Source: an uncultured Acidobacteriia bacterium
GTDB taxonomy: Bacteria > Acidobacteriota > Terriglobia > Bryobacterales > Bryobacteraceae
Assembly (NCBI GenBank): GCA_903892565.1
Contig: CAITIX010000353.1
Coordinates: 19,245-83,244 of the forward strand
Length of the DNA: 64,000 nucleotides
Direction: 5' to 3'
The first letter of the stretch is position 1. Each line of letters opens with the position of its first letter. The notes under the pieces were generated by a model. That model was not told the origin of the DNA, did no database searches, and saw only the letters and a list, made by a program, of their open reading frames with translations. A program made the position numbers and the translations under genes. This document shows, piece after piece, positions 1-64,000 of this stretch.

Positions 1-311
1 GGATGCGGGCCGGCACGGCCACGAAGCTCGTCCTGAACATGATCAGCACGGCCGTCATGATCCGGCTGGGGCATGTCTACGGCAACCTGATGGTGAACGT
101 GCAACCGGGAAATTCGAAGCTGAAGGATCGCGCCCGGAGGATTATCGAGCGCGTCACCGGAGTCTCGTCCGTGCGCGCTGCGGAGCTGCTCGAACTGGCG
201 GGAAACAGTGTCCGCGTGGCGATCGTGATGGAAAATAGGAAGGTCCCTCGGGAGGACGCCGAAGGTTTGCTTGCGGCGGCAGGCGGCCGTATTCGAGAAG
301 CCCTGAAATAA
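1..311 (+). CDS. murQ: N-acetylmuramic acid 6-phosphate etherase, C-terminal fragment (gene continues beyond left edge)
   Basis: The frame is open from the window edge to the stop at 309-311. GTATKLVLNMISTAVMIRLGHVYGNLMVNVQ..NSKLKDRARRI resembles the conserved C-terminal part of MurQ/SIS etherases. Confidence 0.75.
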   Translation, partial: MRAGTATKLVLNMISTAVMIRLGHVYGNLMVNVQPGNSKLKDRARRIIERVTGVSSVRAAELLELAGNSVRVAIVMENRKVPREDAEGLLAAAGGRIREALK

Positions 312-326
312 CGGGAGGAAATCAAC

Positions 327-698
327 ATGAGCATTCCGCACAAAACGCACAGCCCCGGATTCGTGGCCTTGGTGAATGAGGCCAAGACACGCGTGAGCGA
401 GATCGCCGCCGAGGATTGCCGCAATATCGACGGGCTCCTGATCGACACGCGCGAAGATCACGAGTGGAGCGACGCGCACGCTGCCGGAGCGACGCACCTC
501 AGCCGCGGCATCCTCGAACGCGACATCGAAACCGTGGTGCCAAATAAGGCTACAAAGATCGTCCTCTACTGCGGCGGCGGATATCGCTCGGCGCTGGCGG
601 CAGATTCGCTGGCGAAAATGGGCTACACGAATGTTTGGTCGCTCGCGGGCGGCTGGCGAGCGTGGCAGGAAGCCGGATTGCCCGTCGTCAAGGATTAG
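327..698 (+). CDS. single-domain rhodanese-like sulfurtransferase
   Basis: 123 aa. The ATG is preceded by GGGAGGA at good spacing. Rhodanese active-site loop LYCGGGYRS (Cys-X5-Arg type). Confidence 0.8.
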   Translation: MSIPHKTHSPGFVALVNEAKTRVSEIAAEDCRNIDGLLIDTREDHEWSDAHAAGATHLSRGILERDIETVVPNKATKIVLYCGGGYRSALAADSLAKMGYTNVWSLAGGWRAWQEAGLPVVKD

Positions 699-746
699 TT
701 AGAACCCCGTCCCGTGAGGGCGGGGATACAAGGGACCACCAATACT

Positions 747-1445
747 ATGGCCACCGCAACCTATCTCACAAAAGCCACGCTGGATTTTCTGAAACAGCTG
801 AAAACCCACAACGATCGCGATTGGTTCCTGGCCAACAAAGATCGTTACGAAAAGCACGTGCGCGATCCTTTTTTGCTGCTGATTGCCGATCTTGCGCCCG
901 CCTTCGAGAAGGCCAAGCTTCCGTATATCGCCGATCCACGCCCGAACGGCGGTTCGATGATGCGCATCTACCGTGACATCCGTTTCGCGAAAGACAAGAG
1001 CCCTTACAAGACCGCGATTGCCGCTCATTTCGCGCACCAAGAAGGCAAGGACAACGCGGCGCCGGGATTCTATCTCCACATTCAGCCTGGCCAATCGATG
1101 ATCGGCGGCGGAGTGTGGCGGCCGGAGCCGAAGGCGCTCAAAAAGATTCGGGACGCGATTGCTGCCGATCCCAAAGCCTGGCACAAAGCGACCAGCCCGC
1201 TGCGCGCAGGCGCTCACAAAATGGGCTCGGCCTGTGGACTCATCGGTGAGTCGCTCACGCGGCCTCCCGCGGGATTTCCGGCGGATCTTCCCTCGATCGA
1301 AGACATCAAGCGGAAGGATTTCGCCATCAGCTCTCCGCTCTCTGATGCCGAAGTCACAAGCCCCGGCTTCAACAAATTGGTCTTGGAGCGATTCCGCGCC
1401 AGCGCCCCGTTCCTGGAGTTTTTGGCGAAAGCGGTCGGGCTCTAG
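747..1445 (+). CDS. DUF2461 (TIGR02453) family protein
   Basis: ORF 714..1445. LDFLKQLKTHNDRDWF, YRDIRFAKDKSPYK and GFYLHIQPG..GGGVW follow the DUF2461 pattern. ATG 747 is preferred over GTG 714. Confidence 0.7.
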   Translation: MATATYLTKATLDFLKQLKTHNDRDWFLANKDRYEKHVRDPFLLLIADLAPAFEKAKLPYIADPRPNGGSMMRIYRDIRFAKDKSPYKTAIAAHFAHQEGKDNAAPGFYLHIQPGQSMIGGGVWRPEPKALKKIRDAIAADPKAWHKATSPLRAGAHKMGSACGLIGESLTRPPAGFPADLPSIEDIKRKDFAISSPLSDAEVTSPGFNKLVLERFRASAPFLEFLAKAVGL

Positions 1446-1690
1446 GGCAGCCCGCATGTCCACTGTGGCATGAAGTCGGCGGGAATATCCGCAAATTTTC
1501 GTGCTTCTAGCAATGCTGACGCCTGCGCATCCTCAAGATTCATGCAGGTGCCGATCCAACGGATGCGGTCGTCTCGCTTGTCCCTCACACGGAATTCAAA
1601 CACGGGCGCGCAACGTTTGGGGAGCTTGCGCACGTCAAGCCGCAGATCTCCGTAATCGGCGAAATAGAACTCGGCGGTATCCGGCGGCAT
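1442..1690 (-). CDS. hypothetical small protein (82 aa)
   Basis: This is the only sizeable ORF in this gap. It has an ATG start and a 4-nt convergent overlap with the DUF2461 stop. No recognisable family, so it may be spurious. Confidence 0.35.
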   Translation of the reverse strand: MPPDTAEFYFADYGDLRLDVRKLPKRCAPVFEFRVRDKRDDRIRWIGTCMNLEDAQASALLEARKFADIPADFMPQWTCGLP

Positions 1691-1766
1691 TTTTCGTTAG
1701 CCTAGCACCCCAGTAGGATGCCATGGAACATCGCGCGGAGCTTGTCGCAACGAAATCGTTGGTATC

Positions 1767-1884
1767 TCCCCTCCTTCACAGTCGGGGTTCGGTGCCGATT
1801 CTGCGAAAAGGCCGGTTTGATCATCGTATTCAGCACCGAACCGCGACCGTAAGGGAGCGGACAAGATCATTGCGTTTGCTTTGC
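1767..1884. repeat. copy A of a conserved long-hairpin element; partner copy at 51260..51367 in inverted orientation
   Basis: A 29-nt block TCCCCTCCTTCACAGTCGGGGTTCGGTGC is identical to the reverse complement of 51339..51367. A 56-nt 3' block (TTCAGCACCGAACCGCGACCGTAAGGGAGCGG...GTTTGCTTTGC) matches its partner at 49/56. The two arms pair as a stem of about 18 bp around a non-conserved centre. Confidence 0.85.
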
Positions 1885-1984
1885 AATCGACGATGAGTGG
1901 TCTAGAATCCCCTACAGGCGTTAGCATGAAAGTATGGGATCTCACCTCTCCATGCCCGGCCCCGAGCGCCGCCGGCGTCTGCAT

Positions 1985-3880
1985 ATGGTTTCCCAACAGC
2001 AGCTCAAAGAATTGCGCCCTGCGATCGACTCGGCACTTTCCGCTTCGGCCGAGGCACTCACCGCACTGCAGCATCGCGATGGCTACTGGTGCGCGGAGTT
2101 GCTCGCCGATAGCACCCTCGAATCGGATTACGTACTGCTGCAGCTGTGGCTGCATCCCCCTGTTGACGGAGTCTGGGCGCCTCCTTCGCAGAAGCGCGTC
2201 GAAAAGGCCTGCAAATCTATACTCGATCGGCAACTCGCCGATGGTGGCTGGAATATTTATCCACAAGGTCCTTCCGAGATCAACGCGACCGTGCGCGCCT
2301 ACACGGCGTTAAAGCTAGGAGGACATTCCACCACGGCGCCGTACATGCTCAAGGCGCTGGAACGAACTCTCGCGCTCGGTGGCCTGCAAGCGTGCAATAG
2401 CTACACGAAGATCAACTTCAGCCTGTTTGATCTATTCCCGAAGAAGTACGCGCCGAGCGTACCACCGGAAATCGTAATGCTTCCCGCGGACGTCCTCTAC
2501 GAGATGTCTTCCTGGTCGCGCGCCATCGTGGTGCCATTGTCGATCGTGCAGGCGATCGGCTTGCCGCGCTCGGCGCCCGAAGGCTTCAACGTCGATGAGC
2601 TCTACAAGCCCAACGTGAAGCTGAAGCTGCCATCGCGTGGACGGCTCGGAGTCTTGTTTTCTCATCTGGACAAAGCGCTGAAGCTGTGGGAGCGCAAGGG
2701 ATTCAAGAACGTCCGCATGGCCGCCCTGCGCGAGGCCGAGCACTGGATGCTGGATCGCACGCGTTATGCCGATGGCCTGGGCGCGATTTATCCCTCGATG
2801 ATGTACCTCATCATGGCGCTCGATTCGCTCAACTACGCCGAGGATCATCCGGACCGCATCGCGGCGATCAAAGTATTCGAAGATCTCATCATCGAGACCG
2901 AAGATCGTTTCCAGTTTCAGCCCTGCTACTCGCCCATCTGGGATACGTCGTACGCTGCGTTCGCACTGGGGGAAATCGGCAATGCGGATCAAGCCGCCAT
3001 GCGGAAATCCGCCGACTGGATGCTGGATCGCGAATGCCGCCGCAAAGGCGATTGGTCCGTGAAGCGCCCTGGACTCGAACCCAGCGGCTGGGCCTTTGAA
3101 TTCGCCAACGAGCATTATCCCGACATCGACGACACAGCTCAGGTGCTGTTGGCGCTCATGCACGCAAAAGCCTCCGACCCCGCGCGTCAAGAGCGTGTAG
3201 AACGCCGCGCCGTCAACTGGCTGCTCGGCATGCAATCGCGCGATGGTGGTTGGGCGGCGTTCGACGTGGATTGCGATTGGAAGCTGCTCGATAAAGTTCC
3301 GTTCGCCGACCACAACGCCATGCTCGATCCGTCGTGCCCCGATATCACGGGCCGTGTTCTCGAAGCACTCACCCGCCGTGGGCTCACGATGGAACATCCC
3401 GCCATTCAGCGTGGCGTTCAATTCTTACTGGAGCACCAGGAAGACAACGGCAGTTGGTACGGACGCTGGGGCGTGAACTACGTCTACGGAACGTTCCTCG
3501 CCGTGCGCGGGCTGGAATCATCACACGCACCGGCGGCTCGCCCAGCGATGGCCAGAGCTGTGGAATGGGTGAAGTCCGTGCAGAACGCCGATGGCGGATG
3601 GGGCGAATCCTGCGCCAGCTATCCCAAGGGCCGTTTCATCTCGGCCGAGAGCACCGCATCGCAGACTGCCTGGGGATTGCTAACGCTCGCGGCTTGTGGC
3701 GATAAGTCCTCGGACTCTGTCGCCAGGGGCGTCCGCTACCTGCTCGACACGCAGAAGCCCAGCGGCGATTGGGACGAGAACCTCGCCACGGGCACTGGCT
3801 TCCCAGGCGTGTTCTATTTGACGTACAAGATGTATCGTCACTATTTCCCGATTCTCGCACTGACGACGATGCGGACTTAG
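1985..3880 (+). CDS. shc: squalene-hopene cyclase
   Basis: ORF 1934..3880. Catalytic DxDD motif (YPDIDDTAQV), repeated QW-like motifs (DGGW/DGSW) and N-terminal QHRDGYW. ATG 1985 was chosen by comparing N-terminal length with known SHCs. Confidence 0.92.
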   Translation: MVSQQQLKELRPAIDSALSASAEALTALQHRDGYWCAELLADSTLESDYVLLQLWLHPPVDGVWAPPSQKRVEKACKSILDRQLADGGWNIYPQGPSEINATVRAYTALKLGGHSTTAPYMLKALERTLALGGLQACNSYTKINFSLFDLFPKKYAPSVPPEIVMLPADVLYEMSSWSRAIVVPLSIVQAIGLPRSAPEGFNVDELYKPNVKLKLPSRGRLGVLFSHLDKALKLWERKGFKNVRMAALREAEHWMLDRTRYADGLGAIYPSMMYLIMALDSLNYAEDHPDRIAAIKVFEDLIIETEDRFQFQPCYSPIWDTSYAAFALGEIGNADQAAMRKSADWMLDRECRRKGDWSVKRPGLEPSGWAFEFANEHYPDIDDTAQVLLALMHAKASDPARQERVERRAVNWLLGMQSRDGGWAAFDVDCDWKLLDKVPFADHNAMLDPSCPDITGRVLEALTRRGLTMEHPAIQRGVQFLLEHQEDNGSWYGRWGVNYVYGTFLAVRGLESSHAPAARPAMARAVEWVKSVQNADGGWGESCASYPKGRFISAESTASQTAWGLLTLAACGDKSSDSVARGVRYLLDTQKPSGDWDENLATGTGFPGVFYLTYKMYRHYFPILALTTMRT

Positions 3881-3894
3881 TTCGAATTGAGAAC

Positions 3895-4287
3895 TCAGTC
3901 GATGAGCGCGCGCCCCTTGGCCGTATCGATATGTTGTTGGAACCGAGTGACCTTCCCGTTGTCGAGTGTCCACACATGGGCAATCTTCACCTCGGCGGGC
4001 TCGCCGGAGCTCTTGCGGTTCCAGCTGTAGGTGCCGAGGGCCACTACCGTATCGCCGTCGGCGACGAACTGAGCGACATGGACGGCGAAATTATCGCCAA
4101 TCTCCCCGAGCCTCATGAACACTCCTTCGACGATCGCTTGGGGACCCACCAATGTGCCGCTGTAAAGCGGCCATCCCTCGGCCTCTGTCCACTCGATCTT
4201 GGGATCCATCCCAGCCAGCACGGCAGGCACCTCACCTTTCGCGAAACTCGCGTAGAGCCCTTGCATGATCTCTTTGTTGGTCGGCAT
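3895..4287 (-). CDS. SnoaL-like / NTF2-fold protein (ketosteroid-isomerase-like)
   Basis: ORF 3895..4329. The internal ATG at 4287 has AGGAGG 7 nt upstream. About 130 aa, with a pattern typical of the SnoaL_2 family (MPTNKEIMQGLYASFAKGE...VAHVWTLDNGKVTRF). Confidence 0.7.
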   Translation of the reverse strand: MPTNKEIMQGLYASFAKGEVPAVLAGMDPKIEWTEAEGWPLYSGTLVGPQAIVEGVFMRLGEIGDNFAVHVAQFVADGDTVVALGTYSWNRKSSGEPAEVKIAHVWTLDNGKVTRFQQHIDTAKGRALID

Positions 4288-4365
4288 AAGAATTCCTCCT
4301 GTCGTACGGTAGTCGGTAGTTTCCCACATTTTGCTTGTCTGTAGTAGCTGGCTGCCGATGCACAG

Positions 4366-5622
4366 CTAGGCCGCAACAGGCTCGTAGGATTGCGGACGGC
4401 TCAGGCCGATCCAAAGCAGCACGCCGATCATGGGCACAATGGCGACGGCCCAGAAGATCCAGTCGTAGTGCATTTGATCGAACCAGCGTCCCGTCAACGG
4501 CAGGATCACCGCGGCTTCGGCAGCCCATGCTCCGGACGCCACTCCCGCGACGCTCGCGGTGCGCTCTCCTGGATACGCGCGAGCTCCCGTGCGCAATCCC
4601 AGCATTTGGAATCCCCCGGTGACGAACATGCACCAGAAAAATAGCGCCAGCACGCCTGCCGTGGTCGCAAGCTCCGTCATGAATCCGAACGGGATCATGC
4701 CCACAGCCAACAAGAGGAACATCTTCACGGGACGATCCTCACCCGGTGCGAAGCGGTCAAAAATCCAACCCCACGCGAAGTATCCGATTTCCCAGCCCAG
4801 CGGCGGAATCCACAAGACTTTGCCTAAATCCGACTGCGAAAGATGCATCACCTTGTTGAGATACAGCGGACTCAAATAGAATACCGGTCCAATGGCGACG
4901 GAACCGAGCGAGTAGCTAGCGATCAACGCCCAAAATCTCTTTTCCATCGGATTCAGCGTCGCGAGCTTGGGCTTTTCTTTCGGCTTGGGCAGCATTGGCG
5001 GCCGCGCGACAAACGCCCAAAGCACGATCCACAACGCCCCAAGCAAACCCGTGATTAAGAACGCCGCGCGCCAGCCATAGGCCTTCGCCACCGGCACAAC
5101 AACGATAGGCGCGAAGATCGCGCCGAGCGATCCTCCGCTATAAGAGATCGCCATGCCGCGCGCTTGCCGGTCTTTGGGCAGTGAATCGATCGACGCGCGG
5201 AAGCCTCCGGGGAACGTGGCTCCTTCGCCTAAACCAAGCAACGCACGGCATAGCGCGAAGCCCGCGAACCCGACCATCCAGGCGTGTGAGGCGCTCGCCA
5301 CGGTCCAGATCAGGACCGCCGCAATCATGCCGAGCCGCAAGCCGATGTAATCCAGCACGGCGCCCCAGATGGGGTTCGCCAACATATATGCGATGGAAAA
5401 CGCCGATACGATTTCGCCATAGCTCTGTGCGTTCAAGCCGACGTCATGCAGAATCGTCGGCGAAAGAACGGCCAGAATCTGGCGATCCACATACGAGAGC
5501 CAGGAGCACAACATCATGGCGCCGCTCGCGACCCACATGCGCCAATCGGTGGCTCGTTCATAGACGCTGGCCGATACAAGCGCGCCCGTCATGCTGGAGC
5601 CTGCCGAGCTAAAAGAAGACAT
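4366..5622 (-). CDS. MFS transporter (anion:cation symporter-like)
   Basis: 418 aa with about 12 predicted hydrophobic helices. MFS signature region LGLRLGMIAAVLIW...ALLGLGEGATFPG. Confidence 0.8.
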   Translation of the reverse strand: MSSFSSAGSSMTGALVSASVYERATDWRMWVASGAMMLCSWLSYVDRQILAVLSPTILHDVGLNAQSYGEIVSAFSIAYMLANPIWGAVLDYIGLRLGMIAAVLIWTVASASHAWMVGFAGFALCRALLGLGEGATFPGGFRASIDSLPKDRQARGMAISYSGGSLGAIFAPIVVVPVAKAYGWRAAFLITGLLGALWIVLWAFVARPPMLPKPKEKPKLATLNPMEKRFWALIASYSLGSVAIGPVFYLSPLYLNKVMHLSQSDLGKVLWIPPLGWEIGYFAWGWIFDRFAPGEDRPVKMFLLLAVGMIPFGFMTELATTAGVLALFFWCMFVTGGFQMLGLRTGARAYPGERTASVAGVASGAWAAEAAVILPLTGRWFDQMHYDWIFWAVAIVPMIGVLLWIGLSRPQSYEPVAA

Positions 5623-5657
5623 ACGGATTCGATGCTAGCACAGCGCGACTGTGCGCC

Positions 5658-6524
5658 TTATTGGGCGCTGTTGTTCGGTTCCGTAACCTGCGATGCGCGG
5701 CTTACACGAAGTTGTTCCGCGATGTCCGCGACGTGATCGTTTAAATGTTCCAGGCGGCGGGCCAGATCCTGGATGCCCATTTCCGCACGACGATTGACGT
5801 CGAAATCCATTTCACCGCGCAGACGATCTTTCGCATCCTGGCGATTCTGGCTCATCATAATCACCGGTGCCTGGATCGACGCGAGCATAGACAGGAACAG
5901 ATTGAGCAGGATGAAAGGGTACGGATCCCAGGCCTTCTGGCCGAGGCCGACGTTGATCCCGGAGTAGACCACCAGCACGATACCGAACGAAATAATGAAC
6001 GCCCACGAGCCACCGAAGCGCGCCACTTCATCCGCGATGCGTTGACCGAACGTTGTCTGTTCTTCAATGATCTCGTTGACGTTTCGCGTGACGCGGCTGC
6101 GAACCAGGTTTTGGGTGGCATGGACATGGCGTCCTAACACGGTCATCAGATCGAGTCCTGCATGTGGCTTGGCCTGGAGCAGCGTAGCAAGATCGTGACG
6201 ATCAATTTCAATGCACACCGTCGGCTCAATCGCTTCCGCCGTTGTCTGATGCGCCGATTCTTCCAGCATCGAAGCCAGCCCGAACATTTCCCCGGCCTCG
6301 GGCTCGGCCAGCAGGACCTCTTGATGGTCTTGATCAATCGTCGTGAGCCGGACTTTGCCTGAAACCATCACGTACGCCCGTCCTCCAGGCTCACCCATTT
6401 TATAGATGCGCTGCGGAGTCGCAAACTCTCTCCGCTCTACCTGGCCGGCGAGCACCGCCAACTCATCATCATCCAACAGTTCAAACAACGCGACATTCTT
6501 CAAGGACTGGGGATCACAAGCCAT
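5658..6524 (-). CDS. cyclic-nucleotide-binding domain fused to a DUF1003-type membrane domain
   Basis: The N-terminal ~130 aa show a cNMP-binding pattern (FELLDDDELAVLAG...GEMFGLASML). The C-terminal part has two TM helices plus SMLASIQAPVIMMSQNRQ..KDR, as in DUF1003. Confidence 0.7.
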   Translation of the reverse strand: MACDPQSLKNVALFELLDDDELAVLAGQVERREFATPQRIYKMGEPGGRAYVMVSGKVRLTTIDQDHQEVLLAEPEAGEMFGLASMLEESAHQTTAEAIEPTVCIEIDRHDLATLLQAKPHAGLDLMTVLGRHVHATQNLVRSRVTRNVNEIIEEQTTFGQRIADEVARFGGSWAFIISFGIVLVVYSGINVGLGQKAWDPYPFILLNLFLSMLASIQAPVIMMSQNRQDAKDRLRGEMDFDVNRRAEMGIQDLARRLEHLNDHVADIAEQLRVSRASQVTEPNNSAQ

Positions 6525-6729
6525 CGCTTACCTCGCAGGTCTAGCCAGATTTGGTCTATTCAGCATTCCACAGTAGCTTGTGTCCCGACAATCGGATCAC
6601 ACTCGCTCGGGAAACACAGCCGTAACACGCAGAAACGAAGGTCCTTGTCTGCTCCTTTGTAAATATTTAAAGAACCGTGAGAAGTTTTGACGCGCTTCGA
6701 AACTAACTTGCCGGGAGGATTTGTCCCAT

Positions 6730-7803
6730 ATGCTCACATCCGAACGCAACCGTCTGATTCTCCAGACGCTGCAACAGTTGGAGAAACAATTCGGCAAAGG
6801 AGCCATCGTCCAACTCGGCTCCAACACCGTCCTGCGCGTGGACGTGATCCCCACCGGCGCGATTTCGCTCGATGCCGCTCTTGGCGTGGGCGGATTGCCG
6901 CGAGGCCGCGTCATCGAAATCTTCGGGCCTGAATCGTCGGGCAAGACGACGCTCGCGCTGCACGCGATCGCTCAGGCGCAGGCCCTCGGCGGAACCGCCG
7001 CCTTCATCGACGCCGAGCACGCCCTCGACGCGCAATATGCCAAAGCGCTGGGCGTCGACACCGACAACCTCATCATTTCGCAACCGGATTCCGGAGAACA
7101 GGCGCTCGAAATCACAAACGCTCTGGTATCTTCGAACGTCGTCGACATCATCGTGGTTGACTCCGTCGCGGCCCTCGTACCCAAAGCCGAACTCGAAGGT
7201 GAGATGGGCGATAGCTTCATGGGCTTGCACGCGCGGCTCATGTCCCAGGCGCTGCGGAAGCTTACGGCTGCGCTCTCGCGGGCCAATGGCTGCCTTATCT
7301 TCATTAACCAGATCCGCGAAAAGATCGGCGTGATGTTCGGAAGTCCGGAAACCACCACGGGTGGCCGCGCTTTGAAGTTCTATTCTTCGATCCGCATCGA
7401 CGTTCGCCGGACGGGATCGATCAAAGACGGGGATCAGGCCGTGGGCAATCGTACGCGTATCAAGGTGGTGAAGAACAAAGTTGCCTCTCCCTTCCGCGAG
7501 GTGGAATTGGATATATTGTTCGGCCACGGCATCTCACGCGACGGCGACCTGATCGATTTCGGTGCCGCACAGGAAGTGCTCGAGAAAAGCGGCGCGTGGT
7601 ACAGCTTCGCGGGAGAGCGCATCGGCCAAGGTCGCGATAACGCAATTCGCTTTCTGAAAGAGAATCCTGAGATGCGCGAGCGCTTAGAAGCCGCGGTTCG
7701 GGCAAAAGTCGGCTTGCCCAAGCCACAACTCACACAGGGCAGGCCTCCCGAATCAAAACAGCCGGACGCGCAGGCCGCACGGGCGGGCTCGAAATCGGCG
7801 TAG
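6730..7803 (+). CDS. recA: recombinase RecA
   Basis: Walker [10 protein letters not shown] and highly conserved RecA core ([33 protein letters not shown]). ATG 6730 has GGGAGGA upstream. The track ORF starts at TTG 6721. Confidence 0.97.
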
Positions 7804-7855
7804 TGAATGCGGTTGCGTCAATCTGTGACGTCAGTACGCACGTTTATAAATAGCT

Positions 7856-9079
7856 TCAATGCATGATCTCGTTCTTGGGAGCGAGCCCCACATTCAAGCC
7901 GAGCGCCAGGCAGGATCCGGCCGCGATCACCGCGACCATCGGGATAGACGTGCCGTTATCCAAACCGCTCACAAGCATGCCGCCTGCGCCACCAATCGCA
8001 AATTGCAGGCAGCCGAGCATGGCCGAAGCATTCCCGGCAATCTTGCCGTGGGGAGCCAACGCCAGCGCCGTCGCATTCGGCGATGCAAAGCCAAGACAGG
8101 CGATCGACACAAATAGCAACGCAAGCAAGCCTGCAAATCCGCCGAACTGCATCCACTGGCTCGCGAATAGCGCAAGCCCGGATGCTGCGGAAACAAAGAG
8201 GGTCGCGCGTAGGATCCGGGCGGGCTGCATGCGCCGCACCAGATAACCGTTCACCTGCGAAGCGCCGATCAATCCCGCGGCGATCATCCCGAAGAACAGG
8301 CCGAAGCGATCCGCGGAAATGTGATTGAGTTCGATAAACACTAACGGCGACCCCTCCAGATAGGCGAAGAGCCCCGCCATCACGAGGCTCCCGGAAAGCG
8401 CGTGCACCAGAAAGACCCGGTCGCCGAGCAAGGTGCCATACAACTGCAAGACGCTCGAAATGCGGACCGGCTTGCGCTGCTCGGGCGGCAAGGTTTCTTT
8501 GAGAAAGAGCGCGACGCTCACCAAGCACCCAATTCCCAGCGCGATCACGAACCAGAACGTCGCACGCCAGCTTGCGTGCACTACTAGATATCCACCGACA
8601 ATCGGCGCGACCACGGGCGAAACGCCGATCACCAGCATCAGAAACGAAAACATCCGCGCCGCTTCGCGCGGAGGGAAATAGTCGCGGACCACGGTACGGG
8701 AGATCAACGTTGCGGCGCATCCACCGACGGCTTGAAAAAAGCGCAGGACAGTCAGCATCACGATATTCGTCGAATAGGCGCAGCCGACGGCGCTTACGAT
8801 GAAAAGCACCAGTCCGAAGTACAGCGGAGGTTTCCGCCCGTAACTATCCGCGAACGGTCCGTAGAACAACTGCCCCAGCGATAGGCCGACGAAGTAGACG
8901 GCCAGCGTGGCTTCCACTTCGCCCACCGTTGTATGGAACGTTTCCGCAATCGCGGGAAACGCCGGCAGATATGTGTCGATGGAGAATGGCCCGAGCGCAG
9001 CGAGTGCCCCCAGCAGAAAAATTAGCCAGAACATCTTGCGTGGAGCTTGGGCGATTGTTTCTTCAGAAGCGCGTACCAT
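7856..9079 (-). CDS. MFS drug-resistance transporter, Bcr/CflA subfamily
   Basis: SIDTYLPAFPAIAETF and GPFADSYGRKPPL motifs, 12 TM helices. The start is uncertain (candidates at 9127, 9079 and 9034). Confidence 0.8.
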   Translation of the reverse strand: MVRASEETIAQAPRKMFWLIFLLGALAALGPFSIDTYLPAFPAIAETFHTTVGEVEATLAVYFVGLSLGQLFYGPFADSYGRKPPLYFGLVLFIVSAVGCAYSTNIVMLTVLRFFQAVGGCAATLISRTVVRDYFPPREAARMFSFLMLVIGVSPVVAPIVGGYLVVHASWRATFWFVIALGIGCLVSVALFLKETLPPEQRKPVRISSVLQLYGTLLGDRVFLVHALSGSLVMAGLFAYLEGSPLVFIELNHISADRFGLFFGMIAAGLIGASQVNGYLVRRMQPARILRATLFVSAASGLALFASQWMQFGGFAGLLALLFVSIACLGFASPNATALALAPHGKIAGNASAMLGCLQFAIGGAGGMLVSGLDNGTSIPMVAVIAAGSCLALGLNVGLAPKNEIMH

Positions 9080-9147
9080 CGAAGAAACAAGTATAGGCCT
9101 TGTGCCGAAGTCTTTTTGCCGCGGCAATGCACAGGTGCACGACGAAA

Positions 9148-10968
9148 CTAGTCGTCGTCGTCGTTGCTGCTGCCGGTTACTTTTAACACGGCAAGGAAGG
9201 CTTCTTGCGGGATCTCCACGCGTCCCACCCGTTTCATGCGCCGCTTGCCCTCTTTTTGCTTTTCGAGCAGTTTGCGCTTACGGCTGATATCGCCACCGTA
9301 GCACTTCGCGAGTACGTTCTTGCGGATCGCCGAGATTGTTTCGCGCGCCACGATCTTGTTGCCGATGGCCGCCTGCAGCGCCACTTCGAACATCTGGCGT
9401 GGGATCAGCTTGCGCAAGCGCGAGATCAGATCCTTGCCGCGATCATATGCGAATTCCGTATGCACGATCATCGAAAGCGCGTCCACCGGCTCGCCCGCCA
9501 CCAGCACGTCGAGCTTCACCATGGGCGACACGCGATGGCCCGCCAAATGATAATCGAGCGACGCGTAGCCGCGCGAGGCCGACTTCAAGCGATCGTAAAA
9601 ATCCAGCACGATTTCGTTCAGCGGCAATTCGTACACCAGCAGCACGCGGCCCGTGCCAATGTACTCGAACTTCTTCTGCACGCCGCGCTTTTCTTCCAGC
9701 AGCTTCAGGATCTCGCCAATAAAATCCTCGCGCGTGATGACCGTCGCATCGATGATTGGCTCTTGGATTTGCTTAATAAAAGAGGGGTCCGGGAAACGCT
9801 GCGGATTATTGACCTCGATCACTTCACCACCCGTCGTGGTGATGAGGTAGCGCACGCCCGGCGCCGTCGTGATCAGATCGATTTTAAATTCGCGCTCCAG
9901 TCGCTCCTGAATAATCTCCAAGTGGAGCAGGCCAAGGAAGCCGCAACGGAATCCGAAACCCAACGCAGCGGAATGCTCGGGCTCAAAGTTAAACGCGCTG
10001 TCATTGAGGCGGAGCTTTTCGAGTGCATCACGCAGCAGGCCGTGCTCATGCGATTCCACCGGATACAAACCGGCGAAGACCATCGCCTTGAGAGGCTCGA
10101 ATCCAGGCAGAGCCTCGGCCGGAGGATTCGCGTGTTCCACAATCGTGTCGCCGATCTGGGCATCGGATACCGTTTTGATATTGGCGAAGATGAAGCCCAC
10201 TTCGCCCGCCGCAAGTTCGTCGCAAGGAATCGGCTTGGGCGATTGGTACCCCACGCCTTCCACTTCATAGAAGCTGTTCGTCGCCCACAGGCGAATCTTC
10301 ATGCCTTTGCGAATGCGTCCGTCCACGACGCGCGCCAGGATGATCACGCCGCGGTACGAATCGAACCACGAATCGAAAATCAATGCGCGTAGAGGATCCG
10401 TCGGCAGCCCTTTGGGCGGCGGCACTTTCTGCACAATCGCTTCGAGGATCTCATCAATGCCGATGCCGTTCTTCGCGCTAGCAAGAACCGCTTCGCTGGC
10501 GTCGAGACCGATCACCGATTCGATCTGCTCCCGTACGCGTTCGGGCTCGGCCGACGGCAGATCGATCTTGTTGATCACGGGGATGATTTCCAGATTGTGG
10601 TGCAGCGCCAGGTACGTATTCGCCAGCGTCTGGGCCTCCACGCCTTGCGACGCGTCCACCACCAGCAATGCGCCTTCGCAAGCCTGTAAACTGCGGGACA
10701 CTTCATACGTGAAATCGACGTGGCCGGGCGTGTCGATCAAGTTCAGTTCATACCATTCGCCGTTTTTGGCTTTGTAATCCAAGCGCACGGCGTGGGCCTT
10801 AATGGTGATGCCGCGCTCGCGCTCCAGATCCATGGAGTCGAGCACCTGCGCCATCATTTCGCGCTGACTCAGCGCGCCGGTCGTCTCAAGCAATCGATCG
10901 GCAAGCGTAGATTTGCCGTGGTCGATATGCGCAATAATGCTGAAATTTCGAATGTGCGCGGGGTCCAT
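9148..10968 (-). CDS. lepA: elongation factor 4 (LepA)
   Basis: 606 aa. [34 protein letters not shown] GTPase motifs and the LepA-specific C-terminal domain. Confidence 0.97.
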
Positions 10969-11022
10969 TACGGTATGATGAAATTCGGAAGTCCGGCCGT
11001 CCGGAATTTCAATTATCCCACG

Positions 11023-11475
11023 ATGTCGTCCGATTCACTCAGCTGGCAAAATATAAACGCCCACGGACTTAAGTTCGCGATCGTTGTCGCGCGCTTCAAC
11101 AGCGCCATTACCGCGAAGCTTTTGGAGGGCGCGCAGGAAGCTTTGCAAAAAGCCGGCGCCTCTGGACACGAGGTTTTTCACGTGCCCGGAGCGTTTGAAC
11201 TGCCGCTGGCGGCCATGAAACTTGCGCGCCGCGGTGGATTCAATGGGATCGTCGCCCTAGGAGCCATTGTGCGCGGCGACACCCCTCACTTCGACTATGT
11301 CGCCGCGGAAACCTCTCGCGGCTTGATGCGCGTCTCGCTCGACACCGGCATCCCGGTGGCTTTCGGCGTCCTGACCACGGACACGATGGAACAGGCGGAA
11401 GCTCGCGCGGGCGGCTCCGCTGGCAATAAAGGCTTCGACGCCGCCATGACAGCCGTAGAAATGGCGCGATTTTGA
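11023..11475 (+). CDS. ribH: 6,7-dimethyl-8-ribityllumazine synthase
   Basis: Inside ORF 10720..11475. [13 protein letters not shown]...VPGAFELP...[14 protein letters not shown] is diagnostic. The upstream part of the ORF overlaps lepA antisense, so the ATG at 11023 was chosen. Confidence 0.92.
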
Positions 11476-11493
11476 TATGGTGATGTTTTAAAC

Positions 11494-11919
11494 ATGCCGG
11501 CACGCCACCGCTCTCGCCAACGCGCTTTGCAGGTTCTCTTTTCCTGGGATCAGGGAACGAAGAGCATTGAGGATTCCATCTCTGCGTTCTACGAAACGCT
11601 GGACTCCGAAGAAAGCGATCCGAAGCCGACGCCACCGGATCCTTTTATGGAAACGCTGGTGCGAGGCACGGCATCAAAGGCCAAGGACCTGGACCAAAAG
11701 ATCGAGGCGAAATCGAACAACTGGCGTCTGGAGCGCATGCCGAGCGTCGATCGCAACATCCTGCGCCTGGCCGTTTATGAAATGACACACACCGATTCGC
11801 CCGCGCCCATCGTCATTGATGAGGCATTGGAATTGGCGCGGCAATTTTCGACCGACGATTCCGCCTCCTTCGTCAACGGCATCCTCGACGCGATTCGTCG
11901 CGACCAAAACCCGACATAG
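11494..11919 (+). CDS. nusB: transcription antitermination factor NusB
   Basis: 141 aa directly downstream of ribH, the classic ribH-nusB pairing. RHRSRQRALQVLF...NILRLAVYEM...IDEALELAR. Confidence 0.93.
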   Translation: MPARHRSRQRALQVLFSWDQGTKSIEDSISAFYETLDSEESDPKPTPPDPFMETLVRGTASKAKDLDQKIEAKSNNWRLERMPSVDRNILRLAVYEMTHTDSPAPIVIDEALELARQFSTDDSASFVNGILDAIRRDQNPT

Positions 11920-11927
11920 CAAAGATC

Positions 11928-12761
11928 ATGCCCGACGGCGCGCGCCCTTCTCGCAAATCCTCCACCCGCGTGAAAGCGGACACCGTAAAAACGAGCGTCG
12001 TAAGAGCGAGCACTGTAACGAACGACGACCCTCGAACACGGCTGAAGATCGTGCTCGTTTCGCCGCGCAATCCCCTGAACATCGGCGCTGCCGCGCGTGC
12101 CATGAGCAATTTTGGATTCGCCGAAATGCGCCTGGTGAATCCTTACGAAGTGGCTTTCAAGGAAGCGCGTTCCGCCGTGAAGGCGCATCGTGTGCTCGAG
12201 GCCGCTCAGGAATTCACCACGGTTGCCGAAGCCATCGCCGACTGTGAATTGGTGGTGGGCACCACGTCGCTGGGACCTCCCCGCACGCTGGAGCATCCCT
12301 TGCGTCGCCTGGAATCCGGCGGCAAAGCGATCGCAAAGAAACTGGCGACCAGTAACGTTGCCCTGCTGTTCGGCTCGGAAAAGTTCGGACTCTCGAATGA
12401 GGACATGAGCCATTGCCACTGGCTGACGCGCATCCCTTCGCGCGAAGAGCACGGATCCATGAACCTCGGCCAAGCCGTTGCCATCTGCCTGTACGAAATC
12501 GTTCGCAATCCGGCAGCGGCGAGACCAGCATCAGAACCGCAGCGCGCCGCAAGCGCCGAAGAGCGCGAACGAATCGCTGCACGGCTCGAAGAAGTGTTGG
12601 CGCGATCCGGCTATGTTCACTCACGGACCGAAGGATCGACGCGAATGAAGATCCGCCGTCTGATTTATCGCATGCAGCTCAACGCGCACGACGCGGAAGT
12701 GTGGATGGGCATGCTGCGGCAGATTTCATGGAAGCTCGACAGCTCCGACTCCCGTCCGTAA
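11928..12761 (+). CDS. SpoU/TrmH-family RNA 2'-O-methyltransferase (TrmJ-like)
   Basis: LVSPRNPLNIGAAARAM, LLFGSEKFGLSNE and SMNLGQAVAICLYE are the three SpoU motifs. Confidence 0.85.
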   Translation: MPDGARPSRKSSTRVKADTVKTSVVRASTVTNDDPRTRLKIVLVSPRNPLNIGAAARAMSNFGFAEMRLVNPYEVAFKEARSAVKAHRVLEAAQEFTTVAEAIADCELVVGTTSLGPPRTLEHPLRRLESGGKAIAKKLATSNVALLFGSEKFGLSNEDMSHCHWLTRIPSREEHGSMNLGQAVAICLYEIVRNPAAARPASEPQRAASAEERERIAARLEEVLARSGYVHSRTEGSTRMKIRRLIYRMQLNAHDAEVWMGMLRQISWKLDSSDSRP

Positions 12762-12824
12762 CCTCCGCGCACATCGTAAAAGCGCCCGTCCCACCAGCGC
12801 CAAATGATATTCTGAAGTTTCGTT

Positions 12825-13040
12825 ATGACGAAAGTTACGCTGCACTACGATTTGACGCGTCCGTTGACCGACGCCGATCTCGACAATATCTACAACGTTC
12901 ATGCAACCTACGGCATGGCGCGCGTCCAGGTGTCGCCGGCGCTCGACAAAATCACCGTAGATTACGACGCATCGCGTCTGACCCGGAAAGATATGGAAGC
13001 CGTCTTGGCTCGCCACGCCATTCCAGTTCGCACGACGTAG
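12825..13040 (+). CDS. hypothetical small protein (71 aa)
   Basis: ATG ORF filling an otherwise empty gap, with protein-like composition. No family recognised. Confidence 0.45.
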   Translation: MTKVTLHYDLTRPLTDADLDNIYNVHATYGMARVQVSPALDKITVDYDASRLTRKDMEAVLARHAIPVRTT

Positions 13041-13069
13041 CTGGTGACGTATCGCGCGCCGAACGGCGC

Positions 13070-13813
13070 TTAGCTCTTTGAAGGCGACATGAACGGCGCG
13101 GCGGCCTTCAAAATTACGATGTCGCCGTACCCTTCCTTGAGCACCAGCTTGTGCGGAGCTTGTGCGCTTCCCGCGAAATCTTGGCCCACGACCCAATGGC
13201 GTTTCGTCGCACCCGGAAAATCGGAAGTCACGCTGCCGAGCTTGGTGTGCGCGTCAACCGCGTATGAAGCGTCGCCGGCGAGCCGCACCGTAATCTGACC
13301 CTTGTGCATGTTGGCCTCGATATCTCCCGCAAGGCCGTCAAAGTGGACTTCGCCGTATCCATCGACCATCACGTGCGCGTTGCGCGGAACTCGAATCACG
13401 TAATTCAGCGTCACAAAGGGCTCCGCGGGGCATAGGACTGCCAGCCCGTGACGCTTGGGAAGATCGGTCGCGATGACGAGTTCCGCACCCTTTTGCTGCG
13501 CTGAGATTTTCACGCCATCCAGTTCTTTCGCGGCTTTGTCGTGATCGGCAGCGGCAACTTCGTACTTCGTGGACTTGATCGTCGTGATTTCGACGCCAGG
13601 CTGATCCCAACCCTCGATCGTCAGTTCGTCAAGCGAATGCGTCACGCGAACCGTTCCGTTCGCCGGAAGATCGGCGTGCTGGGTACTCGTCACGCGCACG
13701 TATTGTTTGACGTCATCCGCCGCGAACAAAGCACAATTCGTACCGGCAAGGAGCACAAGGGACGCCAGCAAGCGCTGGAAAGGATGACGTGAAGATGCGC
13801 CGAGAAGATTCAT
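13070..13813 (-). CDS. secreted DUF4097-like (putative adhesin / beta-helix) protein
   Basis: Signal peptide ([17 protein letters not shown]). The C-terminal repetitive beta pattern [27 protein letters not shown]...[14 protein letters not shown] resembles DUF4097. Confidence 0.6.
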
Positions 13814-13875
13814 GGTTCCTCACTTCAAAGTTTAGTTGGTGACGTGGATTGCGGCCAGTGGCGCAAACGTAGCGA

Positions 13876-13965
13876 TGGCGGAGAGGGTGGGATTCGAACC
13901 CACGTTAGAGTTTCCCCTAAACACGCTTTCCAAGCGTGCGCCTTCAACCACTCGGCCACCTCTCC
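13876..13965 (-). tRNA. tRNA-Ser (anticodon GGA)
   Basis: 90-nt cloverleaf on the minus strand. The GGAGAGG acceptor 5' arm pairs with CCTCTCC, followed by G and an encoded CCA. It has a GGTTCGAATCC T-arm and a long variable arm. The anticodon loop TTGGAAA gives GGA. Confidence 0.95.
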
Positions 13966-14024
13966 GGGATGAATCTCTAGTCTAGCATCCACGGGCTTGT
14001 TTTCTAAATTCTGCAGCCGTAGGT

Positions 14025-14804
14025 CTATCTCTCATTGCCGTGTGCGACCTTCATCCACAGCGGGGTCCAGAAATAATCCCTTATGTGCAAATAGAACTCG
14101 GGATTGTCAGACGCACGCCCGCTGCAGCCGCCCATCCATTTGCGCAGTTCATCGCGCGCGGGCGCGGAAAGCTCCGAGGCCATGGCCAAATCCTGCAGTG
14201 CGTTGCGATGATGAAACGCCTCAGCCCTTATACGTCCTGCGGCCTCGCTTCGCCTCGTGTCCGTTTTTTGCGGCGCCGCCGCACACACGGAGGATCGGAG
14301 CATCTCAAACGGCGCAACACCGTCGGCACCGGATGGGCCGTTTTCCGGCACGACGTTTTCCCGCACACGCATCTCCATCGGATACGTCACCCAGTCGGCA
14401 CCTATTTGCAGCTCTGGCTCTATCTTGATACGGCGCACCGGGGCGTCTTTGTCGATCCACACGTCCATCCAGAACGTTTGCGTGGCGTCTCCCTTGATCG
14501 GATCGTCGACCCGCTGCAGCCCGGCAGCGGTTTCCGTATAGAAGGTCACATTGGCGGCATTCGCGGGATTCTCTCCCAGCCGCAAAACATAGTCCGTTCC
14601 CGGCGGCACCTGCACGACCACTTGAAAGGAGGTGAATCCGTTGCGCACCAGAGCCGGAGAAAGAATCTCGCGAGGAGACTCAGGAGCAACGACATTCCCC
14701 TGCGCGTCGATTTTCGCGAATTCCGAATACACGTTTAACAGCTGACCCGAGGCTGGCCCGGCGACCAACATCGCATGCAACAACCCCACCAGCACCCATT
14801 TCAT
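14025..14804 (-). CDS. hypothetical secreted protein (259 aa)
   Basis: Inside ORF 14025..15053. The ATG at 14804 gives a signal peptide MKWVLVGLLHAMLVAGPASG. The upstream ORF extension overlaps the S46 peptidase gene. Confidence 0.6.
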   Translation of the reverse strand: MKWVLVGLLHAMLVAGPASGQLLNVYSEFAKIDAQGNVVAPESPREILSPALVRNGFTSFQVVVQVPPGTDYVLRLGENPANAANVTFYTETAAGLQRVDDPIKGDATQTFWMDVWIDKDAPVRRIKIEPELQIGADWVTYPMEMRVRENVVPENGPSGADGVAPFEMLRSSVCAAAPQKTDTRRSEAAGRIRAEAFHHRNALQDLAMASELSAPARDELRKWMGGCSGRASDNPEFYLHIRDYFWTPLWMKVAHGNER

Positions 14805-14818
14805 GCGATTTTTATTGT

Positions 14819-16924
14819 ATGCGAAGTGTTGCGGTTTCGGCAGGATCGGCATGCGCCTTGGCCCTTGCGGCGGCATACCTAACGCCCCCCGTGTTTGCCG
14901 AGGAAGGCAAGTGGACTCCGCAACAAGTCTTGCAACTCGACGCCCAGTGGTTGAAACGCCAGGGACTCGAACTCCCCGTTTCGCGCTTGTGGAATCCGCA
15001 GCGCGGCACAGGATTGCTGTCCGCAGCCGTCGCCGTACCCGGCTGCTCCGCAAGTTTCGTTTCCGCCAACGGCCTCATCCTGACGAATCACCACTGCCTC
15101 TTCAGCATGGTGCAGGAACACTCCACGCCTGAACGCGATCTCATTACCAACGGCTTCCTGGCGCGCACGCAGAGCGACGAACTTCCGAGTAAGACGATGC
15201 GCGTCACCGTCCCGCGCCGCTTCACCGACGTCACGCGCGATATCGAGTCCTCTGTTCCGGCCAACGCCGATGATGCGGGACGCACGAAGGCAATTGAAGC
15301 GAAGGAAAAATCCCTCATCGCGGCGTGTGAGAAGACGCCAGGCAGCCGCTGTAGCGTCGCGGCGTTCGACGGAGGACTCTCTTATGCGCTGGTGGAAACA
15401 TTCGAGCTCACGGATATCCGTCTGGTTTACGCTCCGCCCCGCGCCATTGGCGAATTCGGAGGCGAGCCCGACAACTTCCGCTGGCCCCGCCACACTGGCG
15501 ATTTCGCCATCGCGCGCGCCTACAAGGACGGCAAACCCTATCCACCCGAGTTCTTCTTCCCTCTCTCCGTCTCTGGCGTGAAGCCCGGCGATTTCGTGAT
15601 GGTGCTCGGCTATGCCGGACGCACGTTTCGTTCCATGACCGCAGGTGAAATGGATAACGAACGTCGCCGCTTCGAGCTCGTCCAGAAAGTTTACGGCGAA
15701 TGGATTCACAGCATAGAGGAAGTCACGAAAGGCAGCGCCGACGGATCCATTGCCGTTGCGGCGGGATTGAAATCGCTGAACAACACACACACCAACGCCG
15801 AGGGACAGCTCGCTGGCTTAGCGCGCGGCCGCCTCATCGAGAAGCAAAAGACACACGACGACGCGGTGGTCGCCTGGGCCACAACCCGTCCACAGTTTGC
15901 AAAATCGCTCGCCGCAAAAAAGGAATTAGACCGACTGGCCCAAGAGCGCGAACAAACGCTGGAACGCGACTATGTGTTCGGACTGGCAGCCGCCGGTACC
16001 GTCGCGTTACGCGACGCGATCCAGTTGACGCGGCTTGCCGCGGAGCGGGAAAAGCCGGATGCCGAGCGAGCTCCCGGATATCAGCAGCGTGACTTGGCGC
16101 GTCTGCGTGCGGCACTCGAGCGCGATCAGAAAAGTTTCTATCGCCCGGCCGACGAACTACTTCTGTGGTCCTGGCTCACCCGCGCCGGCCAACAGGGAAT
16201 CGCTGCCGCGAAGAGTATGGGGAAAAACATGGACCTTGCTCATTTGTACGAATCCACCCGCGTGATGGATCTCCCCGAGCGGCTCAAGATGTTCGAAGAA
16301 TCGGTCGCGCAGTTGAAAGCCCGCGGCGATCCCCTGCTCAATTTCGCATTCATTTACGAGCCGGAGCGCAAAGCCTGGCAAGCAACCGTGGACAACCGCG
16401 ACGGAGCCATCGCCCGCCTGCGTCCCGAATGGCGGAAAGCCGTCTTGGCCTACGCTGGAAAGCCCGTGGCTCCGGACGCCAACGGTACGCTGCGCGTCAG
16501 CTTCGCTCACGTGAAAGGATACTCGCCGCGTGACGGTGTGTTCTATTCGCCCCAAACCACACTCGCCGGGATGATCGAAAAGAATACGGGCGAAGAGCCT
16601 TTCGCCGTGCCAGCTTTCATTCTGGACGCCGCTAAGCGAACCGATGCGCAGCGCATTCCCATTGATTTCCTGGCGGATGCAGACACCACGGGCGGCAACT
16701 CCGGCAGCCCTGTCGTCAACGGCCGCGGCGAAATCGTGGGCATTAATTTCGACCGTCCCTGGGAAAACGTCGCCAACGATTTCGGCTACAACCCGGACGT
16801 CGCCCGCAACATCAGCGTCGACATCCGCTTCCTGCACTGGATACTCGAGGACATTCAGCACGCCGACGATTTGCTCAAAGAGTTAGGACTCAAGCGGCCT
16901 GCACGCTCCGCAGAGAAGCACTGA
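14819..16924 (+). CDS. family S46 dipeptidyl-peptidase (DPP7/DPP11-like)
   Basis: 701 aa with a signal peptide. Catalytic His region GCSASFVSANGLILTNHHC and catalytic Ser region TTGGNSGSPVVN. Confidence 0.88.
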   Translation: MRSVAVSAGSACALALAAAYLTPPVFAEEGKWTPQQVLQLDAQWLKRQGLELPVSRLWNPQRGTGLLSAAVAVPGCSASFVSANGLILTNHHCLFSMVQEHSTPERDLITNGFLARTQSDELPSKTMRVTVPRRFTDVTRDIESSVPANADDAGRTKAIEAKEKSLIAACEKTPGSRCSVAAFDGGLSYALVETFELTDIRLVYAPPRAIGEFGGEPDNFRWPRHTGDFAIARAYKDGKPYPPEFFFPLSVSGVKPGDFVMVLGYAGRTFRSMTAGEMDNERRRFELVQKVYGEWIHSIEEVTKGSADGSIAVAAGLKSLNNTHTNAEGQLAGLARGRLIEKQKTHDDAVVAWATTRPQFAKSLAAKKELDRLAQEREQTLERDYVFGLAAAGTVALRDAIQLTRLAAEREKPDAERAPGYQQRDLARLRAALERDQKSFYRPADELLLWSWLTRAGQQGIAAAKSMGKNMDLAHLYESTRVMDLPERLKMFEESVAQLKARGDPLLNFAFIYEPERKAWQATVDNRDGAIARLRPEWRKAVLAYAGKPVAPDANGTLRVSFAHVKGYSPRDGVFYSPQTTLAGMIEKNTGEEPFAVPAFILDAAKRTDAQRIPIDFLADADTTGGNSGSPVVNGRGEIVGINFDRPWENVANDFGYNPDVARNISVDIRFLHWILEDIQHADDLLKELGLKRPARSAEKH

Positions 16925-16931
16925 GCAGCAG

Positions 16932-17336
16932 TTATTTCGCCTGCATCCCCTCGACGTAATTCGCAAGCGTCACAATCCGATACGTCGCGGCCTTGTCATC
17001 TCCCATTTGGCGGACGAACGTTCCCCAAACCGGCATCGCTCGCGAGCCGTGCGCCGGCGCGACCGTTGCGCCCTCAATGTAGCTCCGCACTCGATCCGTC
17101 GGAAACTTGCCGCCGTTCTTCTTGGCGAGCATCGTCAGGTCCGTGGGCATTGTCTTCAAATCGGACGCCGCGGGGCCATCGCCTTTTCCCGACGTCCCGT
17201 GGCACGACGCACACCACGTCTTATACATCTCACTCCCCGTGAGCGAAAACGTAACCGGAAGCGGTTTGTCTTTATCCTGCGCACCGGCAATCTGGCCTAC
17301 TGCCGCAACCAGGGTCAACATGAGAATGACTCGCAT
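16932..17336 (-). CDS. monoheme c-type cytochrome
   Basis: Signal peptide, a single CASCH heme-binding motif, and a distal Met region (SRAMPVWG). Confidence 0.8.
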   Translation of the reverse strand: MRVILMLTLVAAVGQIAGAQDKDKPLPVTFSLTGSEMYKTWCASCHGTSGKGDGPAASDLKTMPTDLTMLAKKNGGKFPTDRVRSYIEGATVAPAHGSRAMPVWGTFVRQMGDDKAATYRIVTLANYVEGMQAK

Positions 17337-17458
17337 GATACTGCTCCTTTCGATCTCAATGTGAATACTGCGTTACTGTGAAAAACTGCGCTCTGCGCAC
17401 CTTTCCTTTGCAATTCCCAAGCCGTTGACTGACTACGAAATTCCTAGAAAAAACGGGC

Positions 17459-17869
17459 GTGGAGGAAGCCCGCTGCGTTGTATCCCCCAACCCACAGCGC
17501 TATCCTGAAGTCGTGGACCCACATCGTCGCGAACGTGTTACAGAAAGTATCCGCGAAGAGCTCGAGGAACTGATCGGCTACGATCTGACGGATCCCCGTG
17601 TCGGCTCCGCCACCGTCACCGAGGTCCATATCTCGCCGGACTACAAGCATGCCCACGTGCGCGTCGCGCTGCAGGGAAATGCCGACGAGCAGAAATCCAC
17701 GCTGCAGGCCCTGGAGCACGCTAAGTCATACTTGCGGAACCAGTTAACCGAGCGCCTGGAGCTCTTCAAAACCCCCGAATTGCACTTCGATGCCGCCCTG
17801 CCCCTCGAAATCGGCTCGAAAACACCCCAATTGCTCAAGCGCATCCGCCGCGGCCGGCCCAAAGACTAG
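17459..17869 (+). CDS. rbfA: ribosome-binding factor A
   Basis: RRERVTESIREELEELI...DPRVG..TVTEVHISPDYKHAHV...LRNQLTERL matches the RbfA KH-like fold pattern. The start is uncertain (GTG 17459). Confidence 0.85.
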   Translation: MEEARCVVSPNPQRYPEVVDPHRRERVTESIREELEELIGYDLTDPRVGSATVTEVHISPDYKHAHVRVALQGNADEQKSTLQALEHAKSYLRNQLTERLELFKTPELHFDAALPLEIGSKTPQLLKRIRRGRPKD

Positions 17870-18072
17870 GTAAAGACTAGGAAAAGGAAGGCACGGCGCA
17901 AAAAAAGCAGCTTTCCCCACAAGCGGTGTGCTAAGTTGGTTTTAGGAGCCAGATTTGAACGGCTCCGTATCCTGGAATTTGTGCTGCAGGCGCTCCACCG
18001 AGCACCCCGCAAATCCAGGCAACCCAATGAAAAAAATATGTTGCGTGATGCAGCTCAACGGGAGTGGATGAC

Positions 18073-19110
18073 ATGCGCGTGCCTCCAATGAACAGCAGGT
18101 TTCTGGATGCTTGCCGCCGCCGGCCGACAGATGTTCGCCCGGTTTGGTTTATGCGGCAGGCCGGACGATACATGAAGCAGTACCGGGACATCCGTGCGCA
18201 CCACGGCATCCTGGAAATCTGCAAGCGCCCCGACTTGGCCGCGCAGGTCACCCTGCAGCCCGTCGAAATTCTCGACGTCGACGCCGCCATCATCTTCGCC
18301 GACCTCCTTTTGCCCGTGGAACCCATGGGCCTGAAGCTGCACTTCGCCCCGGGCGAAGGTCCTGTCATCAGCAATCCCGTCCGCACGACGAACGACGTCG
18401 ATAGCCTGTCGATCTCCAACACGGACGATCTGGGCTACGTCGGCGAAACCATTCAAACCGTGGTTCGTGCGCTTGCCGGACGCGTTCCCGTCATCGGTTT
18501 CGTGGGCGCGCCGTTCACCATGGCGAGCTACATGATCGAAGGCGGCCCTTCGCGCAACTTCATCCGGACGAAATCCATGATGTATCGCGACGAAACTCTG
18601 TGGCGTCGCTTGATGGGCAAGTTGGTCGACGTGCTCGGCTCTTTCGCCGTGATGCAAGTGGCCGCCGGAGCTCGCATCATTCAGGTGTTCGATAGCTGGG
18701 TCGGTGCTCTCGGCCCCGACGATTACGTCCGCTACGTGGCTCCGTATTCGCGCGCGTTGATCGAACGTATCCGCGCCGCTGGCGTCCCCGTGATCCACTT
18801 CGGCACAGGAGCTGCGGGATTCTTCCGCGAGCTGCACGCCGCCGGTGGTGACGTCATGGGCGTGGACTGGCGCATCAATATCGACCAAGCCTGGATGGAC
18901 ATCAGCTATCGCTCTGCCGTGCAGGGCAACCTGGACCCGAGCGTGCTGTTCGCGCCACTTCCAGAGCTCCGCATGCGCGTGCATGAGCTGCTGAAGCGCA
19001 CAGGCTCGCGTCCTGGGCATATTTTCAACCTGGGCCACGGCATCCTGCCGGAGACCCCGGTAGAAAACGTCAAAGCGTGCGTCGAGATCGTGCGCGAATT
19101 CAAGCTGTAA
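18073..19110 (+). CDS. hemE: uroporphyrinogen decarboxylase
   Basis: PVWFMRQAGRYM signature near the N-terminus, and full-length similarity pattern to HemE. Candidate starts at 18064, 18073 and 18088. Confidence 0.93.
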   Translation: MRVPPMNSRFLDACRRRPTDVRPVWFMRQAGRYMKQYRDIRAHHGILEICKRPDLAAQVTLQPVEILDVDAAIIFADLLLPVEPMGLKLHFAPGEGPVISNPVRTTNDVDSLSISNTDDLGYVGETIQTVVRALAGRVPVIGFVGAPFTMASYMIEGGPSRNFIRTKSMMYRDETLWRRLMGKLVDVLGSFAVMQVAAGARIIQVFDSWVGALGPDDYVRYVAPYSRALIERIRAAGVPVIHFGTGAAGFFRELHAAGGDVMGVDWRINIDQAWMDISYRSAVQGNLDPSVLFAPLPELRMRVHELLKRTGSRPGHIFNLGHGILPETPVENVKACVEIVREFKL

Positions 19111-19113
19111 GCG

Positions 19114-20526
19114 ATGGCAGGGCCTAAGCCTGCAAAGCGTGTCATTATCGTCGGCGCCGGAATCTCCGGCCTCGCGGCGGCCTACGATCTCGCGAAAGCC
19201 GGCGTAGCAGCCACTGTCTTCGACAAACAACCTCGTGCCGGTGGCGTGATCGAGACGCGAACCTCCGAAGGCTGCAGCCTGGAATGCGGACCCGATAGTT
19301 TTCTCGCAGTAAAACCCGAAGCCGTGGCCTTGATCAAAGAGCTGGGCTTCGGCGACGAAGTCATCGGCTCGAACGATCACCAGCGCACCACCTACATCCT
19401 GAAGCACGGGCGCCTGGTGCCGTTGCCCGAAGGCGTGATGATGATTGTCCCCTCGCGCGTCATGCCCATGGTCAAGACGTCGCTCGTCGGCTGGGGCACC
19501 AAGATCCGCATGGGCATGGAATATTTCCGCAAGCCCGGCGCGAGCGTGGGCGACCGCAGCGTTGCCGATTTTGTCACAGATCACTTTGGCTCTGAGACAC
19601 TCGACTATCTCGCGGAGCCCTTGCTTTCCGGCGTCTATGGCGGCGATCCCGCGCAGTTGAGTATCGCCAGCGTCCTGCCGCGTTTTGTGGAGATGGAAAA
19701 GAAATACGGCAGCCTCGTGAAGGGAGTGCTCGCCGGACGCAACGCGCGACCCAAAAAGCCAGGAGAAAAGAAGCCGGGACAAGCTCCCGCGCCGCTCTTT
19801 CAAACGCTGAAGACCGGACTCGGCAAACTCGTGGACACGCTCGCCTCGCACGCCGAGATCGCGCACGCTCAGGTCGACGCTATCGAGCGCGCCGGCTCCG
19901 AAGAAGGCTCAGGCTATCGTGTACGCGTGTCAGGCGAATGGGTCATTGCCGATCACGTGATCCTCGCGTGCCCCGCCTGGGCCGCGGGACAACTTGTCAG
20001 TGGCATCGACGCGAAGCTCGGCGAACAGCTTTCCGCCATCGACTACAGTTCATCCGTAACGCTCTCGCTCATCTACAAAGCCAACGAGTTCGACGGACGC
20101 CGCGCGGGCTTCGGATTCCTCGTTCCCAAGAAAGAGCGTCAACGCCTCGCGGCCTGCACGTTCGTCGGTACAAAATTTTCGTATCGCGTTCCCGATGACC
20201 GCATCGCACTACGCTGCTTCTTTGGAGGCATCGGCGATGCAGGAATCCTCGATGAATCGGACGATGCGATTGTCGCGATGGCACGGGAAGAACTACAGCG
20301 CATTCTCAGCCTGCGCGCGGCTCCCATTTCTACCGTCATTTCACGCTGGCCGCGATCGATGGCCCAGTACACCGTAGGCCACGGACAGAGGCTCACGGAG
20401 ATCCGCCAGCGCGTTTCCTCGATCAACGGCCTGCATCTCGCGGGAAATGCCTACGAAGGCATCGGGATCTCCGATTGCATCCGAACCGGGCGGGCGGCGG
20501 CAAAAGCGATCATCGCAGCTGAGTAG
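19114..20526 (+). CDS. hemY: FAD-dependent HemY-type protoporphyrinogen/coproporphyrinogen oxidase
   Basis: Starts 3 nt after hemE. Dinucleotide-binding IIVGAGISGLAAAY. 470 aa, typical of HemY. PgoX and CgoX cannot be told apart by eye. Confidence 0.85.
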   Translation: MAGPKPAKRVIIVGAGISGLAAAYDLAKAGVAATVFDKQPRAGGVIETRTSEGCSLECGPDSFLAVKPEAVALIKELGFGDEVIGSNDHQRTTYILKHGRLVPLPEGVMMIVPSRVMPMVKTSLVGWGTKIRMGMEYFRKPGASVGDRSVADFVTDHFGSETLDYLAEPLLSGVYGGDPAQLSIASVLPRFVEMEKKYGSLVKGVLAGRNARPKKPGEKKPGQAPAPLFQTLKTGLGKLVDTLASHAEIAHAQVDAIERAGSEEGSGYRVRVSGEWVIADHVILACPAWAAGQLVSGIDAKLGEQLSAIDYSSSVTLSLIYKANEFDGRRAGFGFLVPKKERQRLAACTFVGTKFSYRVPDDRIALRCFFGGIGDAGILDESDDAIVAMAREELQRILSLRAAPISTVISRWPRSMAQYTVGHGQRLTEIRQRVSSINGLHLAGNAYEGIGISDCIRTGRAAAKAIIAAE

Positions 20527-20529
20527 CTT

Positions 20530-20573
20530 GTGGGGCGGAGCTTCGGCTCCGCGGGTCGGAAGACCCGCCCCAC
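20530..20573. repeat. 44-nt REP-like structured element (two tetraloop hairpins closed by an outer stem)
   Basis: GTGGGG-CGGAGC(TTCG)GCTCCG-CGGGTC(GGAA)GACCCG-CCCCAC. It shares the GTGGGGCGG / GAGCTTCNGCTC / CCGCCCCAC modules with the hairpin array at 34439..34604. It lies between the convergent hemY and rlmD stops. Confidence 0.85.
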
Positions 20574-20581
20574 ATCGGAAC

Positions 20582-21856
20582 CTACCTTCGCCGCAACTCC
20601 GCGACAGTTTCCATGTGATACGTTTGCGGGAATAAATCCACTAGCGTTAGCTTTTCGATCTCGTAATCCCCGAGCATCGCGACATCCCGAGCCAGCGTCG
20701 CGGGATCGCACGAAACGATCACCATTTTCGGCGCTGCGAGCTCAGCCAAACGGCGCGTCACAGATTTGCCCAAACCCGCGCGCGGCGGATCGGCGACGAT
20801 GAAATCGAACTCGCCCGGATTGTGATGGGCCGTGGCCAGGAAATCCTCTACGCGCGCATGCTCCACCTTCACCGCGACTCCTGCGCGTTCGGCGTTGAAC
20901 TCCAAATCGCGCGAGGCTCCCTGATTCGCCTCCACCGCGACCACTTCGCCAAAGCGCTTTGCCAGCGGCACCGAGAACAAACCCACGCCCGCGTACAAAT
21001 CCAGCGCAGAACCACCTGACACGCCGCTTTCAGCGTCGCCGCTGACACCAATGGCGGCCTCAATCAGTTTGTCGATCAAAAATCGGTTCACCTGAAAGAA
21101 CGAACGACCGCCGACGCGGAACATACCGCCCGCAGTTTGGTAGTCGAGGATTTCCGTCGATCCGACCCAATCAAAGAACCAGCGCGCCACGCGCTTTTCC
21201 GATTCCACGATGTTGACCTGCACGTCCGTCTCATTGGTGAACAACTCGATGGAGCTCACGAAGCGCGGGAATTGCGGATCACGCAATTTTTCACGCAGCG
21301 AAGCCAGCGCCTCATTCAACTTCGGCGACGCTACAGGACACTCACCGCTCAGCGGCACAAGCGTGTGCGAACGCGCTTCTAGGTATCCGATGCGCCCGTC
21401 CTGCACGTGAAACTGCGCACGATTGCGATAGCCCAGCGGCGGTCCGCTGATGGTCGCGATCTCGCCCGCGTATTCGATCTTGCCCACGCGGCGCAACTGC
21501 TCGCGCAGGATCTCGACCTTTTGCGCCAGCTGAAACTCGTAAGGAGCATGCTGATAGTGGCATCCCCCGCAACGCGCAAACAAGCGGCATGGCGGATCCA
21601 CGCGCGCGTCCGACGGCGTCACCACGTCGATCAATTCGGCGTGGACATCTTTGCCGATCTTCAGACGTGCGGTTTCGCCCGGCAGCAAGTACGGCGCGAA
21701 AACAACGCGCCCGTCGACACGCACGAGGCTCTCGCCGCCATACACCCACTTTTCCACATTGACCGCGCCTTGCGGCGCTTGTTCGTTGACCACGCCTTGC
21801 GGCCTGCGTTCTTGGTCCTGCGTATCGTTTACGATAGAAGTTTCCCCTATTCTCAT
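20582..21856 (-). CDS. rlmD: 23S rRNA (uracil-C5)-methyltransferase, RumA/RlmD family
   Basis: TRAM-like N-terminus, Fe-S cysteine cluster CRLFARCGGCHYQH, SAM motif LDLYAGVGLF, and catalytic-Cys region VSCDPATLARD. The start is 21856 or 21877. Confidence 0.85.
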   Translation of the reverse strand: MRIGETSIVNDTQDQERRPQGVVNEQAPQGAVNVEKWVYGGESLVRVDGRVVFAPYLLPGETARLKIGKDVHAELIDVVTPSDARVDPPCRLFARCGGCHYQHAPYEFQLAQKVEILREQLRRVGKIEYAGEIATISGPPLGYRNRAQFHVQDGRIGYLEARSHTLVPLSGECPVASPKLNEALASLREKLRDPQFPRFVSSIELFTNETDVQVNIVESEKRVARWFFDWVGSTEILDYQTAGGMFRVGGRSFFQVNRFLIDKLIEAAIGVSGDAESGVSGGSALDLYAGVGLFSVPLAKRFGEVVAVEANQGASRDLEFNAERAGVAVKVEHARVEDFLATAHHNPGEFDFIVADPPRAGLGKSVTRRLAELAAPKMVIVSCDPATLARDVAMLGDYEIEKLTLVDLFPQTYHMETVAELRRR

Positions 21857-21877
21857 GAGAGCACGAGCCCGAATCAT

Positions 21878-22885
21878 ATGAAAGCACGAGTGCTTTCCGG
21901 CATTCAGCCCACCGGCAGTCCGCACATTGGCAACTATCTCGGAGCGCTGAAAAACTGGGCCAAAATCCAGTACGACTACGAGAGCATCTACTGCATCGTC
22001 GACCTGCACGCCATCACGGTCTACCAGGATCCCGCGGAGCTGCGTTCCCGCATTCTGGAACTGGCCGGGATGCTACTCGCCATCGGCATCGATCCCAAGC
22101 ACTCTTCGCTCGTCGTGCAGTCGTCCATTCCCGAGCACGCCGAACTCGCCTGGATGCTCACTTGTGTGACACCCGTCGGCTGGCTGGAGCGCATGACCCA
22201 GTACAAGGCCAAGGTCGAGGCACTGGCCACCGCATCTTCGGAAGCCAGCATCGGCGACGGCATGCTGCAATATCCCGTCCTGATGGCCGCCGACATCTTA
22301 CTGTACCAAGCGGGCATCGTGCCCGTCGGCGACGATCAACGTCAGCACCTGGAGCTGGCACGCGATATCGCGCAGCGCTTCAATTCGCTCTATAACAAAG
22401 AAATCTTCGTGATGCCTGAAACGCACCTGCCCACGGTCGGCGCGCGCATCATGGGCTTAGACGATCCCGAAAAGAAAATGAGCAAATCGACTGCGGGAGC
22501 CGCGCACGCCGTGAGTCTGCTCGATCCTCCGGCCGCGATTCGCAAGAAGATCATGCGTGCTACAACGGACTCGAACCCCGCCGTCGATTACGCCACCATG
22601 GGCGCAGGCGTGAAGAATCTGCTCGCCATCCACCAAGCCTTCACCGGATGGGACGATGCCGCGATGAAGCAGCACTTTGAAGGCATGCGCTATGGCGATC
22701 TCAAGAAGACGGTCGCCGAATCCGTCGTCGCCGCCATTGAGCCGATTCAGCAGCGCTACGCCGAGATCAACGCCGAGCCCGGCTACGTCGCCCGCGTGTT
22801 GCAGGAAGGCGCCGAGCGCGTCCGCCCCCTAGCTCGCGATACGGTCGAGAAAGTGAAACAATGCATGGGGCTGTTCACTCCGTAA
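21878..22885 (+). CDS. trpS: tryptophan--tRNA ligase
   Basis: Inside ORF 21407..22885. Class I motifs PHIGNYLG (HIGH) and KMSKS. The upstream ORF part is antisense of rlmD. Confidence 0.96.
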   Translation: MKARVLSGIQPTGSPHIGNYLGALKNWAKIQYDYESIYCIVDLHAITVYQDPAELRSRILELAGMLLAIGIDPKHSSLVVQSSIPEHAELAWMLTCVTPVGWLERMTQYKAKVEALATASSEASIGDGMLQYPVLMAADILLYQAGIVPVGDDQRQHLELARDIAQRFNSLYNKEIFVMPETHLPTVGARIMGLDDPEKKMSKSTAGAAHAVSLLDPPAAIRKKIMRATTDSNPAVDYATMGAGVKNLLAIHQAFTGWDDAAMKQHFEGMRYGDLKKTVAESVVAAIEPIQQRYAEINAEPGYVARVLQEGAERVRPLARDTVEKVKQCMGLFTP

Positions 22886-22890
22886 GCCAT

Positions 22891-23154
22891 ATGCTGCAAG
22901 ATGCCGACCATTTGGGAGACCAGGAGCTCGAACTGGTCTATGTCGCCAAGCGCTTAAAGGAAGCTCTGCGCCTGGAACAACTGTTCACAGATGCCGGACT
23001 CGACTATCTGGTGGAGCCGGATCGTTACAGCGGTGGCGTGATCTTTCGGACCGAACGCGTGGGAGCGTTTTTCTACGTCGCGCCTGAAAACGCCGCGGCT
23101 GCGCGTGAAGTCCTCACGAAAGAGGGACTCGAACCCTACGCTGTGCAGGGCTAG
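22891..23154 (+). CDS. hypothetical small protein (87 aa)
   Basis: The ATG at 22891 lies just after the trpS stop, which suggests co-transcription. No family recognised. Confidence 0.5.
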   Translation: MLQDADHLGDQELELVYVAKRLKEALRLEQLFTDAGLDYLVEPDRYSGGVIFRTERVGAFFYVAPENAAAAREVLTKEGLEPYAVQG

Positions 23155-23166
23155 CCTTCGTTCGCC

Positions 23167-26067
23167 TTAAAACTGCAGCGGATCGCCAACCGGCAAGGTC
23201 ACAATATTACTTGCGCCGAACTGCTGCTGGATAAACAACTGCGTAAAGGGATTGTTGGTAAGCGTACCGGGAAGCTGGATCGAAACTCGATAAAGGCCAA
23301 TGCTGCCTGGAACCGCCGCCTCGCCCACCACCGCACTAGAGCCACCGCCGACGGTCGAATTTACAGGCACCAGCGGGACGTTGCTCAGCGGTCCAGTATA
23401 GGCGGCACCCGTAATCAGCCCTGCCTTGGCGGCATCGCCATCGATGCAATTGTTCAGCGGATCAAGATCCTGCGGACCGCAAACCACACCAAGACCCGTT
23501 GCATAGAAGTAGATGGTTTCGCCGGGAACCGCCGGATTGAGCGTGGTTATGGGCGCATCCGCTCGATTCGCGCAACACAAGGCGCTGCTTGTCGCCGTGA
23601 TCACCAGAACGGCTCCGCTCGTATTCGTCGTGGCCGTCGAAACCACGGTTGCCAAGGCAATCCCGTTGCCCAGCGGTCCGGGGACCTTCGCAGTGAGCAA
23701 CAAAACGTAGCCAACCGAAGCTGTACTCGCAGTGACGTTCACTTCGGGGTCCGCATTGATCATATTCGCGAATGCGGAAATGATCGTGAAGATCGTATCG
23801 GTGGATTGCACGGTGTACGTGTACGAGCGATTGCCGATCGTAATGGTGCCAAAGTCGCCCGCCTGAATGGATGCCGCATTAAACGTCACGACGCCCGACG
23901 CGAAACTGGACGCGTGATACACCATCCCGACGCGCGGCTCTGTTCCCGCGTTCGCGAAAAGGCCGGGCGCTCCGCCCAGCACCGGCACACCAATCGCATT
24001 CGTAATCGTTACGCTGCCGTCTTTATGCGTCGTGCGCACATACACGCTTGTGGAATTTGATCCCACCACTTCCCACGGAATCTGCGCATTGATTTGCGTC
24101 GGGGAAACCATATACAGAGGCAATCGATTGCCATCGGCGTAAACTTCTACACCACCGAGCGTCCACGGCAGCTGCGTGGATTTGAAACCATTGGGTGCGG
24201 AAACCGCCCCCGGGCCGTCGGCCAGATTTGTTCCGTTGATCGATATCAACGTTCCGGGCGCCACTTGTCCCGCGTTGCCTCCGCCGGCAAGAGATCCTCC
24301 GCTCACAGTGGCGGTAATCTTCGCGGTGGACGATGTCGTGGTGGCCAACGTTATGCTGTTGCCAACGGCGCCCGGGCTGCGCGCCACCACCACCAGCGTC
24401 GCCAGAGGGGCCCGATCATAGGCCAGAACGTTCGTGTCGCCGGTTCCGGAATTCGCAGCATTAATCTTTTTCGCGAGTGCCTCGGCAACGGTATCGAAAG
24501 TATCGTCCGTCAAAACGGTGTAGGTATAGTCCGTGCCGCCCACGGTCACCGTCACCGTGTCTTTTTCTTGGATGGTCCCACCGATGGCGACCGTGGCCTG
24601 CGCGAAAATCGCCTGGCTCGCAGCGTTCACAATGCCAGTGATCGGCACATTCGGTGTCCCAGGCGTGAAGACCAAGATGCGGTAGTTGCTAGGATCCGCG
24701 ACGTATAGATTCGTTCCGTCCCATGCGAGCGACGTCGGCGTTGGTGTTACGTTCGCAGCCGACTGCACGATCGGAAAGTTCTGCAGGAGGTCCGCGGTAC
24801 TGGTAACGACATCCGAGAACTCGTCCGGTTGTCCCAGCACTGCATCGGCGGCGGCGGCGTTTGCCGTGGGGATCTTGTTAAAAACCAACACGCGGTCGTT
24901 TCCGCCATCGGCTATGTACAGCCGACCCTTATCATCGGCCAGCGCGAAGCGCGGATAGTTTAGTGTCGTCAGGCACGTCGCGGGATACGTCGGATTGCTG
25001 CTGCTGTCGGTTCCATTCGACGCGCACAGATTGGTGCTATCGTTGGCCACCGATTGCGTCATATCCACCTGACCGATTTCGTAATCGGCGGGCTGCTGGT
25101 TGCTGGTCGGAAGCGCATTCCAAATCAACACGCGGCTGAAGCCCAGGTCGGCTACAAACAAACGCGTTCCGTCGCTGGTCACGGAGGTCGGACTCGCCAT
25201 GATCGAGGCGCTCGTGGTGATGTTGCTCACCAGGTTATATTGTCCGCCGCTCGTTAAATTCGGCTGTCCCAGAACCATGTCTGCGCCTTGCCCGTTGGTC
25301 GTGGGCCTGGAATTCCAAATCAGGATGCGGTTGTTGCCCGTATCGGCGACATACAACTTGCCATTCTGGATCCACACACCCTGTGGACCGCGCATGGTGG
25401 AGGCACTCGGCGATGCAGAAAGGTAGGTCGTAAAATTGGGCTGCCCTAAAACTACGTCCGCAGCTTGGCCGTTATTGGTTGGAATCGACTTCCACAACAG
25501 CACGCGGTTATTCGCAGTATCGGCAATCGCCAAATACTTTCCGTCGGAGGCGACACCCAGCGGCAATCGCAAACTATTCGCGGTTGGCGGATTCAAAGCC
25601 GTAACGGTCGTGATGTCCGGCTGCCCCACAATCACGTTCGCCCGCCCACCGCACAGAGGACACCGTGCCGTTTCCTGCGGAATCGAAATCGTCGGCCCCG
25701 GCAGTTGCTGGCCGATGTTGTTAAACATCAGGACGCGATTGTTGTTCGGCAACAAGCCCAGGCGATTGCTATCGGTCGCAAAGAGCGTTCCCGCCGCGTA
25801 GGCCAATCCACCGATTCCGCCAAAAACCGTGTCGCTCGGGTTGGTCTGTATTCCCGGCAGGGTTGTAGATGTCGTCGGGGTGCAACCCGAGGTCTGTCCC
25901 GTCGGACAGGCAGCCACGCCGTTCACGCCGCCAGAAGTCTGAGACGTAAACGTGCTCTGTCCGATGACGGCTCGTGCCGCCTGTCCCGTCACATAGACGG
26001 CTTGGGCGCTGGCCAAACCTGTGAACAGGCCGATCCACAGCGATACGAGGGCAATGTTTTTTTGCAT
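23167..26067 (-). CDS. large secreted NHL-repeat beta-propeller protein with Solibacter-type (TIGR03437-like) C-terminal domains
   Basis: Signal peptide. Repeated ADxxNNRVLxW/F units (ADTANNRVLLW, ADTGNNRILIW, ADLGFSRVLIW, ADGGNDRVLVF, ADPSNYRILVF). The C-terminal PGTLISINGTNL...SPTQINAQIPWEV and GLYRVSIQLP segments are typical of the acidobacterial C-terminal domain. Confidence 0.75.
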   Translation of the reverse strand: MQKNIALVSLWIGLFTGLASAQAVYVTGQAARAVIGQSTFTSQTSGGVNGVAACPTGQTSGCTPTTSTTLPGIQTNPSDTVFGGIGGLAYAAGTLFATDSNRLGLLPNNNRVLMFNNIGQQLPGPTISIPQETARCPLCGGRANVIVGQPDITTVTALNPPTANSLRLPLGVASDGKYLAIADTANNRVLLWKSIPTNNGQAADVVLGQPNFTTYLSASPSASTMRGPQGVWIQNGKLYVADTGNNRILIWNSRPTTNGQGADMVLGQPNLTSGGQYNLVSNITTSASIMASPTSVTSDGTRLFVADLGFSRVLIWNALPTSNQQPADYEIGQVDMTQSVANDSTNLCASNGTDSSSNPTYPATCLTTLNYPRFALADDKGRLYIADGGNDRVLVFNKIPTANAAAADAVLGQPDEFSDVVTSTADLLQNFPIVQSAANVTPTPTSLAWDGTNLYVADPSNYRILVFTPGTPNVPITGIVNAASQAIFAQATVAIGGTIQEKDTVTVTVGGTDYTYTVLTDDTFDTVAEALAKKINAANSGTGDTNVLAYDRAPLATLVVVARSPGAVGNSITLATTTSSTAKITATVSGGSLAGGGNAGQVAPGTLISINGTNLADGPGAVSAPNGFKSTQLPWTLGGVEVYADGNRLPLYMVSPTQINAQIPWEVVGSNSTSVYVRTTHKDGSVTITNAIGVPVLGGAPGLFANAGTEPRVGMVYHASSFASGVVTFNAASIQAGDFGTITIGNRSYTYTVQSTDTIFTIISAFANMINADPEVNVTASTASVGYVLLLTAKVPGPLGNGIALATVVSTATTNTSGAVLVITATSSALCCANRADAPITTLNPAVPGETIYFYATGLGVVCGPQDLDPLNNCIDGDAAKAGLITGAAYTGPLSNVPLVPVNSTVGGGSSAVVGEAAVPGSIGLYRVSIQLPGTLTNNPFTQLFIQQQFGASNIVTLPVGDPLQF

Positions 26068-26221
26068 GCGCGATGACTAACGAAGTAGGATCTCTCAGTA
26101 TATCAACCTAGTGACGCATCATGCGGCCAGGGCGTTGCGTGAATGCGCGAATTCCGGCTTCATTGCAAAAGGCGAACATAAGGCGCAGCATTTCTTTATC
26201 GCCGATCTTGAATGTATGACG

Positions 26222-26947
26222 CTATTGCAGGAAGCCCCGGTAGACCAGATTCGCCCCCAGCAGCGCCATCGCCACCGAAAGGCCCATCTTTAAAGGCTTC
26301 GACGGCAACTTGCCCGCGAAATACGCCCCCACAAGCGCCCCCGGAACCCCACCCGCCAGCAACTGCATCAGGATCGCTTTGTCCACGGTACCGGCCGCAG
26401 CATTCACGCCGCCACCAATCGTGGAAACTACCAACCCGAACACCAGATCCGTGCCCACGACAGCCGCCGCCGGAAGCTGTGTCAAGCTCAGCAAGGAAAG
26501 TGCCCCTAACGCACCCGCACCCGCCGACGAGAATCCGACTTCAGCCCCGATCGGCAGCGCGATGAACGCTAACCATTTGGTCTTGTCATGCCGATGCTCC
26601 GGCGCGGGACGCACCAAATTGAAAACAGCTACCGTCACAATCGTCGCGCCAATAATCCCCGTGATGACTTTGCCATCCACGCCGTGCAACAGGAACACGC
26701 CGATCAACACGCCCGGGATTCCGCCCGCCAGCATGTAGAACAGCGTTCGCCAGTGCACTTGCCCCCGTGCCATGTAGACGGGCGACGTGATAATCTTCAC
26801 CACCGCGCCAAATATGAGCGACGTTCCTACGGCGATGCGCGCGGGAACACTGAGCGCCATGATCAACAGTGGAGTTGTGAGTGTCCCGGCACCTACACCG
26901 GTGAGCCCGATGGCGACAGCGATCACAAACCCAAGCGCGTAGGCCAT
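26222..26947 (-). CDS. TauE/SafE (TSUP, DUF81) family anion permease
   Basis: Inside ORF 26222..27295, with the ATG at 26947 lying 17 nt downstream of the cysH stop. About 8 TM helices and repeated G-rich motifs (GVGAGTL, SAGAGALG). Confidence 0.78.
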   Translation of the reverse strand: MAYALGFVIAVAIGLTGVGAGTLTTPLLIMALSVPARIAVGTSLIFGAVVKIITSPVYMARGQVHWRTLFYMLAGGIPGVLIGVFLLHGVDGKVITGIIGATIVTVAVFNLVRPAPEHRHDKTKWLAFIALPIGAEVGFSSAGAGALGALSLLSLTQLPAAAVVGTDLVFGLVVSTIGGGVNAAAGTVDKAILMQLLAGGVPGALVGAYFAGKLPSKPLKMGLSVAMALLGANLVYRGFLQ

Positions 26948-26963
26948 GCGAAGAAAGGGGCCT

Positions 26964-27638
26964 CTACTCGGCCTGAATGTGGATCCCGCACTCGAGCTTG
27001 CCCTTGCCCTGCCAGCGTCCCGAACGCGGATCGTTCGGATCAAACGGCAAGTTGGTGCAAGGCTGGCAACCGATGCTCGTGTAGCCCTGATCGTACAACG
27101 AAAGCGCCGGAATCCCGTGCTTGCTGAGATAGCCCCACACGTCGCGATTCGTCCACGTCGCCAGCGGACTGACTTTTTCCACGACTTCGCCCGTCTGCAG
27201 CTTGAACGGCTCCACGTGTTGCAGATTCGCGCGCGTGGGCGATTGCTCGCGCCGCAAGGCCGTGAACCAGATGTTGTATTTGGCAAGCCCTGCAAACAGC
27301 GGACCCACTTTGCGCAGCGCGCAGCACTGATTCGGATCCGTCTTATTGAGGATGCCGAATTGCGATTCCTGATCCGCCACGCTTTGCCTGGCTTCGAGGT
27401 TGATCAGGTTGAGCTTCCAATCGCGCGTCATCTGATCGCGATATGCAAGCGTTTCTGGGAAGTGATAGCCCGTCTCCAAAAACAGCACCGGAATATCGGG
27501 ACGCTGGCGCCGCAACAGATCCACCAGCACCACGCACTCGGTCTGGAAGCTCGACGTGACGCAGGTGAGTCCGGGTTTAGCCAGTTCCGCCGCGATTAGA
27601 CTTTCCGCTTCCTGAATCTTGAGGTTCAGTTCACTCAT
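26964..27638 (-). CDS. cysH: adenylylsulfate (APS)/PAPS reductase, Fe-S cluster (APS-reductase) type
   Basis: C-terminal ECGIH motif. CC pair (NQCCALRKV) plus CxxC (SIGCQPCT), which are characteristic of [4Fe-4S] APS reductases. 8-nt overlap with cysN. Confidence 0.9.
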   Translation of the reverse strand: MSELNLKIQEAESLIAAELAKPGLTCVTSSFQTECVVLVDLLRRQRPDIPVLFLETGYHFPETLAYRDQMTRDWKLNLINLEARQSVADQESQFGILNKTDPNQCCALRKVGPLFAGLAKYNIWFTALRREQSPTRANLQHVEPFKLQTGEVVEKVSPLATWTNRDVWGYLSKHGIPALSLYDQGYTSIGCQPCTNLPFDPNDPRSGRWQGKGKLECGIHIQAE

Positions 27639-29070
27639 GGCGCATTAGTCCTTTGAACAACTCGCGCAATTGTTTCACGGCCGCTTCGTCGTCTTCCGGC
27701 AGCTGCAGCCGCGCACCCGTCGGAATCGCCGCGCGTACCAGCCGCACGACGCGATCCGTCGAACTCTCCACTCCGCCCGACGCCGCCGTGACAATCATGC
27801 CGGCCGCTGCCGTCGCATCGGTTTTCCGGTCGATCAAAATAAACGCGCCGGTGCCGCGATTCTCACGATATGGATCGAAGAACAGCGGCCGCGCTGCCGT
27901 CATCCGCACCACGCCGACTTCGTTCATTGCGAGCGACGTGACCTGCTCGGAATGCAGCGAGTTGATATTCACGCGATACTCGACGGCTTCCAAACGCACC
28001 GGAACAATCTGCGACGTGTGCTTCACTAAATAATCGCCGGCCAGGTCCAACGGCTTGCTGTCGAACCACACCACTGTCGCTTCAAACGACCGTGCCGACG
28101 TCGGATCCGGACCGCTCGCGATCATATCGCCGCGGCTAATATCGATTTCGTCCGCCAGCGTCAGCGTCACCGAAAGCGGCGCATGCGCGGCCTCGAGATC
28201 GCCGTCCCACGTGACGATTCGTTCCACACGCGAGCGCCTGCCAGAAGGTTGCGCCAATACCGTATCACCCGGCCTCACGATGCCCGAAAGGATTTGCCCC
28301 GCGTAGCCGCGGAAGTTCATATCCGGACGCACCACGCGTTGCACCGCCATGCGGAACGGCGCATCCAGCGTCGAAGGCGTCGTATCCACCGTTTCCAATT
28401 GATGCAGCAGGCTGTGGCCATCGAACCACGGCATGTTCTTGCTCTTGTCGACGACGTTATCGCCCTTCAATGCGCTGAGCGGCAGAAAATACGCCTCGTT
28501 CACGCCCAGCCGTGTCAGGAACGGAGCGAATTCCGCACGCAAGCGATGGAACACTTCCTCGTCGTAGTTGACGAGATCCATCTTATTTACCGCGATCACA
28601 AAGTGCGGAATCGCGAGCAGCGAAGCGATATAGGCATGCCGCATCGATTGCGTCGTAATGCCGCGCGAGGCGTCCAACAAAATGATTGCGAGATCCGCCG
28701 TCGATGCGCCCGTCGCCATGTTGCGCGTATATTGCTCGTGGCCCGGCGTGTCCGCCAAAATAAATTTGCGCTTCGGCGTCGCGAAGTAGCGATACGCCAC
28801 GTCGATCGTGATGCCTTGCTCGCGCTCGGCGCGCAATCCATCGGTCAACAGCGAAAAATCGATTTCGCCGCCGCGAATCGCCTGCTTTAACTGATCTTCG
28901 TAAGCGCCCTTGGCATCGTGCAGCAGCCGGCCGATGAGCGTGCTCTTGCCATCGTCCACGCTGCCTGCGGTGGTGAAGCGCAGCAGATCCTTGGCCTGTT
29001 CCTGCGCTAAAAAGTGTTCGACGTCGAAAGAGGCGTCCGGCGCCACACTTACGTTTGTCTTAGGAGGCAT
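27631..29070 (-). CDS. cysN: sulfate adenylyltransferase subunit 1 (GTPase), without a fused APS-kinase domain
   Basis: GSVDDGKSTLIGRLL, DTPGHEQY and NKMD GTPase motifs. 479 aa, too short to contain a CysC domain. Confidence 0.92.
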   Translation of the reverse strand: MPPKTNVSVAPDASFDVEHFLAQEQAKDLLRFTTAGSVDDGKSTLIGRLLHDAKGAYEDQLKQAIRGGEIDFSLLTDGLRAEREQGITIDVAYRYFATPKRKFILADTPGHEQYTRNMATGASTADLAIILLDASRGITTQSMRHAYIASLLAIPHFVIAVNKMDLVNYDEEVFHRLRAEFAPFLTRLGVNEAYFLPLSALKGDNVVDKSKNMPWFDGHSLLHQLETVDTTPSTLDAPFRMAVQRVVRPDMNFRGYAGQILSGIVRPGDTVLAQPSGRRSRVERIVTWDGDLEAAHAPLSVTLTLADEIDISRGDMIASGPDPTSARSFEATVVWFDSKPLDLAGDYLVKHTSQIVPVRLEAVEYRVNINSLHSEQVTSLAMNEVGVVRMTAARPLFFDPYRENRGTGAFILIDRKTDATAAAGMIVTAASGGVESSTDRVVRLVRAAIPTGARLQLPEDDEAAVKQLRELFKGLMRHE

Positions 29071-29071
29071 T

Positions 29072-29977
29072 CTAGAAATAGCCCTCCCGCTTCTTGATTT
29101 CCATGGAGCCCTCGCGATCGTGATCGATCACGCGATTCTCACGCTCGGATTTCCGCACTGCCACCAGCTCCGCGATAATTTTCGGGATCGTGTCCGCATC
29201 GGATTCCACCGCGCCCGTGCACGGCGAGCAACCGAGCGAACGCATGCGGCACTTCATCACCTGCATCTTCTCGCCTTCGCGCGGACCCATGAAGCCCTGC
29301 TCCGGGATGATGATCGAATTGCCGCGCACCAGCACTTCGCGTTCTTTCGCGTAATACAGCGGCACAATCGGAATGTTTTCCAGATGGATGTACTGCCACA
29401 CGTCCATCTCCGTCCAATTCGAAAGCGGAAACACGCGGATGCTCTCGCCCGGCGCAATGCGGCTATTGAATACGTTCCACAGCTCCGGCCGCTGGTTCTT
29501 CGGATCCCATTGACCGAGGGTATCGCGGAAGGAGTAGATGCGCTCCTTCGCGCGCGATTTTTCCTCGTCGCGCCGCGCTCCACCAAACGCCGCGTCGTAG
29601 TTGCCCATGCGCAAGCCCTCGAGCAGCGCCTGCGTTTTCAGAAATCCGCAGCAGCGCTCGGTGCCCAGCTTAATAGGATTCGCGCCCTCTGCAATCGCCT
29701 TCTGATTCGTGTGGACAATCAGCTTGAGTCCCAGTTCCGCCGTGTAGCGATCTCGGAACTCTATCATTTCCTTGAACTTGTACGTCGTATCGACGTGCAA
29801 CAGAGGAAACGGAATCGGTCCCGGAAAGAACGCCTTCTGCGCCAGGCGCAGCATTACGGAAGAATCCTTACCGATCGAATACAGCATCACCGGACGCTGA
29901 AACTCGCTCGCGACCTCGCGGATAATATGGATGCTTTCCGCTTCTAAAGCTTGTAAGTGGCTGATTTCCCAGGCCAT
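29072..29977 (-). CDS. cysD: sulfate adenylyltransferase subunit 2
   Basis: [33 protein letters not shown] is almost identical to the enterobacterial CysD N-terminus. 301 aa. Confidence 0.96.
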
Positions 29978-30259
29978 CGGTTTACTATATCATCGGATGA
30001 TGATATTGTCCATCAGGATGCAGGCATTCGTTGCTAAGTACAGCATATGGGTAAATATCCTTGACAGCACCCCATATCTTGGGCCATGATTGCCGGTAGC
30101 CCCAAAAGGGTTCCCGTACTGTTTTGTAACATTTGTATTGGTACAGCGGCGTTACTGTGACCAAATTGTAGTTTTTGGACGCGCAGGGGACGCTCTGTCT
30201 TAGATTCAGATGTTGGGTTTGAGATTTGGACGTTGTGTTTGACATTCGGAGGAATGAAG

Positions 30260-33091
<2,832 letters not shown>

Positions 33092-33114
33092 GACGTTGGC
33101 GGCTAAAGTACGGC

Positions 33115-34383
33115 TTGCACAGAAAGCGATGGCCCTCAGTGGCGGAAGCGGAAACCAAGACGGCAAAGTCGGAGGCCTGGCAACCACCTGCGTGGTACCA
33201 CATGGCTCTCTTAGTCGTCGCGGTAGTCACGGTCGGCGCCACAATTTTCTTCTCGCTTCGTGCCGACAAGAAAAAATCAATTACTGTTCGATATCTCGGG
33301 GAGCGCGCCCTTCTTAGCCGCGAGGGCCGCAACGGGGCGGGACTGTCCGTCAGTTTTGCTGGCGAACAAGTCGACGCTCCCTGGCTGCTGTCCGGGCGTT
33401 TGGAAAACACGGGCACCCTCCCGATAGAAGCACGGGATGTCGAAAAGCCCATTCAGCTATCATTCTCGACGGGAAAGGTGATCGGCGCCGAAATAACTGA
33501 GAAAAACCAGCCGGCGATTGAAGCCAGCGCCGTGCACGATAAAGACAGTGTCACACTTGCGCACGCACTCTTGAATCCCGGAGATTTTATTGGATTCAAC
33601 ATAATTTTCGACGGCAAACCTGGCGCGCCCACAGCCTCAATGCGTATCAGCGGCGTTCCCAGGGTCGAACAAGTCGTTAGCTCGGTCGGCGAAAAGAAAT
33701 CTTACGCGACGCTATTCCCATTGCCAACGCCAATCCTTTACCTTGCGCTTATTTTAGGCTCGATTGTTGGCCTCTTTTTAGTCGGATCTGGACTTTTCAA
33801 CAGCGGGCGTGAAGTAGTCCGCTTCCTCTGGCCGCTTCTTCGTCCCCGGCCCGCGGTGCCGGTCCGAAGAAGCGCAGCGGAGGCAGTCGACGAAGCAGTT
33901 AAGCTCTGGCGCATCTTCCCTCAGCCTGCGTCGCCCGAGGCCCGCCTCATCGCCAAGATGATGATGATAATTCCCACGCCGGAACTCGCCGACAAACCGG
34001 AAGAGTTGGCTACGATTATCGGCGCGAAGGTTTCGAAGGACCTCCTGGCTGCGCTTAAGGTGGACGCACGTTCGGCAGGTGCCCTGGTCAGCAGAGAGTT
34101 GAAGAACGAACTCCGCGATCGCCTCGCCACTGCGCTTTACATTAGTCTTTCATCGCCTGATGACAAGCTCGCGCAGGAAGAAATGAGGAATACGGAAGCC
34201 TCGGTTGACGGGCTAATCGCGAGAGCTAAACAACTCGCGGTACCGCCTTCGACAGAAACCGACAACCGACCGCTAAGGAAGATCGAATCAGCGGAACTCG
34301 TCGGTGGCCTCCTGCTCTTGGCGGTCGGGGCGGCGTTCGCGGTTGTGCTTGGCGGAACATGGCGGACTGTTTTGGGCATATAG
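33115..34383 (+). CDS. hypothetical membrane protein (3 predicted TM segments), no recognised family
   Basis: ORF with TTG 33115 or ATG 33202 as start. TM helices ALLVVAVVTVGATIFFSL, ILYLALILGSIVGLFLVGSGLF and LVGGLLLLAVGAAFAVVLGG. Visibly more A/T-rich than its neighbours. Confidence 0.6.
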   Translation: MHRKRWPSVAEAETKTAKSEAWQPPAWYHMALLVVAVVTVGATIFFSLRADKKKSITVRYLGERALLSREGRNGAGLSVSFAGEQVDAPWLLSGRLENTGTLPIEARDVEKPIQLSFSTGKVIGAEITEKNQPAIEASAVHDKDSVTLAHALLNPGDFIGFNIIFDGKPGAPTASMRISGVPRVEQVVSSVGEKKSYATLFPLPTPILYLALILGSIVGLFLVGSGLFNSGREVVRFLWPLLRPRPAVPVRRSAAEAVDEAVKLWRIFPQPASPEARLIAKMMMIIPTPELADKPEELATIIGAKVSKDLLAALKVDARSAGALVSRELKNELRDRLATALYISLSSPDDKLAQEEMRNTEASVDGLIARAKQLAVPPSTETDNRPLRKIESAELVGGLLLLAVGAAFAVVLGGTWRTVLGI

Positions 34384-34438
34384 TACGGGGGGTAGGTCGC
34401 CACTAAACGAAACGCCCACTCAAACACCTCGCGCCGAC

Positions 34439-34604
34439 GTGGGGCGGCGTGGTGGGGCGGGGCTTCGTCCCCGCAGGCCGAGCTTCTGCTCGGCCCAGTT
34501 AAACAAAGTAGAGCTTCTGCTCGGCCTAATCAAAGCGACGTCCAGCTGCCCTAAGAACAGAGCCGGGCGGAAGCCCGGCTCGCGGAGCAGAAGCTCCGCC
34601 CCAC
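34439..34604. repeat. array of GC-rich tetraloop hairpins (REP-like cluster) immediately upstream of the RAYT gene
   Basis: GTGGGGCGG occurs at 34439 and 34452, and its complement CCGCCCCAC at 34596. Perfect hairpins: GCGGGG/CCCCGC (34457-74), GGCCGAGC-TTCT-GCTCGGCC (34476-95), AGCCGGGC-GGAA-GCCCGGCT (34561-80) and GCGGAGC-AGAA-GCTCCGC (34582-99). There is also a half copy at 34511-26. Confidence 0.85.
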
Positions 34605-34710
34605 AAAACCAGCTTTGCCACAAACCGCCCCGCTGCGAAATAGTTCTGCCATCCATGGAAAGCCAGCGAAAACTCTGAGAGTTTTTGCAGCCTCCGAGCA
34701 CTTGCTCATC

Positions 34711-35286
34711 GTGACGCACTATGTTCGCCGCCTCCCGCACTTGGATGTCCCAGGGCGACCCCTGTTTGTCACGTTCCGTTTATACGGCAGCCTTCCAAAG
34801 AATCGAGCATTCCCCAAAGAACATCTGACATCGGGCCGCGCGTTTGCCGCGATGGATCAGTTGTTAGATTATGCACGAACCGGACCTCTCTATCTCCGCC
34901 AGCCTGAAATTGCGAGGCTTGTCTGCGAAGCCATCGAGACTGGTCAAGATCGATTTCAGCGCTACGCACTGCACGCCTACGTCGTCATGCCAAATCATGT
35001 CCACATGCTGGTGACATCAGAGACGCGTTCGGTGGACTGGTTAAGATCCTTGAAAGGATTCACCGGCAAGCAAGCGACGAAACTCCTTTCCCTCACCGAG
35101 CCCTTCTGGCAAGATGAAAGCTACGACCGCAGCGTGCGCAGCCGCGATGAATTTCAGAAAATCTTGGGTTACATCGAAGAGAACCCGGTGCGAGCAGGTC
35201 TGGGGAGTCGGGCGGCAGACTTTCCGTGGTCCAGTACAGCGCGCATGCCCCGAGAATCTATCTTGGAAACGCCTGCCCGTGCGTAG
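34711..35286 (+). CDS. IS200-like HUH/Y1 transposase family protein, REP-associated tyrosine transposase (RAYT)-like
   Basis: HUH motif VMPNHVHML and catalytic Tyr region FWQDESYDRSV. C-terminal YIEENPVRAGL...DFPWSS, as in RayT/YafM-like proteins. There is no in-frame ATG, so GTG 34711 is proposed. The track ORF starts at TTG 34615, inside the hairpin array. Confidence 0.75.
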   Translation: MTHYVRRLPHLDVPGRPLFVTFRLYGSLPKNRAFPKEHLTSGRAFAAMDQLLDYARTGPLYLRQPEIARLVCEAIETGQDRFQRYALHAYVVMPNHVHMLVTSETRSVDWLRSLKGFTGKQATKLLSLTEPFWQDESYDRSVRSRDEFQKILGYIEENPVRAGLGSRAADFPWSSTARMPRESILETPARA

Positions 35287-35508
35287 ATCAAAATCACAAA
35301 TCGATCCCAAATTCGCGATTCCCGTTTCCTGGCGTTCTAAGGCCCCTAGGAGCGATTTTCGCGATTCTCCGCACCCTACCCCTTAACCACCCCTCGTCGA
35401 TGGCCTCGAATTTGGCGAAAATTTGGTGAAGCGCGTTGCTTCCGTTAGGCTTGCGGACCAGAGCAAGTCACGTTTTGGCAAAGCGCAGTTTTTGGCGCGA
35501 AGCTCGCG

Positions 35509-36699
35509 TTAGTGCAGTCGCCCGGCGGCCTTCGCGTTCGACAACTCGCGATGCGTGACGTAGCTGACTTCGATCGGCGTTTCATCCATGGAGCGAACGT
35601 GCAGCACGATCTGGTAATACCTCGGCAACGTGCCGTCCGGCTTGCGTAAGGCCGCGACCAGCATCTTTGCCTGACCGGGCTCGGTGAACGCCTCCACGCC
35701 GGCCGTAACATCGAAGGTGTGGCTCCCGGAGATGTAGAGGATATCGCCTTTGGCGTTCAAACCCGGCACGTGCGTGATGAGCGCGTAGCTTTCGATCACT
35801 TGCTTCGATCCGGGCGCAAGCGAATCGCCGAACAGCTCGGGCTCGCCCGACTTCGGATGCAGATTCCGCACGCCTGCCGCTTCCGCGACGAACGGCTGAT
35901 CTCCGGGAAGTGTCTCGAGCAGGCGATTGGATGGTTGCCCCAGGTAAACCACATTGCCCATCGTCAACTCCGGCATGGTCAGGGCATCGCTGCCGGTGAC
36001 GTAAACGTTTTGGATGCGGTTGGCCAAAAACTGGCCGAGGATAAACGCACCGTTCGCAGTAGCGAGTCCCGTGAGGCTGGGCATAGACTTCGTGTCGGCG
36101 TTGGCATGCGCTTCCGTCGCAAGACACACCACGAGCGGCCGATCTTGCGTAATCAGCGGCGCCCACAGTTCGCGTAGCTCCGGCGTCCACGTTGCGGGGA
36201 CCGTCATCTGCGCGGTGTGCTCCACTTGGCGCAAGCGCAATCCAAAGTAAGACGCTAAGGCAACGGAGGCGAGCAACAGTGCACCGAGCAGCAACTCGAT
36301 TTTGTAACTGGGACGTGGAAGCGGCAAGCTCTCGACGGCAGTAGTTTCGGGCTCGGGCTGCGGAGCAATCGGCTTCGGTTCAAACGTGACTTTGAAGGCG
36401 CCTTTGGGGATATCGAGAATTACGGGATCGTCGACGCCTTCGGTGCGGTAATACTCGCCGATCTTCTGGCGCAGCCGCGCCATGTGCATACGCACGACGG
36501 ATTCCTGCCGCGGATCGTAGCTGGAAGGCTTGGCGAACACGTCGAGCCCGACGGTGTATTCCTTCAACGTATCGGCTTCGCCCGAAAGCGCTTTGTCGGA
36601 AAGATACTGCAGAAGGTTGCGGTGAACTTCCGAAGTGCGAAACGTTTTACTTTCAAGGATGCGCCGGACTTGCGCCTGGGCATCGGTCTCAACAACCAT
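35509..36699 (-). CDS. membrane-anchored winged-helix (OmpR/CadC-type) regulator-like protein with periplasmic domain
   Basis: The N-terminus ILESKTFRTSEVHRNLLQYLSDKAL.G..DTLKEYTVGLDVF...YDPRQESVVRMHMARLRQKIGEYY matches the wHTH module common in Acidobacteria. It has a single TM (LLLGALLLASVALASYF) and a C-terminal domain of about 230 aa. Confidence 0.7.
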   Translation of the reverse strand: MVVETDAQAQVRRILESKTFRTSEVHRNLLQYLSDKALSGEADTLKEYTVGLDVFAKPSSYDPRQESVVRMHMARLRQKIGEYYRTEGVDDPVILDIPKGAFKVTFEPKPIAPQPEPETTAVESLPLPRPSYKIELLLGALLLASVALASYFGLRLRQVEHTAQMTVPATWTPELRELWAPLITQDRPLVVCLATEAHANADTKSMPSLTGLATANGAFILGQFLANRIQNVYVTGSDALTMPELTMGNVVYLGQPSNRLLETLPGDQPFVAEAAGVRNLHPKSGEPELFGDSLAPGSKQVIESYALITHVPGLNAKGDILYISGSHTFDVTAGVEAFTEPGQAKMLVAALRKPDGTLPRYYQIVLHVRSMDETPIEVSYVTHRELSNAKAAGRLH

Positions 36700-36750
36700 G
36701 CGAATCGATGATATCACTGCGGCAGCGTGTGGAGCATCGCTCGGCAAAGG

Positions 36751-37803
36751 TTAAGTCTTCCGCAGAGGCCAGAAATTGAAGTACGCGGCATGGAAAATCA
36801 AGAACGGAAAGGTAACACTGAGCAGGGCCGAGGCAAGCCAGATTTCCATGTCGTACGCAGGGGGGCCTGTTTGCAAGACACCCGTTGCTCCCCCAGAAAC
36901 CAGCGGCGCCATCGCGACGTAAAACGCTGCGAGCACTTGTCCCACGACAATCACCGCCAGCACGTTCGCCACGCCTTTCACCGGCTGCTTGAGGGACGCA
37001 AACAACGACCCTTCCAGCATGTTCTGCACCACGATGGTTCCGAAGACGAACGGCGCGGAAACGTGGACCATGAACCAAACCGGATCCATCCCCATGACGT
37101 GGACGCCGATGTTGTAGGCAATCCCGGCGATGAGGAAACAACCGGCAGTCCAGACGAGCGCCAGCACGGGTTGTTTCATGATGCCGGGGACAGAGGTCAG
37201 AGGCCAGAGATCAAAGTTCACCATGAAGAACATGCCGCCGAGCAGCGTGAGGTAGAACGAGAGGGCGTTCCATGCGGGCACCAGGCCATGAGGATCAAGC
37301 GAGGCCACATAGACCGGAGCGCCCCGCATGAATCCGTAATCGAAGAAGATGCGGAACAGAATGTAGTTGACGACGTAGGCCGCGATCAAAGTGACGAAAC
37401 CTGCAGCGAGCTCGTTTTTGATAAACGCTGTGAAAGGCCAGCCTCCCCAAACGATACACAGCCAGAAGGTCACGATCACGGACACGATCGTGCACATGGC
37501 GAGCATCGGCGCCGGAGGACTGACGCCGGCTCCTGCAATTTGCCAATAGGCGAACGCCACCGCCGCGCCCACAATCAAATTCACCACAAGTAGGATGACG
37601 CCCTTCATGGGCTGCGCGGCTTTCCCTATAAAGGACGGCGAGGTCTTCCACAGCACTGCCGTCACAATCTGCATGGGAATGAGGCAAAGTAAATAGTACG
37701 CGACCCAGCCCGTGAACATCGCAAAGCTGAACAGGTGAATAAAGCCAAGGCTGATCGCGATGACGAGGGCGGTGGAAACGATTCCTAACGTGGGTTGTTT
37801 CAT
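36751..37803 (-). CDS. hypothetical polytopic membrane protein (~10 TM), family not recognised
   Basis: 350 aa, strongly hydrophobic throughout. Its stop lies at most 51 nt before the start of the downstream wHTH-TM gene (candidate starts 36747 and 36699). Confidence 0.7.
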   Translation of the reverse strand: MKQPTLGIVSTALVIAISLGFIHLFSFAMFTGWVAYYLLCLIPMQIVTAVLWKTSPSFIGKAAQPMKGVILLVVNLIVGAAVAFAYWQIAGAGVSPPAPMLAMCTIVSVIVTFWLCIVWGGWPFTAFIKNELAAGFVTLIAAYVVNYILFRIFFDYGFMRGAPVYVASLDPHGLVPAWNALSFYLTLLGGMFFMVNFDLWPLTSVPGIMKQPVLALVWTAGCFLIAGIAYNIGVHVMGMDPVWFMVHVSAPFVFGTIVVQNMLEGSLFASLKQPVKGVANVLAVIVVGQVLAAFYVAMAPLVSGGATGVLQTGPPAYDMEIWLASALLSVTFPFLIFHAAYFNFWPLRKT

Positions 37804-37987
37804 AAATAGGATCCTTGACGTACAGGTCTGTCACGTGATTCTACGCGACCATCGAACGTACCGCAAGTAAAAAGCTCGAAGTCCATCCTGCCCGCGTATA
37901 CGCAGTGTATACTTTTCCTGTTGCCTATCGCGCGGAATACGCGCCGTGCGACCACAACAAATCGTGGAGCAACGAGGAGCCTATTTC

Positions 37988-39238
37988 ATGGAAATGAAGA
38001 CAATGTACCGATTGCGTGCGGCTTGGGCCGTGCCCATCGCGCTGTGTGCTTTGATGGGGACCACGGCACCGGCGGCGATGGCGCAGAAAGTGCCTGTATA
38101 TAAGGTGGATCCCTTCTGGCCGAAGATGCCGCTGAAGAATAAGTGGATCATCCAGGGCGTGCCCACCATGGTGACCGATAAGGATGATCACATCTGGGTG
38201 ATGAATCGTCCGCGCGATATTAATCCCGATGAGAGCGGAGCGGGGACGACGCCTCCGCGCACGGATTGCTGCATCGCTGCACCGGCCGTGTTGGAGTTCG
38301 ATACGGCGGGCAATTTACTGCAGGCCTGGGGCGGACCCGGCTATGTGGAAGGATGGCCGGCCAAGGACATTGCTCGTCCGGGTGCTGCAGCCGAACACAA
38401 CATCATGGTGGATCGCGAAGGCAACGTGTGGATCGGCGGCAATAGCCAGGGCGATAGCATTCAGAAGTTCACGTCCGACGGCAAACTGCTGTGGGATTTC
38501 GGACATCGTGCGCCGCGGCCTCCCGCTGCGCGCCTCCCGGAGAACAATCAGAACACCGATGTTTTCCCCGGCGGCATTTTCTTCTTCGACCTAGATGAAG
38601 ACGCGAAAGAAATTTACATCGTGGACGCCAAGCGGGTTCTGGTCTACGGCTACGACGGCAACTTCAAGCGCGGCTGGGGCGGACACGGGATCCCGCTCAG
38701 TGAAATCGACAACAACCCAACGCCTCCCTACGATACGTCCGGTCCGCCGCCCGATCAGCAGCAGTTCGCACCGGCGCTGCACTGCGTGCATTTTGCGGTC
38801 GATAAATTAGTCTATGTTTGCGAACGCGGCGCTGATCGCGTGCAGGTGTTCACGAAAGAAGGCAAGTTTGTTTCCAGCTTCTTCGTGCATCCTTCCACCA
38901 TCGCGCGCGGCAAGGAATGCGGCGGACCGGGAAGCCTGCTGTATGGCATGTGCGGGACGATCTATAACCTATCGTTTTCACACGACAAAGACGAGAACTT
39001 CGTATTCATCGCCGACGGCACGAATGACAAAGTGTGGATTCACGATCGAAAGACGGGCAAGGTTGTGGGCGAGATTGGCGACAACGGCCGCATGGCCGGC
39101 CAGTTCCACTGGATCGACGCCATTGCGATCGATTCCAAGGGCAACATGTATACGGGGGAAGTCGACAGCGGCAAGCGTGTGCAGAAGTTCATTCTGACGA
39201 ATGGCGACGGTGTATCAAGGCCGCGACCACACGAGTAG
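37988..39238 (+). CDS. secreted six-bladed beta-propeller (NHL/TolB-like) protein
   Basis: GAGGAG lies 8 nt before the ATG at 37988. Signal peptide ending in AMAQ. Repeated blade-like units (DREGNVWIGG, IYIVDAKRVLVY, VYVCERGADRVQVF, VFIADGTNDKVWIHD, DSKGNMYTGE). Confidence 0.7.
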   Translation: MEMKTMYRLRAAWAVPIALCALMGTTAPAAMAQKVPVYKVDPFWPKMPLKNKWIIQGVPTMVTDKDDHIWVMNRPRDINPDESGAGTTPPRTDCCIAAPAVLEFDTAGNLLQAWGGPGYVEGWPAKDIARPGAAAEHNIMVDREGNVWIGGNSQGDSIQKFTSDGKLLWDFGHRAPRPPAARLPENNQNTDVFPGGIFFFDLDEDAKEIYIVDAKRVLVYGYDGNFKRGWGGHGIPLSEIDNNPTPPYDTSGPPPDQQQFAPALHCVHFAVDKLVYVCERGADRVQVFTKEGKFVSSFFVHPSTIARGKECGGPGSLLYGMCGTIYNLSFSHDKDENFVFIADGTNDKVWIHDRKTGKVVGEIGDNGRMAGQFHWIDAIAIDSKGNMYTGEVDSGKRVQKFILTNGDGVSRPRPHE

Positions 39239-39267
39239 GAACGTTCACGAACTGTTGATTGAGCAAT

Positions 39268-39327
39268 AAAAAGGGAGGGAGTTTCTCGATGCGTGTGAGG
39301 CATCGGGCAACTCCCTCCCTTTATCAA
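39268..39327. terminator. bidirectional intrinsic terminator between convergent genes
   Basis: Perfect 14-bp stem AAAGGGAGGGAGTT / AACTCCCTCCCTTT (39270-83 and 39309-22). The flanking A run (39268-72) and the T-rich 3' side give a U-tract on both strands. Confidence 0.8.
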
Positions 39328-39363
39328 TTACGAGAAACTGCTAACGCTGCTTAGTCTTCGAGC

Positions 39364-39753
39364 TTAGTCTTCGAAAAGCGGCAGCGATTCGCCCTTAGCA
39401 TCCACCAGCTTGCGGATCCACACCGTGTTGCCACCGTTTGCCGTACGGAAACCAGTGACTTCGATGGAATCGCCCGGCTGCAACGTCTTCTTGGTCCAGC
39501 CAGCGCGGCCAAGCTTGTTAGGAGCCGTCAGTTCACCCTGCCACTTTTCCGATTCGCCCTTCGCATTCTTCACGTCAAAGTAAACCTGCACGTGAGGGTT
39601 CAAATAAACGAACTCCGTAACCGTGCCCTTCACCGTGACAGACTTCGAAGTATCGAACGCGGCCGTTCCGTGATGCGCAAACGCCGGCACCGCCATTAGG
39701 ACAGCCACCGCAGCGGCGAAAACCAGTAAGAATTTTTTCGTCAAGTGTTTCAC
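39364..39753 (-). CDS. small secreted protein, DUF6152-like
   Basis: GTG 39753 has GGAGG 7 nt upstream. Signal peptide ...AVPAFA followed by HHGTAAFD...VKGTVTEFVYLNPHVQVYF...W.GEL...L.RAGW, the pattern I associate with DUF6152. Confidence 0.6.
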   Translation of the reverse strand: MKHLTKKFLLVFAAAVAVLMAVPAFAHHGTAAFDTSKSVTVKGTVTEFVYLNPHVQVYFDVKNAKGESEKWQGELTAPNKLGRAGWTKKTLQPGDSIEVTGFRTANGGNTVWIRKLVDAKGESLPLFED

Positions 39754-39928
39754 GAGGAAACCTCCAATCCAGCCGTATTTTCCCACCACCAATTGAGTGG
39801 TGTCAACCGCTCCTTTAGACGAGGGAGCCGTCAAAAAGATGCAGCTATCGAACGTTAAATCCCATTCACCCGGTGGCCGTGCGCATGATATTTCACTTCT
39901 GGGTGCCAGGGAGGTGGTCTTTAATGTC

Positions 39929-39976
39929 AAACGGCCGCCGAAAACCCATCGTTTGTGGGCTTTGCAGCGGCCGTTT
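39929..39976. repeat. 10-bp perfect inverted repeat (stem-loop) just downstream of the diheme gene stop
   Basis: AAACGGCCGC (39929-38) pairs with GCGGCCGTTT (39967-76). Possible terminator or processing hairpin on the minus strand, but there is no clear U-tract. Confidence 0.4.
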
Positions 39977-39992
39977 CGTACGTTAGAGAAAA

Positions 39993-41156
39993 CTACTTGG
40001 AGACGCGATTGGTCTTCGGAGCCGTGGGCTTGGCGAATTTTGCGTCCGCCACGGCGACGTTGGCCTGGATTTCGCTGGTTTCGACAATGGCGCGTCCATC
40101 CAGCCAATAGATGGTTCGTTTGAAGGGCATCTTGACGCCGGCCACATCGCGGTAGTCTTCGTAATCGACCTGCGTGGGCGCGAAACCTACAGCAGTGTCC
40201 GCATACCGCAGCGAGCGGCGCAACAGTCCCGTTTCCTCATCGAAGTAAAGATCGACCGGATACTTGCCGTCCACCGTGCCCTGAACCAGCACGACATCGC
40301 GATCGTTGATCGTCGTGGGCAGCAACGTGCGCATATCCTTTACAACCTGCTTGATGCGCGAAGGGAAGAAGAGCTCGCCATCGAGGCGGGCGCCGTCAAT
40401 CGCACCACCGGTCATATCGGCGACCTGAATGGGACGTTCTGTATCGGGTACGGCGGTCCAACCGGCAGTGCCATTAAAAGTGGTGGTGCTGTCGCCGGAA
40501 CCGCCATGGACGACCAGCGAGTGCTGGTTGGGAGCCTTGCCCCATTGTTCATAGGGCACGCGATCGTCGGCAAAGCCCTGATAAATGCCCTTGGCATAGA
40601 AGGTCTTGATCGTAGCGATCTTGTCGGTGCCACCGATGGCCGCAATGTACTTGTCGATAATCTTATTCGGATCCGTCGCTTTCGGCAGCGCTTTCACCAT
40701 GGCGTCAGGCGTGTCATCGGGCGGAACGGGCCCGTAAAGCTCGGCGATGCTGGGGGTGATTTTGGGTTTCTGGCCGCCGCGATGGCAGGAGTAGCAGGTA
40801 ATTTCGCGACGTCCTCCAAAGTACGTCTTGTTGATGTTGTTGACCATCGCGATCATGCCGCGCGCGCGATTCTTGTGCGCGTTGTCCTCGCCAAACTTGG
40901 CCCAATCGCCCGCGCTTTCCAGAACGTGGCAGTAGAGACAATTTTCAGCGAGCGAGGAGGAAAAGAAACCCATGGTCGCCATGAATTCGTCGACGGGAAT
41001 GCCTTTGAGAACTTTGACGTTCTTAAAAGCTTGTTCGGCCATCAGACCCTTGTTTTGGGTAGGAGCTCCGGGCGGCGTCTGCGCGCACACAAACAGCGTA
41101 TTCAGCAGAAATGCCACAATGAGGAATAGTAAGGATTGCCGTGGTGCAAATTTCAT
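39993..41156 (-). CDS. diheme cytochrome c domain (reaction-centre cytochrome-c-like) fused to a C-terminal domain of unknown function
   Basis: Signal peptide. Two CxxCH motifs (CLYCH, CYSCH) inside the FKNVKVLKG...M..F..SL...C.YCH pattern. A further ~250 aa are beta-rich. Confidence 0.75.
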   Translation of the reverse strand: MKFAPRQSLLFLIVAFLLNTLFVCAQTPPGAPTQNKGLMAEQAFKNVKVLKGIPVDEFMATMGFFSSSLAENCLYCHVLESAGDWAKFGEDNAHKNRARGMIAMVNNINKTYFGGRREITCYSCHRGGQKPKITPSIAELYGPVPPDDTPDAMVKALPKATDPNKIIDKYIAAIGGTDKIATIKTFYAKGIYQGFADDRVPYEQWGKAPNQHSLVVHGGSGDSTTTFNGTAGWTAVPDTERPIQVADMTGGAIDGARLDGELFFPSRIKQVVKDMRTLLPTTINDRDVVLVQGTVDGKYPVDLYFDEETGLLRRSLRYADTAVGFAPTQVDYEDYRDVAGVKMPFKRTIYWLDGRAIVETSEIQANVAVADAKFAKPTAPKTNRVSK

Positions 41157-41346
41157 ATTGCCTTCTTCCTTTAGTAAATAGAGCGTCCGCCACGAGGATG
41201 TGACATCGTCCCGGCTTCCGCGCCGCGTTAAAAAGTAATAAAAGGATCAGAAGCCCGAAGGGTTACCGAACCTCTCATCAGTATATTCGAAAAAATTGGC
41301 TTAGGTGGCGCAGGGAGTGATACCCAGAGGTGGGTACGACGGATGC

Positions 41347-41386
41347 GGCAAGACAGCTCCGAACCGAGGCAGGGAGCTGTCTTGCC
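41347..41386. repeat. 14-bp perfect inverted repeat (stem-loop) in the intergenic region
   Basis: GGCAAGACAGCTCC (41347-60) pairs with GGAGCTGTCTTGCC (41373-86) around a 12-nt loop. It lies about 55 nt downstream of the 74-aa gene. No U-tract, so the terminator role is unproven. Confidence 0.4.
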
Positions 41387-41439
41387 GGTTACTTTGACCG
41401 CGCGATTGGCCCGCGCCGTTTTGATTTGGGCGCGGCGCT

Positions 41440-41664
41440 TTAGGAGAGGACTCTGACTTTGCCGGCCAACTCCGTGGCCTTGCCTTTATCCATCACGAGA
41501 CCGGCCCCGATCTCAATCCACATCGCGAGCGCTTCGAGATCCGAAGTCATGAGCTCATCCGGCTGTTTCTTGAGATGCGACTTACATTGCCGGCCGATAA
41601 ACGATTCGGCAGCAGGCCCCAGGTATTTTTTGCTCGTAGCGACAACTTTTTCGTAAACCGTCAC
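41440..41664 (-). CDS. hypothetical 74-aa protein, translationally coupled to the HAMP gene
   Basis: The ATG overlaps the stop of the upstream gene by 4 nt (ATGA). Helical, charged composition. No family recognised. Confidence 0.55.
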   Translation of the reverse strand: MTVYEKVVATSKKYLGPAAESFIGRQCKSHLKKQPDELMTSDLEALAMWIEIGAGLVMDKGKATELAGKVRVLS

Positions 41665-42506
41665 TGCGCGCCTCCCGGATTGGCGTGTTCGGCCTCAATG
41701 GCTTCAGCCTCAAGACGGAAGAACTTGACGGCCGTAACCATGCGCGAGAAGGAATCCGCCAGATCGCCAATCTCGTCTTCCGAGAAGCGGCGAACGGCCA
41801 TATCCAAGTTGCCAAGACTGACGTTTTCCGCAACCGATTTTAGATGCTCGACCGGAACGAGGATCGCTTTCGAAAGCTTGTAACTCATTGAAATCCCCAG
41901 CAGGATTGCGATCAGCGAAATGCTGATCGACAACTGAGTGGAGCGCCGGCTGACGCTGTCGATGTTTTCCTGCGAAACCTGACTGGCCTCGCGTCCGGCC
42001 ACTTCTCCGTCTTCGGCGTGATCGTGAAGCTGCTCGGCAGCCAGTTCGTAGGTCGCAGCCGCTGTTTTGGTCGCGTCGCTTGCAGGATCCTTTTCGGCAG
42101 CGGTGACCGTGGCTTCCAAAGCGTGTTTGTAGATCACCACGCCGTCGAGAATCTGTTGAAACTTTTCGCGACGCTCCGGCGTGGGCGCAATCGCGACGGC
42201 TTTCGTGGCCAGCGATTCAATCGCCTGGATTTCGAAATCTGCTTCGTCCAGATACATCTCGCGGGACTTCGCCGCCCCTAACGTCTTGACGCCGTCCAAG
42301 TAGCCGCGGATCCGGCGCTGGGCTTCCAGATTGTGGACTTGAATTTCCAGCCCCATCGCGTTGAGGCGGCCACCAACGCGGGTGGCATCCTGCGCGCTTT
42401 GGCGAAGGCTGGAGACGGCATACATTCCAATTCCGGCAACGCCCCCCAAAAGGAGGAGTACGCCGCAAAAGCCCCAAATCAATTTGTTGCGAATCGTGGG
42501 TTTCAT
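41661..42506 (-). CDS. membrane sensor module: four-helix-bundle (4HB_MCP-like) periplasmic domain, TM and HAMP, with no output domain
   Basis: Inside ORF 41661..42785, with the ATG at 42506. The N-terminal TM is LIWGFCGVLLLLGGVAGIGMYAV and the second TM is ISISLIAILLGISMSY. The HAMP pattern follows (ILVPVEHLKSVAENVSLGNLDMAV...EDEIGDLADSFSRMV). The protein ends about 30 aa after HAMP. Confidence 0.7.
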   Translation of the reverse strand: MKPTIRNKLIWGFCGVLLLLGGVAGIGMYAVSSLRQSAQDATRVGGRLNAMGLEIQVHNLEAQRRIRGYLDGVKTLGAAKSREMYLDEADFEIQAIESLATKAVAIAPTPERREKFQQILDGVVIYKHALEATVTAAEKDPASDATKTAAATYELAAEQLHDHAEDGEVAGREASQVSQENIDSVSRRSTQLSISISLIAILLGISMSYKLSKAILVPVEHLKSVAENVSLGNLDMAVRRFSEDEIGDLADSFSRMVTAVKFFRLEAEAIEAEHANPGGAQ

Positions 42507-42532
42507 AGTTGTAGTTTTCCTAGAGGTAAAGG

Positions 42533-43039
42533 TTAGAGAGGATAGCCCGCTTCTCCCGGTTGTTTTCCGTTGATGCGAATCACGCGAACATTCGGAGCGA
42601 TAGTCGGCAGCGAAGTAACATCGACAATGGCCAGCGCTCCGGATGTGCCAGTGACCATCTTGGCAGCGGCCGGGCCATTTCCAGCGACGTGAAGTTCCAC
42701 TGCTTCTTCCCCACGGAATTCCGCATTGGCGATGTAGCGGCGGTATTCGGCGTCGCTCATGCGGATAATGGCGGAAAGCACACACTTGAACGCCGCGCTT
42801 TGCCCATCGGGGACAACAATCGAGACTGGCTTCTTATCGGGCCAGGAGCGCAGGTCGCCCAGCAGCAGCCGGCGCAACTGCGCGGTGGACAGGGCCTCGG
42901 TTGAATTCGCCTTGTTGACCACAACCGCCAATCCGCCCGAAGCGCATTGTGCGTTAGCTGTGGCGCAGAGGGCAACGGCGAGAAGCGCGCCCTGCAGGCA
43001 CCGTAGCGCGATGCGGTTCTTGTTTTGTAATGTATTCAT
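42533..43039 (-). CDS. small periplasmic PstS/PBP_like_2-type binding-domain protein
   Basis: Signal peptide. VVVNKANSTEALSTAQLRRLLLGDLRSWPD...VSIVVPDGQSA resembles the PBP-like (phosphate-binding-protein family) domain, but the protein is only ~168 aa. Confidence 0.6.
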   Translation of the reverse strand: MNTLQNKNRIALRCLQGALLAVALCATANAQCASGGLAVVVNKANSTEALSTAQLRRLLLGDLRSWPDKKPVSIVVPDGQSAAFKCVLSAIIRMSDAEYRRYIANAEFRGEEAVELHVAGNGPAAAKMVTGTSGALAIVDVTSLPTIAPNVRVIRINGKQPGEAGYPL

Positions 43040-43069
43040 GCAATAGTTCTCCATGTCTGTGTCTCGCTT

Positions 43070-44461
43070 CTAGAACGCGAACGCCATCTGCGCCGTAAAG
43101 CCATTCTGGGCGGGAAGTGGTCCTCGATCGACTCGGTTGTACTGCAGTTTAAAGGCGGCGTACGCCGTGACATCCACTCGCAATCCAACCGACGGGCCTT
43201 GATAACGGCCGTTGAACACGTTGACCGTGTCCGCTAAAGGCGAGTTCACGAACTGATAGCGAAAGTAGGGGCGGTAGATGTGAAACTTGCGCGAGGCCTG
43301 CACATACCAGAGCGGCGTGTCGTAGGTCTTATTCCCATCGGCGGTCTTGCTGCCACCGGCTGCTTTGTTGGTGAGCAACACGCCTTCCGCCAGGAGTTCG
43401 TACGTGCCGTTGTTATAGACAGCATAGGCACTACTGACGCGCTGATCGACACGATACACCCCGGTAGCGGTCGGCGGGTACAGGCGATCGATGAAGTAAG
43501 AACCGCCCACTTGCAAACCCGGCGCCCACTGAGGCTTGATGTAGGCGGCAAAGTTCACGTCTTTGGCGTTGCGATCAGTGACGAAATTTTGTACTTGTGC
43601 GGCGCCTAAATCCGAGCCGCGTCCGTTGCCGATTTCGGCCACCCAATGCAGGTTGAGCGAACCACTGCCGGGCACCAGGCCCGTCGTGGTGATGCCAACC
43701 GAGTGCACCGGAAGAAGTCCGCCGGAGTCTTCGAAGAAGTACATGAACGGACGGCCCGCCGCCGTTTGGAACCACGTCCCATGATGAAACGCCGTGTTGT
43801 AGTAGCCAATCGCGGTGTGATAGCGGCCGCCGCTCGCTTCAAAATAAGGGTTGGCGCGGTATGTCAACTGGTAGCGCTCCATGTCGAGGCCCCATTCGTT
43901 GGTCTGGTCTGTTCCGACGACCAGTTCGGCAACGAAGCTCCATTTTTCAGACAGCTTGGAGCTCATGAAAAGATCGAACTCGCCGGCGCGAAAAACGCTA
44001 TTGTTTACCGGCAAGGGATAGATGAGCGTATTGGACGCAGCGCCCGATCCGAAATCGATATCAAAGAAGCCACGGATTTTTAGGGCCGGTCCACCACCCG
44101 GCAGCTGCACCATATGATCGTGGCCACCCGAATCCATGCTGCCGGAATCCATGCTGCCGGAATCCATGCTGGAGGATTCCGCGGGAGCCGGGGTCTGCGC
44201 GGCCGCTGCTGCTTCGGGCTTGGCCGCGTCGGACGCATCCTTTGCGGCCGGCTCCGCCGCAGCCCGCAGTACTGGGGGTGCGGTCTGCTGCGCGTTGACG
44301 AAGGGCTCGGCCACGCAAAAGACCAGTGCGGCGGTCGCGAACGTCATCGCGGATTTCAACATCGCGGATTTCAATACTGTGGATTTCAACTTCGGCAAAG
44401 CGAACCTCGTGGATTGTGAATTCGTTGGCTTCATCTTGATTTGATTTTTGTGCGGCACCAT
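43070..44461 (-). CDS. outer-membrane beta-barrel porin (phosphate-selective-porin-like)
   Basis: C-terminal ...QMAFAF ending in Phe, alternating beta-strand pattern, and a signal sequence. The start is uncertain (44506, 44461 or 44434). Contains two in-frame 15-nt tandem repeats. Confidence 0.7.
   Translation of the reverse strand: MVPHKNQIKMKPTNSQSTRFALPKLKSTVLKSAMLKSAMTFATAALVFCVAEPFVNAQQTAPPVLRAAAEPAAKDASDAAKPEAAAAAQTPAPAESSSMDSGSMDSGSMDSGGHDHMVQLPGGGPALKIRGFFDIDFGSGAASNTLIYPLPVNNSVFRAGEFDLFMSSKLSEKWSFVAELVVGTDQTNEWGLDMERYQLTYRANPYFEASGGRYHTAIGYYNTAFHHGTWFQTAAGRPFMYFFEDSGGLLPVHSVGITTTGLVPGSGSLNLHWVAEIGNGRGSDLGAAQVQNFVTDRNAKDVNFAAYIKPQWAPGLQVGGSYFIDRLYPPTATGVYRVDQRVSSAYAVYNNGTYELLAEGVLLTNKAAGGSKTADGNKTYDTPLWYVQASRKFHIYRPYFRYQFVNSPLADTVNVFNGRYQGPSVGLRVDVTAYAAFKLQYNRVDRGPLPAQNGFTAQMAFAF
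44130..44174. repeat. 15-nt tandem repeat x3 inside the porin gene (encodes SMDSG x3)
   Basis: GAATCCATGCTGCCG occurs twice exactly. A third copy diverges in its last 3 nt. Confidence 0.9.
44346..44390. repeat. 15-nt tandem repeat x3 inside the porin 5' end (encodes LKSxx x3)
   Basis: ATCGCGGATTTCAAC / ATCGCGGATTTCAAT / ACTGTGGATTTCAAC. Confidence 0.9.
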
Positions 44462-44574
44462 AGCGCTCCTACTAGAGAAGTGCGATGGCGGCGATTCTCT
44501 CTTCAACCAAATGCGAGAGGATTTTACCGATTTCTCAAAACCGGGGCGTGGACGGACGTTTCATTTCGGGATTC

Positions 44575-46473
44575 TTAGAAGAGTTCGACGTTATCACCCA
44601 GATCCGATGAACCGGCCGCGACCAAAACGGCGTCGGCGGAGGATTCCGCGCGCTCGGCTTCGCCCAGGCAGCCGTCGTGCACCATGCGTTCGGCGTGCAT
44701 GGTGTATTGGCCCTTGAGAGCGCGAAGATCGTCGGAATGCAACTCATGAGCGTCGAGTGTTTCACAAAGTTCTTGGGCCAGGGCCGCCACCTGAGCGGCG
44801 GAAACCTCGATCTCGGGCAAAACCTCATCGCACATGCGCTGGAAGTTGACCGTCTGCATCTGCGCCGCGGTTTGGCGCGCGTTGTCGACGAATTCGCCGA
44901 CCTTTTGAAACGCGTTCAGCGTGGCATCGCGGAAATTGTGGAGCCCCTGACTTTCGTCGCCTCCGAACAGCGCGGCCATGCGGAAGCTTTCGCCGACGAT
45001 GTTCCCAAATCCGTCGAGGGTCTCCCGGACGTCGCCTGCCAGCGTACGAACCTCTTGATCGGCGCCGGCACAGATGCGCGAAACATCCTGCGAGGTCTCC
45101 GCCATGCGTTCGGCCAGCACTTCGAGTCCGGTGCCCGCGCCGTAGCGTGCGGCGGCCAACTGAAAGTTCAACGCGAGCCGGTGCATCTGTTCACTGGTGG
45201 CGGCGATATCCTGACTGAGGCTCGAGACAACGGCCTTGAGCGGCTGCAGCGGCTCCGAGCAGGCACGCGCCGCATCGGCGGCCTCGTTCACCAACTGGCA
45301 GGTTTCTTCAATGCTATCGAGCAGAATTTGAACCGTGCCATGGACGCTTGCGCTGGCCTGGCCATACTCCCGCATCATGATGCAGTCTTCATCGAAGCGA
45401 CGGACTCCGTTGACCACTCCATCGACGTTGGCAAGCAAGGCCAGCGATGCCATTCTCAACTGTTCGCGAGCGGATTGAATCTGCGCGGTTTCCAGAGAGG
45501 CGATCGCAGCGATATTCGCCAAGCCCTGCCGGCTGTCCGCTACCGTGCCTTCTTCGAGCTGAGCAAACTTTTGGCTGAGTACTTCGAGGCCTTTGTTGGC
45601 GTGCGCCAAGCGTTGCACCACGGTGTCGTGTGTTTGCATGGAAACGACCATGGTTCCCACTTCCTGACTCAACCCGCCGGTGGCATCGAGCAAACCCGTT
45701 TGCAGGCGGCAACTCTGGGCTACATTCGCGTCCATTTGGTTGAACGAAGCGGCAAGAGCGGCACGTTTTCTTTCGACGCGATCGGCCAGCGCGTTGCCGC
45801 GGCGAGCATATTCATCCGCGAAGCCGGCGAGCGCTTTGCGAAGCTTACGCAGCTCCGCAAACTTCTCGCTGAACTGCGTCTGCAACGCATTTTGCAGAGC
45901 TTCGATCTCTTCATCCATCGAGCCGAAGATCTCGTTCGTCAGGCGTGCGGATTCGACGTGAAACGACGCTCTCAAGTGCACCAGCGGTTTGAGCGCGGCG
46001 AACAGTTCTTCCTCCGCCCGAAGAATGCGCGCGATCGTTGCCTGAATGCGCTCCGCGTTGTTGCGAAGTCCGGCGGCGTCAAACGCGAAATCCGAAACAA
46101 ACGCCAACGGGCGATCGAGTAATTCACGGACCGCTTGAATGGCGCTGTTCCCTTCGTCACCGGCCGCGACGGACAACAGACTTTGCCCATGGTGAACCAC
46201 ATGATCACAGTTGGCCGCCAGGCGTTGCAACCCTTCTCCAAACTTGAGAAACTCCTTTTCCGCACGCGATGTTTCTGGCCCCAAGCGCTTGCGAGCCCGC
46301 CGCAGGCGAGCCAGCGCCTTTGCGCATAAAGCACGCAGATAGAAACCCGCGGGAAGACGTTCGACGATCCGCACGTGTCGGGAGGCACGTCCGACAAGCC
46401 GCATGCCTCGCCTGAGGATGCGGAGCCCGATGGGTGGCGTTAGCTCAGGCACAGACGACTTCGGCATGTTCAT
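44575..46473 (-). CDS. soluble long coiled-coil protein with a degenerate MCP-signalling-domain-like hairpin tip
   Basis: 632 aa, no TM, helical heptad-like composition. IAATSEQMHRLALNFQLAAARYGAGTGLEVLAERMAETSQDV aligns by eye to the MCP tip consensus [40 protein letters not shown]. The longer antisense-free frame supports the minus strand. Confidence 0.65.
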   Translation of the reverse strand: MNMPKSSVPELTPPIGLRILRRGMRLVGRASRHVRIVERLPAGFYLRALCAKALARLRRARKRLGPETSRAEKEFLKFGEGLQRLAANCDHVVHHGQSLLSVAAGDEGNSAIQAVRELLDRPLAFVSDFAFDAAGLRNNAERIQATIARILRAEEELFAALKPLVHLRASFHVESARLTNEIFGSMDEEIEALQNALQTQFSEKFAELRKLRKALAGFADEYARRGNALADRVERKRAALAASFNQMDANVAQSCRLQTGLLDATGGLSQEVGTMVVSMQTHDTVVQRLAHANKGLEVLSQKFAQLEEGTVADSRQGLANIAAIASLETAQIQSAREQLRMASLALLANVDGVVNGVRRFDEDCIMMREYGQASASVHGTVQILLDSIEETCQLVNEAADAARACSEPLQPLKAVVSSLSQDIAATSEQMHRLALNFQLAAARYGAGTGLEVLAERMAETSQDVSRICAGADQEVRTLAGDVRETLDGFGNIVGESFRMAALFGGDESQGLHNFRDATLNAFQKVGEFVDNARQTAAQMQTVNFQRMCDEVLPEIEVSAAQVAALAQELCETLDAHELHSDDLRALKGQYTMHAERMVHDGCLGEAERAESSADAVLVAAGSSDLGDNVELF

Positions 46474-46765
46474 TCATCCGCGTGAATCGCAGCAGGCGAT
46501 CCAAATTCTTGTCCTGAATCAGAATCTTGGCTTTTGCGTCTCTCTCCTTCGCCAACTTGAGAATCTGCACGATAAAATTCAGGCCCATGGCGTCGATCAT
46601 TTTGGTACCTGTCAAGTCGAGTTCCAGTGTGCGCCAGGAAGACTGCTGGACTTGGGGATCCTTCTGAAGGGCATGCAGTTTGTCAAACAAATCGCGGACG
46701 CCAGTGCTGAGGACGTCTTGCCGAATGGCGACGTAAAGAACGTCGTGCTGGATTCTATGTTCCAT
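46445..46765 (-). CDS. STAS-domain protein (anti-sigma-factor-antagonist fold)
   Basis: The ATG at 46765 lies 2 nt after the stop of the upstream REC-PP2C-kinase gene. LELDLTGTKMIDAMGLNFIVQIL matches the STAS core, but Ala replaces the phosphorylatable Ser. Confidence 0.7.
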   Translation of the reverse strand: MEHRIQHDVLYVAIRQDVLSTGVRDLFDKLHALQKDPQVQQSSWRTLELDLTGTKMIDAMGLNFIVQILKLAKERDAKAKILIQDKNLDRLLRFTRMNEHAEVVCA

Positions 46766-46767
46766 CG

Positions 46768-48240
46768 CTAACGGGAACTCCCTTCTGGATTCGTATCGGC
46801 CAAGTTCACGTCGAAATCGATCCACATTTCCGCGCCATGGCGTATTATTTGAACTTGCCGTGCAAGTGCATCAATCAACTGGAGTCCGCGATGGACGGTC
46901 CCGAGGTTCTCAGCGGGCCTGGCTACGTAGAGCGGCTTTTCGTAACCGGAGCCCGGATCGTTCACGATCAGCCGCAGGCTGCGCGCGTCCGGATCATACG
47001 CGGCTTGAAGATGGGCGGATTGTTCCGCCTTGCAGCCGCGCTCCAGTGCATTGAGTATGGCCTCGCGAGCGACCAGGAGAATATCGAACAAGCCCTCATC
47101 GGAAATATCGGGGATGGCGAGCTTGAGACTGCGCCGCCATAATTCCTGCCAGGTGTCGATATCCTGCTGTTCTTCCTTCGCAAATTTTGCAAGGAGCAGC
47201 GGCCTCAGACCGACCAGTGGCTCCATTGGATTGACCAGGTTGATGGCGACGGCCATGATATCGTCGTTGGCAGATTCGGCCCATGCGGGGCGCGGCTTCC
47301 CGTTGGCGAGAGCGGATTGAAGCACAAAGCAAATCGAGAGCGGATCTACACCGAGCCGCTTGGCGAGATCATCTAATCCATCCGTCCATAGACGAATCGA
47401 GCTGCCGGGTTGCCAGCGATAGGATGCACGCCGGGTTGCCGGTCCCGGGAACCACCCTAGCGGACAAGAAGGACTGCTGAGGCCAATCGAAAATCCGTCG
47501 GCGTTGGTCAGAATGGGCAGGGGATTCCCATTCACGGCGACAATCAAGTTCCGCAGGCGGCTGTCAATCCACAACGCCGTGACCGCAATCGAAGCCGGAA
47601 CGGTATGGGTCTTTTCGTTTTGCCCGTTCCATTCTTCAAGCAGCACGTGGTTGAAGAACTCCAGAATTTCTTCGAGCTTCGCGCCGCGACGCAACATGCC
47701 ACGGATGAGCCCCTGGAAATACGCCGATAAAAAGGCCGCGTTCAGATCGTGGCCGGAGACATCGGCAGCCAACAACAGCATTTCCGTCTCCGATGCGGGA
47801 CACATGACCAGAAAATCCCCGCCGGCCTGATGGAGCGGATAGTGGACGATGCGCACGCCTTCTTTTTCGCGCCCGCGGCTGCTTTGCAGCATCGTTTGAT
47901 GCGAACTGGCGATGGCACGAACGTCGCCTTCCAAGCGAGCCTGATTCCGAATTCTCCTGCAGCGCTTGACGGCATGTTCCACGACACGAACAAGATCGGC
48001 GGCTGTGGTTGGTTTATCGAGAAAGCGGCATGCGCCCGCGGACCAGGCCTGCTCGACAACCTTCTTATCCCCACGGGCCGTGACGAGCACGGTGCTTGCG
48101 GCGGCATTGCAATTGGTGATCCAGCGGATGAGTTCAATCCCATCCAGGTCGGGCATAAGGTAATCGACGGTGACACAGTCGAAGGGGCCTTGCGTTGTGA
48201 AGACAAGTTGGGCCGATGTGCCGTTGCTCGCCGTTGTCAC
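46768..48240 (-). CDS. REC - PP2C phosphatase - RsbW/SpoIIAB-like kinase (HATPase_c) fusion, HsbR-like; the true start is upstream of 48240
   Basis: Receiver motif DCVTVDYLMPDLDG...VLVTA...DKP. PP2C motifs GGDFLV, ADVSGHD, WTDGL, NDDIM. Kinase N-box REAILNALERG, G1 NDPGSGY, G2 HRGLQLI. The minimal ORF starts at GTG 48240, but receiver strand beta-1 is encoded in frame further upstream (see findings). Confidence 0.8.
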   Translation of the reverse strand: MTTASNGTSAQLVFTTQGPFDCVTVDYLMPDLDGIELIRWITNCNAAASTVLVTARGDKKVVEQAWSAGACRFLDKPTTAADLVRVVEHAVKRCRRIRNQARLEGDVRAIASSHQTMLQSSRGREKEGVRIVHYPLHQAGGDFLVMCPASETEMLLLAADVSGHDLNAAFLSAYFQGLIRGMLRRGAKLEEILEFFNHVLLEEWNGQNEKTHTVPASIAVTALWIDSRLRNLIVAVNGNPLPILTNADGFSIGLSSPSCPLGWFPGPATRRASYRWQPGSSIRLWTDGLDDLAKRLGVDPLSICFVLQSALANGKPRPAWAESANDDIMAVAINLVNPMEPLVGLRPLLLAKFAKEEQQDIDTWQELWRRSLKLAIPDISDEGLFDILLVAREAILNALERGCKAEQSAHLQAAYDPDARSLRLIVNDPGSGYEKPLYVARPAENLGTVHRGLQLIDALARQVQIIRHGAEMWIDFDVNLADTNPEGSSR

Positions 48241-48481
48241 GTAGCATCCGTATTTTTCCAGAACGGCTTGAAAGAGCTTGCGAAAGACTGGATCGTCGTC
48301 GACGACCAGAACGCGCGGCGGTTCGCCCCAATCCGGTACAGAAGCCGCGGCAGGAATCTTCGAAATGGCTTCTGCGATAAGAATAAGTGCAAGCCTCCAT
48401 TCCCTTCTCGGTTTCGCACGCTCTTTCTTTTAATCTTTGGAGGCTGGTCGCCCGATAAGGGCACCAGGGAGGAAAACGTTT

Positions 48482-48817
48482 GTGGTCACAGCGCTTCCAG
48501 CCGTGGAAATCGTTTCGGGCGAGCAACACAAAGTACTGCATTTAAGAGGACCGTTGGGATTGGCGAATGGACGCGGGCTGCGTGACGCCGCGCTGAAGAT
48601 GGCCGTAAGCCCAACCGGGGCTGATGCCACGGGACGAATTCATATAAATGCGAGTGAGCTCGAAACGACGGACGTAGCCATTGTCCAGGTTCTGGCGGCG
48701 ATGCACGCAGAGTCCACGCGGCGGGGCCGGACCATGGAAGTCACGGGCTTACGCGACGCGGTGCAAAAGGAGTGGCTGGCGGCGGGATGGGAAAGTTTTC
48801 CGATCGGCGCGAATTAA
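48482..48817 (+). CDS. STAS-domain protein (MlaB-like, che-cluster-type STAS)
   Basis: GGGAGGA lies 8 nt before GTG 48482 (the track ORF starts at TTG 48437). INASELETTDVAIVQVLAAM...GRTMEVTGLRDAV fits the STAS fold. Divergent from the HsbR-like gene. Confidence 0.6.
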   Translation: MVTALPAVEIVSGEQHKVLHLRGPLGLANGRGLRDAALKMAVSPTGADATGRIHINASELETTDVAIVQVLAAMHAESTRRGRTMEVTGLRDAVQKEWLAAGWESFPIGAN

Positions 48818-48844
48818 CCGGCGCAAACGGCGTTTGAGGGAATT

Positions 48845-49210
48845 ATGGCCAAAAAAGTATTAGTCGTCGATGATTCGGCATCCATGCGGCAGATGATTGC
48901 CTTCACTTTGACCCGGGCCGGTTACGATGTGGCCCAGGGAATCAACGGGAAGGACGGATTGGTGCAACTAGCCAAACATCGGCCGCAGTTGATCATCAGC
49001 GATTTGAACATGCCGGAGATGGACGGCCTGGAATTTATCCGGCAATTGCGTAAACTGCCGGATTCGCGCCTCACGCCGGTCCTCATGCTCACCACCGAGA
49101 GCGATGCAACGAAGAAACAGGAAGGCAAAAGTGCGGGGGCCACGGGTTGGCTGGTAAAACCATTTCAGCCAGACCAACTATTGCAAGTAATCGCACGAGT
49201 GCTACCCTAG
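48845..49210 (+). CDS. single-domain CheY-like response regulator
   Basis: KKVLVVDDSASMR, ISDLNMPEMDG, PVLMLTTE and GWLVKPF are the canonical receiver residues. Confidence 0.92.
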   Translation: MAKKVLVVDDSASMRQMIAFTLTRAGYDVAQGINGKDGLVQLAKHRPQLIISDLNMPEMDGLEFIRQLRKLPDSRLTPVLMLTTESDATKKQEGKSAGATGWLVKPFQPDQLLQVIARVLP

Positions 49211-49230
49211 GTTGCGAGGTTGCGAAGTGG

Positions 49231-50220
49231 CTAGCCGCCGATGGAGTACATCGGCCGGGGCGGCGCAACGAACTTTGCCGAATTGATTTCGTGGCCGATC
49301 CACTTGGCCTTCACCCACGCACGCATCGCCGCGGCGATTTTCTCATCCGACGACCCATCGCGCAGCAGGGCCTTCAAATCCAATTCTTCAATCGCAAACA
49401 GGCAATAGCGGAAGTGGCCGTCGGCCGTGATGCGAATGCGGTTGCAATTCAAGCAGAACGGACGGCTGATGGACGCAATGAAGCCCACGCTTCCGACACC
49501 GTCGACGAATTCGTACTCGGTGGCTGGGGCGCGGGGATCCTGCTCCGGAATCTCGCGCAGCGCGCCGATTTCCCGGCTGATCATCGCGATCATTTCGTCG
49601 GCGGTAAGGACATGTTTGTTGCCCCACAAGCCTTGCGCATCGAGCGGCATGAATTCGATGTAGCGAATTTCAATGCCGCGTTCGCGCCCGAAGCGCGCGA
49701 GAGGAACGATGTCGGGCTCAACCAGCCCCTTCACAGCCACGGCGTTGATCTTGACGCGAAAACCGATGCGTTGCGCGGCATCGATACCGGCCATAACGCG
49801 GTCAAAATCGTCACGCCGCGTAATTTCCTGAAAGCGCGCGCGGTCCAATGTATCCAGATGGACGTTCAAGCGACGGAGACCGGCGTCGTACAGCGCCTGG
49901 GCGTGATCTGCAAGCAGAACGCCGTTGGTGGTGAGCGCGAGATCCTGAATGCCTTCGACGGCGGAGAGCATGCGAATCAAAGTGGGAAGATCGCGCCGCA
50001 GCAGGGGTTCGCCACCGGTGATGCGCAGTTTGCGCACGCCAAGGCTCGCGGCGACGCGCACGAAACGCTCAATTTCTTCGAAGCTGAGAATTTGTTCCTG
50101 CGCTTGAAACTTCACGCCTTCCTCAGGCATGCAGTAGAAGCAACGGATGTTGCAACGATCGGTCACACTGATGCGAAGGTTATCGTGCGTGCGTCCGAAG
50201 TTGTCGACGAGCGGTGTCAT
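49231..50220 (-). CDS. moaA: GTP 3',8-cyclase (molybdenum cofactor biosynthesis protein A)
   Basis: Radical-SAM CNIRCFYC motif, LRITGGEPLLR, and the C-terminal cluster CLNCNRIR. Confidence 0.93.
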   Translation of the reverse strand: MTPLVDNFGRTHDNLRISVTDRCNIRCFYCMPEEGVKFQAQEQILSFEEIERFVRVAASLGVRKLRITGGEPLLRRDLPTLIRMLSAVEGIQDLALTTNGVLLADHAQALYDAGLRRLNVHLDTLDRARFQEITRRDDFDRVMAGIDAAQRIGFRVKINAVAVKGLVEPDIVPLARFGRERGIEIRYIEFMPLDAQGLWGNKHVLTADEMIAMISREIGALREIPEQDPRAPATEYEFVDGVGSVGFIASISRPFCLNCNRIRITADGHFRYCLFAIEELDLKALLRDGSSDEKIAAAMRAWVKAKWIGHEINSAKFVAPPRPMYSIGG

Positions 50221-50224
50221 GTTT

Positions 50225-51154
50225 TTACTTCACAGCGAGCATTTTCTCAATGGGAATGCGGGCGCGGGCAATAATATCGGCCGGAATCTCCACGCGAGGT
50301 TGCAGATCGCGTAATGCGTCGCGGAGCTTCTCCAGTGTGTTCATCTTCATGTAAGGACATTCACTGCAATTGCATTGCTCGTTGGCCACAAAATAGAACT
50401 TCTTGCCGGGAGAATCGCGCTCGAGCGAAAAGCGCACGCCGCTCTCCGTCATAATGATGAACTCTTCGGCGGACGATTTCTTGCACCAATCGATGATGGC
50501 CGAGGTGGAGCCGACGAAATCGGCCATACGCAGTACATCCTGCGGGCATTCGGGATGCGCGGCGACGACCGCATTCGGATAATCGGCGCGCGCTTTGCTC
50601 AAACGGCGGGCAGGGAACGTCGCATGCACCATGCAAGCTCCGGGCCAGATCTTCATGTTGGCGCGGCCCGTCTTTTCCTTGACGTAAGCGCCCAGGTTCA
50701 TATCGGGCAGGAACATGATGGGCTTGTCGGCGGGAATCGAATTCACGATGCTCACCGCGTTGCGCGACGTACAGAGGATGTCACTTTCGGCTTTCACATC
50801 GATCGAGGTATTGACGTAAGAAACAATGACGTGGTCGGGGTTGCGCTGCTTCCAGGCGCGCAGATCCTCCACCCGGCAGGCATCCACCAGGCTGCAGCCA
50901 GCGCCACGATCCGGGGCGACGACGATCCGCTCGGGATTCAGCGCCTTGGCCGTTTCGGCCATGAACCACACGCCGCATAGCGCGATGACGTCCCCTTGGA
51001 AGTTTTGCGCGACGCGCGCAAGCTCGAGGCTATCGCCGATGGAATCCGCCAGCTCCTGAATTTCGGCGTCTTGATAGTGATGGGCGAGGATAACGGCCTT
51101 GCGGGACTTCTTGAGCTCGGCGATTTCCTCGGTGACGGAACTGACACCAACCAT
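50225..51154 (-). CDS. nadA: quinolinate synthase
   Basis: ILAHHYQ...IQELADSIGDSLELA, conserved Cys residues, about 309 aa. The ATG at 51154 has GAAGGA upstream (the track ORF starts at 51175). The stop is 4 nt before moaA. Confidence 0.93.
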   Translation of the reverse strand: MVGVSSVTEEIAELKKSRKAVILAHHYQDAEIQELADSIGDSLELARVAQNFQGDVIALCGVWFMAETAKALNPERIVVAPDRGAGCSLVDACRVEDLRAWKQRNPDHVIVSYVNTSIDVKAESDILCTSRNAVSIVNSIPADKPIMFLPDMNLGAYVKEKTGRANMKIWPGACMVHATFPARRLSKARADYPNAVVAAHPECPQDVLRMADFVGSTSAIIDWCKKSSAEEFIIMTESGVRFSLERDSPGKKFYFVANEQCNCSECPYMKMNTLEKLRDALRDLQPRVEIPADIIARARIPIEKMLAVK

Positions 51155-51259
51155 GGGGAATCCTTCTGTCTCCATTGTAGCTGCTGGGAGAGCGGCTCTA
51201 GCCTTTTAGATGCAGCGGGCGTGTTCGTTGTAGCGGAAAAATGTACCTAGCGGCCTGTC

Positions 51260-51367
51260 GCAAAGCAAACGTTATCATCCGGTCCGCTCCCTGACGGTCG
51301 CGGTTCCGTGCTGAACACTGGCACCCCTCACAAAACTAGCACCGAACCCCGACTGTGAAGGAGGGGA
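51260..51367. repeat. copy B of the conserved long-hairpin element (partner of 1767..1884)
   Basis: The reverse complement reads TCCCCTCCTTCACAGTCGGGGTTCGGTGC-(23 nt)-TTCAGCACGGAACCGCGACCGTCAGGGAGCGG...GTTTGCTTTGC. It lies in the dedA-nadA intergenic region, in sense orientation relative to nadA. Confidence 0.85.
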
Positions 51368-51396
51368 CATAGTAACGGACTCAGCGCGACGGTCTA

Positions 51397-51993
51397 CTAG
51401 CCCTCAGAAACGACCGCGGGCCGCCGAGCATCCACCCAGCGCACCAACCCATAGAGAGCCAGTCCGATGGCCGCGGCGAGCGCAAGCAAATGCCACACGT
51501 GGCCCTTTAACCACGCCGAGGAATTCTCCCCGAGCTGTTGTCCAAGATAGGCGAGCGCCAGGTAGCGAGGGAAACGGGCAGCGGCCAATACCAGGAAGAA
51601 ACGATAGCGCGGCACGCACATGACACCGGCGCAGGCCGCGAAGACCTTGAACGGCATGATCGGAATCGGGAGCAAAGCGGGGATGAAGACAGTGATGAGG
51701 CCGTAGCGGCCAAACCACTCGCGGAACCGTTGCCCGCTGCTGCCCGTGGTGTACTTGGCCAGAAACTTTTCGCCGCCCTTGCGCGTAATCTCGTAGAAAA
51801 TCGCGCTACCGATGAGCGATCCAATGGCTGCGAGTAAAGCGCACAGCATCGCATCCTGCGGACGGGCGATCGCCAGAAGCAGAAGGAGCGCGTCGGTGCC
51901 ACCGGGATTCGGAATGCCCGCCGATTCCACTGCGGCAAGGAGCAGAATCCCCAGAGGGCCCCAAGATACGAGAACATCGCGAAGATGACGCAT
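51397..51993 (-). CDS. DedA/YqaA (VTT-domain) family membrane protein
   Basis: 198 aa with 4-5 TM helices. The AVESAGIPNPGGTDALLL and F..R.FPR patterns are typical of the family. Confidence 0.7.
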   Translation of the reverse strand: MRHLRDVLVSWGPLGILLLAAVESAGIPNPGGTDALLLLLAIARPQDAMLCALLAAIGSLIGSAIFYEITRKGGEKFLAKYTTGSSGQRFREWFGRYGLITVFIPALLPIPIMPFKVFAACAGVMCVPRYRFFLVLAAARFPRYLALAYLGQQLGENSSAWLKGHVWHLLALAAAIGLALYGLVRWVDARRPAVVSEG

Positions 51994-51994
51994 G

Positions 51995-54925
<2,931 letters not shown>

Positions 54926-54932
54926 CTAGCGC

Positions 54933-55844
54933 ATGGAAAACCTGACGCACACATTGGTCGGCCTGATGATGGCGCGCTGTGGTTTGGAAAAGACCACGGT
55001 GCGTGGCGCGGGAATGATGATGCTGGCGGCGAACGCGCCCGACGTGGACGCGGTGTTCTGGTTTAATCGCCTCCATTATCTGGACTACCATCGCAGCTAT
55101 GTGCATTCGCTGGCGTTCGCTCCGCTTGTGGCGCTTCTGCCGATGGCGCTGGTGCGCGCACAGTTTACGTGGAAATCGTACGCCGCAGCCATCGCGGGTG
55201 TCCTCAGTCACATCTTGTTGGATTGGACGAATCCCTACGGGATCCAGATGCTGCTGCCGTTTTCCCATCGAAGGGTGATGCTCGATATCACGAACATCGC
55301 GGACATTTGGATCTGGTGCATTCTGCTCGCCGGATTGCTGGGACCGTTTCTGATGAGTCGCCTGCGGGGCGGAGCGGAGTCCTTCTCCTCGGCTCGTGCC
55401 GCATGGGCGTGGGTAGCGCTGACGACGCTCATTTCCTACGAAGGCGCACGCTTTGCGATGCACGCGAAGGCGGTGGAGATGATCGAGTCCCGCATGTACG
55501 ACGGGGTTGCTCCCACGCAGGCGATCGCGGTTCCGACCGATTTTATACATCCCACGCGGTGGAAGGGCATCGCTCGTGGACCGGGATTTTCGACCATCGT
55601 CCCGCTGAACGTCCAGAGTGCGTACGATCCTTCCTTCGAAGTGACGTACATGGAAGCTGCCGCGGCGGACGCCATTGCCGCCGCTCGTAAACTTCCGGAA
55701 TTCCAAACCATGATGCGGTTTTCACAATCTCCGTTTTGGAAGACGACGCGCGTGGCAGGCGGCACGCTTGTCGAACTCCTGGACCTGAGATTCGGAACGC
55801 CGGACGATCCGGGCTTCGCCTTCATTTCGAGCGTCATCCCCTAG
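54933..55844 (+). CDS. membrane-bound metal-dependent hydrolase, YdjM/DUF457 family
   Basis: MENLTHTLVGLMMAR N-terminus plus HILLDWTNPYGIQ, typical of YdjM-like proteins. Confidence 0.7.
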   Translation: MENLTHTLVGLMMARCGLEKTTVRGAGMMMLAANAPDVDAVFWFNRLHYLDYHRSYVHSLAFAPLVALLPMALVRAQFTWKSYAAAIAGVLSHILLDWTNPYGIQMLLPFSHRRVMLDITNIADIWIWCILLAGLLGPFLMSRLRGGAESFSSARAAWAWVALTTLISYEGARFAMHAKAVEMIESRMYDGVAPTQAIAVPTDFIHPTRWKGIARGPGFSTIVPLNVQSAYDPSFEVTYMEAAAADAIAAARKLPEFQTMMRFSQSPFWKTTRVAGGTLVELLDLRFGTPDDPGFAFISSVIP

Positions 55845-55921
55845 GATGCTTTGTCGCCGCGCAGGTTGACGGCGCGGGATAAGCTACAATTCTTTCTGCC
55901 GGAAGCGGCCCGGAGGAAACT

Positions 55922-57469
55922 GTGACAAAAACATTTTGGGCAATCGCCGTGGTGACGATGCTGGGCGCCTATGGGCAATCGCCGGAGCTGGCGGTGATCA
56001 ACGGCGCGGCGGATGCGTTAGGTGGCAAGGCGCGCATACAGACGTTGCGGACGCTGGTCATTGAAGGTTCCGGAACCAACCCGAACGTGGGCCAGAATCG
56101 CAATCCAGACGACGCTCTGCCGGACTGGAAAGTAACGGACTACCGCAAAACGATCGACTTGGCGAATCAACGTATGCGCATCGAACAGCATCGGCAGGCG
56201 CAGTTCGCATTTTCCATGGCCAATGACGTCCGGCAGAATCTTGTGTTGGATGGCATGATTGCGTTCAACGTCGCAGCCGACGGCTCAGCGACTCGTGCGT
56301 CTGAGGCCGTCGCTCGCGATCGACGCTTCGAAATGTTCGGCAATCCGGTTACTGCCGTAAGGGCGGCCCTCGATCCGGCGGCGAAGCTCACCCATTTGCG
56401 CAAGGAAGGCGTGCTGCAGTGCGTGGACATCACTACCGCGCAGGGTGACGCTTTCGCACTGGTGATCGATGCGGCGACGCATCTCCCCGCGTCGATCCGC
56501 TGGCTGAGCTCCAGCGACAACTTGGGCGACATTCAAAACGAGACATTCTTCCAGGATTATGAGATCACGAGTGGCGTGAAGCTGCCAAAGCGTTATCTGA
56601 CGAAGATCGACTTTCGCAATTACACGACAGCGGATATTCGCGTTTCGAAGAACGCCGTGGATATCGATGCGGGCAATCTCGCGGCACCGGCCTCGGTGCA
56701 GACAGCCGCCCCGCCGCCTCCGCCAACCTTCACGGTAAATGCCGTGCACGTTGCGCCGGGCGTTTGGTGGTTGCAGAGTACCGGCAATCATTCGAGTGCG
56801 ATGTACGAGTTCGCAGATCACCTGACGCTGTTCGAAGCGCCCTCGAGCGAGGCGCAAGCACGCGCCCTATTTGACGCGGCCCACAAGGCCGTGCCTTCCA
56901 AGCCGCTGACCGAGATCATCATCTCGCATCATCACTTTGATCACACGGGTGGCCTGCGCGCAGTGGTGGCCGAAGGACTAACGATCGTCTCGCACAAGGA
57001 CAACGAGCAATTCTTTCGCGAACTAGCGGCGAGGAAGGCGACGTTACACCCGGATGCGCTCACTCGTCATCCCATGCCGCTCAAATTCAAAGGCGTTGGC
57101 GAATCCGCCGTATTGAAGGATAAAGCGATGGAAGTGGAGCTGCATCAATTGAAGGGCAACATCCATTCGGGGCTCATGCTGGTGGCGTGGGTGCCGCGCT
57201 ACCGGTTTCTTTCACAGTCCGACATGTTCGACGCCTACTGGTTCCGGTATCTGTGGACCGCTAATTATTTCGAGAACCTCGAGCGCTTGCATTTACACTT
57301 CGACAAGGATCTCCCGGTGCACGGTCGGATCATGGGCTATGACGAAGAGCGCAAGATGGCCGATGCGTACAAGAAGTCGCCAGAAGCGTATGCCGCTGCT
57401 GCAATGAAGTTCTGCCAGTCTGGCGGGCCCTGCTCGGGAGCCGCAGCGGTGAAGGCGCCGGCCAAATAA
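55922..57469 (+). CDS. secreted MBL-fold metallo-hydrolase with an N-terminal extra domain
   Basis: GTG start and signal peptide. Metallo-beta-lactamase motif IISHHHFDHTGG in the C-terminal half. Confidence 0.72.
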   Translation: MTKTFWAIAVVTMLGAYGQSPELAVINGAADALGGKARIQTLRTLVIEGSGTNPNVGQNRNPDDALPDWKVTDYRKTIDLANQRMRIEQHRQAQFAFSMANDVRQNLVLDGMIAFNVAADGSATRASEAVARDRRFEMFGNPVTAVRAALDPAAKLTHLRKEGVLQCVDITTAQGDAFALVIDAATHLPASIRWLSSSDNLGDIQNETFFQDYEITSGVKLPKRYLTKIDFRNYTTADIRVSKNAVDIDAGNLAAPASVQTAAPPPPPTFTVNAVHVAPGVWWLQSTGNHSSAMYEFADHLTLFEAPSSEAQARALFDAAHKAVPSKPLTEIIISHHHFDHTGGLRAVVAEGLTIVSHKDNEQFFRELAARKATLHPDALTRHPMPLKFKGVGESAVLKDKAMEVELHQLKGNIHSGLMLVAWVPRYRFLSQSDMFDAYWFRYLWTANYFENLERLHLHFDKDLPVHGRIMGYDEERKMADAYKKSPEAYAAAAMKFCQSGGPCSGAAAVKAPAK

Positions 57470-57582
57470 GACGACGTAGCTCGCAGTCATGGTCGCGGTG
57501 CTTGTACTGTTACCGCAGCCGGCATACCGAGCCGCAACCGGTCGTGCCGCGACGATTCCTGCTTCGTACACTGAGAGGAGGT

Positions 57583-58857
57583 ATGAAATTCTTTTTACTT
57601 GTGCTGTTGACGTCCGCCATTGCTTCGGCCGAAGTGCGCACCATGACCTTGCAGCAGGCCGTCGCCATGGCGTTGACGCAGAATCCCGACGTGCTGCTTG
57701 CCAGACTGGATCAACAGAAGGCCCAGCAGCAGGTGACCATTGCGCACGATCCCTTCGCGCCCAAGCTCTTCGCTGGCAGCGGCGCGGCCTATACGTATGG
57801 ATTCCCCGCTTCGATTGATGGATCCGGTCCGTCTATCGTCCAGACGCGTGCGTCGATGGCGTTGTTCAATCGGCCGCAAAAGTATTTGGTGGATCAGGCC
57901 AAGGAAGGGATCAAGGGAGCCGAGATCGATGTGGCGCGGCGTCAGGAAGAAGTCGCCTACCGCGTCGCAACTCTGTTTTTGAACGTCGAACAGATCTCGC
58001 GCAGTATCGAAGCCGCCGGGCGTCGTACTGCCAGTCTGACGCGCGTCAGTGAACTGACGGCGCAACGCGTGGCGGAGGGTCGCGAGCTGCCGCTCGAAGC
58101 GAAGAAGGCGAATCTCGCAATATTGCGAGCCAAGCAGCAGATGGAAACTCTCGCGCTGGATTTAGAGTCGGGAGAAATCTCACTGGCGCTCGCCGTGGGA
58201 TTGACGGCGGCAGATCGTGTACAACCTGCAGCCGTAGAGCATGCCCCGCTGGGCGTGCCGGAATCCGAGCAGGCGTCCATCGATCAGGCGATGGCGAATA
58301 GTAGCGAGCTAAAAGGGCTGCAGTCCAGCATTGAAAGCAAAGTGCTGCAGGGGAAGAGCAACCGTTCGGAATGGTTGCCTAAAGTCGACCTTATCGCGCA
58401 ATACGCGCTTTTCGGCAAATACAATTACGCGAATTATTTTCAGACTTTTCAACACAACAATGCCGAAATCGGCGCATCCATTCAGTTCCCGATTCTCTTG
58501 GGACATCAGCATTCGGCGCTGGCTTCCCAGGCCGACACGGACATCGCAAAACTGCGGATCGAGGCAGCGCGTACACGCGAGCGCATCTCGGCCGACACCC
58601 GAGCGGCGTACAATAATCTGAAACGCGCCGATTCCGGCCGTGAGTTGGCCCGCGCGGATCTGGATCTTGCGCGAGAGGAACTCAGCGTGACACTTGCGCT
58701 GATGGACGAAGGCCGCGTGCCATTGGCCTCAGTGGAAGCCGCCCGCGCCGCGGAAGATGAAAAATGGCTCGCGTACTATGAGGCGCAGCGCGCTGCGGAG
58801 ACGGCTCGCCTGAATATTCTGCGCCAGACAGGGATGTTGGAAGTGGCGCTCCGTTAG
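57583..58857 (+). CDS. TolC-family outer-membrane efflux protein
   Basis: GGAGG precedes the ATG at 57583. Signal peptide, then TLQQAVAMALTQNPDV, and a two-repeat coiled-coil/beta pattern of about 424 aa. The upstream part of track ORF 57502.. is not needed. Confidence 0.78.
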   Translation: MKFFLLVLLTSAIASAEVRTMTLQQAVAMALTQNPDVLLARLDQQKAQQQVTIAHDPFAPKLFAGSGAAYTYGFPASIDGSGPSIVQTRASMALFNRPQKYLVDQAKEGIKGAEIDVARRQEEVAYRVATLFLNVEQISRSIEAAGRRTASLTRVSELTAQRVAEGRELPLEAKKANLAILRAKQQMETLALDLESGEISLALAVGLTAADRVQPAAVEHAPLGVPESEQASIDQAMANSSELKGLQSSIESKVLQGKSNRSEWLPKVDLIAQYALFGKYNYANYFQTFQHNNAEIGASIQFPILLGHQHSALASQADTDIAKLRIEAARTRERISADTRAAYNNLKRADSGRELARADLDLAREELSVTLALMDEGRVPLASVEAARAAEDEKWLAYYEAQRAAETARLNILRQTGMLEVALR

Positions 58858-58892
58858 CACCGCGCTTCCGACTGCACAATCACGCTGGACGC

Positions 58893-60104
58893 CTACTTCG
58901 TTTGTGCGCCTTGTTGGGCCGCTTGTTGCGCAACCTGTTCGGCCGCCTGTTCTATCGCCGCCAGCTGTTGGCGAATCGCCGACACATCCGGCTCGTTGGG
59001 ATTTTGTTCCAGAAACGCGCGTATCGAGGACGCGGCTGCCGCGAAATCGCGCTTCTGCGCCAGGATCAGTCCCAACAAATATGGAGCTCGGGGATTTCGA
59101 TGCGCGGTATCGCGCGTCATGGCCTCGCGTGCATTCTTTTCTGCCACGTCAAGTTTTCCGAGTTGAAAATTGCCGACGCCACTGAGATAGTACGCGTCGG
59201 GATAGTCAATCGGATCCAGACTTAATATCGTGTCGCTCTGTCCAGCAACTTCCTGCCAGTTGGTGTCGCGCAGCGCGATCCAGGCGAGGCGCTCGTGGGG
59301 CGGAATGAACTTCGCATCCGCCAGAATCGCTTGTCCGTAGGATTTCTGCGCTTCTTCAAACTTGTTCTGTTCTTCGTTCAGACGTCCGAGCGCAAACCAA
59401 GCCGCAGCGTAGCGCGGGTATAACTCCACTGCTTGCGCGAAGTACTTCTGCGCCTCGGCGGGCTTTTTCTTTGCCACCGCGTCCATGCCTTTTTCGTAGG
59501 CCTTCTTCGCTTCTTTGGGGGCTAGAGAGGCCGTCGCGCTGACCGTCAAGCCTTCCACATTTGCGATGCGGTGCAAAATCACTGTACCAAGGTCGGGATT
59601 ATCGAGAAAGCGGTCACTGCCGACCGGTACGTTTTCCATGCGAAAGCCGGGGAGCGAAAAGCGCAACTCGCAATCCATCGTCATTCGATCGCGACTCATT
59701 CGATTTGTGCGCAGCGTTCCGCTGGCAATTTGATCGCTGGCGTCGCCAATTTCCGTGCTCCTGGTTAAATCGAAACTGAAACGCCCTTTCATGTCGGTGT
59801 GCGTGGCGACGCGAGTCGCTCCGCCGCAGATTCGCTCAATCTTGACAGGCTCGGGCAAGGCTGCACCATCGCTCAGCGTGACTTTCCCCGAAATGTAGAT
59901 TGGGCGGTCGCCTACGCCGCCCATGCTTCCCATGCCGGAACTGCCCAAGCTGCCAACGCTGCCGAGGCCACCTGTAGTGCCCGTATTCGTCGGGGTGTTG
60001 GCGCGCCCCGGCCCTCCGCTGGTGTTGCCCGGCGAGCTACCAATTTGCCCCCACGCGTGCCCTGCCACAAGGCAAGTAACGAATCCCATCGCGAGTGCAC
60101 GCAT
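58893..60104 (-). CDS. secreted carboxypeptidase-regulatory-like domain plus TPR-repeat protein
   Basis: Signal peptide and a G/S/T-rich linker. ISGKVTLSDG....GRFSF is a CarboxypepD_reg-like segment. The C-terminal part has TPR-like helices (A..YF..A..L.P.YA.AWF.LG). Confidence 0.6.
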   Translation of the reverse strand: MRALAMGFVTCLVAGHAWGQIGSSPGNTSGGPGRANTPTNTGTTGGLGSVGSLGSSGMGSMGGVGDRPIYISGKVTLSDGAALPEPVKIERICGGATRVATHTDMKGRFSFDLTRSTEIGDASDQIASGTLRTNRMSRDRMTMDCELRFSLPGFRMENVPVGSDRFLDNPDLGTVILHRIANVEGLTVSATASLAPKEAKKAYEKGMDAVAKKKPAEAQKYFAQAVELYPRYAAAWFALGRLNEEQNKFEEAQKSYGQAILADAKFIPPHERLAWIALRDTNWQEVAGQSDTILSLDPIDYPDAYYLSGVGNFQLGKLDVAEKNAREAMTRDTAHRNPRAPYLLGLILAQKRDFAAAASSIRAFLEQNPNEPDVSAIRQQLAAIEQAAEQVAQQAAQQGAQTK

Positions 60105-60161
60105 ATTTCCTCCGCCTGCCGACGATTATACGACTCGCTTGTGATGGACGTTGGCGCTACG

Positions 60162-62507
60162 CTAGCGGCGCTTCCAGCGATCGGCCAGCGCCGCGAGTTT
60201 GTCTTCCATCGTCGGTTCTGGCTTTTGCTGCTTGGGAGGCGCAGTGAACTTCTTCTGCGGAGGACGAGCTCCGGCTGACGCCGATGTCGCTCCGAGAGCT
60301 TTGCTCTGCCCCGTGTTCGGGGCGGCGTTCGGCGCTGTGTTGGGCTTGGCCGACGGGGTCTTCATCGACAAAGCAACGCGCTTCGTCTTGGCGTCCGCGC
60401 TCAACACATGAACCTGCACGATCTGCCCCACCTTAACGACATCTGCCGGTTCTTTGACGTAGCGATTCGAGAGCTCGCTAATGTGCACCAATCCGTCCTG
60501 ATGAACGCCAATATCGACGAACGCGCCAAACTTCGTTACGTTCGTGACGATTCCTTCGAGCGTCATGCCTTCTTTCAGGTCGCCGATCTCTTTGACATTT
60601 TCTTTAAAGCTCGGCGCCAGAAACTTATCGCGCGGGTCGCGTCCCGGCTTGCGGAGCTCTTCCAGAATATCGTTCAGAGTAAAGACTCCAGCCACGAGCC
60701 CGCTCTTATCGATCTTGTCCAGCAACGCCGGTTGTTCGATCAATTCCTTCACCGGAACATGCAAGTTCTGCGCGATCTGTTCGACAACCGCGTACGATTC
60801 GGGATGCACCGCGGTGATATCCAAAGGATTGTCCCCGTTGCGAATGCGCAGGAATCCCGCGGCCTGTTCAAATGTTTTTGGCCCAATGCCGGGTACGGCG
60901 TTGAGTTGCACGCGCGAGCGGAAACGCCCGTTTTCATTGCGGAATTCGACAATCTTTTGCGCCGTACGTTCATTGATGCCCGCGACGTAACGCAGCAGGG
61001 CCCACGAGGCTGTGTTCAAATCCACACCGACGCGATTTACGCAGCTTTCGATCACCGTCTCCAACGATTTGTGCAGATGATTCTGATCGACGTCGTGCTG
61101 ATACTGGCCTACGCCGATGGATTTCGGATCGAGCTTCACGAGCTCTGCCAGCGGATCCTGCAAACGGCGCGCAATGGAGATGGCTCCGCGCACCGTGAGA
61201 TCGAGATCCGGAAATTCCTGCCGGGCAATGTCCGACGCCGAGTAAATCGACGCACCGGATTCATTCACAGTCACGCAGAACAACGCGTTGAGGCTTTCCT
61301 TGCGGAGGAAATCGCGCACAAACGCGTCCGTCTCTCGCGATGCCGTGCCGTTGCCGATGGCGATCGCGCGCACGTTGTATTTTTCAATCAGCGCCTTCAA
61401 TGTCCGCTCGGAGCCAGCGATATCGTTCTTCGGCTGGAACGGATAAATCACATCGTGGCCCAGAAACTTGCCCGTGTCATCCACGACGGCGATCTTGCAA
61501 CCGGTACGAATACCGGGGTCCAGGCCCAACACTGCGAGTTGTCCGGCGGGCGGCGCAAGCAATACGTTTTGCAGGTTCTCTCGGAACACTTGAATGGCAT
61601 CGGAATCGGCGCGCTGCTTCAACTCCAGACGCACTTCGGACGTGATGGAGCTATTCAGCAGGCGTTTCCAGGCGTCTTCGGCGGCAAGGCTCAACTGTGG
61701 CGTCCAATCGCCCGGATGCTTGAAGATTTTGCCCTTGATGAGATCGAGAGGCCGCGTGGGGTCCAGCTCAATGACGAAGTAGAGAATGCTCTCGGCCTCG
61801 CCGCGACGGATCGCCAGCATGCGGTGCGAAGGGATTTGCTTCACAGGCTCGCGATAGTCGTAGTACATCTTGAACTTTTCCTGCTCGTCGTTCGCGTCCA
61901 TCACCTTCTTGCTGACGATGACGCCCTCTTCGAACATGGTGTGACGCAGGAGCTTCCGGATATCCGCGTCGTCGCTGATGTTTTCGGCAAGAATGTGGCG
62001 CGCGCCTTCGAGGGCCTCGTCCACGTTCGCGACGCCTTTCTCGGCATCCACAAACGTCGCGGCGAACTCCGCGAGAGGCGTGCCGGTGGGTTCTTGATTC
62101 CATAAGTATGCCGCGAGCGGATCGAGTCCTTTTTCACGCGCGATCATGGCCTTGGTTCGGCGCTTGGGCTTGTAAGGAAGATACAAGTCTTCCAGCTCGC
62201 TCTTGTCGAGCGTCTTCTCGATGCGCGCTTTCAACTCGTCGGTGAGCTTGCCCTGCTCTTGGATCGAAGCAAGAATCGTTTCCTTGCGCGAGACGAGCTC
62301 GCGGAAGTACAGGAGCTTCTCTTCAATGGCGCGGATCTGCACTTCATCGAGATTGCCGGTGGCTTCCTTGCGATAGCGCGCAATAAACGGGACGGTCGAG
62401 CCTTCATCGAGCAACTCGATGGTCGCCAGCAGTCCCTTCATGGGGATCTGCAAAAGCTGGGCAATATGAATCAATAAATCGGGAGACAAAGACTGGAACT
62501 CAGGCAT
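60162..62507 (-). CDS. tex: transcription accessory protein Tex (S1 RNA-binding domain protein)
   Basis: 781 aa. The N-terminus has TVPFIARYRKE. It also has YqgF-like and HhH regions and a C-terminal S1 domain (GIVTNVTKFGAFVDIG..DGLVHISE). Confidence 0.92.
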   Translation of the reverse strand: MPEFQSLSPDLLIHIAQLLQIPMKGLLATIELLDEGSTVPFIARYRKEATGNLDEVQIRAIEEKLLYFRELVSRKETILASIQEQGKLTDELKARIEKTLDKSELEDLYLPYKPKRRTKAMIAREKGLDPLAAYLWNQEPTGTPLAEFAATFVDAEKGVANVDEALEGARHILAENISDDADIRKLLRHTMFEEGVIVSKKVMDANDEQEKFKMYYDYREPVKQIPSHRMLAIRRGEAESILYFVIELDPTRPLDLIKGKIFKHPGDWTPQLSLAAEDAWKRLLNSSITSEVRLELKQRADSDAIQVFRENLQNVLLAPPAGQLAVLGLDPGIRTGCKIAVVDDTGKFLGHDVIYPFQPKNDIAGSERTLKALIEKYNVRAIAIGNGTASRETDAFVRDFLRKESLNALFCVTVNESGASIYSASDIARQEFPDLDLTVRGAISIARRLQDPLAELVKLDPKSIGVGQYQHDVDQNHLHKSLETVIESCVNRVGVDLNTASWALLRYVAGINERTAQKIVEFRNENGRFRSRVQLNAVPGIGPKTFEQAAGFLRIRNGDNPLDITAVHPESYAVVEQIAQNLHVPVKELIEQPALLDKIDKSGLVAGVFTLNDILEELRKPGRDPRDKFLAPSFKENVKEIGDLKEGMTLEGIVTNVTKFGAFVDIGVHQDGLVHISELSNRYVKEPADVVKVGQIVQVHVLSADAKTKRVALSMKTPSAKPNTAPNAAPNTGQSKALGATSASAGARPPQKKFTAPPKQQKPEPTMEDKLAALADRWKRR

Positions 62508-62578
62508 GGAGGGACGAACATCCAGTTTAGCGTGAGCGCCGAAGTTTCGATAGTGTTGTTCAAAGGATTAGACGTCTT

Positions 62579-64000
62579 TTATTTCGCTGCTGCAGCGACT
62601 GACGGTAGTTTCACTGCCGGAGCAGGTAGCGGCTTGCGCGGCAACAACTCCGGACGATTCGCCGTCTGATACACGAGCGTCGCGATGATCGCCGAGGCTT
62701 GCATCAGATCTTCGGCATGGACGTGATCGAGCGTGTCCACTTGCGAGTGATGCGTGGTGCGTTCGTAGTCCATCGGGTCCTGGATGAATTGGAATCCGGG
62801 CAAGCCAACGGCGTTGAACGAAAGATGATCCGTGCCGCCGGTGTTGCGGATGCTGATGGTCGTCACGCCTTCGTCGCGGAAGGGCGCGAACCATTGTTCG
62901 AACACAGGGCGCATAGCGTCGTTGCCTTGCAGGTAGACGCCGCGAATTTTCCCGGTGCCGTTGTCGAAATTGAAATAGCCGGAAAGCTTGGCGTGTTCGG
63001 GCGTCGGCTTCATAGTTTCGGGATCGGCAAAATGCCGTTTCACGTAGCCTTCCGACCCGAAGATGCCTTGCTCTTCGCCGCTCCATAGCGCGATGCGCAC
63101 GGTACGATCAAGCTTCAAATTAAGCGTCTTCAAAATGCGCATGACCTCGATCATGACGGCCGATCCTGCGGCATTGTCCGTGGCACCGGTGCCCGTGTGC
63201 CAAGAATCCAGATGCGCGCCGATTATCACGACTTCATCTTTCTTCGCGCCGCCGGGCAGTTCGCCCACAACGTTGTAGGCATCAACGTCTTTGTCGGAGA
63301 GATCCGCCGCGAGATTCAAGCGCATCTTTACCGCGATCTTCTTGTCACCGCTCTTCTCCCCAAGGGGTTTATCCAGGACGCGAACCATGCGGTTGTACTG
63401 CTCGCGCGCCACCACGAACGAAGGCGGAGCCAGCGTTTCCTTCGCCTCCCATGGTCCGGCGTTTTGCACAAAGATGAGTCCGTTGGTGGAGCCGAGCGAC
63501 GTATAGATCACCGCCAGGGCTCCTTCGTCCTTCAAAAATTTGGCGCGGCGATTGGCAACCTTGCGGCGCTCTTCGCCCAACTGCTGCGCGATACCAGTGG
63601 GCAGCTTGCGAAAGAAGGCGCGTTCTTCTTCCGGATCCTCCGGGATTTCAAGCTTGAGAATTTCCGAGAGCTTCGCGACAGGCTCGGGTGCGGGCGTCAT
63701 ATCGCTGAGCTCTTTGTCTGTGTAGCGCGAAAACCCGGGCAGCGTGGAAGGCGTCAACGCGCGCGGGCGCGAGAACAGAACGATCTTGCCTTTGAGTTTG
63801 CCTTTCCATGCCGCGATATAGTGATCCAGATCCTGCTGCTGTTTTACGGGATCGAGCCATTGCACGGGGCCGCCGTAGGGCGCGTAGATCACTTCGCCCG
63901 TGACCGGACCGCGTGTGACATCGGACCACGCCATAGGCGCGGCGTCGAGCACAGCGTAGCGAGGCTCCAACATCTCGATCGAATATTGCTTCAGCGCCCA
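62579..64000 (-). CDS. M28-family aminopeptidase with PA domain (N-terminus beyond right edge)
   Basis: GAHLDSWH.GTGATDNAAG, WSGEEQG and GGTDH metal-ligand motifs. The frame is still open at the window edge. Confidence 0.75.
   Translation of the reverse strand, partial: WALKQYSIEMLEPRYAVLDAAPMAWSDVTRGPVTGEVIYAPYGGPVQWLDPVKQQQDLDHYIAAWKGKLKGKIVLFSRPRALTPSTLPGFSRYTDKELSDMTPAPEPVAKLSEILKLEIPEDPEEERAFFRKLPTGIAQQLGEERRKVANRRAKFLKDEGALAVIYTSLGSTNGLIFVQNAGPWEAKETLAPPSFVVAREQYNRMVRVLDKPLGEKSGDKKIAVKMRLNLAADLSDKDVDAYNVVGELPGGAKKDEVVIIGAHLDSWHTGTGATDNAAGSAVMIEVMRILKTLNLKLDRTVRIALWSGEEQGIFGSEGYVKRHFADPETMKPTPEHAKLSGYFNFDNGTGKIRGVYLQGNDAMRPVFEQWFAPFRDEGVTTISIRNTGGTDHLSFNAVGLPGFQFIQDPMDYERTTHHSQVDTLDHVHAEDLMQASAIIATLVYQTANRPELLPRKPLPAPAVKLPSVAAAAK

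Follow-up and report, generated by a model that had tools for sequence, protein, structure and literature searches.

Gene Context of the Two Copies

The window, as the whole 64-kb stretch of DNA analyzed here is called, comes from an organism of a lake-water metagenome, and the closest named relatives of its proteins are Bryobacteraceae. It includes shc (confirmed with TIGR01507, 639 bits) and nadA with a DedA/VTT-type gene upstream, both of which were also confirmed. Each of shc and nadA is preceded by a copy of the same sequence, here called copy A and copy B, respectively. The 29-mer TCCCCTCCTTCACAGTCGGGGTTCGGTGC is found exact at 1767–1795 (+) and 51339–51367 (−), and nowhere else in the 64-kb window with up to three mismatches allowed (0 of 100 shuffles). 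The 3′ blocks, at 1829–1884 and 51315–51260, are identical at 49 of 56 positions (87.5%), the core GAACCGCGACCGTNAGGGAGCGGAC is exact in both copies, and the central parts measure 33 nt in copy A and 23 nt in copy B. Sequence comparison thus bears out these features, which had been described in an earlier note made from the letters of the window. The centre, called non-conserved there, is partly conserved in the wider family (TAGTTTTGCGAAAA...). No third copy of the element was found in the 64-kb window.

Both copies fold into an imperfect hairpin of about 25–26 bp with four 1 × 1 mismatches, with folding energies of −52.3 kcal/mol (z −3.55) for copy A and −44.7 kcal/mol (z −1.57) for copy B. 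The complementary strands of both copies fold about equally well or better. The similarity between the copies reaches past the flagged span, by about 25 nt on the 5′ side (GTCGC..CGTTnnTAT) and up to a CTAG on the 3′ side.

Copy B lies 105 nt from nadA in its 309-aa form, for which the distance given earlier is right. In the case of shc, a start at 1934 or 1952 is more likely than one at 1985, and the choice among the three remains unsettled. Gene calls in homologues point to the ATG at window position 1952 (P0001, 642 aa), and in two relatives (L126 and L127) the stretch leading from 1921 up to the ATG at 1934 is conserved. Copy A therefore ends 49–67 nt before shc, and not 100 nt before it as first stated. 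The segment 1921–1954 (TTAGCATGAAAGTATGGGATC...) precedes shc and is kept in relatives; within it a TAGCAT hexamer stands 6 nt ahead of the ATG at 1934, a placement that could give a leaderless or very-short-leader shc mRNA. Elsewhere in the window, a tRNA-Ser (GGA) at 13876–13965 (−) is the only Rfam/ARAGORN match.

Structure of the Element

Each arm of the two hairpins holds a unit of about 28 nt with the layout C-n-G-A-A / CCGC / GA / CC / GTNA / GG / GA / GCGG / AC, in which stems of 4 bp and 2 bp are separated by a tandem G.A pair and the hairpin is capped by a GTNA loop. The predicted fold of the window units is identical to ((((..((....))..)))). The 5′ foot is CnGA, being CCGA in copy A and CGGA in copy B. 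The tandem G.A and the loop closed by G..A are present on the unit strand only, and this fits, if weakly, the strand-specific recognition known for the HuH-Y1 superfamily.

The whole segment of copy A spans 1720–1905 (+) and contains the flagged 1767–1884; its boundaries are approximate, to about ±10 nt, and its left end is degenerate. The left arm (1766–1795, −) is the REP-like unit GAACCCCGACTGTGAAGGAGGGGAG with the foot CACC ahead, a CCCC/GGGG, CT/AG variant that departs from the core by compensatory changes and has the fold ((((..((....))..)))). A spacer or loop (1796–1835, +) separates the two facing 5′ feet. The right arm (1836–1862, +) is a canonical unit, with the foot CCGA followed by A-CCGC-GA-CC-GTAA-GG-GA-GCGG-AC. 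The tail (1863–1905, +), AAGATCATTGCGTTTGCTTTGCAATCGAC...GGTCTAG, is part of the outer inverted repeat of the composite.

Copy B (51247–51396, −) is a complete insertion of 150 nt, TAGACCGTCGC...GGCCGCTAG, placed between the stop codon of the dedA-like gene (the TAG of the CTAG at 51397–51400) and the nadA promoter region. Its left arm (51339–51368, +) is the unit GAACCCCGACTGTGAAGGAGGGGAC, and its right arm (51282–51308, −) the canonical unit GAACCGCGACCGTCAGGGAGCGGAC with the foot CGGA. The 150 nt form a palindrome, laid out as CTAG-N6-GTCGC, CGTTA, a unit on the minus strand, the spacer, a second unit, TAACG and GCGAC-N6-CTAG, so that an outer inverted repeat of about 35 nt flanks the paired units on each side. 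Related composites are present at two further loci (L002 and L083). The element is larger than the span first flagged, copy B occupying 51247–51396 in full when compared with an empty site.

The fold of the unit can be followed in its variants. Variants found by similarity alone retain pairing through compensatory changes, for example CCGC/GCGG to CCCC/GGGG, the inner C-G pair to T-A or A-T, and the next inner C-G to G-C or A-T. Among 76 distinct variants 93.6% of the cells are paired, and double-sided changes occupy 36 cells, against 8.4 in shuffles, none of 500 of which reached the observed value; three of the six pairs have G-C/C-G or C-G/A-U swaps. Pairing falls to 34–45% when the register is slid. 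Covariation, which had been listed as a check, therefore supports the pairs. The edges of the unit are sharp at both ends. In 129 listed metagenome copies position −2 is C in 86%, followed by G and A, and the information content drops to zero directly 3′ of ..GCGGAC, while the 5′ side keeps only A-C-C.

Empty Sites in Close Relatives

Close relatives lack the element at both genes. The nearest one at nadA (L131) has a 99%-identical NadA, the same dedA-nadA order and flanking DNA of 91.5–94% identity, and its dedA-nadA spacer measures 94 nt, compared with 242 nt in the window. The alignment has a single clean gap that corresponds to window positions 51396–51247 (150 nt): the empty site reads GGGCTAG, then AGCCGTTTT, and the filled site of the window reads GGGCTAG, then the 150 nt ending in GCTAG, then GTACATTTT. 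CTAG is present at both junctions of copy B, and the left one includes the dedA stop codon. Two more distant relatives (L132 and L134, NadA 83–84% identical) also have an empty nadA site, with a spacer of 18 nt. At shc, synteny is kept in L126 (Shc 92%) and L127 (89%), where a DUF2461 gene is followed by shc, and both are without about 186 nt that correspond roughly to window positions 1720–1905. The sequence TTAGCATnAAAnTATGGGATC just ahead of the shc start is common to the window and to these two relatives. No unit was found in about 150 kb of DNA from the relatives with empty sites. The element thus varies in presence from one close lineage to the next, and both genes can do without it; its absence from close relatives at both sites marks it as a genomic parasite or passenger and not as a dedicated control element.

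The most probable reading, given a probability of about 0.8, is that both copies are insertions of a non-autonomous mobile element of about 150 nt, composed of two inverted REP-like units and outer repeats. The MITE-like mobile inverted repeat offered earlier as one of the explanations was in this respect essentially correct, as the element is high in copy number, occurs in every gene context and has clean empty sites.

The junctions bear on how such an element would move. A 4-bp target-site duplication, as made by a DDE-type transposase, would account equally well for the CTAG at both ends of copy B. A conventional MITE moved by such an enzyme (e.g., IS5-like) and duplicating CTAG/YTAR, with the REP-like units as cargo or ancestry, would explain the discrete nature of the 150-nt insertion at copy B and its terminal inverted repeats (CTAG-N6-GTCGC ... 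GCGAC-N6-CTAG), the single CTAG at the empty nadA site against two at the filled site in the one clean filled/empty pair, and the CTAG-N6-GTCGC also present at the left end of the L002 composite. This origin is nevertheless considered unlikely. Most family members consist of no more than a single unit or a short doublet, with sharp edges at the unit and without outer repeats, the left junction of copy A has no CTAG, and no DDE transposase with matching ends was seen. In addition, the ends of IS200/IS605 elements give a left target and a related right-end tetranucleotide in the same way, and this without duplication.

Copy Number, Dispersal and Arrangement

Comparison of Logan contigs over window positions 1300–2400 shows that the unit is highly repeated. 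From flank to unit, word depth rises from 5 to 456 in X1, from 6.8 to 623 in X2 and from 8.3 to 519 in X6, or about 60–90 times the flanks in these three lake/freshwater metagenomes, depths to which copies in other co-occurring genomes contribute. Depth over the 5′ block is about 9–19 times that of the flanks, and over the tail 22–36 times, with about 9–13 and 30–36 times, respectively, in X1 and X2. The contigs end at internal block boundaries of the element, and many different continuations follow from there. In X6, which is from another freshwater study and contains a relative of about 92% identity, the element is present at the shc site. The density in the window is two doublets per 64 kb, from which a count per genome is only an estimate.

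The 24 specified core bases are found exact in at least 120 stretches of JGI metagenomes from peat, soil, sediment and other sources, with unrelated flanks around the listed copies and a G+C content of the host contigs of 48–70%. The census of copies and contexts thus gave the scatter over unrelated surroundings that the earlier note had named as the outcome speaking against regulation. Exact core bases are also present in 74 IMG/VR viral contigs. The 5′ block is less widespread, as a scan of genome contigs with a 19-mer from it gave three loci, one of which is a chance match in a coding region; this variant of the block is therefore lineage-restricted. CnGA units cluster on phage-looking IMG/VR contigs (L176 3804–4202; also L198 and L201). 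On the first of these, translations of ORFs of 302, 471 and 398 aa read like a major capsid protein, a portal protein and a large terminase, respectively, and the units occupy the space between the last two of these ORFs.

In 842 kb of loci there are 235 units, 96 of them single. Paired units comprise 51 dimers with feet inward, the type seen in the window, 14 with feet outward and 10 tandem pairs. Gaps within feet-in dimers are 4–47 nt, apart from two outliers of 93 and 97 nt; they measure 47 nt in copy A and 37 nt in copy B. An operator with half-sites 10 bp apart was discarded on the range of 4–47 nt.

Tandem arrays are found at three loci (L042 2317–2700, L142 1326–1676, and L184 13140–13490), with repeats of 124 nt or of 67/136 nt, each composed of a CnGA unit and partial feet (TTCCGAGCCGCGCCTG), and they resemble BIME-like clusters. 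The unit of about 28 nt is partly palindromic and its spacing in the arrays is regular (124 nt in L042, 67/69 nt in L142/L184), as would be expected of degenerate CRISPR repeats or of another array-derived repeat. The probability of such an origin is negligible, since the “spacers” are themselves repeated in all three arrays, the tandem 67/136-nt units being 89–96% identical, and most copies of the family are single or in inverted pairs.

Among 131 exact copies, from the listed loci and the window, 107 are intergenic or overlap a gene partially, by heuristic gene calls. Two units (L018 5452–5476 and 5983–6007) are within one ORF of 1085 aa, taken from part of its sequence to be restriction-modification/methyltransferase-like, and would be intragenic insertions that leave the frame open. 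At another locus (L048 10160–10400) a feet-out doublet is flanked by a second copy of the terminal ~35 nt of the gene before it (..ACCGAGATTGAGCAGATGTTCCGAAG..), which suggests a duplication or repair scar at insertion.

For 83 copies genes were called on both sides, and the four flanking arrangements number 31, 24, 17 and 11. Unit and downstream gene share a strand in 42 cases and differ in 41; for the upstream gene the figures are 55 and 28, respectively. Convergent gene pairs make up 29% of the contexts, which is an enrichment, and divergent pairs 13%, which is a depletion. The 55:28 bias is compatible, though weakly, with the replication-strand bias of single-strand Y1 transposition.

These contexts bear on a role in gene control common to shc and nadA, as a cis-regulatory leader RNA or a protein-binding operator, including an anti-Shine-Dalgarno hairpin. 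Such a role was suggested by the position of both copies 5′ of a gene in the same orientation, by the stable hairpin and by the CCUCC/GGGAG pairing. It is very improbable, because relatives with 99% or 84% identical NadA and 92% or 89% identical Shc have no element, the unit occurs in well over 100 unrelated contexts with no strand preference toward the downstream gene, and the opposite strand gives a fold of about equal or greater stability. The common orientation to the downstream gene, two of two copies, is at chance level, and the CCUCC run is the complement of GGAGG in the 3′ half of the left-arm REP unit. There is no Rfam match either: a scan of the window with Rfam 15, in which only the tRNA-Ser reached threshold, gave nothing relevant to the element at the gathering cut-offs or at E ≤ 10, and near copy A only chance-level values (E 0.7–3.3). 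A small RNA, also proposed in the earlier note, found no support. A leader peptide after the SD-like AGGGAG was rejected, because copy A lacks a start codon at this point and the reading frame shows no conservation.

Relation to Known Repeat Families

Class 3 HuH-Y1 proteins were defined in Planctomycetes, Acidobacteria and Proteobacteria (Quentin et al., 2018, BMC Genomics 19:475, PMC6006769). REP-like hairpins flank their genes in Solibacter usitatus, Legionella pneumophila and Planctomyces, and about 600 copies of a class 3 REP-like sequence occur in S. usitatus (PMC6006769). The published sequences, which have the structure ((((..((....))..)))), include CCGAGCCGCGACCGTAAGGGAGCGGA of L. pneumophila and CAGAGCCGCGACCGTTAGGGAGCGTCCCG, CGGAGCCGCGACCGTAAGGGAGCGTCCTG and CAGAGCCGCGACCGTCAGGGAGCGATCG of S. 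usitatus, also given as CAGAGCCGCGACCGTTAGGGAGCG.. and CGGAGCCGCGACCGTAAGGGAGCG.., with a CnGA foot, and CACGAGCCGGAAGCGTGAGCGACGGGT of P. limnophilus (Table S1, PMC6006769). The window units at 1838–1862 and 51282–51306 match these published sequences. The right arm of copy A differs from the L. pneumophila form by one base, and variants with G at the mismatched position are also present in the listed loci. Judged by its sequence, the window unit, foot included, is a member of the published class 3 HuH-Y1-associated REP-like family. Class 3 repeats span phyla, and this accounts for the wide G+C range of the metagenome matches.

The likeness to the class 3 repeats extends to a near-identical unit, fold and CnGA foot, high copy number and the same host lineage (Bryobacterales, including Solibacter). 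In contrast to the published repeats, which are single hairpins adjoining genes, the element studied here combines two units with outer inverted repeats into a 150-nt composite that has CTAG junctions, its units are far from any class 3 gene, and there is direct evidence from filled and empty sites. Among plasmids, BLAST with the unit gave only weak matches, the best of which is intergenic DNA of Legionella adelaidensis, with no transposase near that unit. A literature search by sequence led to a collision with a human p16 methylation primer and was dismissed.

Like REPINs, which are mobilized by RAYTs, and the BIMEs of E. coli, the element is a long imperfect hairpin of two inverted units around a spacer of lower conservation; it occurs most often as the doublet, which is apparently what moves, location is mostly extragenic, and singles, dimers and tandem clusters coexist, with variant units as heterodimers. 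Unlike those of REPINs, the window unit has no GTAG/GTGG head; its internal loop is a tandem G.A and its terminal loop GTNA, and the presumed enzyme is of class 3 and not a class 2 RAYT. Its core, conserved across phyla, also sets it apart from classical, species-specific REPs. Of the two marks of a REPIN (Bertels & Rainey), the doublet as the replicating unit is found here, with 51 feet-in dimers and with copy B absent from the empty site as one 150-nt block, and a cognate class 2 RAYT flanked by the same REPs was not seen in the window.

Palindromes derived from IS200/IS605, Correia elements and IS5-type MITEs are likewise short, non-coding, palindromic and discrete, with a specific tetranucleotide at the junction, and they, like the element studied here, may land in promoters or 3′ ends and change expression. 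Correia elements and IS5-type MITEs depend on DDE enzymes and make true target duplications, whereas the internal units of the element match a Y1-associated family. The element is assigned as REPIN/MITE-like, within the published repeat family and in its commonest form, the doublet.

Proposed Mobilization and a Separate REP System

In the reading with most support, an enzyme of HuH-Y1 class 3 acting in trans would recognize the hairpins on single-stranded DNA, as in RAYT/REPIN or IS200/IS605 systems; the whole doublet would be the unit that moves, and CTAG would be its target. The further proposal of an active 150-nt composite, mobilized in one piece to CTAG targets by a class 3 HuH-Y1 enzyme, is a tentative one, with odds somewhat below even. 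No class 3 HuH-Y1 gene (motifs NHVH, W[TA], Y----Q) was found in the window, in ~840 kb of loci with units or in 660 kb of viral loci, so the link to the enzyme comes from the literature. The search combined a motif regex with tblastn, for which the two Y1 queries were E. coli RayT and the RAYT-like protein of the window, neither of them a class 3 protein. The units are also set back by ~35 nt from either end of the 150-nt insertion, a point against the proposal. Two Y1 matches were rejected: one (L048) is spurious and falls within a 330-aa ORF of the other strand whose translation resembles a carbamate kinase, and the other (L018) has a subclass-1.2 signature (Y---Q--HH) and is flanked by other hairpins.

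The only Y1 gene in the window is an ORF at 34615–35286 (+), probably with its real start at a GTG near 34711, that encodes a RAYT-like protein. It scores 72.7 bits with NCBIfam REP_Tyr_transpos (cut-off 80) and 22.9 bits with Pfam Y1_Tnp (cut-off 23), and carries the motifs NHVH, WQ and YIEENP, matching subclass 2.7 (Quentin et al., 2018, PMC6006769). Ahead of the gene, at 34452–34604, stand GTGG-tagged hairpins that resemble the 2.7 REPs of S. usitatus (GTGGGGCAGCCATTCCTGGCTGTC), and these hairpins and the segment 35337–35440 are repeated about 3–5 times in the metagenome. GTGG-tagged REPs of another family flank this gene, while a GT[AG]G head is lacking in the units studied here, and the gene is not their cognate. 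The region 34452–35440 looks like a second, independent REP system, a separate REPtron, and not like the partner of the CnGA units. A further GTGG-type REP, GTGGGGCGGAGCTTCGGCTCCGCGGGTCGGAAGACCCGCCCCAC, is found at 20530–20576 right after a stop codon, with a “double foot” and two inner hairpins.

Possible Effects on Neighboring Genes

Any effects of the insertions on shc and nadA would be a by-product of landing, either through a hairpin in read-through transcripts or through a displaced or donated promoter. Exaptation after insertion, compatible with a mobile origin, could take the form of a transcript-end hairpin that protects or attenuates the upstream mRNA (cf. REP/BIME of E. coli) or of an outward promoter, with TTGCAA/TTGCGA in the tail as a candidate −35 box. 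The units are enriched after gene ends, as is evident from the excess of convergent over divergent contexts and from the upstream gene being on the same strand in 55 of 83 cases, and copy B begins at the stop codon of the dedA-like gene. At copy A, the tail and the adjacent DNA give a sigma-70-like match, TTGCAA-16-TAGAAT (1881–1908), 26 nt before the ATG at 1934. Exaptation is still judged improbable. The hairpin is not followed by a T-run, copy B has no promoter match, a search for RNA runs containing either locus gave none, the relatives do well without the element, and the same bias is expected from selection against insertions in promoters together with replication-strand bias. An outward promoter in the tail was dropped as a general feature, the consensus match being confined to copy A.

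Implications

New details are the 150-nt composite with CTAG at its junctions, the close relatives with empty sites and the occurrence of the unit on phage contigs. The gain is modest: presence/absence evidence at the population level for a poorly studied group of HuH-Y1-associated repeats, in which the doublet form dominates, and the spread of the same core of ~25 nt across very different hosts, even phage contigs. For annotation, these hairpins should be masked as repeats and not described as riboswitches, sRNAs or operators of shc and nadA. If the proposed mobilization holds true, the filled/empty pairs would provide direct evidence, the first of its kind, for the mobility of class 3 “REPtron-like” hairpins, and a near-identical core shared by Acidobacteria, Legionella, planctomycetes and phage contigs would point to an unusually constrained, horizontally spreading pair of enzyme and hairpin. 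Should the link to class 3 be demonstrated, the tandem G.A and GTNA hairpin with its CnGA guide would offer a compact model for single-strand DNA recognition.

Follow-up and report, generated by a model that had tools for sequence, protein, structure and literature searches.

Two putative signalling modules, a Che-type partner-switching arm and an Af1503/Af1502-type sensor cassette, side by side in an acidobacterial clade

Che clusters in which a serine phosphatase and a STAS protein accompany an additional receptor have been described. In stage 1-2 F7 clusters, such as cluster III of V. cholerae, a STAS gene lies beside cheY, and the cluster also contains a trio in which the gene for an additional receptor is joined by those for a STAS protein and a REC-PP2C-kinase serine phosphatase, together with a soluble, Aer2-like PAS receptor (PMC7184735). 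The che1 locus of S. oneidensis carries CrsR/CrsA (PMC9855816), and HsbR/HsbA of P. aeruginosa is fed by HptB (PMC6482189). DosM, a component of the F9 arrays of V. cholerae, has two signalling hairpins in one chain (PMC7534058). The stand-alone STAC, or Af1502, family has been described by authors who report that Af1502 does not detect its own family by sequence (PMC4834066). In CbrA, STAC has a docking role.

The locus discussed here occupies positions 41440 to 49210 of the window, a 64-kb stretch of DNA from an uncultured Acidobacteriia bacterium (Table 1). Its gene set is nine, with seven genes on the minus strand and two divergent from them. A sequence-only reading of this DNA had described seven minus-strand genes with short gaps, and both the ORFs and their spacing (2 nt, an overlap, 113 nt, 30 nt, 26 nt, and a 4-nt GTGA overlap) were reproduced. 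A 99.98%-identical scaffold (L014; related loci carry L numbers) has public gene calls that agree, giving the same proteins of 106, 630, 463/442, 168, 281, and 74 aa. The second STAS gene and the CheY-like regulator, described as divergent, are confirmed by Pfam (STAS_2, 5e-11; Response_reg, 3e-29). The further remark that its author knew of no described system so composed is not supported, given the F7 and che1 clusters. In our view, the region probably combines two signalling modules that are independent but neighbours in an acidobacterial clade: module B, which serves a Che-type (chemotaxis-like) pathway as its accessory/output arm, and module C, an Af1503/Af1502-type sensor.

Table 1. Features of the region, with positions counted from the first nucleotide of the window
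Feature	Position	Strand	Content or basis
Module C	41440-44461		outer-membrane protein, half-size PBP-like protein, 281-aa 4HB-TM-HAMP receptor, 74-aa protein
74-aa stand-alone STAC-like (Af1502-like) protein	41440..41664	-	translationally coupled to HAMP gene by GTGA overlap
Af1503-like receptor, 281 aa	41661..42506	-	HAMP 1.7e-7; TM1, ~155-aa periplasmic helical domain, TM2, HAMP, 22-aa tail, without output domain
168-aa exported protein resembling one lobe of PstS-type binding protein	42533..43039	-	PBP_like_2; PstS 4exl 3e-4
Putative outer-membrane beta-barrel protein, 463 aa, first gene of cassette C	43070..44461	-	signal-peptide-like N-terminus, terminal Phe
Module B	44575-49210		STAS_2 and CheY divergent from REC-PP2C-HATPase_c_2, STAS, soluble 630-aa protein
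Soluble all-helical MCP-like protein, 632-aa ORF, 630 aa from Met3	44575..46473	-	family profiles, AF2 model
Conserved C-terminal peptide LGDNVELF	44578..44601	-	after variable, low-confidence linker
Hairpin tip 2 (aa 432-458), RLALNFQLAAARYGAGTGLEVLAERMA	45100..45180	-	aligns with MCP tip; HMM alignments to 2ch7/3ja6; AF2 loop 445-449
Invariant motif V276..Q280..D283..Q287..H291, consensus LQFQDIxxQKLxHV	45601..45648	-	aligns with CheZ active-site helix (D143/Q147)
Hairpin tip 1 (aa 171-195), FHVESARLTNEIFGSMDEEIEAL, degenerate	45889..45963	-	AF2 loop 176-180; family block
STAS protein, 106 aa, HsbA/CrsA-like	46445..46765	-	Pfam STAS 4e-5; alignment with RsbV, SpoIIAA
REC-PP2C(SpoIIE)-HATPase_c_2 fusion, HsbR/CrsR-like	46768..48426	-	Pfam, NCBIfam, frame reading
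STAS_2 protein, divergent	48437..48817	+	Pfam STAS_2 4.8e-11; start codon uncertain
Single-domain CheY-type response regulator	48845..49210	+	Pfam Response_reg 3e-29

A Pfam check of the earlier domain calls upheld Response_reg, SpoIIE, HATPase_c_2, both STAS domains, and HAMP; MCPsignal (with the single sequence) and a porin were not recovered, and 4HB_MCP and PBP_like_2 matched weakly. In module B, the three Pfam domains of the fusion protein (SpoIIE, 5e-18; Response_reg, 1e-13; HATPase_c_2, 1.5e-10), the STAS gene 2 nt downstream, and the presence of the catalytic motifs bear out the assignment of this pair to the HsbR/HsbA (CrsR/CrsA) architecture. The translation contains REC DD/D/T/K, PP2C GGDF/DVSGH/TDG/DD, and the N-box and DPGSG of the kinase. 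The earliest canonical start of the fusion gene is the GTG at 48240, and the first REC strand with its DDD pocket (VLVVDDD) lies in frame upstream of it. This frame is open as far as the stop at 48429-48427 and includes a possible ATT start at about 48384, preceded by GGAGG; NCBIfam REC matches begin at residue 38 of the extended frame. Compared with L003, the REC N-terminus is conserved, with changes mostly in third positions, and dN/dS for the fusion is 0.12. The window STAS protein has Ala at the phospho-acceptor position (codon 46589-46591), where all six orthologues have the Ser of D-S-x-G-L. The 99.98%-identical scaffold keeps this Ser; the Ser-to-Ala change is one strain-level SNP.

As the sequence-only reading had noted, tblastn of the 64-kb window finds no CheA or CheW, nor any homologue of an MCP, CheR, or CheB, and neither HptB nor a CheA P1/Hpt domain is present in the window to serve as phosphodonor for REC. 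The reading also remarked that no sigma or anti-sigma factor is in view; near these genes neither of these nor any other STAS target was recognised, and the target may lie elsewhere in the genome. The reading hypothesised that the output would be STAS partner switching rather than CheA. The relatives do not support this, since they carry the same trio in one cluster with CheA and CheW. Their collinear ten-gene cluster (for example, L031 7867-19599) encodes an RsbU-like protein, STAS, the MCP-like protein, CheY, CheA, CheW, a PAS-MCP, CheY, CheB, and CheR. In non-redundant loci, the MCP-like gene is accompanied by RsbU-like and STAS genes (15/20 each), CheA and CheW (15/19 each), and an adjoining CheY orthologue (24/27; 47-94% identical); in distant relatives, the orthologue of the window CheY is encoded immediately behind the MCP-like gene. 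The arrangement of the window recurs in L001 (52% identical) and L007 (37%) together with the Che core, including an adjoining CheA with an Hpt domain, and the STAS_2 gene has orthologues in both and in L003. The Che core is absent from the window and from L003. The clustering of the trio with CheA in relatives indicates that CheA is part of the system, and that the window's lineage has presumably lost it from the neighbourhood only. Between the window and L003, dN/dS across module B is 0.02-0.12 (0.016 for CheY), which indicates purifying selection.

By analogy with HsbR/CrsR, module B might work as follows. A CheA, which we assume to be encoded elsewhere in the genome, would phosphorylate the REC domain of the fusion protein and the small CheY. 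Phosphorylation of REC would decide whether the fusion acts on the adjacent STAS protein as a Ser-kinase or as a PP2C phosphatase; the STAS protein would then exchange binding partners, with a target outside the window.

Multiple lines of evidence bear on the 630-aa protein, which is a constant member of this cluster type. It consists of two tandem helical hairpins of about 260 aa and has no TM segment; its AF2 model (pLDDT 89) shows four helices of about 125-134 residues. Its family, 318 clusters at 50% identity with E<1e-30, is matched by no Pfam or NCBIfam model. PF00015 (MCPsignal), searched with single sequences, does not match the window protein and gives weak matches in 5 of 66 members. 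Profiles of the family nevertheless reach chemoreceptors in the PDB: one at E=1e-4, and a second at 2.4e-10 to TM1143 of T. maritima, over the tip and the C-terminal arm. The six best PDB matches of the family profile are all chemoreceptors. Judged from these profiles, the protein is remotely related to the MCP signalling hairpin and lies outside the Pfam model. The earlier description of a 632-aa soluble, MCP-tip-like protein is sustained by the profile and by the lack of a TM segment, but not by any single-sequence MCPsignal match. An hhalign comparison of the N-terminal and C-terminal halves places the two tips in register (P=0.0019), and a short loop of variable length (residues 308-310) joins the hairpins, which most likely lie side by side. 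We take the protein to be a soluble, tandem-duplicated derivative of the chemoreceptor signalling hairpin.

Several features of MCPs were looked for in this family. The methylation consensus [ASTG][ASTG]xx[EQ][EQ]xx[ASTG][ASTG] is absent from the window protein and from 70 of 83 members, with no EE/QE pair conserved, and there is no N-terminus conserved across the family that would continue a HAMP domain. Residues 614-632 have pLDDT <50 in the AF2 model. The xWxxF tether, which is present only in some MCPs, is not found; the terminus is NVELF, with Val rather than an aromatic residue at position 2. NVELF and NWETF share N, E, and F.

The probable site of action of the 630-aa protein is the array or CheY, where it would serve as a scaffold, a receptor, or a phosphatase. 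A specific version of the last role, compatible with the two-module view, is that it is a CheZ-type phosphatase built on an MCP-like bundle, in which D283 and Q287 would dephosphorylate CheY~P or REC and LGDNVELF would dock the regulator. We regard both the assignment and these roles as rather unlikely, yet several observations point toward them. The family consensus FQDIxxQ matches the CheZ FQDLTGQ; among 83 members with a mean identity of about 25%, Q280, D283, and Q287 are invariant, and H291 is 98% conserved. The one match that hhalign gives to E. coli CheZ places D283/Q287 onto D143/Q147. CheZ is also the best Pfam match for one of ten fragments (E=0.0066, below the cut-off). As in CheZ, a conserved terminal peptide follows a disordered linker. 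CheY is the tightest gene linkage, and the Pfam-annotated clusters of L001 and L007 show no CheZ, CheC, or CheX. However, the hhalign match is weak (P=0.038, probability 1.4%), the other nine fragments do not match CheZ, and neither family profile finds CheZ in the PDB. Moreover, the terminal peptide resembles the NWETF tether of CheR/CheB equally well, and the polar motif could instead be a ligand or metal site. We know of no CheZ in the Acidobacteriota.

In module C, the putative barrel had been called a porin. Its C-terminus, ...AQMAFAF, and its N-terminus fit an outer-membrane barrel, a location suggested by the termini only, but no porin family (Porin_O_P included) nor any other Pfam, NCBIfam, or PDB sequence matches it. 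Orthologues 50-74% identical head every cassette. For the next protein, described earlier as half-size and PstS-like, the resemblance is reproducible: PBP_like_2 is found in three orthologues at about 1e-4, over profile positions ~90-188 of 267. The window protein itself scores 23.8 bits, below the gathering cut-off of 27, with coverage limited to profile positions ~88-188, equivalent to one lobe, and does not have the full two-lobe fold of about 270 aa. In the 281-aa receptor, hydropathy and Pfam place TM1 at ~9-32, TM2 at ~189-208, and HAMP at 211-259, followed by 22 residues. The earlier 4HB-TM-HAMP assignment is well founded for the HAMP domain (~2e-7) and for the end of the protein just after it, but the 4HB_MCP match is only E=0.035 in the window protein, although 4HB_MCP_1 is precomputed in many orthologues. 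There are 392 homologues in total; of those listed, all full-length ones have ~263-301 aa and carry only HAMP, with or without 4HB_MCP_1.

The gene for the 74-aa protein has GGGAGG 7 nt upstream of the GTGA overlap, and this coupling is conserved in all eight cassettes. A single-sequence AF2 model (pLDDT 76) predicts four helices (residues 3-15, 17-30, 40-57, and 60-71) with a 9-residue linker. Y14-L15-G16-P17-A18, between helices 1 and 2, is invariant. In a Foldseek search of 350,542 chains, the best match of the model was Af1502 (5a1q; TM 0.61-0.65, prob 0.89, E=0.72). A profile of six sequences matched neither Af1502 nor CbrA in the PDB, and Pfam gave no match. By its model, its LGPxxA motif, and its coupling, the protein looks like a stand-alone STAC protein, and the pairing of a HAMP-terminated receptor with a coupled four-helix protein of about 70 aa matches the described Af1503/Af1502 type. 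In such a sensor, a ligand would enter via the outer-membrane protein and be presented by the half-size binding protein to the periplasmic helical domain of the receptor, which would sense it. HAMP would then signal to the co-translated STAC protein, and this, by analogy with CbrA, would dock on a membrane transporter or a signalling partner.

The two modules may have become connected in this clade, with the HAMP-STAC cassette taken over to supply the Che/partner-switch system with additional periplasmic input, but not as one half of a receptor; the STAC protein or the HAMP tail might, for example, act on the MCP-like protein or on the fusion protein. Modules B and C are neighbours in the window and L003, where the outer flanks are MoaA/NadA and CytoC_RC, and again in L001 and L004, where both flanks differ (the Che core and PMT/DnaE); this persistence makes some functional link in this clade possible. 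L004 lacks the partner switch, yet its cassette still accompanies the MCP-like gene. The 113-nt gap between the modules shows no evident terminator or promoter. On the other side, the four loci are fairly close (52-78% identity), and adjacency may be inherited synteny; the terminator scan was no better than chance. On balance we consider recruitment of this kind possible but improbable. With similar reserve we entertain a wider proposal: that the 630-aa protein represents an unrecognised, widespread chemosensory class, a single-chain tandem-hairpin MCP derivative with a CheZ-like FQDxxxQ motif and a docking peptide, associated with the array and acting on CheY and the HsbR-type REC as a phosphatase or regulator, perhaps with periplasmic input from the recruited Af1503/STAC cassette in the window's clade.

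The sequence-only reading had gone further and proposed a split chemoreceptor, made up of the 281-aa HAMP protein and the 630-aa protein as its two halves, with STAS switching instead of CheA as output. The genes are adjacent on the same strand, as they are in L003, L001, and L004; the HAMP protein stops at the point from which an MCP would go on, and the 630-aa protein is MCP-derived. Nevertheless, this now seems very improbable, since the two families mostly occur apart. The HAMP protein belongs to a stand-alone family of more than 390 proteins of about 280 aa and has its own translationally coupled STAC partner. In a check of gene co-conservation, the cassette was present in only 3 of 18 informative MCP-like loci, all in the window's own clade, and in none of 36 metagenome loci of the MCP-like family; outside the clade it stands alone among unrelated genes in four of four loci (L012, L013, L015, and L016). 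In addition, CheA and CheW are integral to the relatives' cluster, and the 630-aa family lacks a conserved HAMP-continuing N-terminus. That module B is a decaying remnant of a Che cluster, having lost the Che core (in the window and L003 alike), a canonical start before REC, and the phospho-serine of STAS, is scarcely credible, given dN/dS of 0.016-0.12 for all its genes between two genomes that both lack the core, the conserved REC N-terminus, the intact catalytic motifs, and the strain-level origin of the Ser-to-Ala change.

Taken as two modules, the region can be compared with the systems described above. Like the F7 and che1 clusters, the window holds exactly those accessory genes, to which the relatives add the Che core. 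It differs in belonging to another phylum (Acidobacteriota), in a gene order of phosphatase-STAS-receptor rather than receptor-STAS-phosphatase, and in having no detected CheD and no Che core adjacent in this genome. Furthermore, the extra receptor is the transmembrane McpA there and here a soluble, tandem-hairpin protein, unrecognised by Pfam and without methylation consensus sites. HsbR/HsbA shares with module B the REC-PP2C-kinase/anti-sigma fusion, the adjacent STAS gene, and, in the orthologues, D-S-x-G. In contrast to that system, the relatives' input is a CheA in the same cluster and not a separate Hpt protein, and no FlgM, HsbD, or sigma factor lies nearby. The Ala at the phospho-site in the window is the natural equivalent of the laboratory mutant HsbA S56A.

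For the 630-aa protein, DosM offers another soluble, chemoreceptor-type double hairpin. However, DosM is an extended rod with a tip at each end that Pfam recognises as an MCP, whereas here tip 1 is degenerate and the hairpins, joined by a short loop, most likely lie side by side. With CheZ (PF04344; 1KMI), the protein has in common a long helical hairpin bundle, FQD[LI]xxQ, a C-terminal peptide ending in Phe, and a gene beside cheY; yet there is no significant profile similarity, and the 630-aa protein is three times longer, with MCP-like tips.

Module C resembles Af1503/Af1502 in that HAMP is the sole cytosolic part of the receptor, and in that the next gene is coupled and encodes a four-helix protein of about 70 aa with an LGPx(x)A motif and a 9-residue central linker; transport-related genes lie near both. 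Unlike that family, which has been described as archaeal, module C is bacterial. Its four genes form a fixed cassette, in which an outer-membrane protein and a half-size PBP-like protein accompany the receptor and its partner, and its 74-aa protein has no detectable sequence similarity to Af1502. Module C is probably of a known type, and the receptor-like protein of module B is an undescribed one, from a large family without a Pfam model.

The seven minus-strand genes that had been read as one system are two adjoining modules, each of a known kind. Their order and exact spacing in an earlier sequence-only reading (2 nt, then an overlap, then gaps of 113, 30 and 26 nt, and finally 4 nt of overlap) are confirmed, and the gene models agree with those called publicly for an ENA scaffold of 99.98% identity (L014). 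A STAS_2-CheY pair is divergent from RsbU-like-STAS-MCP-like (with the pair, module B) and barrel-PBP-HAMP-74 aa (module C, the cassette). Pfam recognizes Response_reg, SpoIIE and HATPase_c_2 in the REC-PP2C-kinase fusion (the RsbU-like protein), STAS in the adjacent 106-aa protein, STAS_2 and Response_reg in the divergent 126-aa ORF and 121-aa CheY, and HAMP in the 281-aa protein, all as first proposed. Two other assignments stand in part. The half-size PstS-like binding protein (168 aa) matches PBP_like_2 only below threshold, although the match is reproducible in orthologues and is accompanied by a PstS match in the PDB; the "porin" has no family match, and its termini alone suggest an outer-membrane barrel. 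Past its signal peptide, an Ala/Pro-rich region of this putative outer-membrane protein contains three tandem SMDSG repeats and then GHDH.

Positions of features in the window and in related loci
Feature	Locus	Positions	Strand
Seven-gene run	window	41440-48426	minus
Divergent STAS_2 and CheY genes	window	48437-49210	plus
Module B	window	44575-49210	
Module C (cassette)	window	41440-44461	minus
SMDSG repeats and GHDH	window	44126-44170	minus
Polar clusters of the MCP-like protein	window	~44677-44940	
STAS phospho-acceptor codon	window	46589-46591	
Second base differing from L014	window	38969	
ORF region containing that base	window	37946-39238	
Upstream REC stretch of the fusion gene	window	48240-48429	minus
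GTG, its only canonical start	window	48240	minus
Stop upstream of the REC stretch	window	48429-48427	minus
ATT after the GGAGG	window	~48384	
Example of a collinear Che cluster	L031	7867-19599	
568-aa PAS::MCP-like gene	L004	10001-11707	
CheY gene called in two parts	L003	7236-7601	
Outer-membrane gene called in two parts	L003	12011-13309	
Cassette adjoining GAF-sigma54-activator gene	L013	5182-11048	
Cassette adjoining GAF-sigma54-activator gene	L015	4020-8735	
Cassette adjoining GAF-sigma54-activator gene	L016	910-6797	

The sequence-only reading had correctly noted that CheA and CheW are missing: with a relative's Che proteins as tblastn queries, the 64-kb window yields no homologue of CheA, CheW, MCP, CheR or CheB. 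Its hypothesis, that output is independent of CheA, is contradicted by the neighbourhoods of relatives. Locus L001 (52% identity) has the window arrangement plus CheW, PAS-MCP and CheA on one side and CheY, CheB and CheR beyond; L007 (37%) shares that Che core and the partner-switch trio but lacks the barrel-PBP-HAMP genes; and L003 (78%) is window-like, with NadA and MoaA where the Che genes would be. A search of GTDB genomes for the MCP-like family gave two loci only, and metagenome contigs, scanned with a remote subgroup whose members share 22-27% identity with the window protein, gave 36, many of which are collinear in the order RsbU-like, STAS, MCP-like, CheY, CheA, CheW, PAS-MCP, CheY, CheB, CheR. 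Among non-redundant loci with sufficient flank, the MCP-like gene is accompanied by RsbU-like and STAS genes in 15 of 20 loci each, by the orthologue of the window's CheY in 24 of 27, and by CheA and CheW in 15 of 19 each. Thus, Che clusters with a partner-switch arm regularly include the MCP-like protein, and CheA is part of the system; in the window's lineage, the Che core has presumably been lost only from the neighbourhood.

Two related loci depart from this pattern in their gene structure. In L004, a 568-aa gene begins with the PAS portion from the N-terminus of the cluster's PAS-MCP and continues in frame into the MCP-like protein, entered at about residue 195. The CheA, CheY, STAS_2, fusion-protein and STAS genes that intervene in L001 are absent, owing either to a deletion or to chimeric assembly. 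In L003, internal stops or frameshifts divide the CheY gene and the outer-membrane gene into two calls each, reflecting either sequencing errors or real pseudogenes.

The 632-aa protein itself matches no Pfam or NCBIfam family, and single-sequence searches with it return coiled-coil noise only. A word-indexed search yielded just 11 relatives. When the profile was searched exhaustively, 3258 representatives matched at E<=1e-3 and 318 at E<=1e-30, and almost all of them are of full length (~600-700 aa); the 318 are clusters at 50% identity and a lower bound. Although even a weak MCPsignal match is present in only 5 of 66 members, the family profile upholds the original description of the protein as MCP-like. 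Against the cytoplasmic domain of the Thermotoga maritima receptor TM1143, the 11-sequence profile gives E=1e-4 and a 66-sequence profile E=2.4e-10, with an alignment that spans the hairpin tip and the entire C-terminal arm, and the six best PDB matches are all chemoreceptors. The tip sequence, RLALNFQLAAARYGAGTGLEVLAERMA, aligns with the 27-residue TM1143 tip. The protein has no transmembrane segment, and the methylation consensus, which was looked for, is absent.

An AlphaFold2 model from an 83-sequence alignment is confidently all-helical (pLDDT 89, pTM 0.69), with four helical stretches of ~125-134 residues and three tight turns at 176-180, 308-310 and 445-449; the predicted chain is two hairpins in one. 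A Foldseek search of the PDB with this model finds nothing at E<=0.001, and MCPs are listed among SMC proteins and pore-forming toxins. The N-terminal and C-terminal halves give a single hhalign alignment (P=0.0019) with both tips in register, which suggests that the protein arose by internal duplication. Because the length of the middle turn is not constant in the family, and some members have Pro or Gly there, the chain probably makes a U-turn and folds by itself into a four-helix bundle, in contrast to the rod of DosM.

Outside the tips, conservation is found at Q280, D283, Q287 and H291 (consensus LQFQDIxxQKLxHV), at H512, R515 and D516, at Y590-T591-M592..E595, and in a C-terminal LGDNVELF that follows a disordered linker. 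The clusters L-H512-x-x-R515-D516 and Y590-T-M-x-S-E595-R-x-V-H599 are near-invariant and polar, with no known chemoreceptor counterpart. Together with Q280, D283, Q287 and H291, they could make up a site that binds a ligand or a metal at the end of the bundle away from the tips.

In its consensus F-Q-D-I-x-x-Q, the family agrees with the active-site stretch of CheZ, F141-Q-D143-L-T-G-Q147. The sole hhalign match between the MCP-like profile and Escherichia coli CheZ places D283 on D143 and Q287 on Q147 (P=0.038, probability 1.4%); this comparison used one CheZ sequence, verified against 1KMI chain Z (residues 1-214, E=9.5e-135), as the homologues retrieved were all >=71% identical, too close for a sensitive profile. 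Pfam CheZ is the best match for 1 of 10 motif fragments (E=0.0066). CheZ has a conserved C-terminal CheY-docking peptide after a flexible linker, and the closest gene linkage of the MCP-like family is to cheY. The terminal NVELF recalls equally the NWETF CheR/CheB tether, but differs from it in having neither the position-2 aromatic nor accompanying methylation sites. The case for a CheZ-like role is suggestive, not significant; the protein is a candidate for the missing phosphatase of Che/partner-switch systems.

The HsbR/HsbA-type architecture proposed for the switch holds, both in its Pfam domains and in catalytic motifs that are intact in translation. The REC of the fusion protein keeps the acidic pocket, phospho-Asp, Thr and Lys; the PP2C domain keeps the metal-binding motifs GGDF, DVSGH, TDG and DD; and the kinase keeps the N-box and a DPGSG motif. 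In the known system, HptB targets the REC of HsbR, which phosphorylates HsbA when unphosphorylated and dephosphorylates it when phosphorylated; CrsR and CrsA act likewise, on RpoS (PMC6482189). The sole canonical start of the fusion gene lies downstream of the in-frame codons for the first REC strand and the DDD pocket, and the stretch with these codons is conserved relative to L003 with mostly third-position changes. No ATG, GTG or TTG precedes that strand back to the upstream stop, and an ATT comes 9 nt after a GGAGG, which suggests that translation starts at a non-canonical codon. The protein is cut short by gene callers, to 490 aa in the window and 506 aa in L003. Between these two loci, both Che-less, the module B genes have dN/dS values of 0.016-0.12, with dS near saturation; all are under purifying selection and, therefore, module B is not a decaying relic.

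The phospho-acceptor position of the window STAS, residue 59, is Ala (GCC), where RsbV (S56), SpoIIAA (S58) and all orthologues have Ser. L014 is identical to the window at 8607 of 8609 bases, and its STAS has Ser (TCC). Thus, one of only two differences, at position 46591, hits the residue that makes the switch phosphorylatable; the second is outside modules B and C. The Ser-to-Ala change may be a selected locked-state variant. This Ala is a natural counterpart to HsbA S56A, an allele made in the laboratory.

Cassette C stands alone in four loci outside the window's clade (L012, on an 8.65-Mb contig, L013, L015 and L016), where the surrounding genes are unrelated and no MCP-like, STAS, PP2C or Che gene is found within 8-10 kb. 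Identities to the window are 50-54% for the barrel, 57-65% for the PBP-like protein and 62-74% for the HAMP protein, and the fourth gene product has 73-74 residues. A divergent GAF-sigma54-activator gene adjoins three of these cassettes, and the cassettes of L013 and L016 have a transporter gene of DASS/CitMHS type directly ahead of them; these neighbours may be a clue to what regulates the cassette and what it targets. A sigma-54 promoter motif was not found ahead of the window cassette.

The 281-aa HAMP protein has 392 homologues; the full-length ones among the matches listed are all 263-301 aa, with HAMP alone or with 4HB_MCP_1. Against the PDB it gives only weak matches to the HtrII and Af1503 HAMP domains, which are not discriminating. 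An NCBIfam match to HK_near_YfiR_like over its TM2-HAMP part prompted an analogy with YfiBNR, which was dropped since PBP_like_2, and no YfiR family, is matched by the small periplasmic protein.

The start of the 74-aa gene overlaps the stop of the HAMP gene (GTGA), with GGGAGG upstream. Its product belongs to no sequence family, and its family profile has no meaningful match in the PDB. A single-sequence AF2 model (pLDDT 76) has four helices and a nine-residue central linker, and when it is compared with 350,542 PDB chains the best fold match is Archaeoglobus fulgidus Af1502 (5a1q), with TM 0.61-0.65, prob 0.89, an rmsd of 3.1 A across 70 columns and a weak Foldseek E of 0.72. Where helix 1 gives way to helix 2, residues 14-18 form an invariant Y-L-G-P-A. 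The STAC domain was named for short, translationally coupled proteins that form four-helix bundles of two hairpins with a nine-residue linker, share LGPx(x)A between helices 1 and 2, and have neighbourhoods rich in transport genes (PMC4834066). In CbrA, it docks beneath the core of the transporter, whose motions it is proposed to relay (PMC13022988). The 74-aa protein would accordingly resemble Af1502 as a STAC protein, within the limits set by the weak E-value and the lack of a sequence-profile match.

These results speak against the central proposal of the sequence-only reading, that the HAMP protein and the 632-aa protein are halves of a split chemoreceptor. The two families live mostly apart: any barrel-PBP-HAMP-74 aa gene lies beside an MCP-like gene in 3 of 18 loci (L001, L003 and L004, all of the window's clade), and the cassette is alone in four others. 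The HAMP protein also has a dedicated partner in the translationally coupled STAC-like protein. Modules B and C are nevertheless adjacent in four loci. Since that adjacency persists despite different outer flanks, and no terminator separates the modules, a functional link specific to this clade is conceivable, though unlikely; scans for terminators and for sigma-70 and sigma-54 promoters around the 113-nt gap found nothing above chance. The two-module reading prevents a false annotation as a "CheA-independent split chemoreceptor".

Both the MCP-derived family and the fixed barrel-PBP-HAMP-STAC cassette are new here. The former is large, missed by current domain libraries and a constant member of Che clusters with partner-switch output. 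The latter, publicly annotated "methyl-accepting chemotaxis protein", gains a name, as a HAMP receptor of Af1503 type paired with STAC, and such bacterial cassettes offer a genetically tractable route to the roles of stand-alone STAC proteins and output-less HAMP receptors.

Together, these comparisons identify the region as a variant of the gamma-proteobacterial Che-plus-partner-switch clusters beside a bacterial Af1503/STAC-type cassette. The che1 locus of Shewanella oneidensis includes CrsR/CrsA and an extra receptor, McpA (PMC9855816); the window contains acidobacterial counterparts of exactly these accessory genes, and the ten-gene acidobacterial operons are independent comparative support for the proposal that Che1-type systems, as in Shewanella and Vibrio, drive CrsR/HsbR-type switches. 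The Af1503/Af1502 pairing was described for archaea, whereas here it is bacterial and extends to hundreds of loci, with fixed outer-membrane and binding-protein partners.
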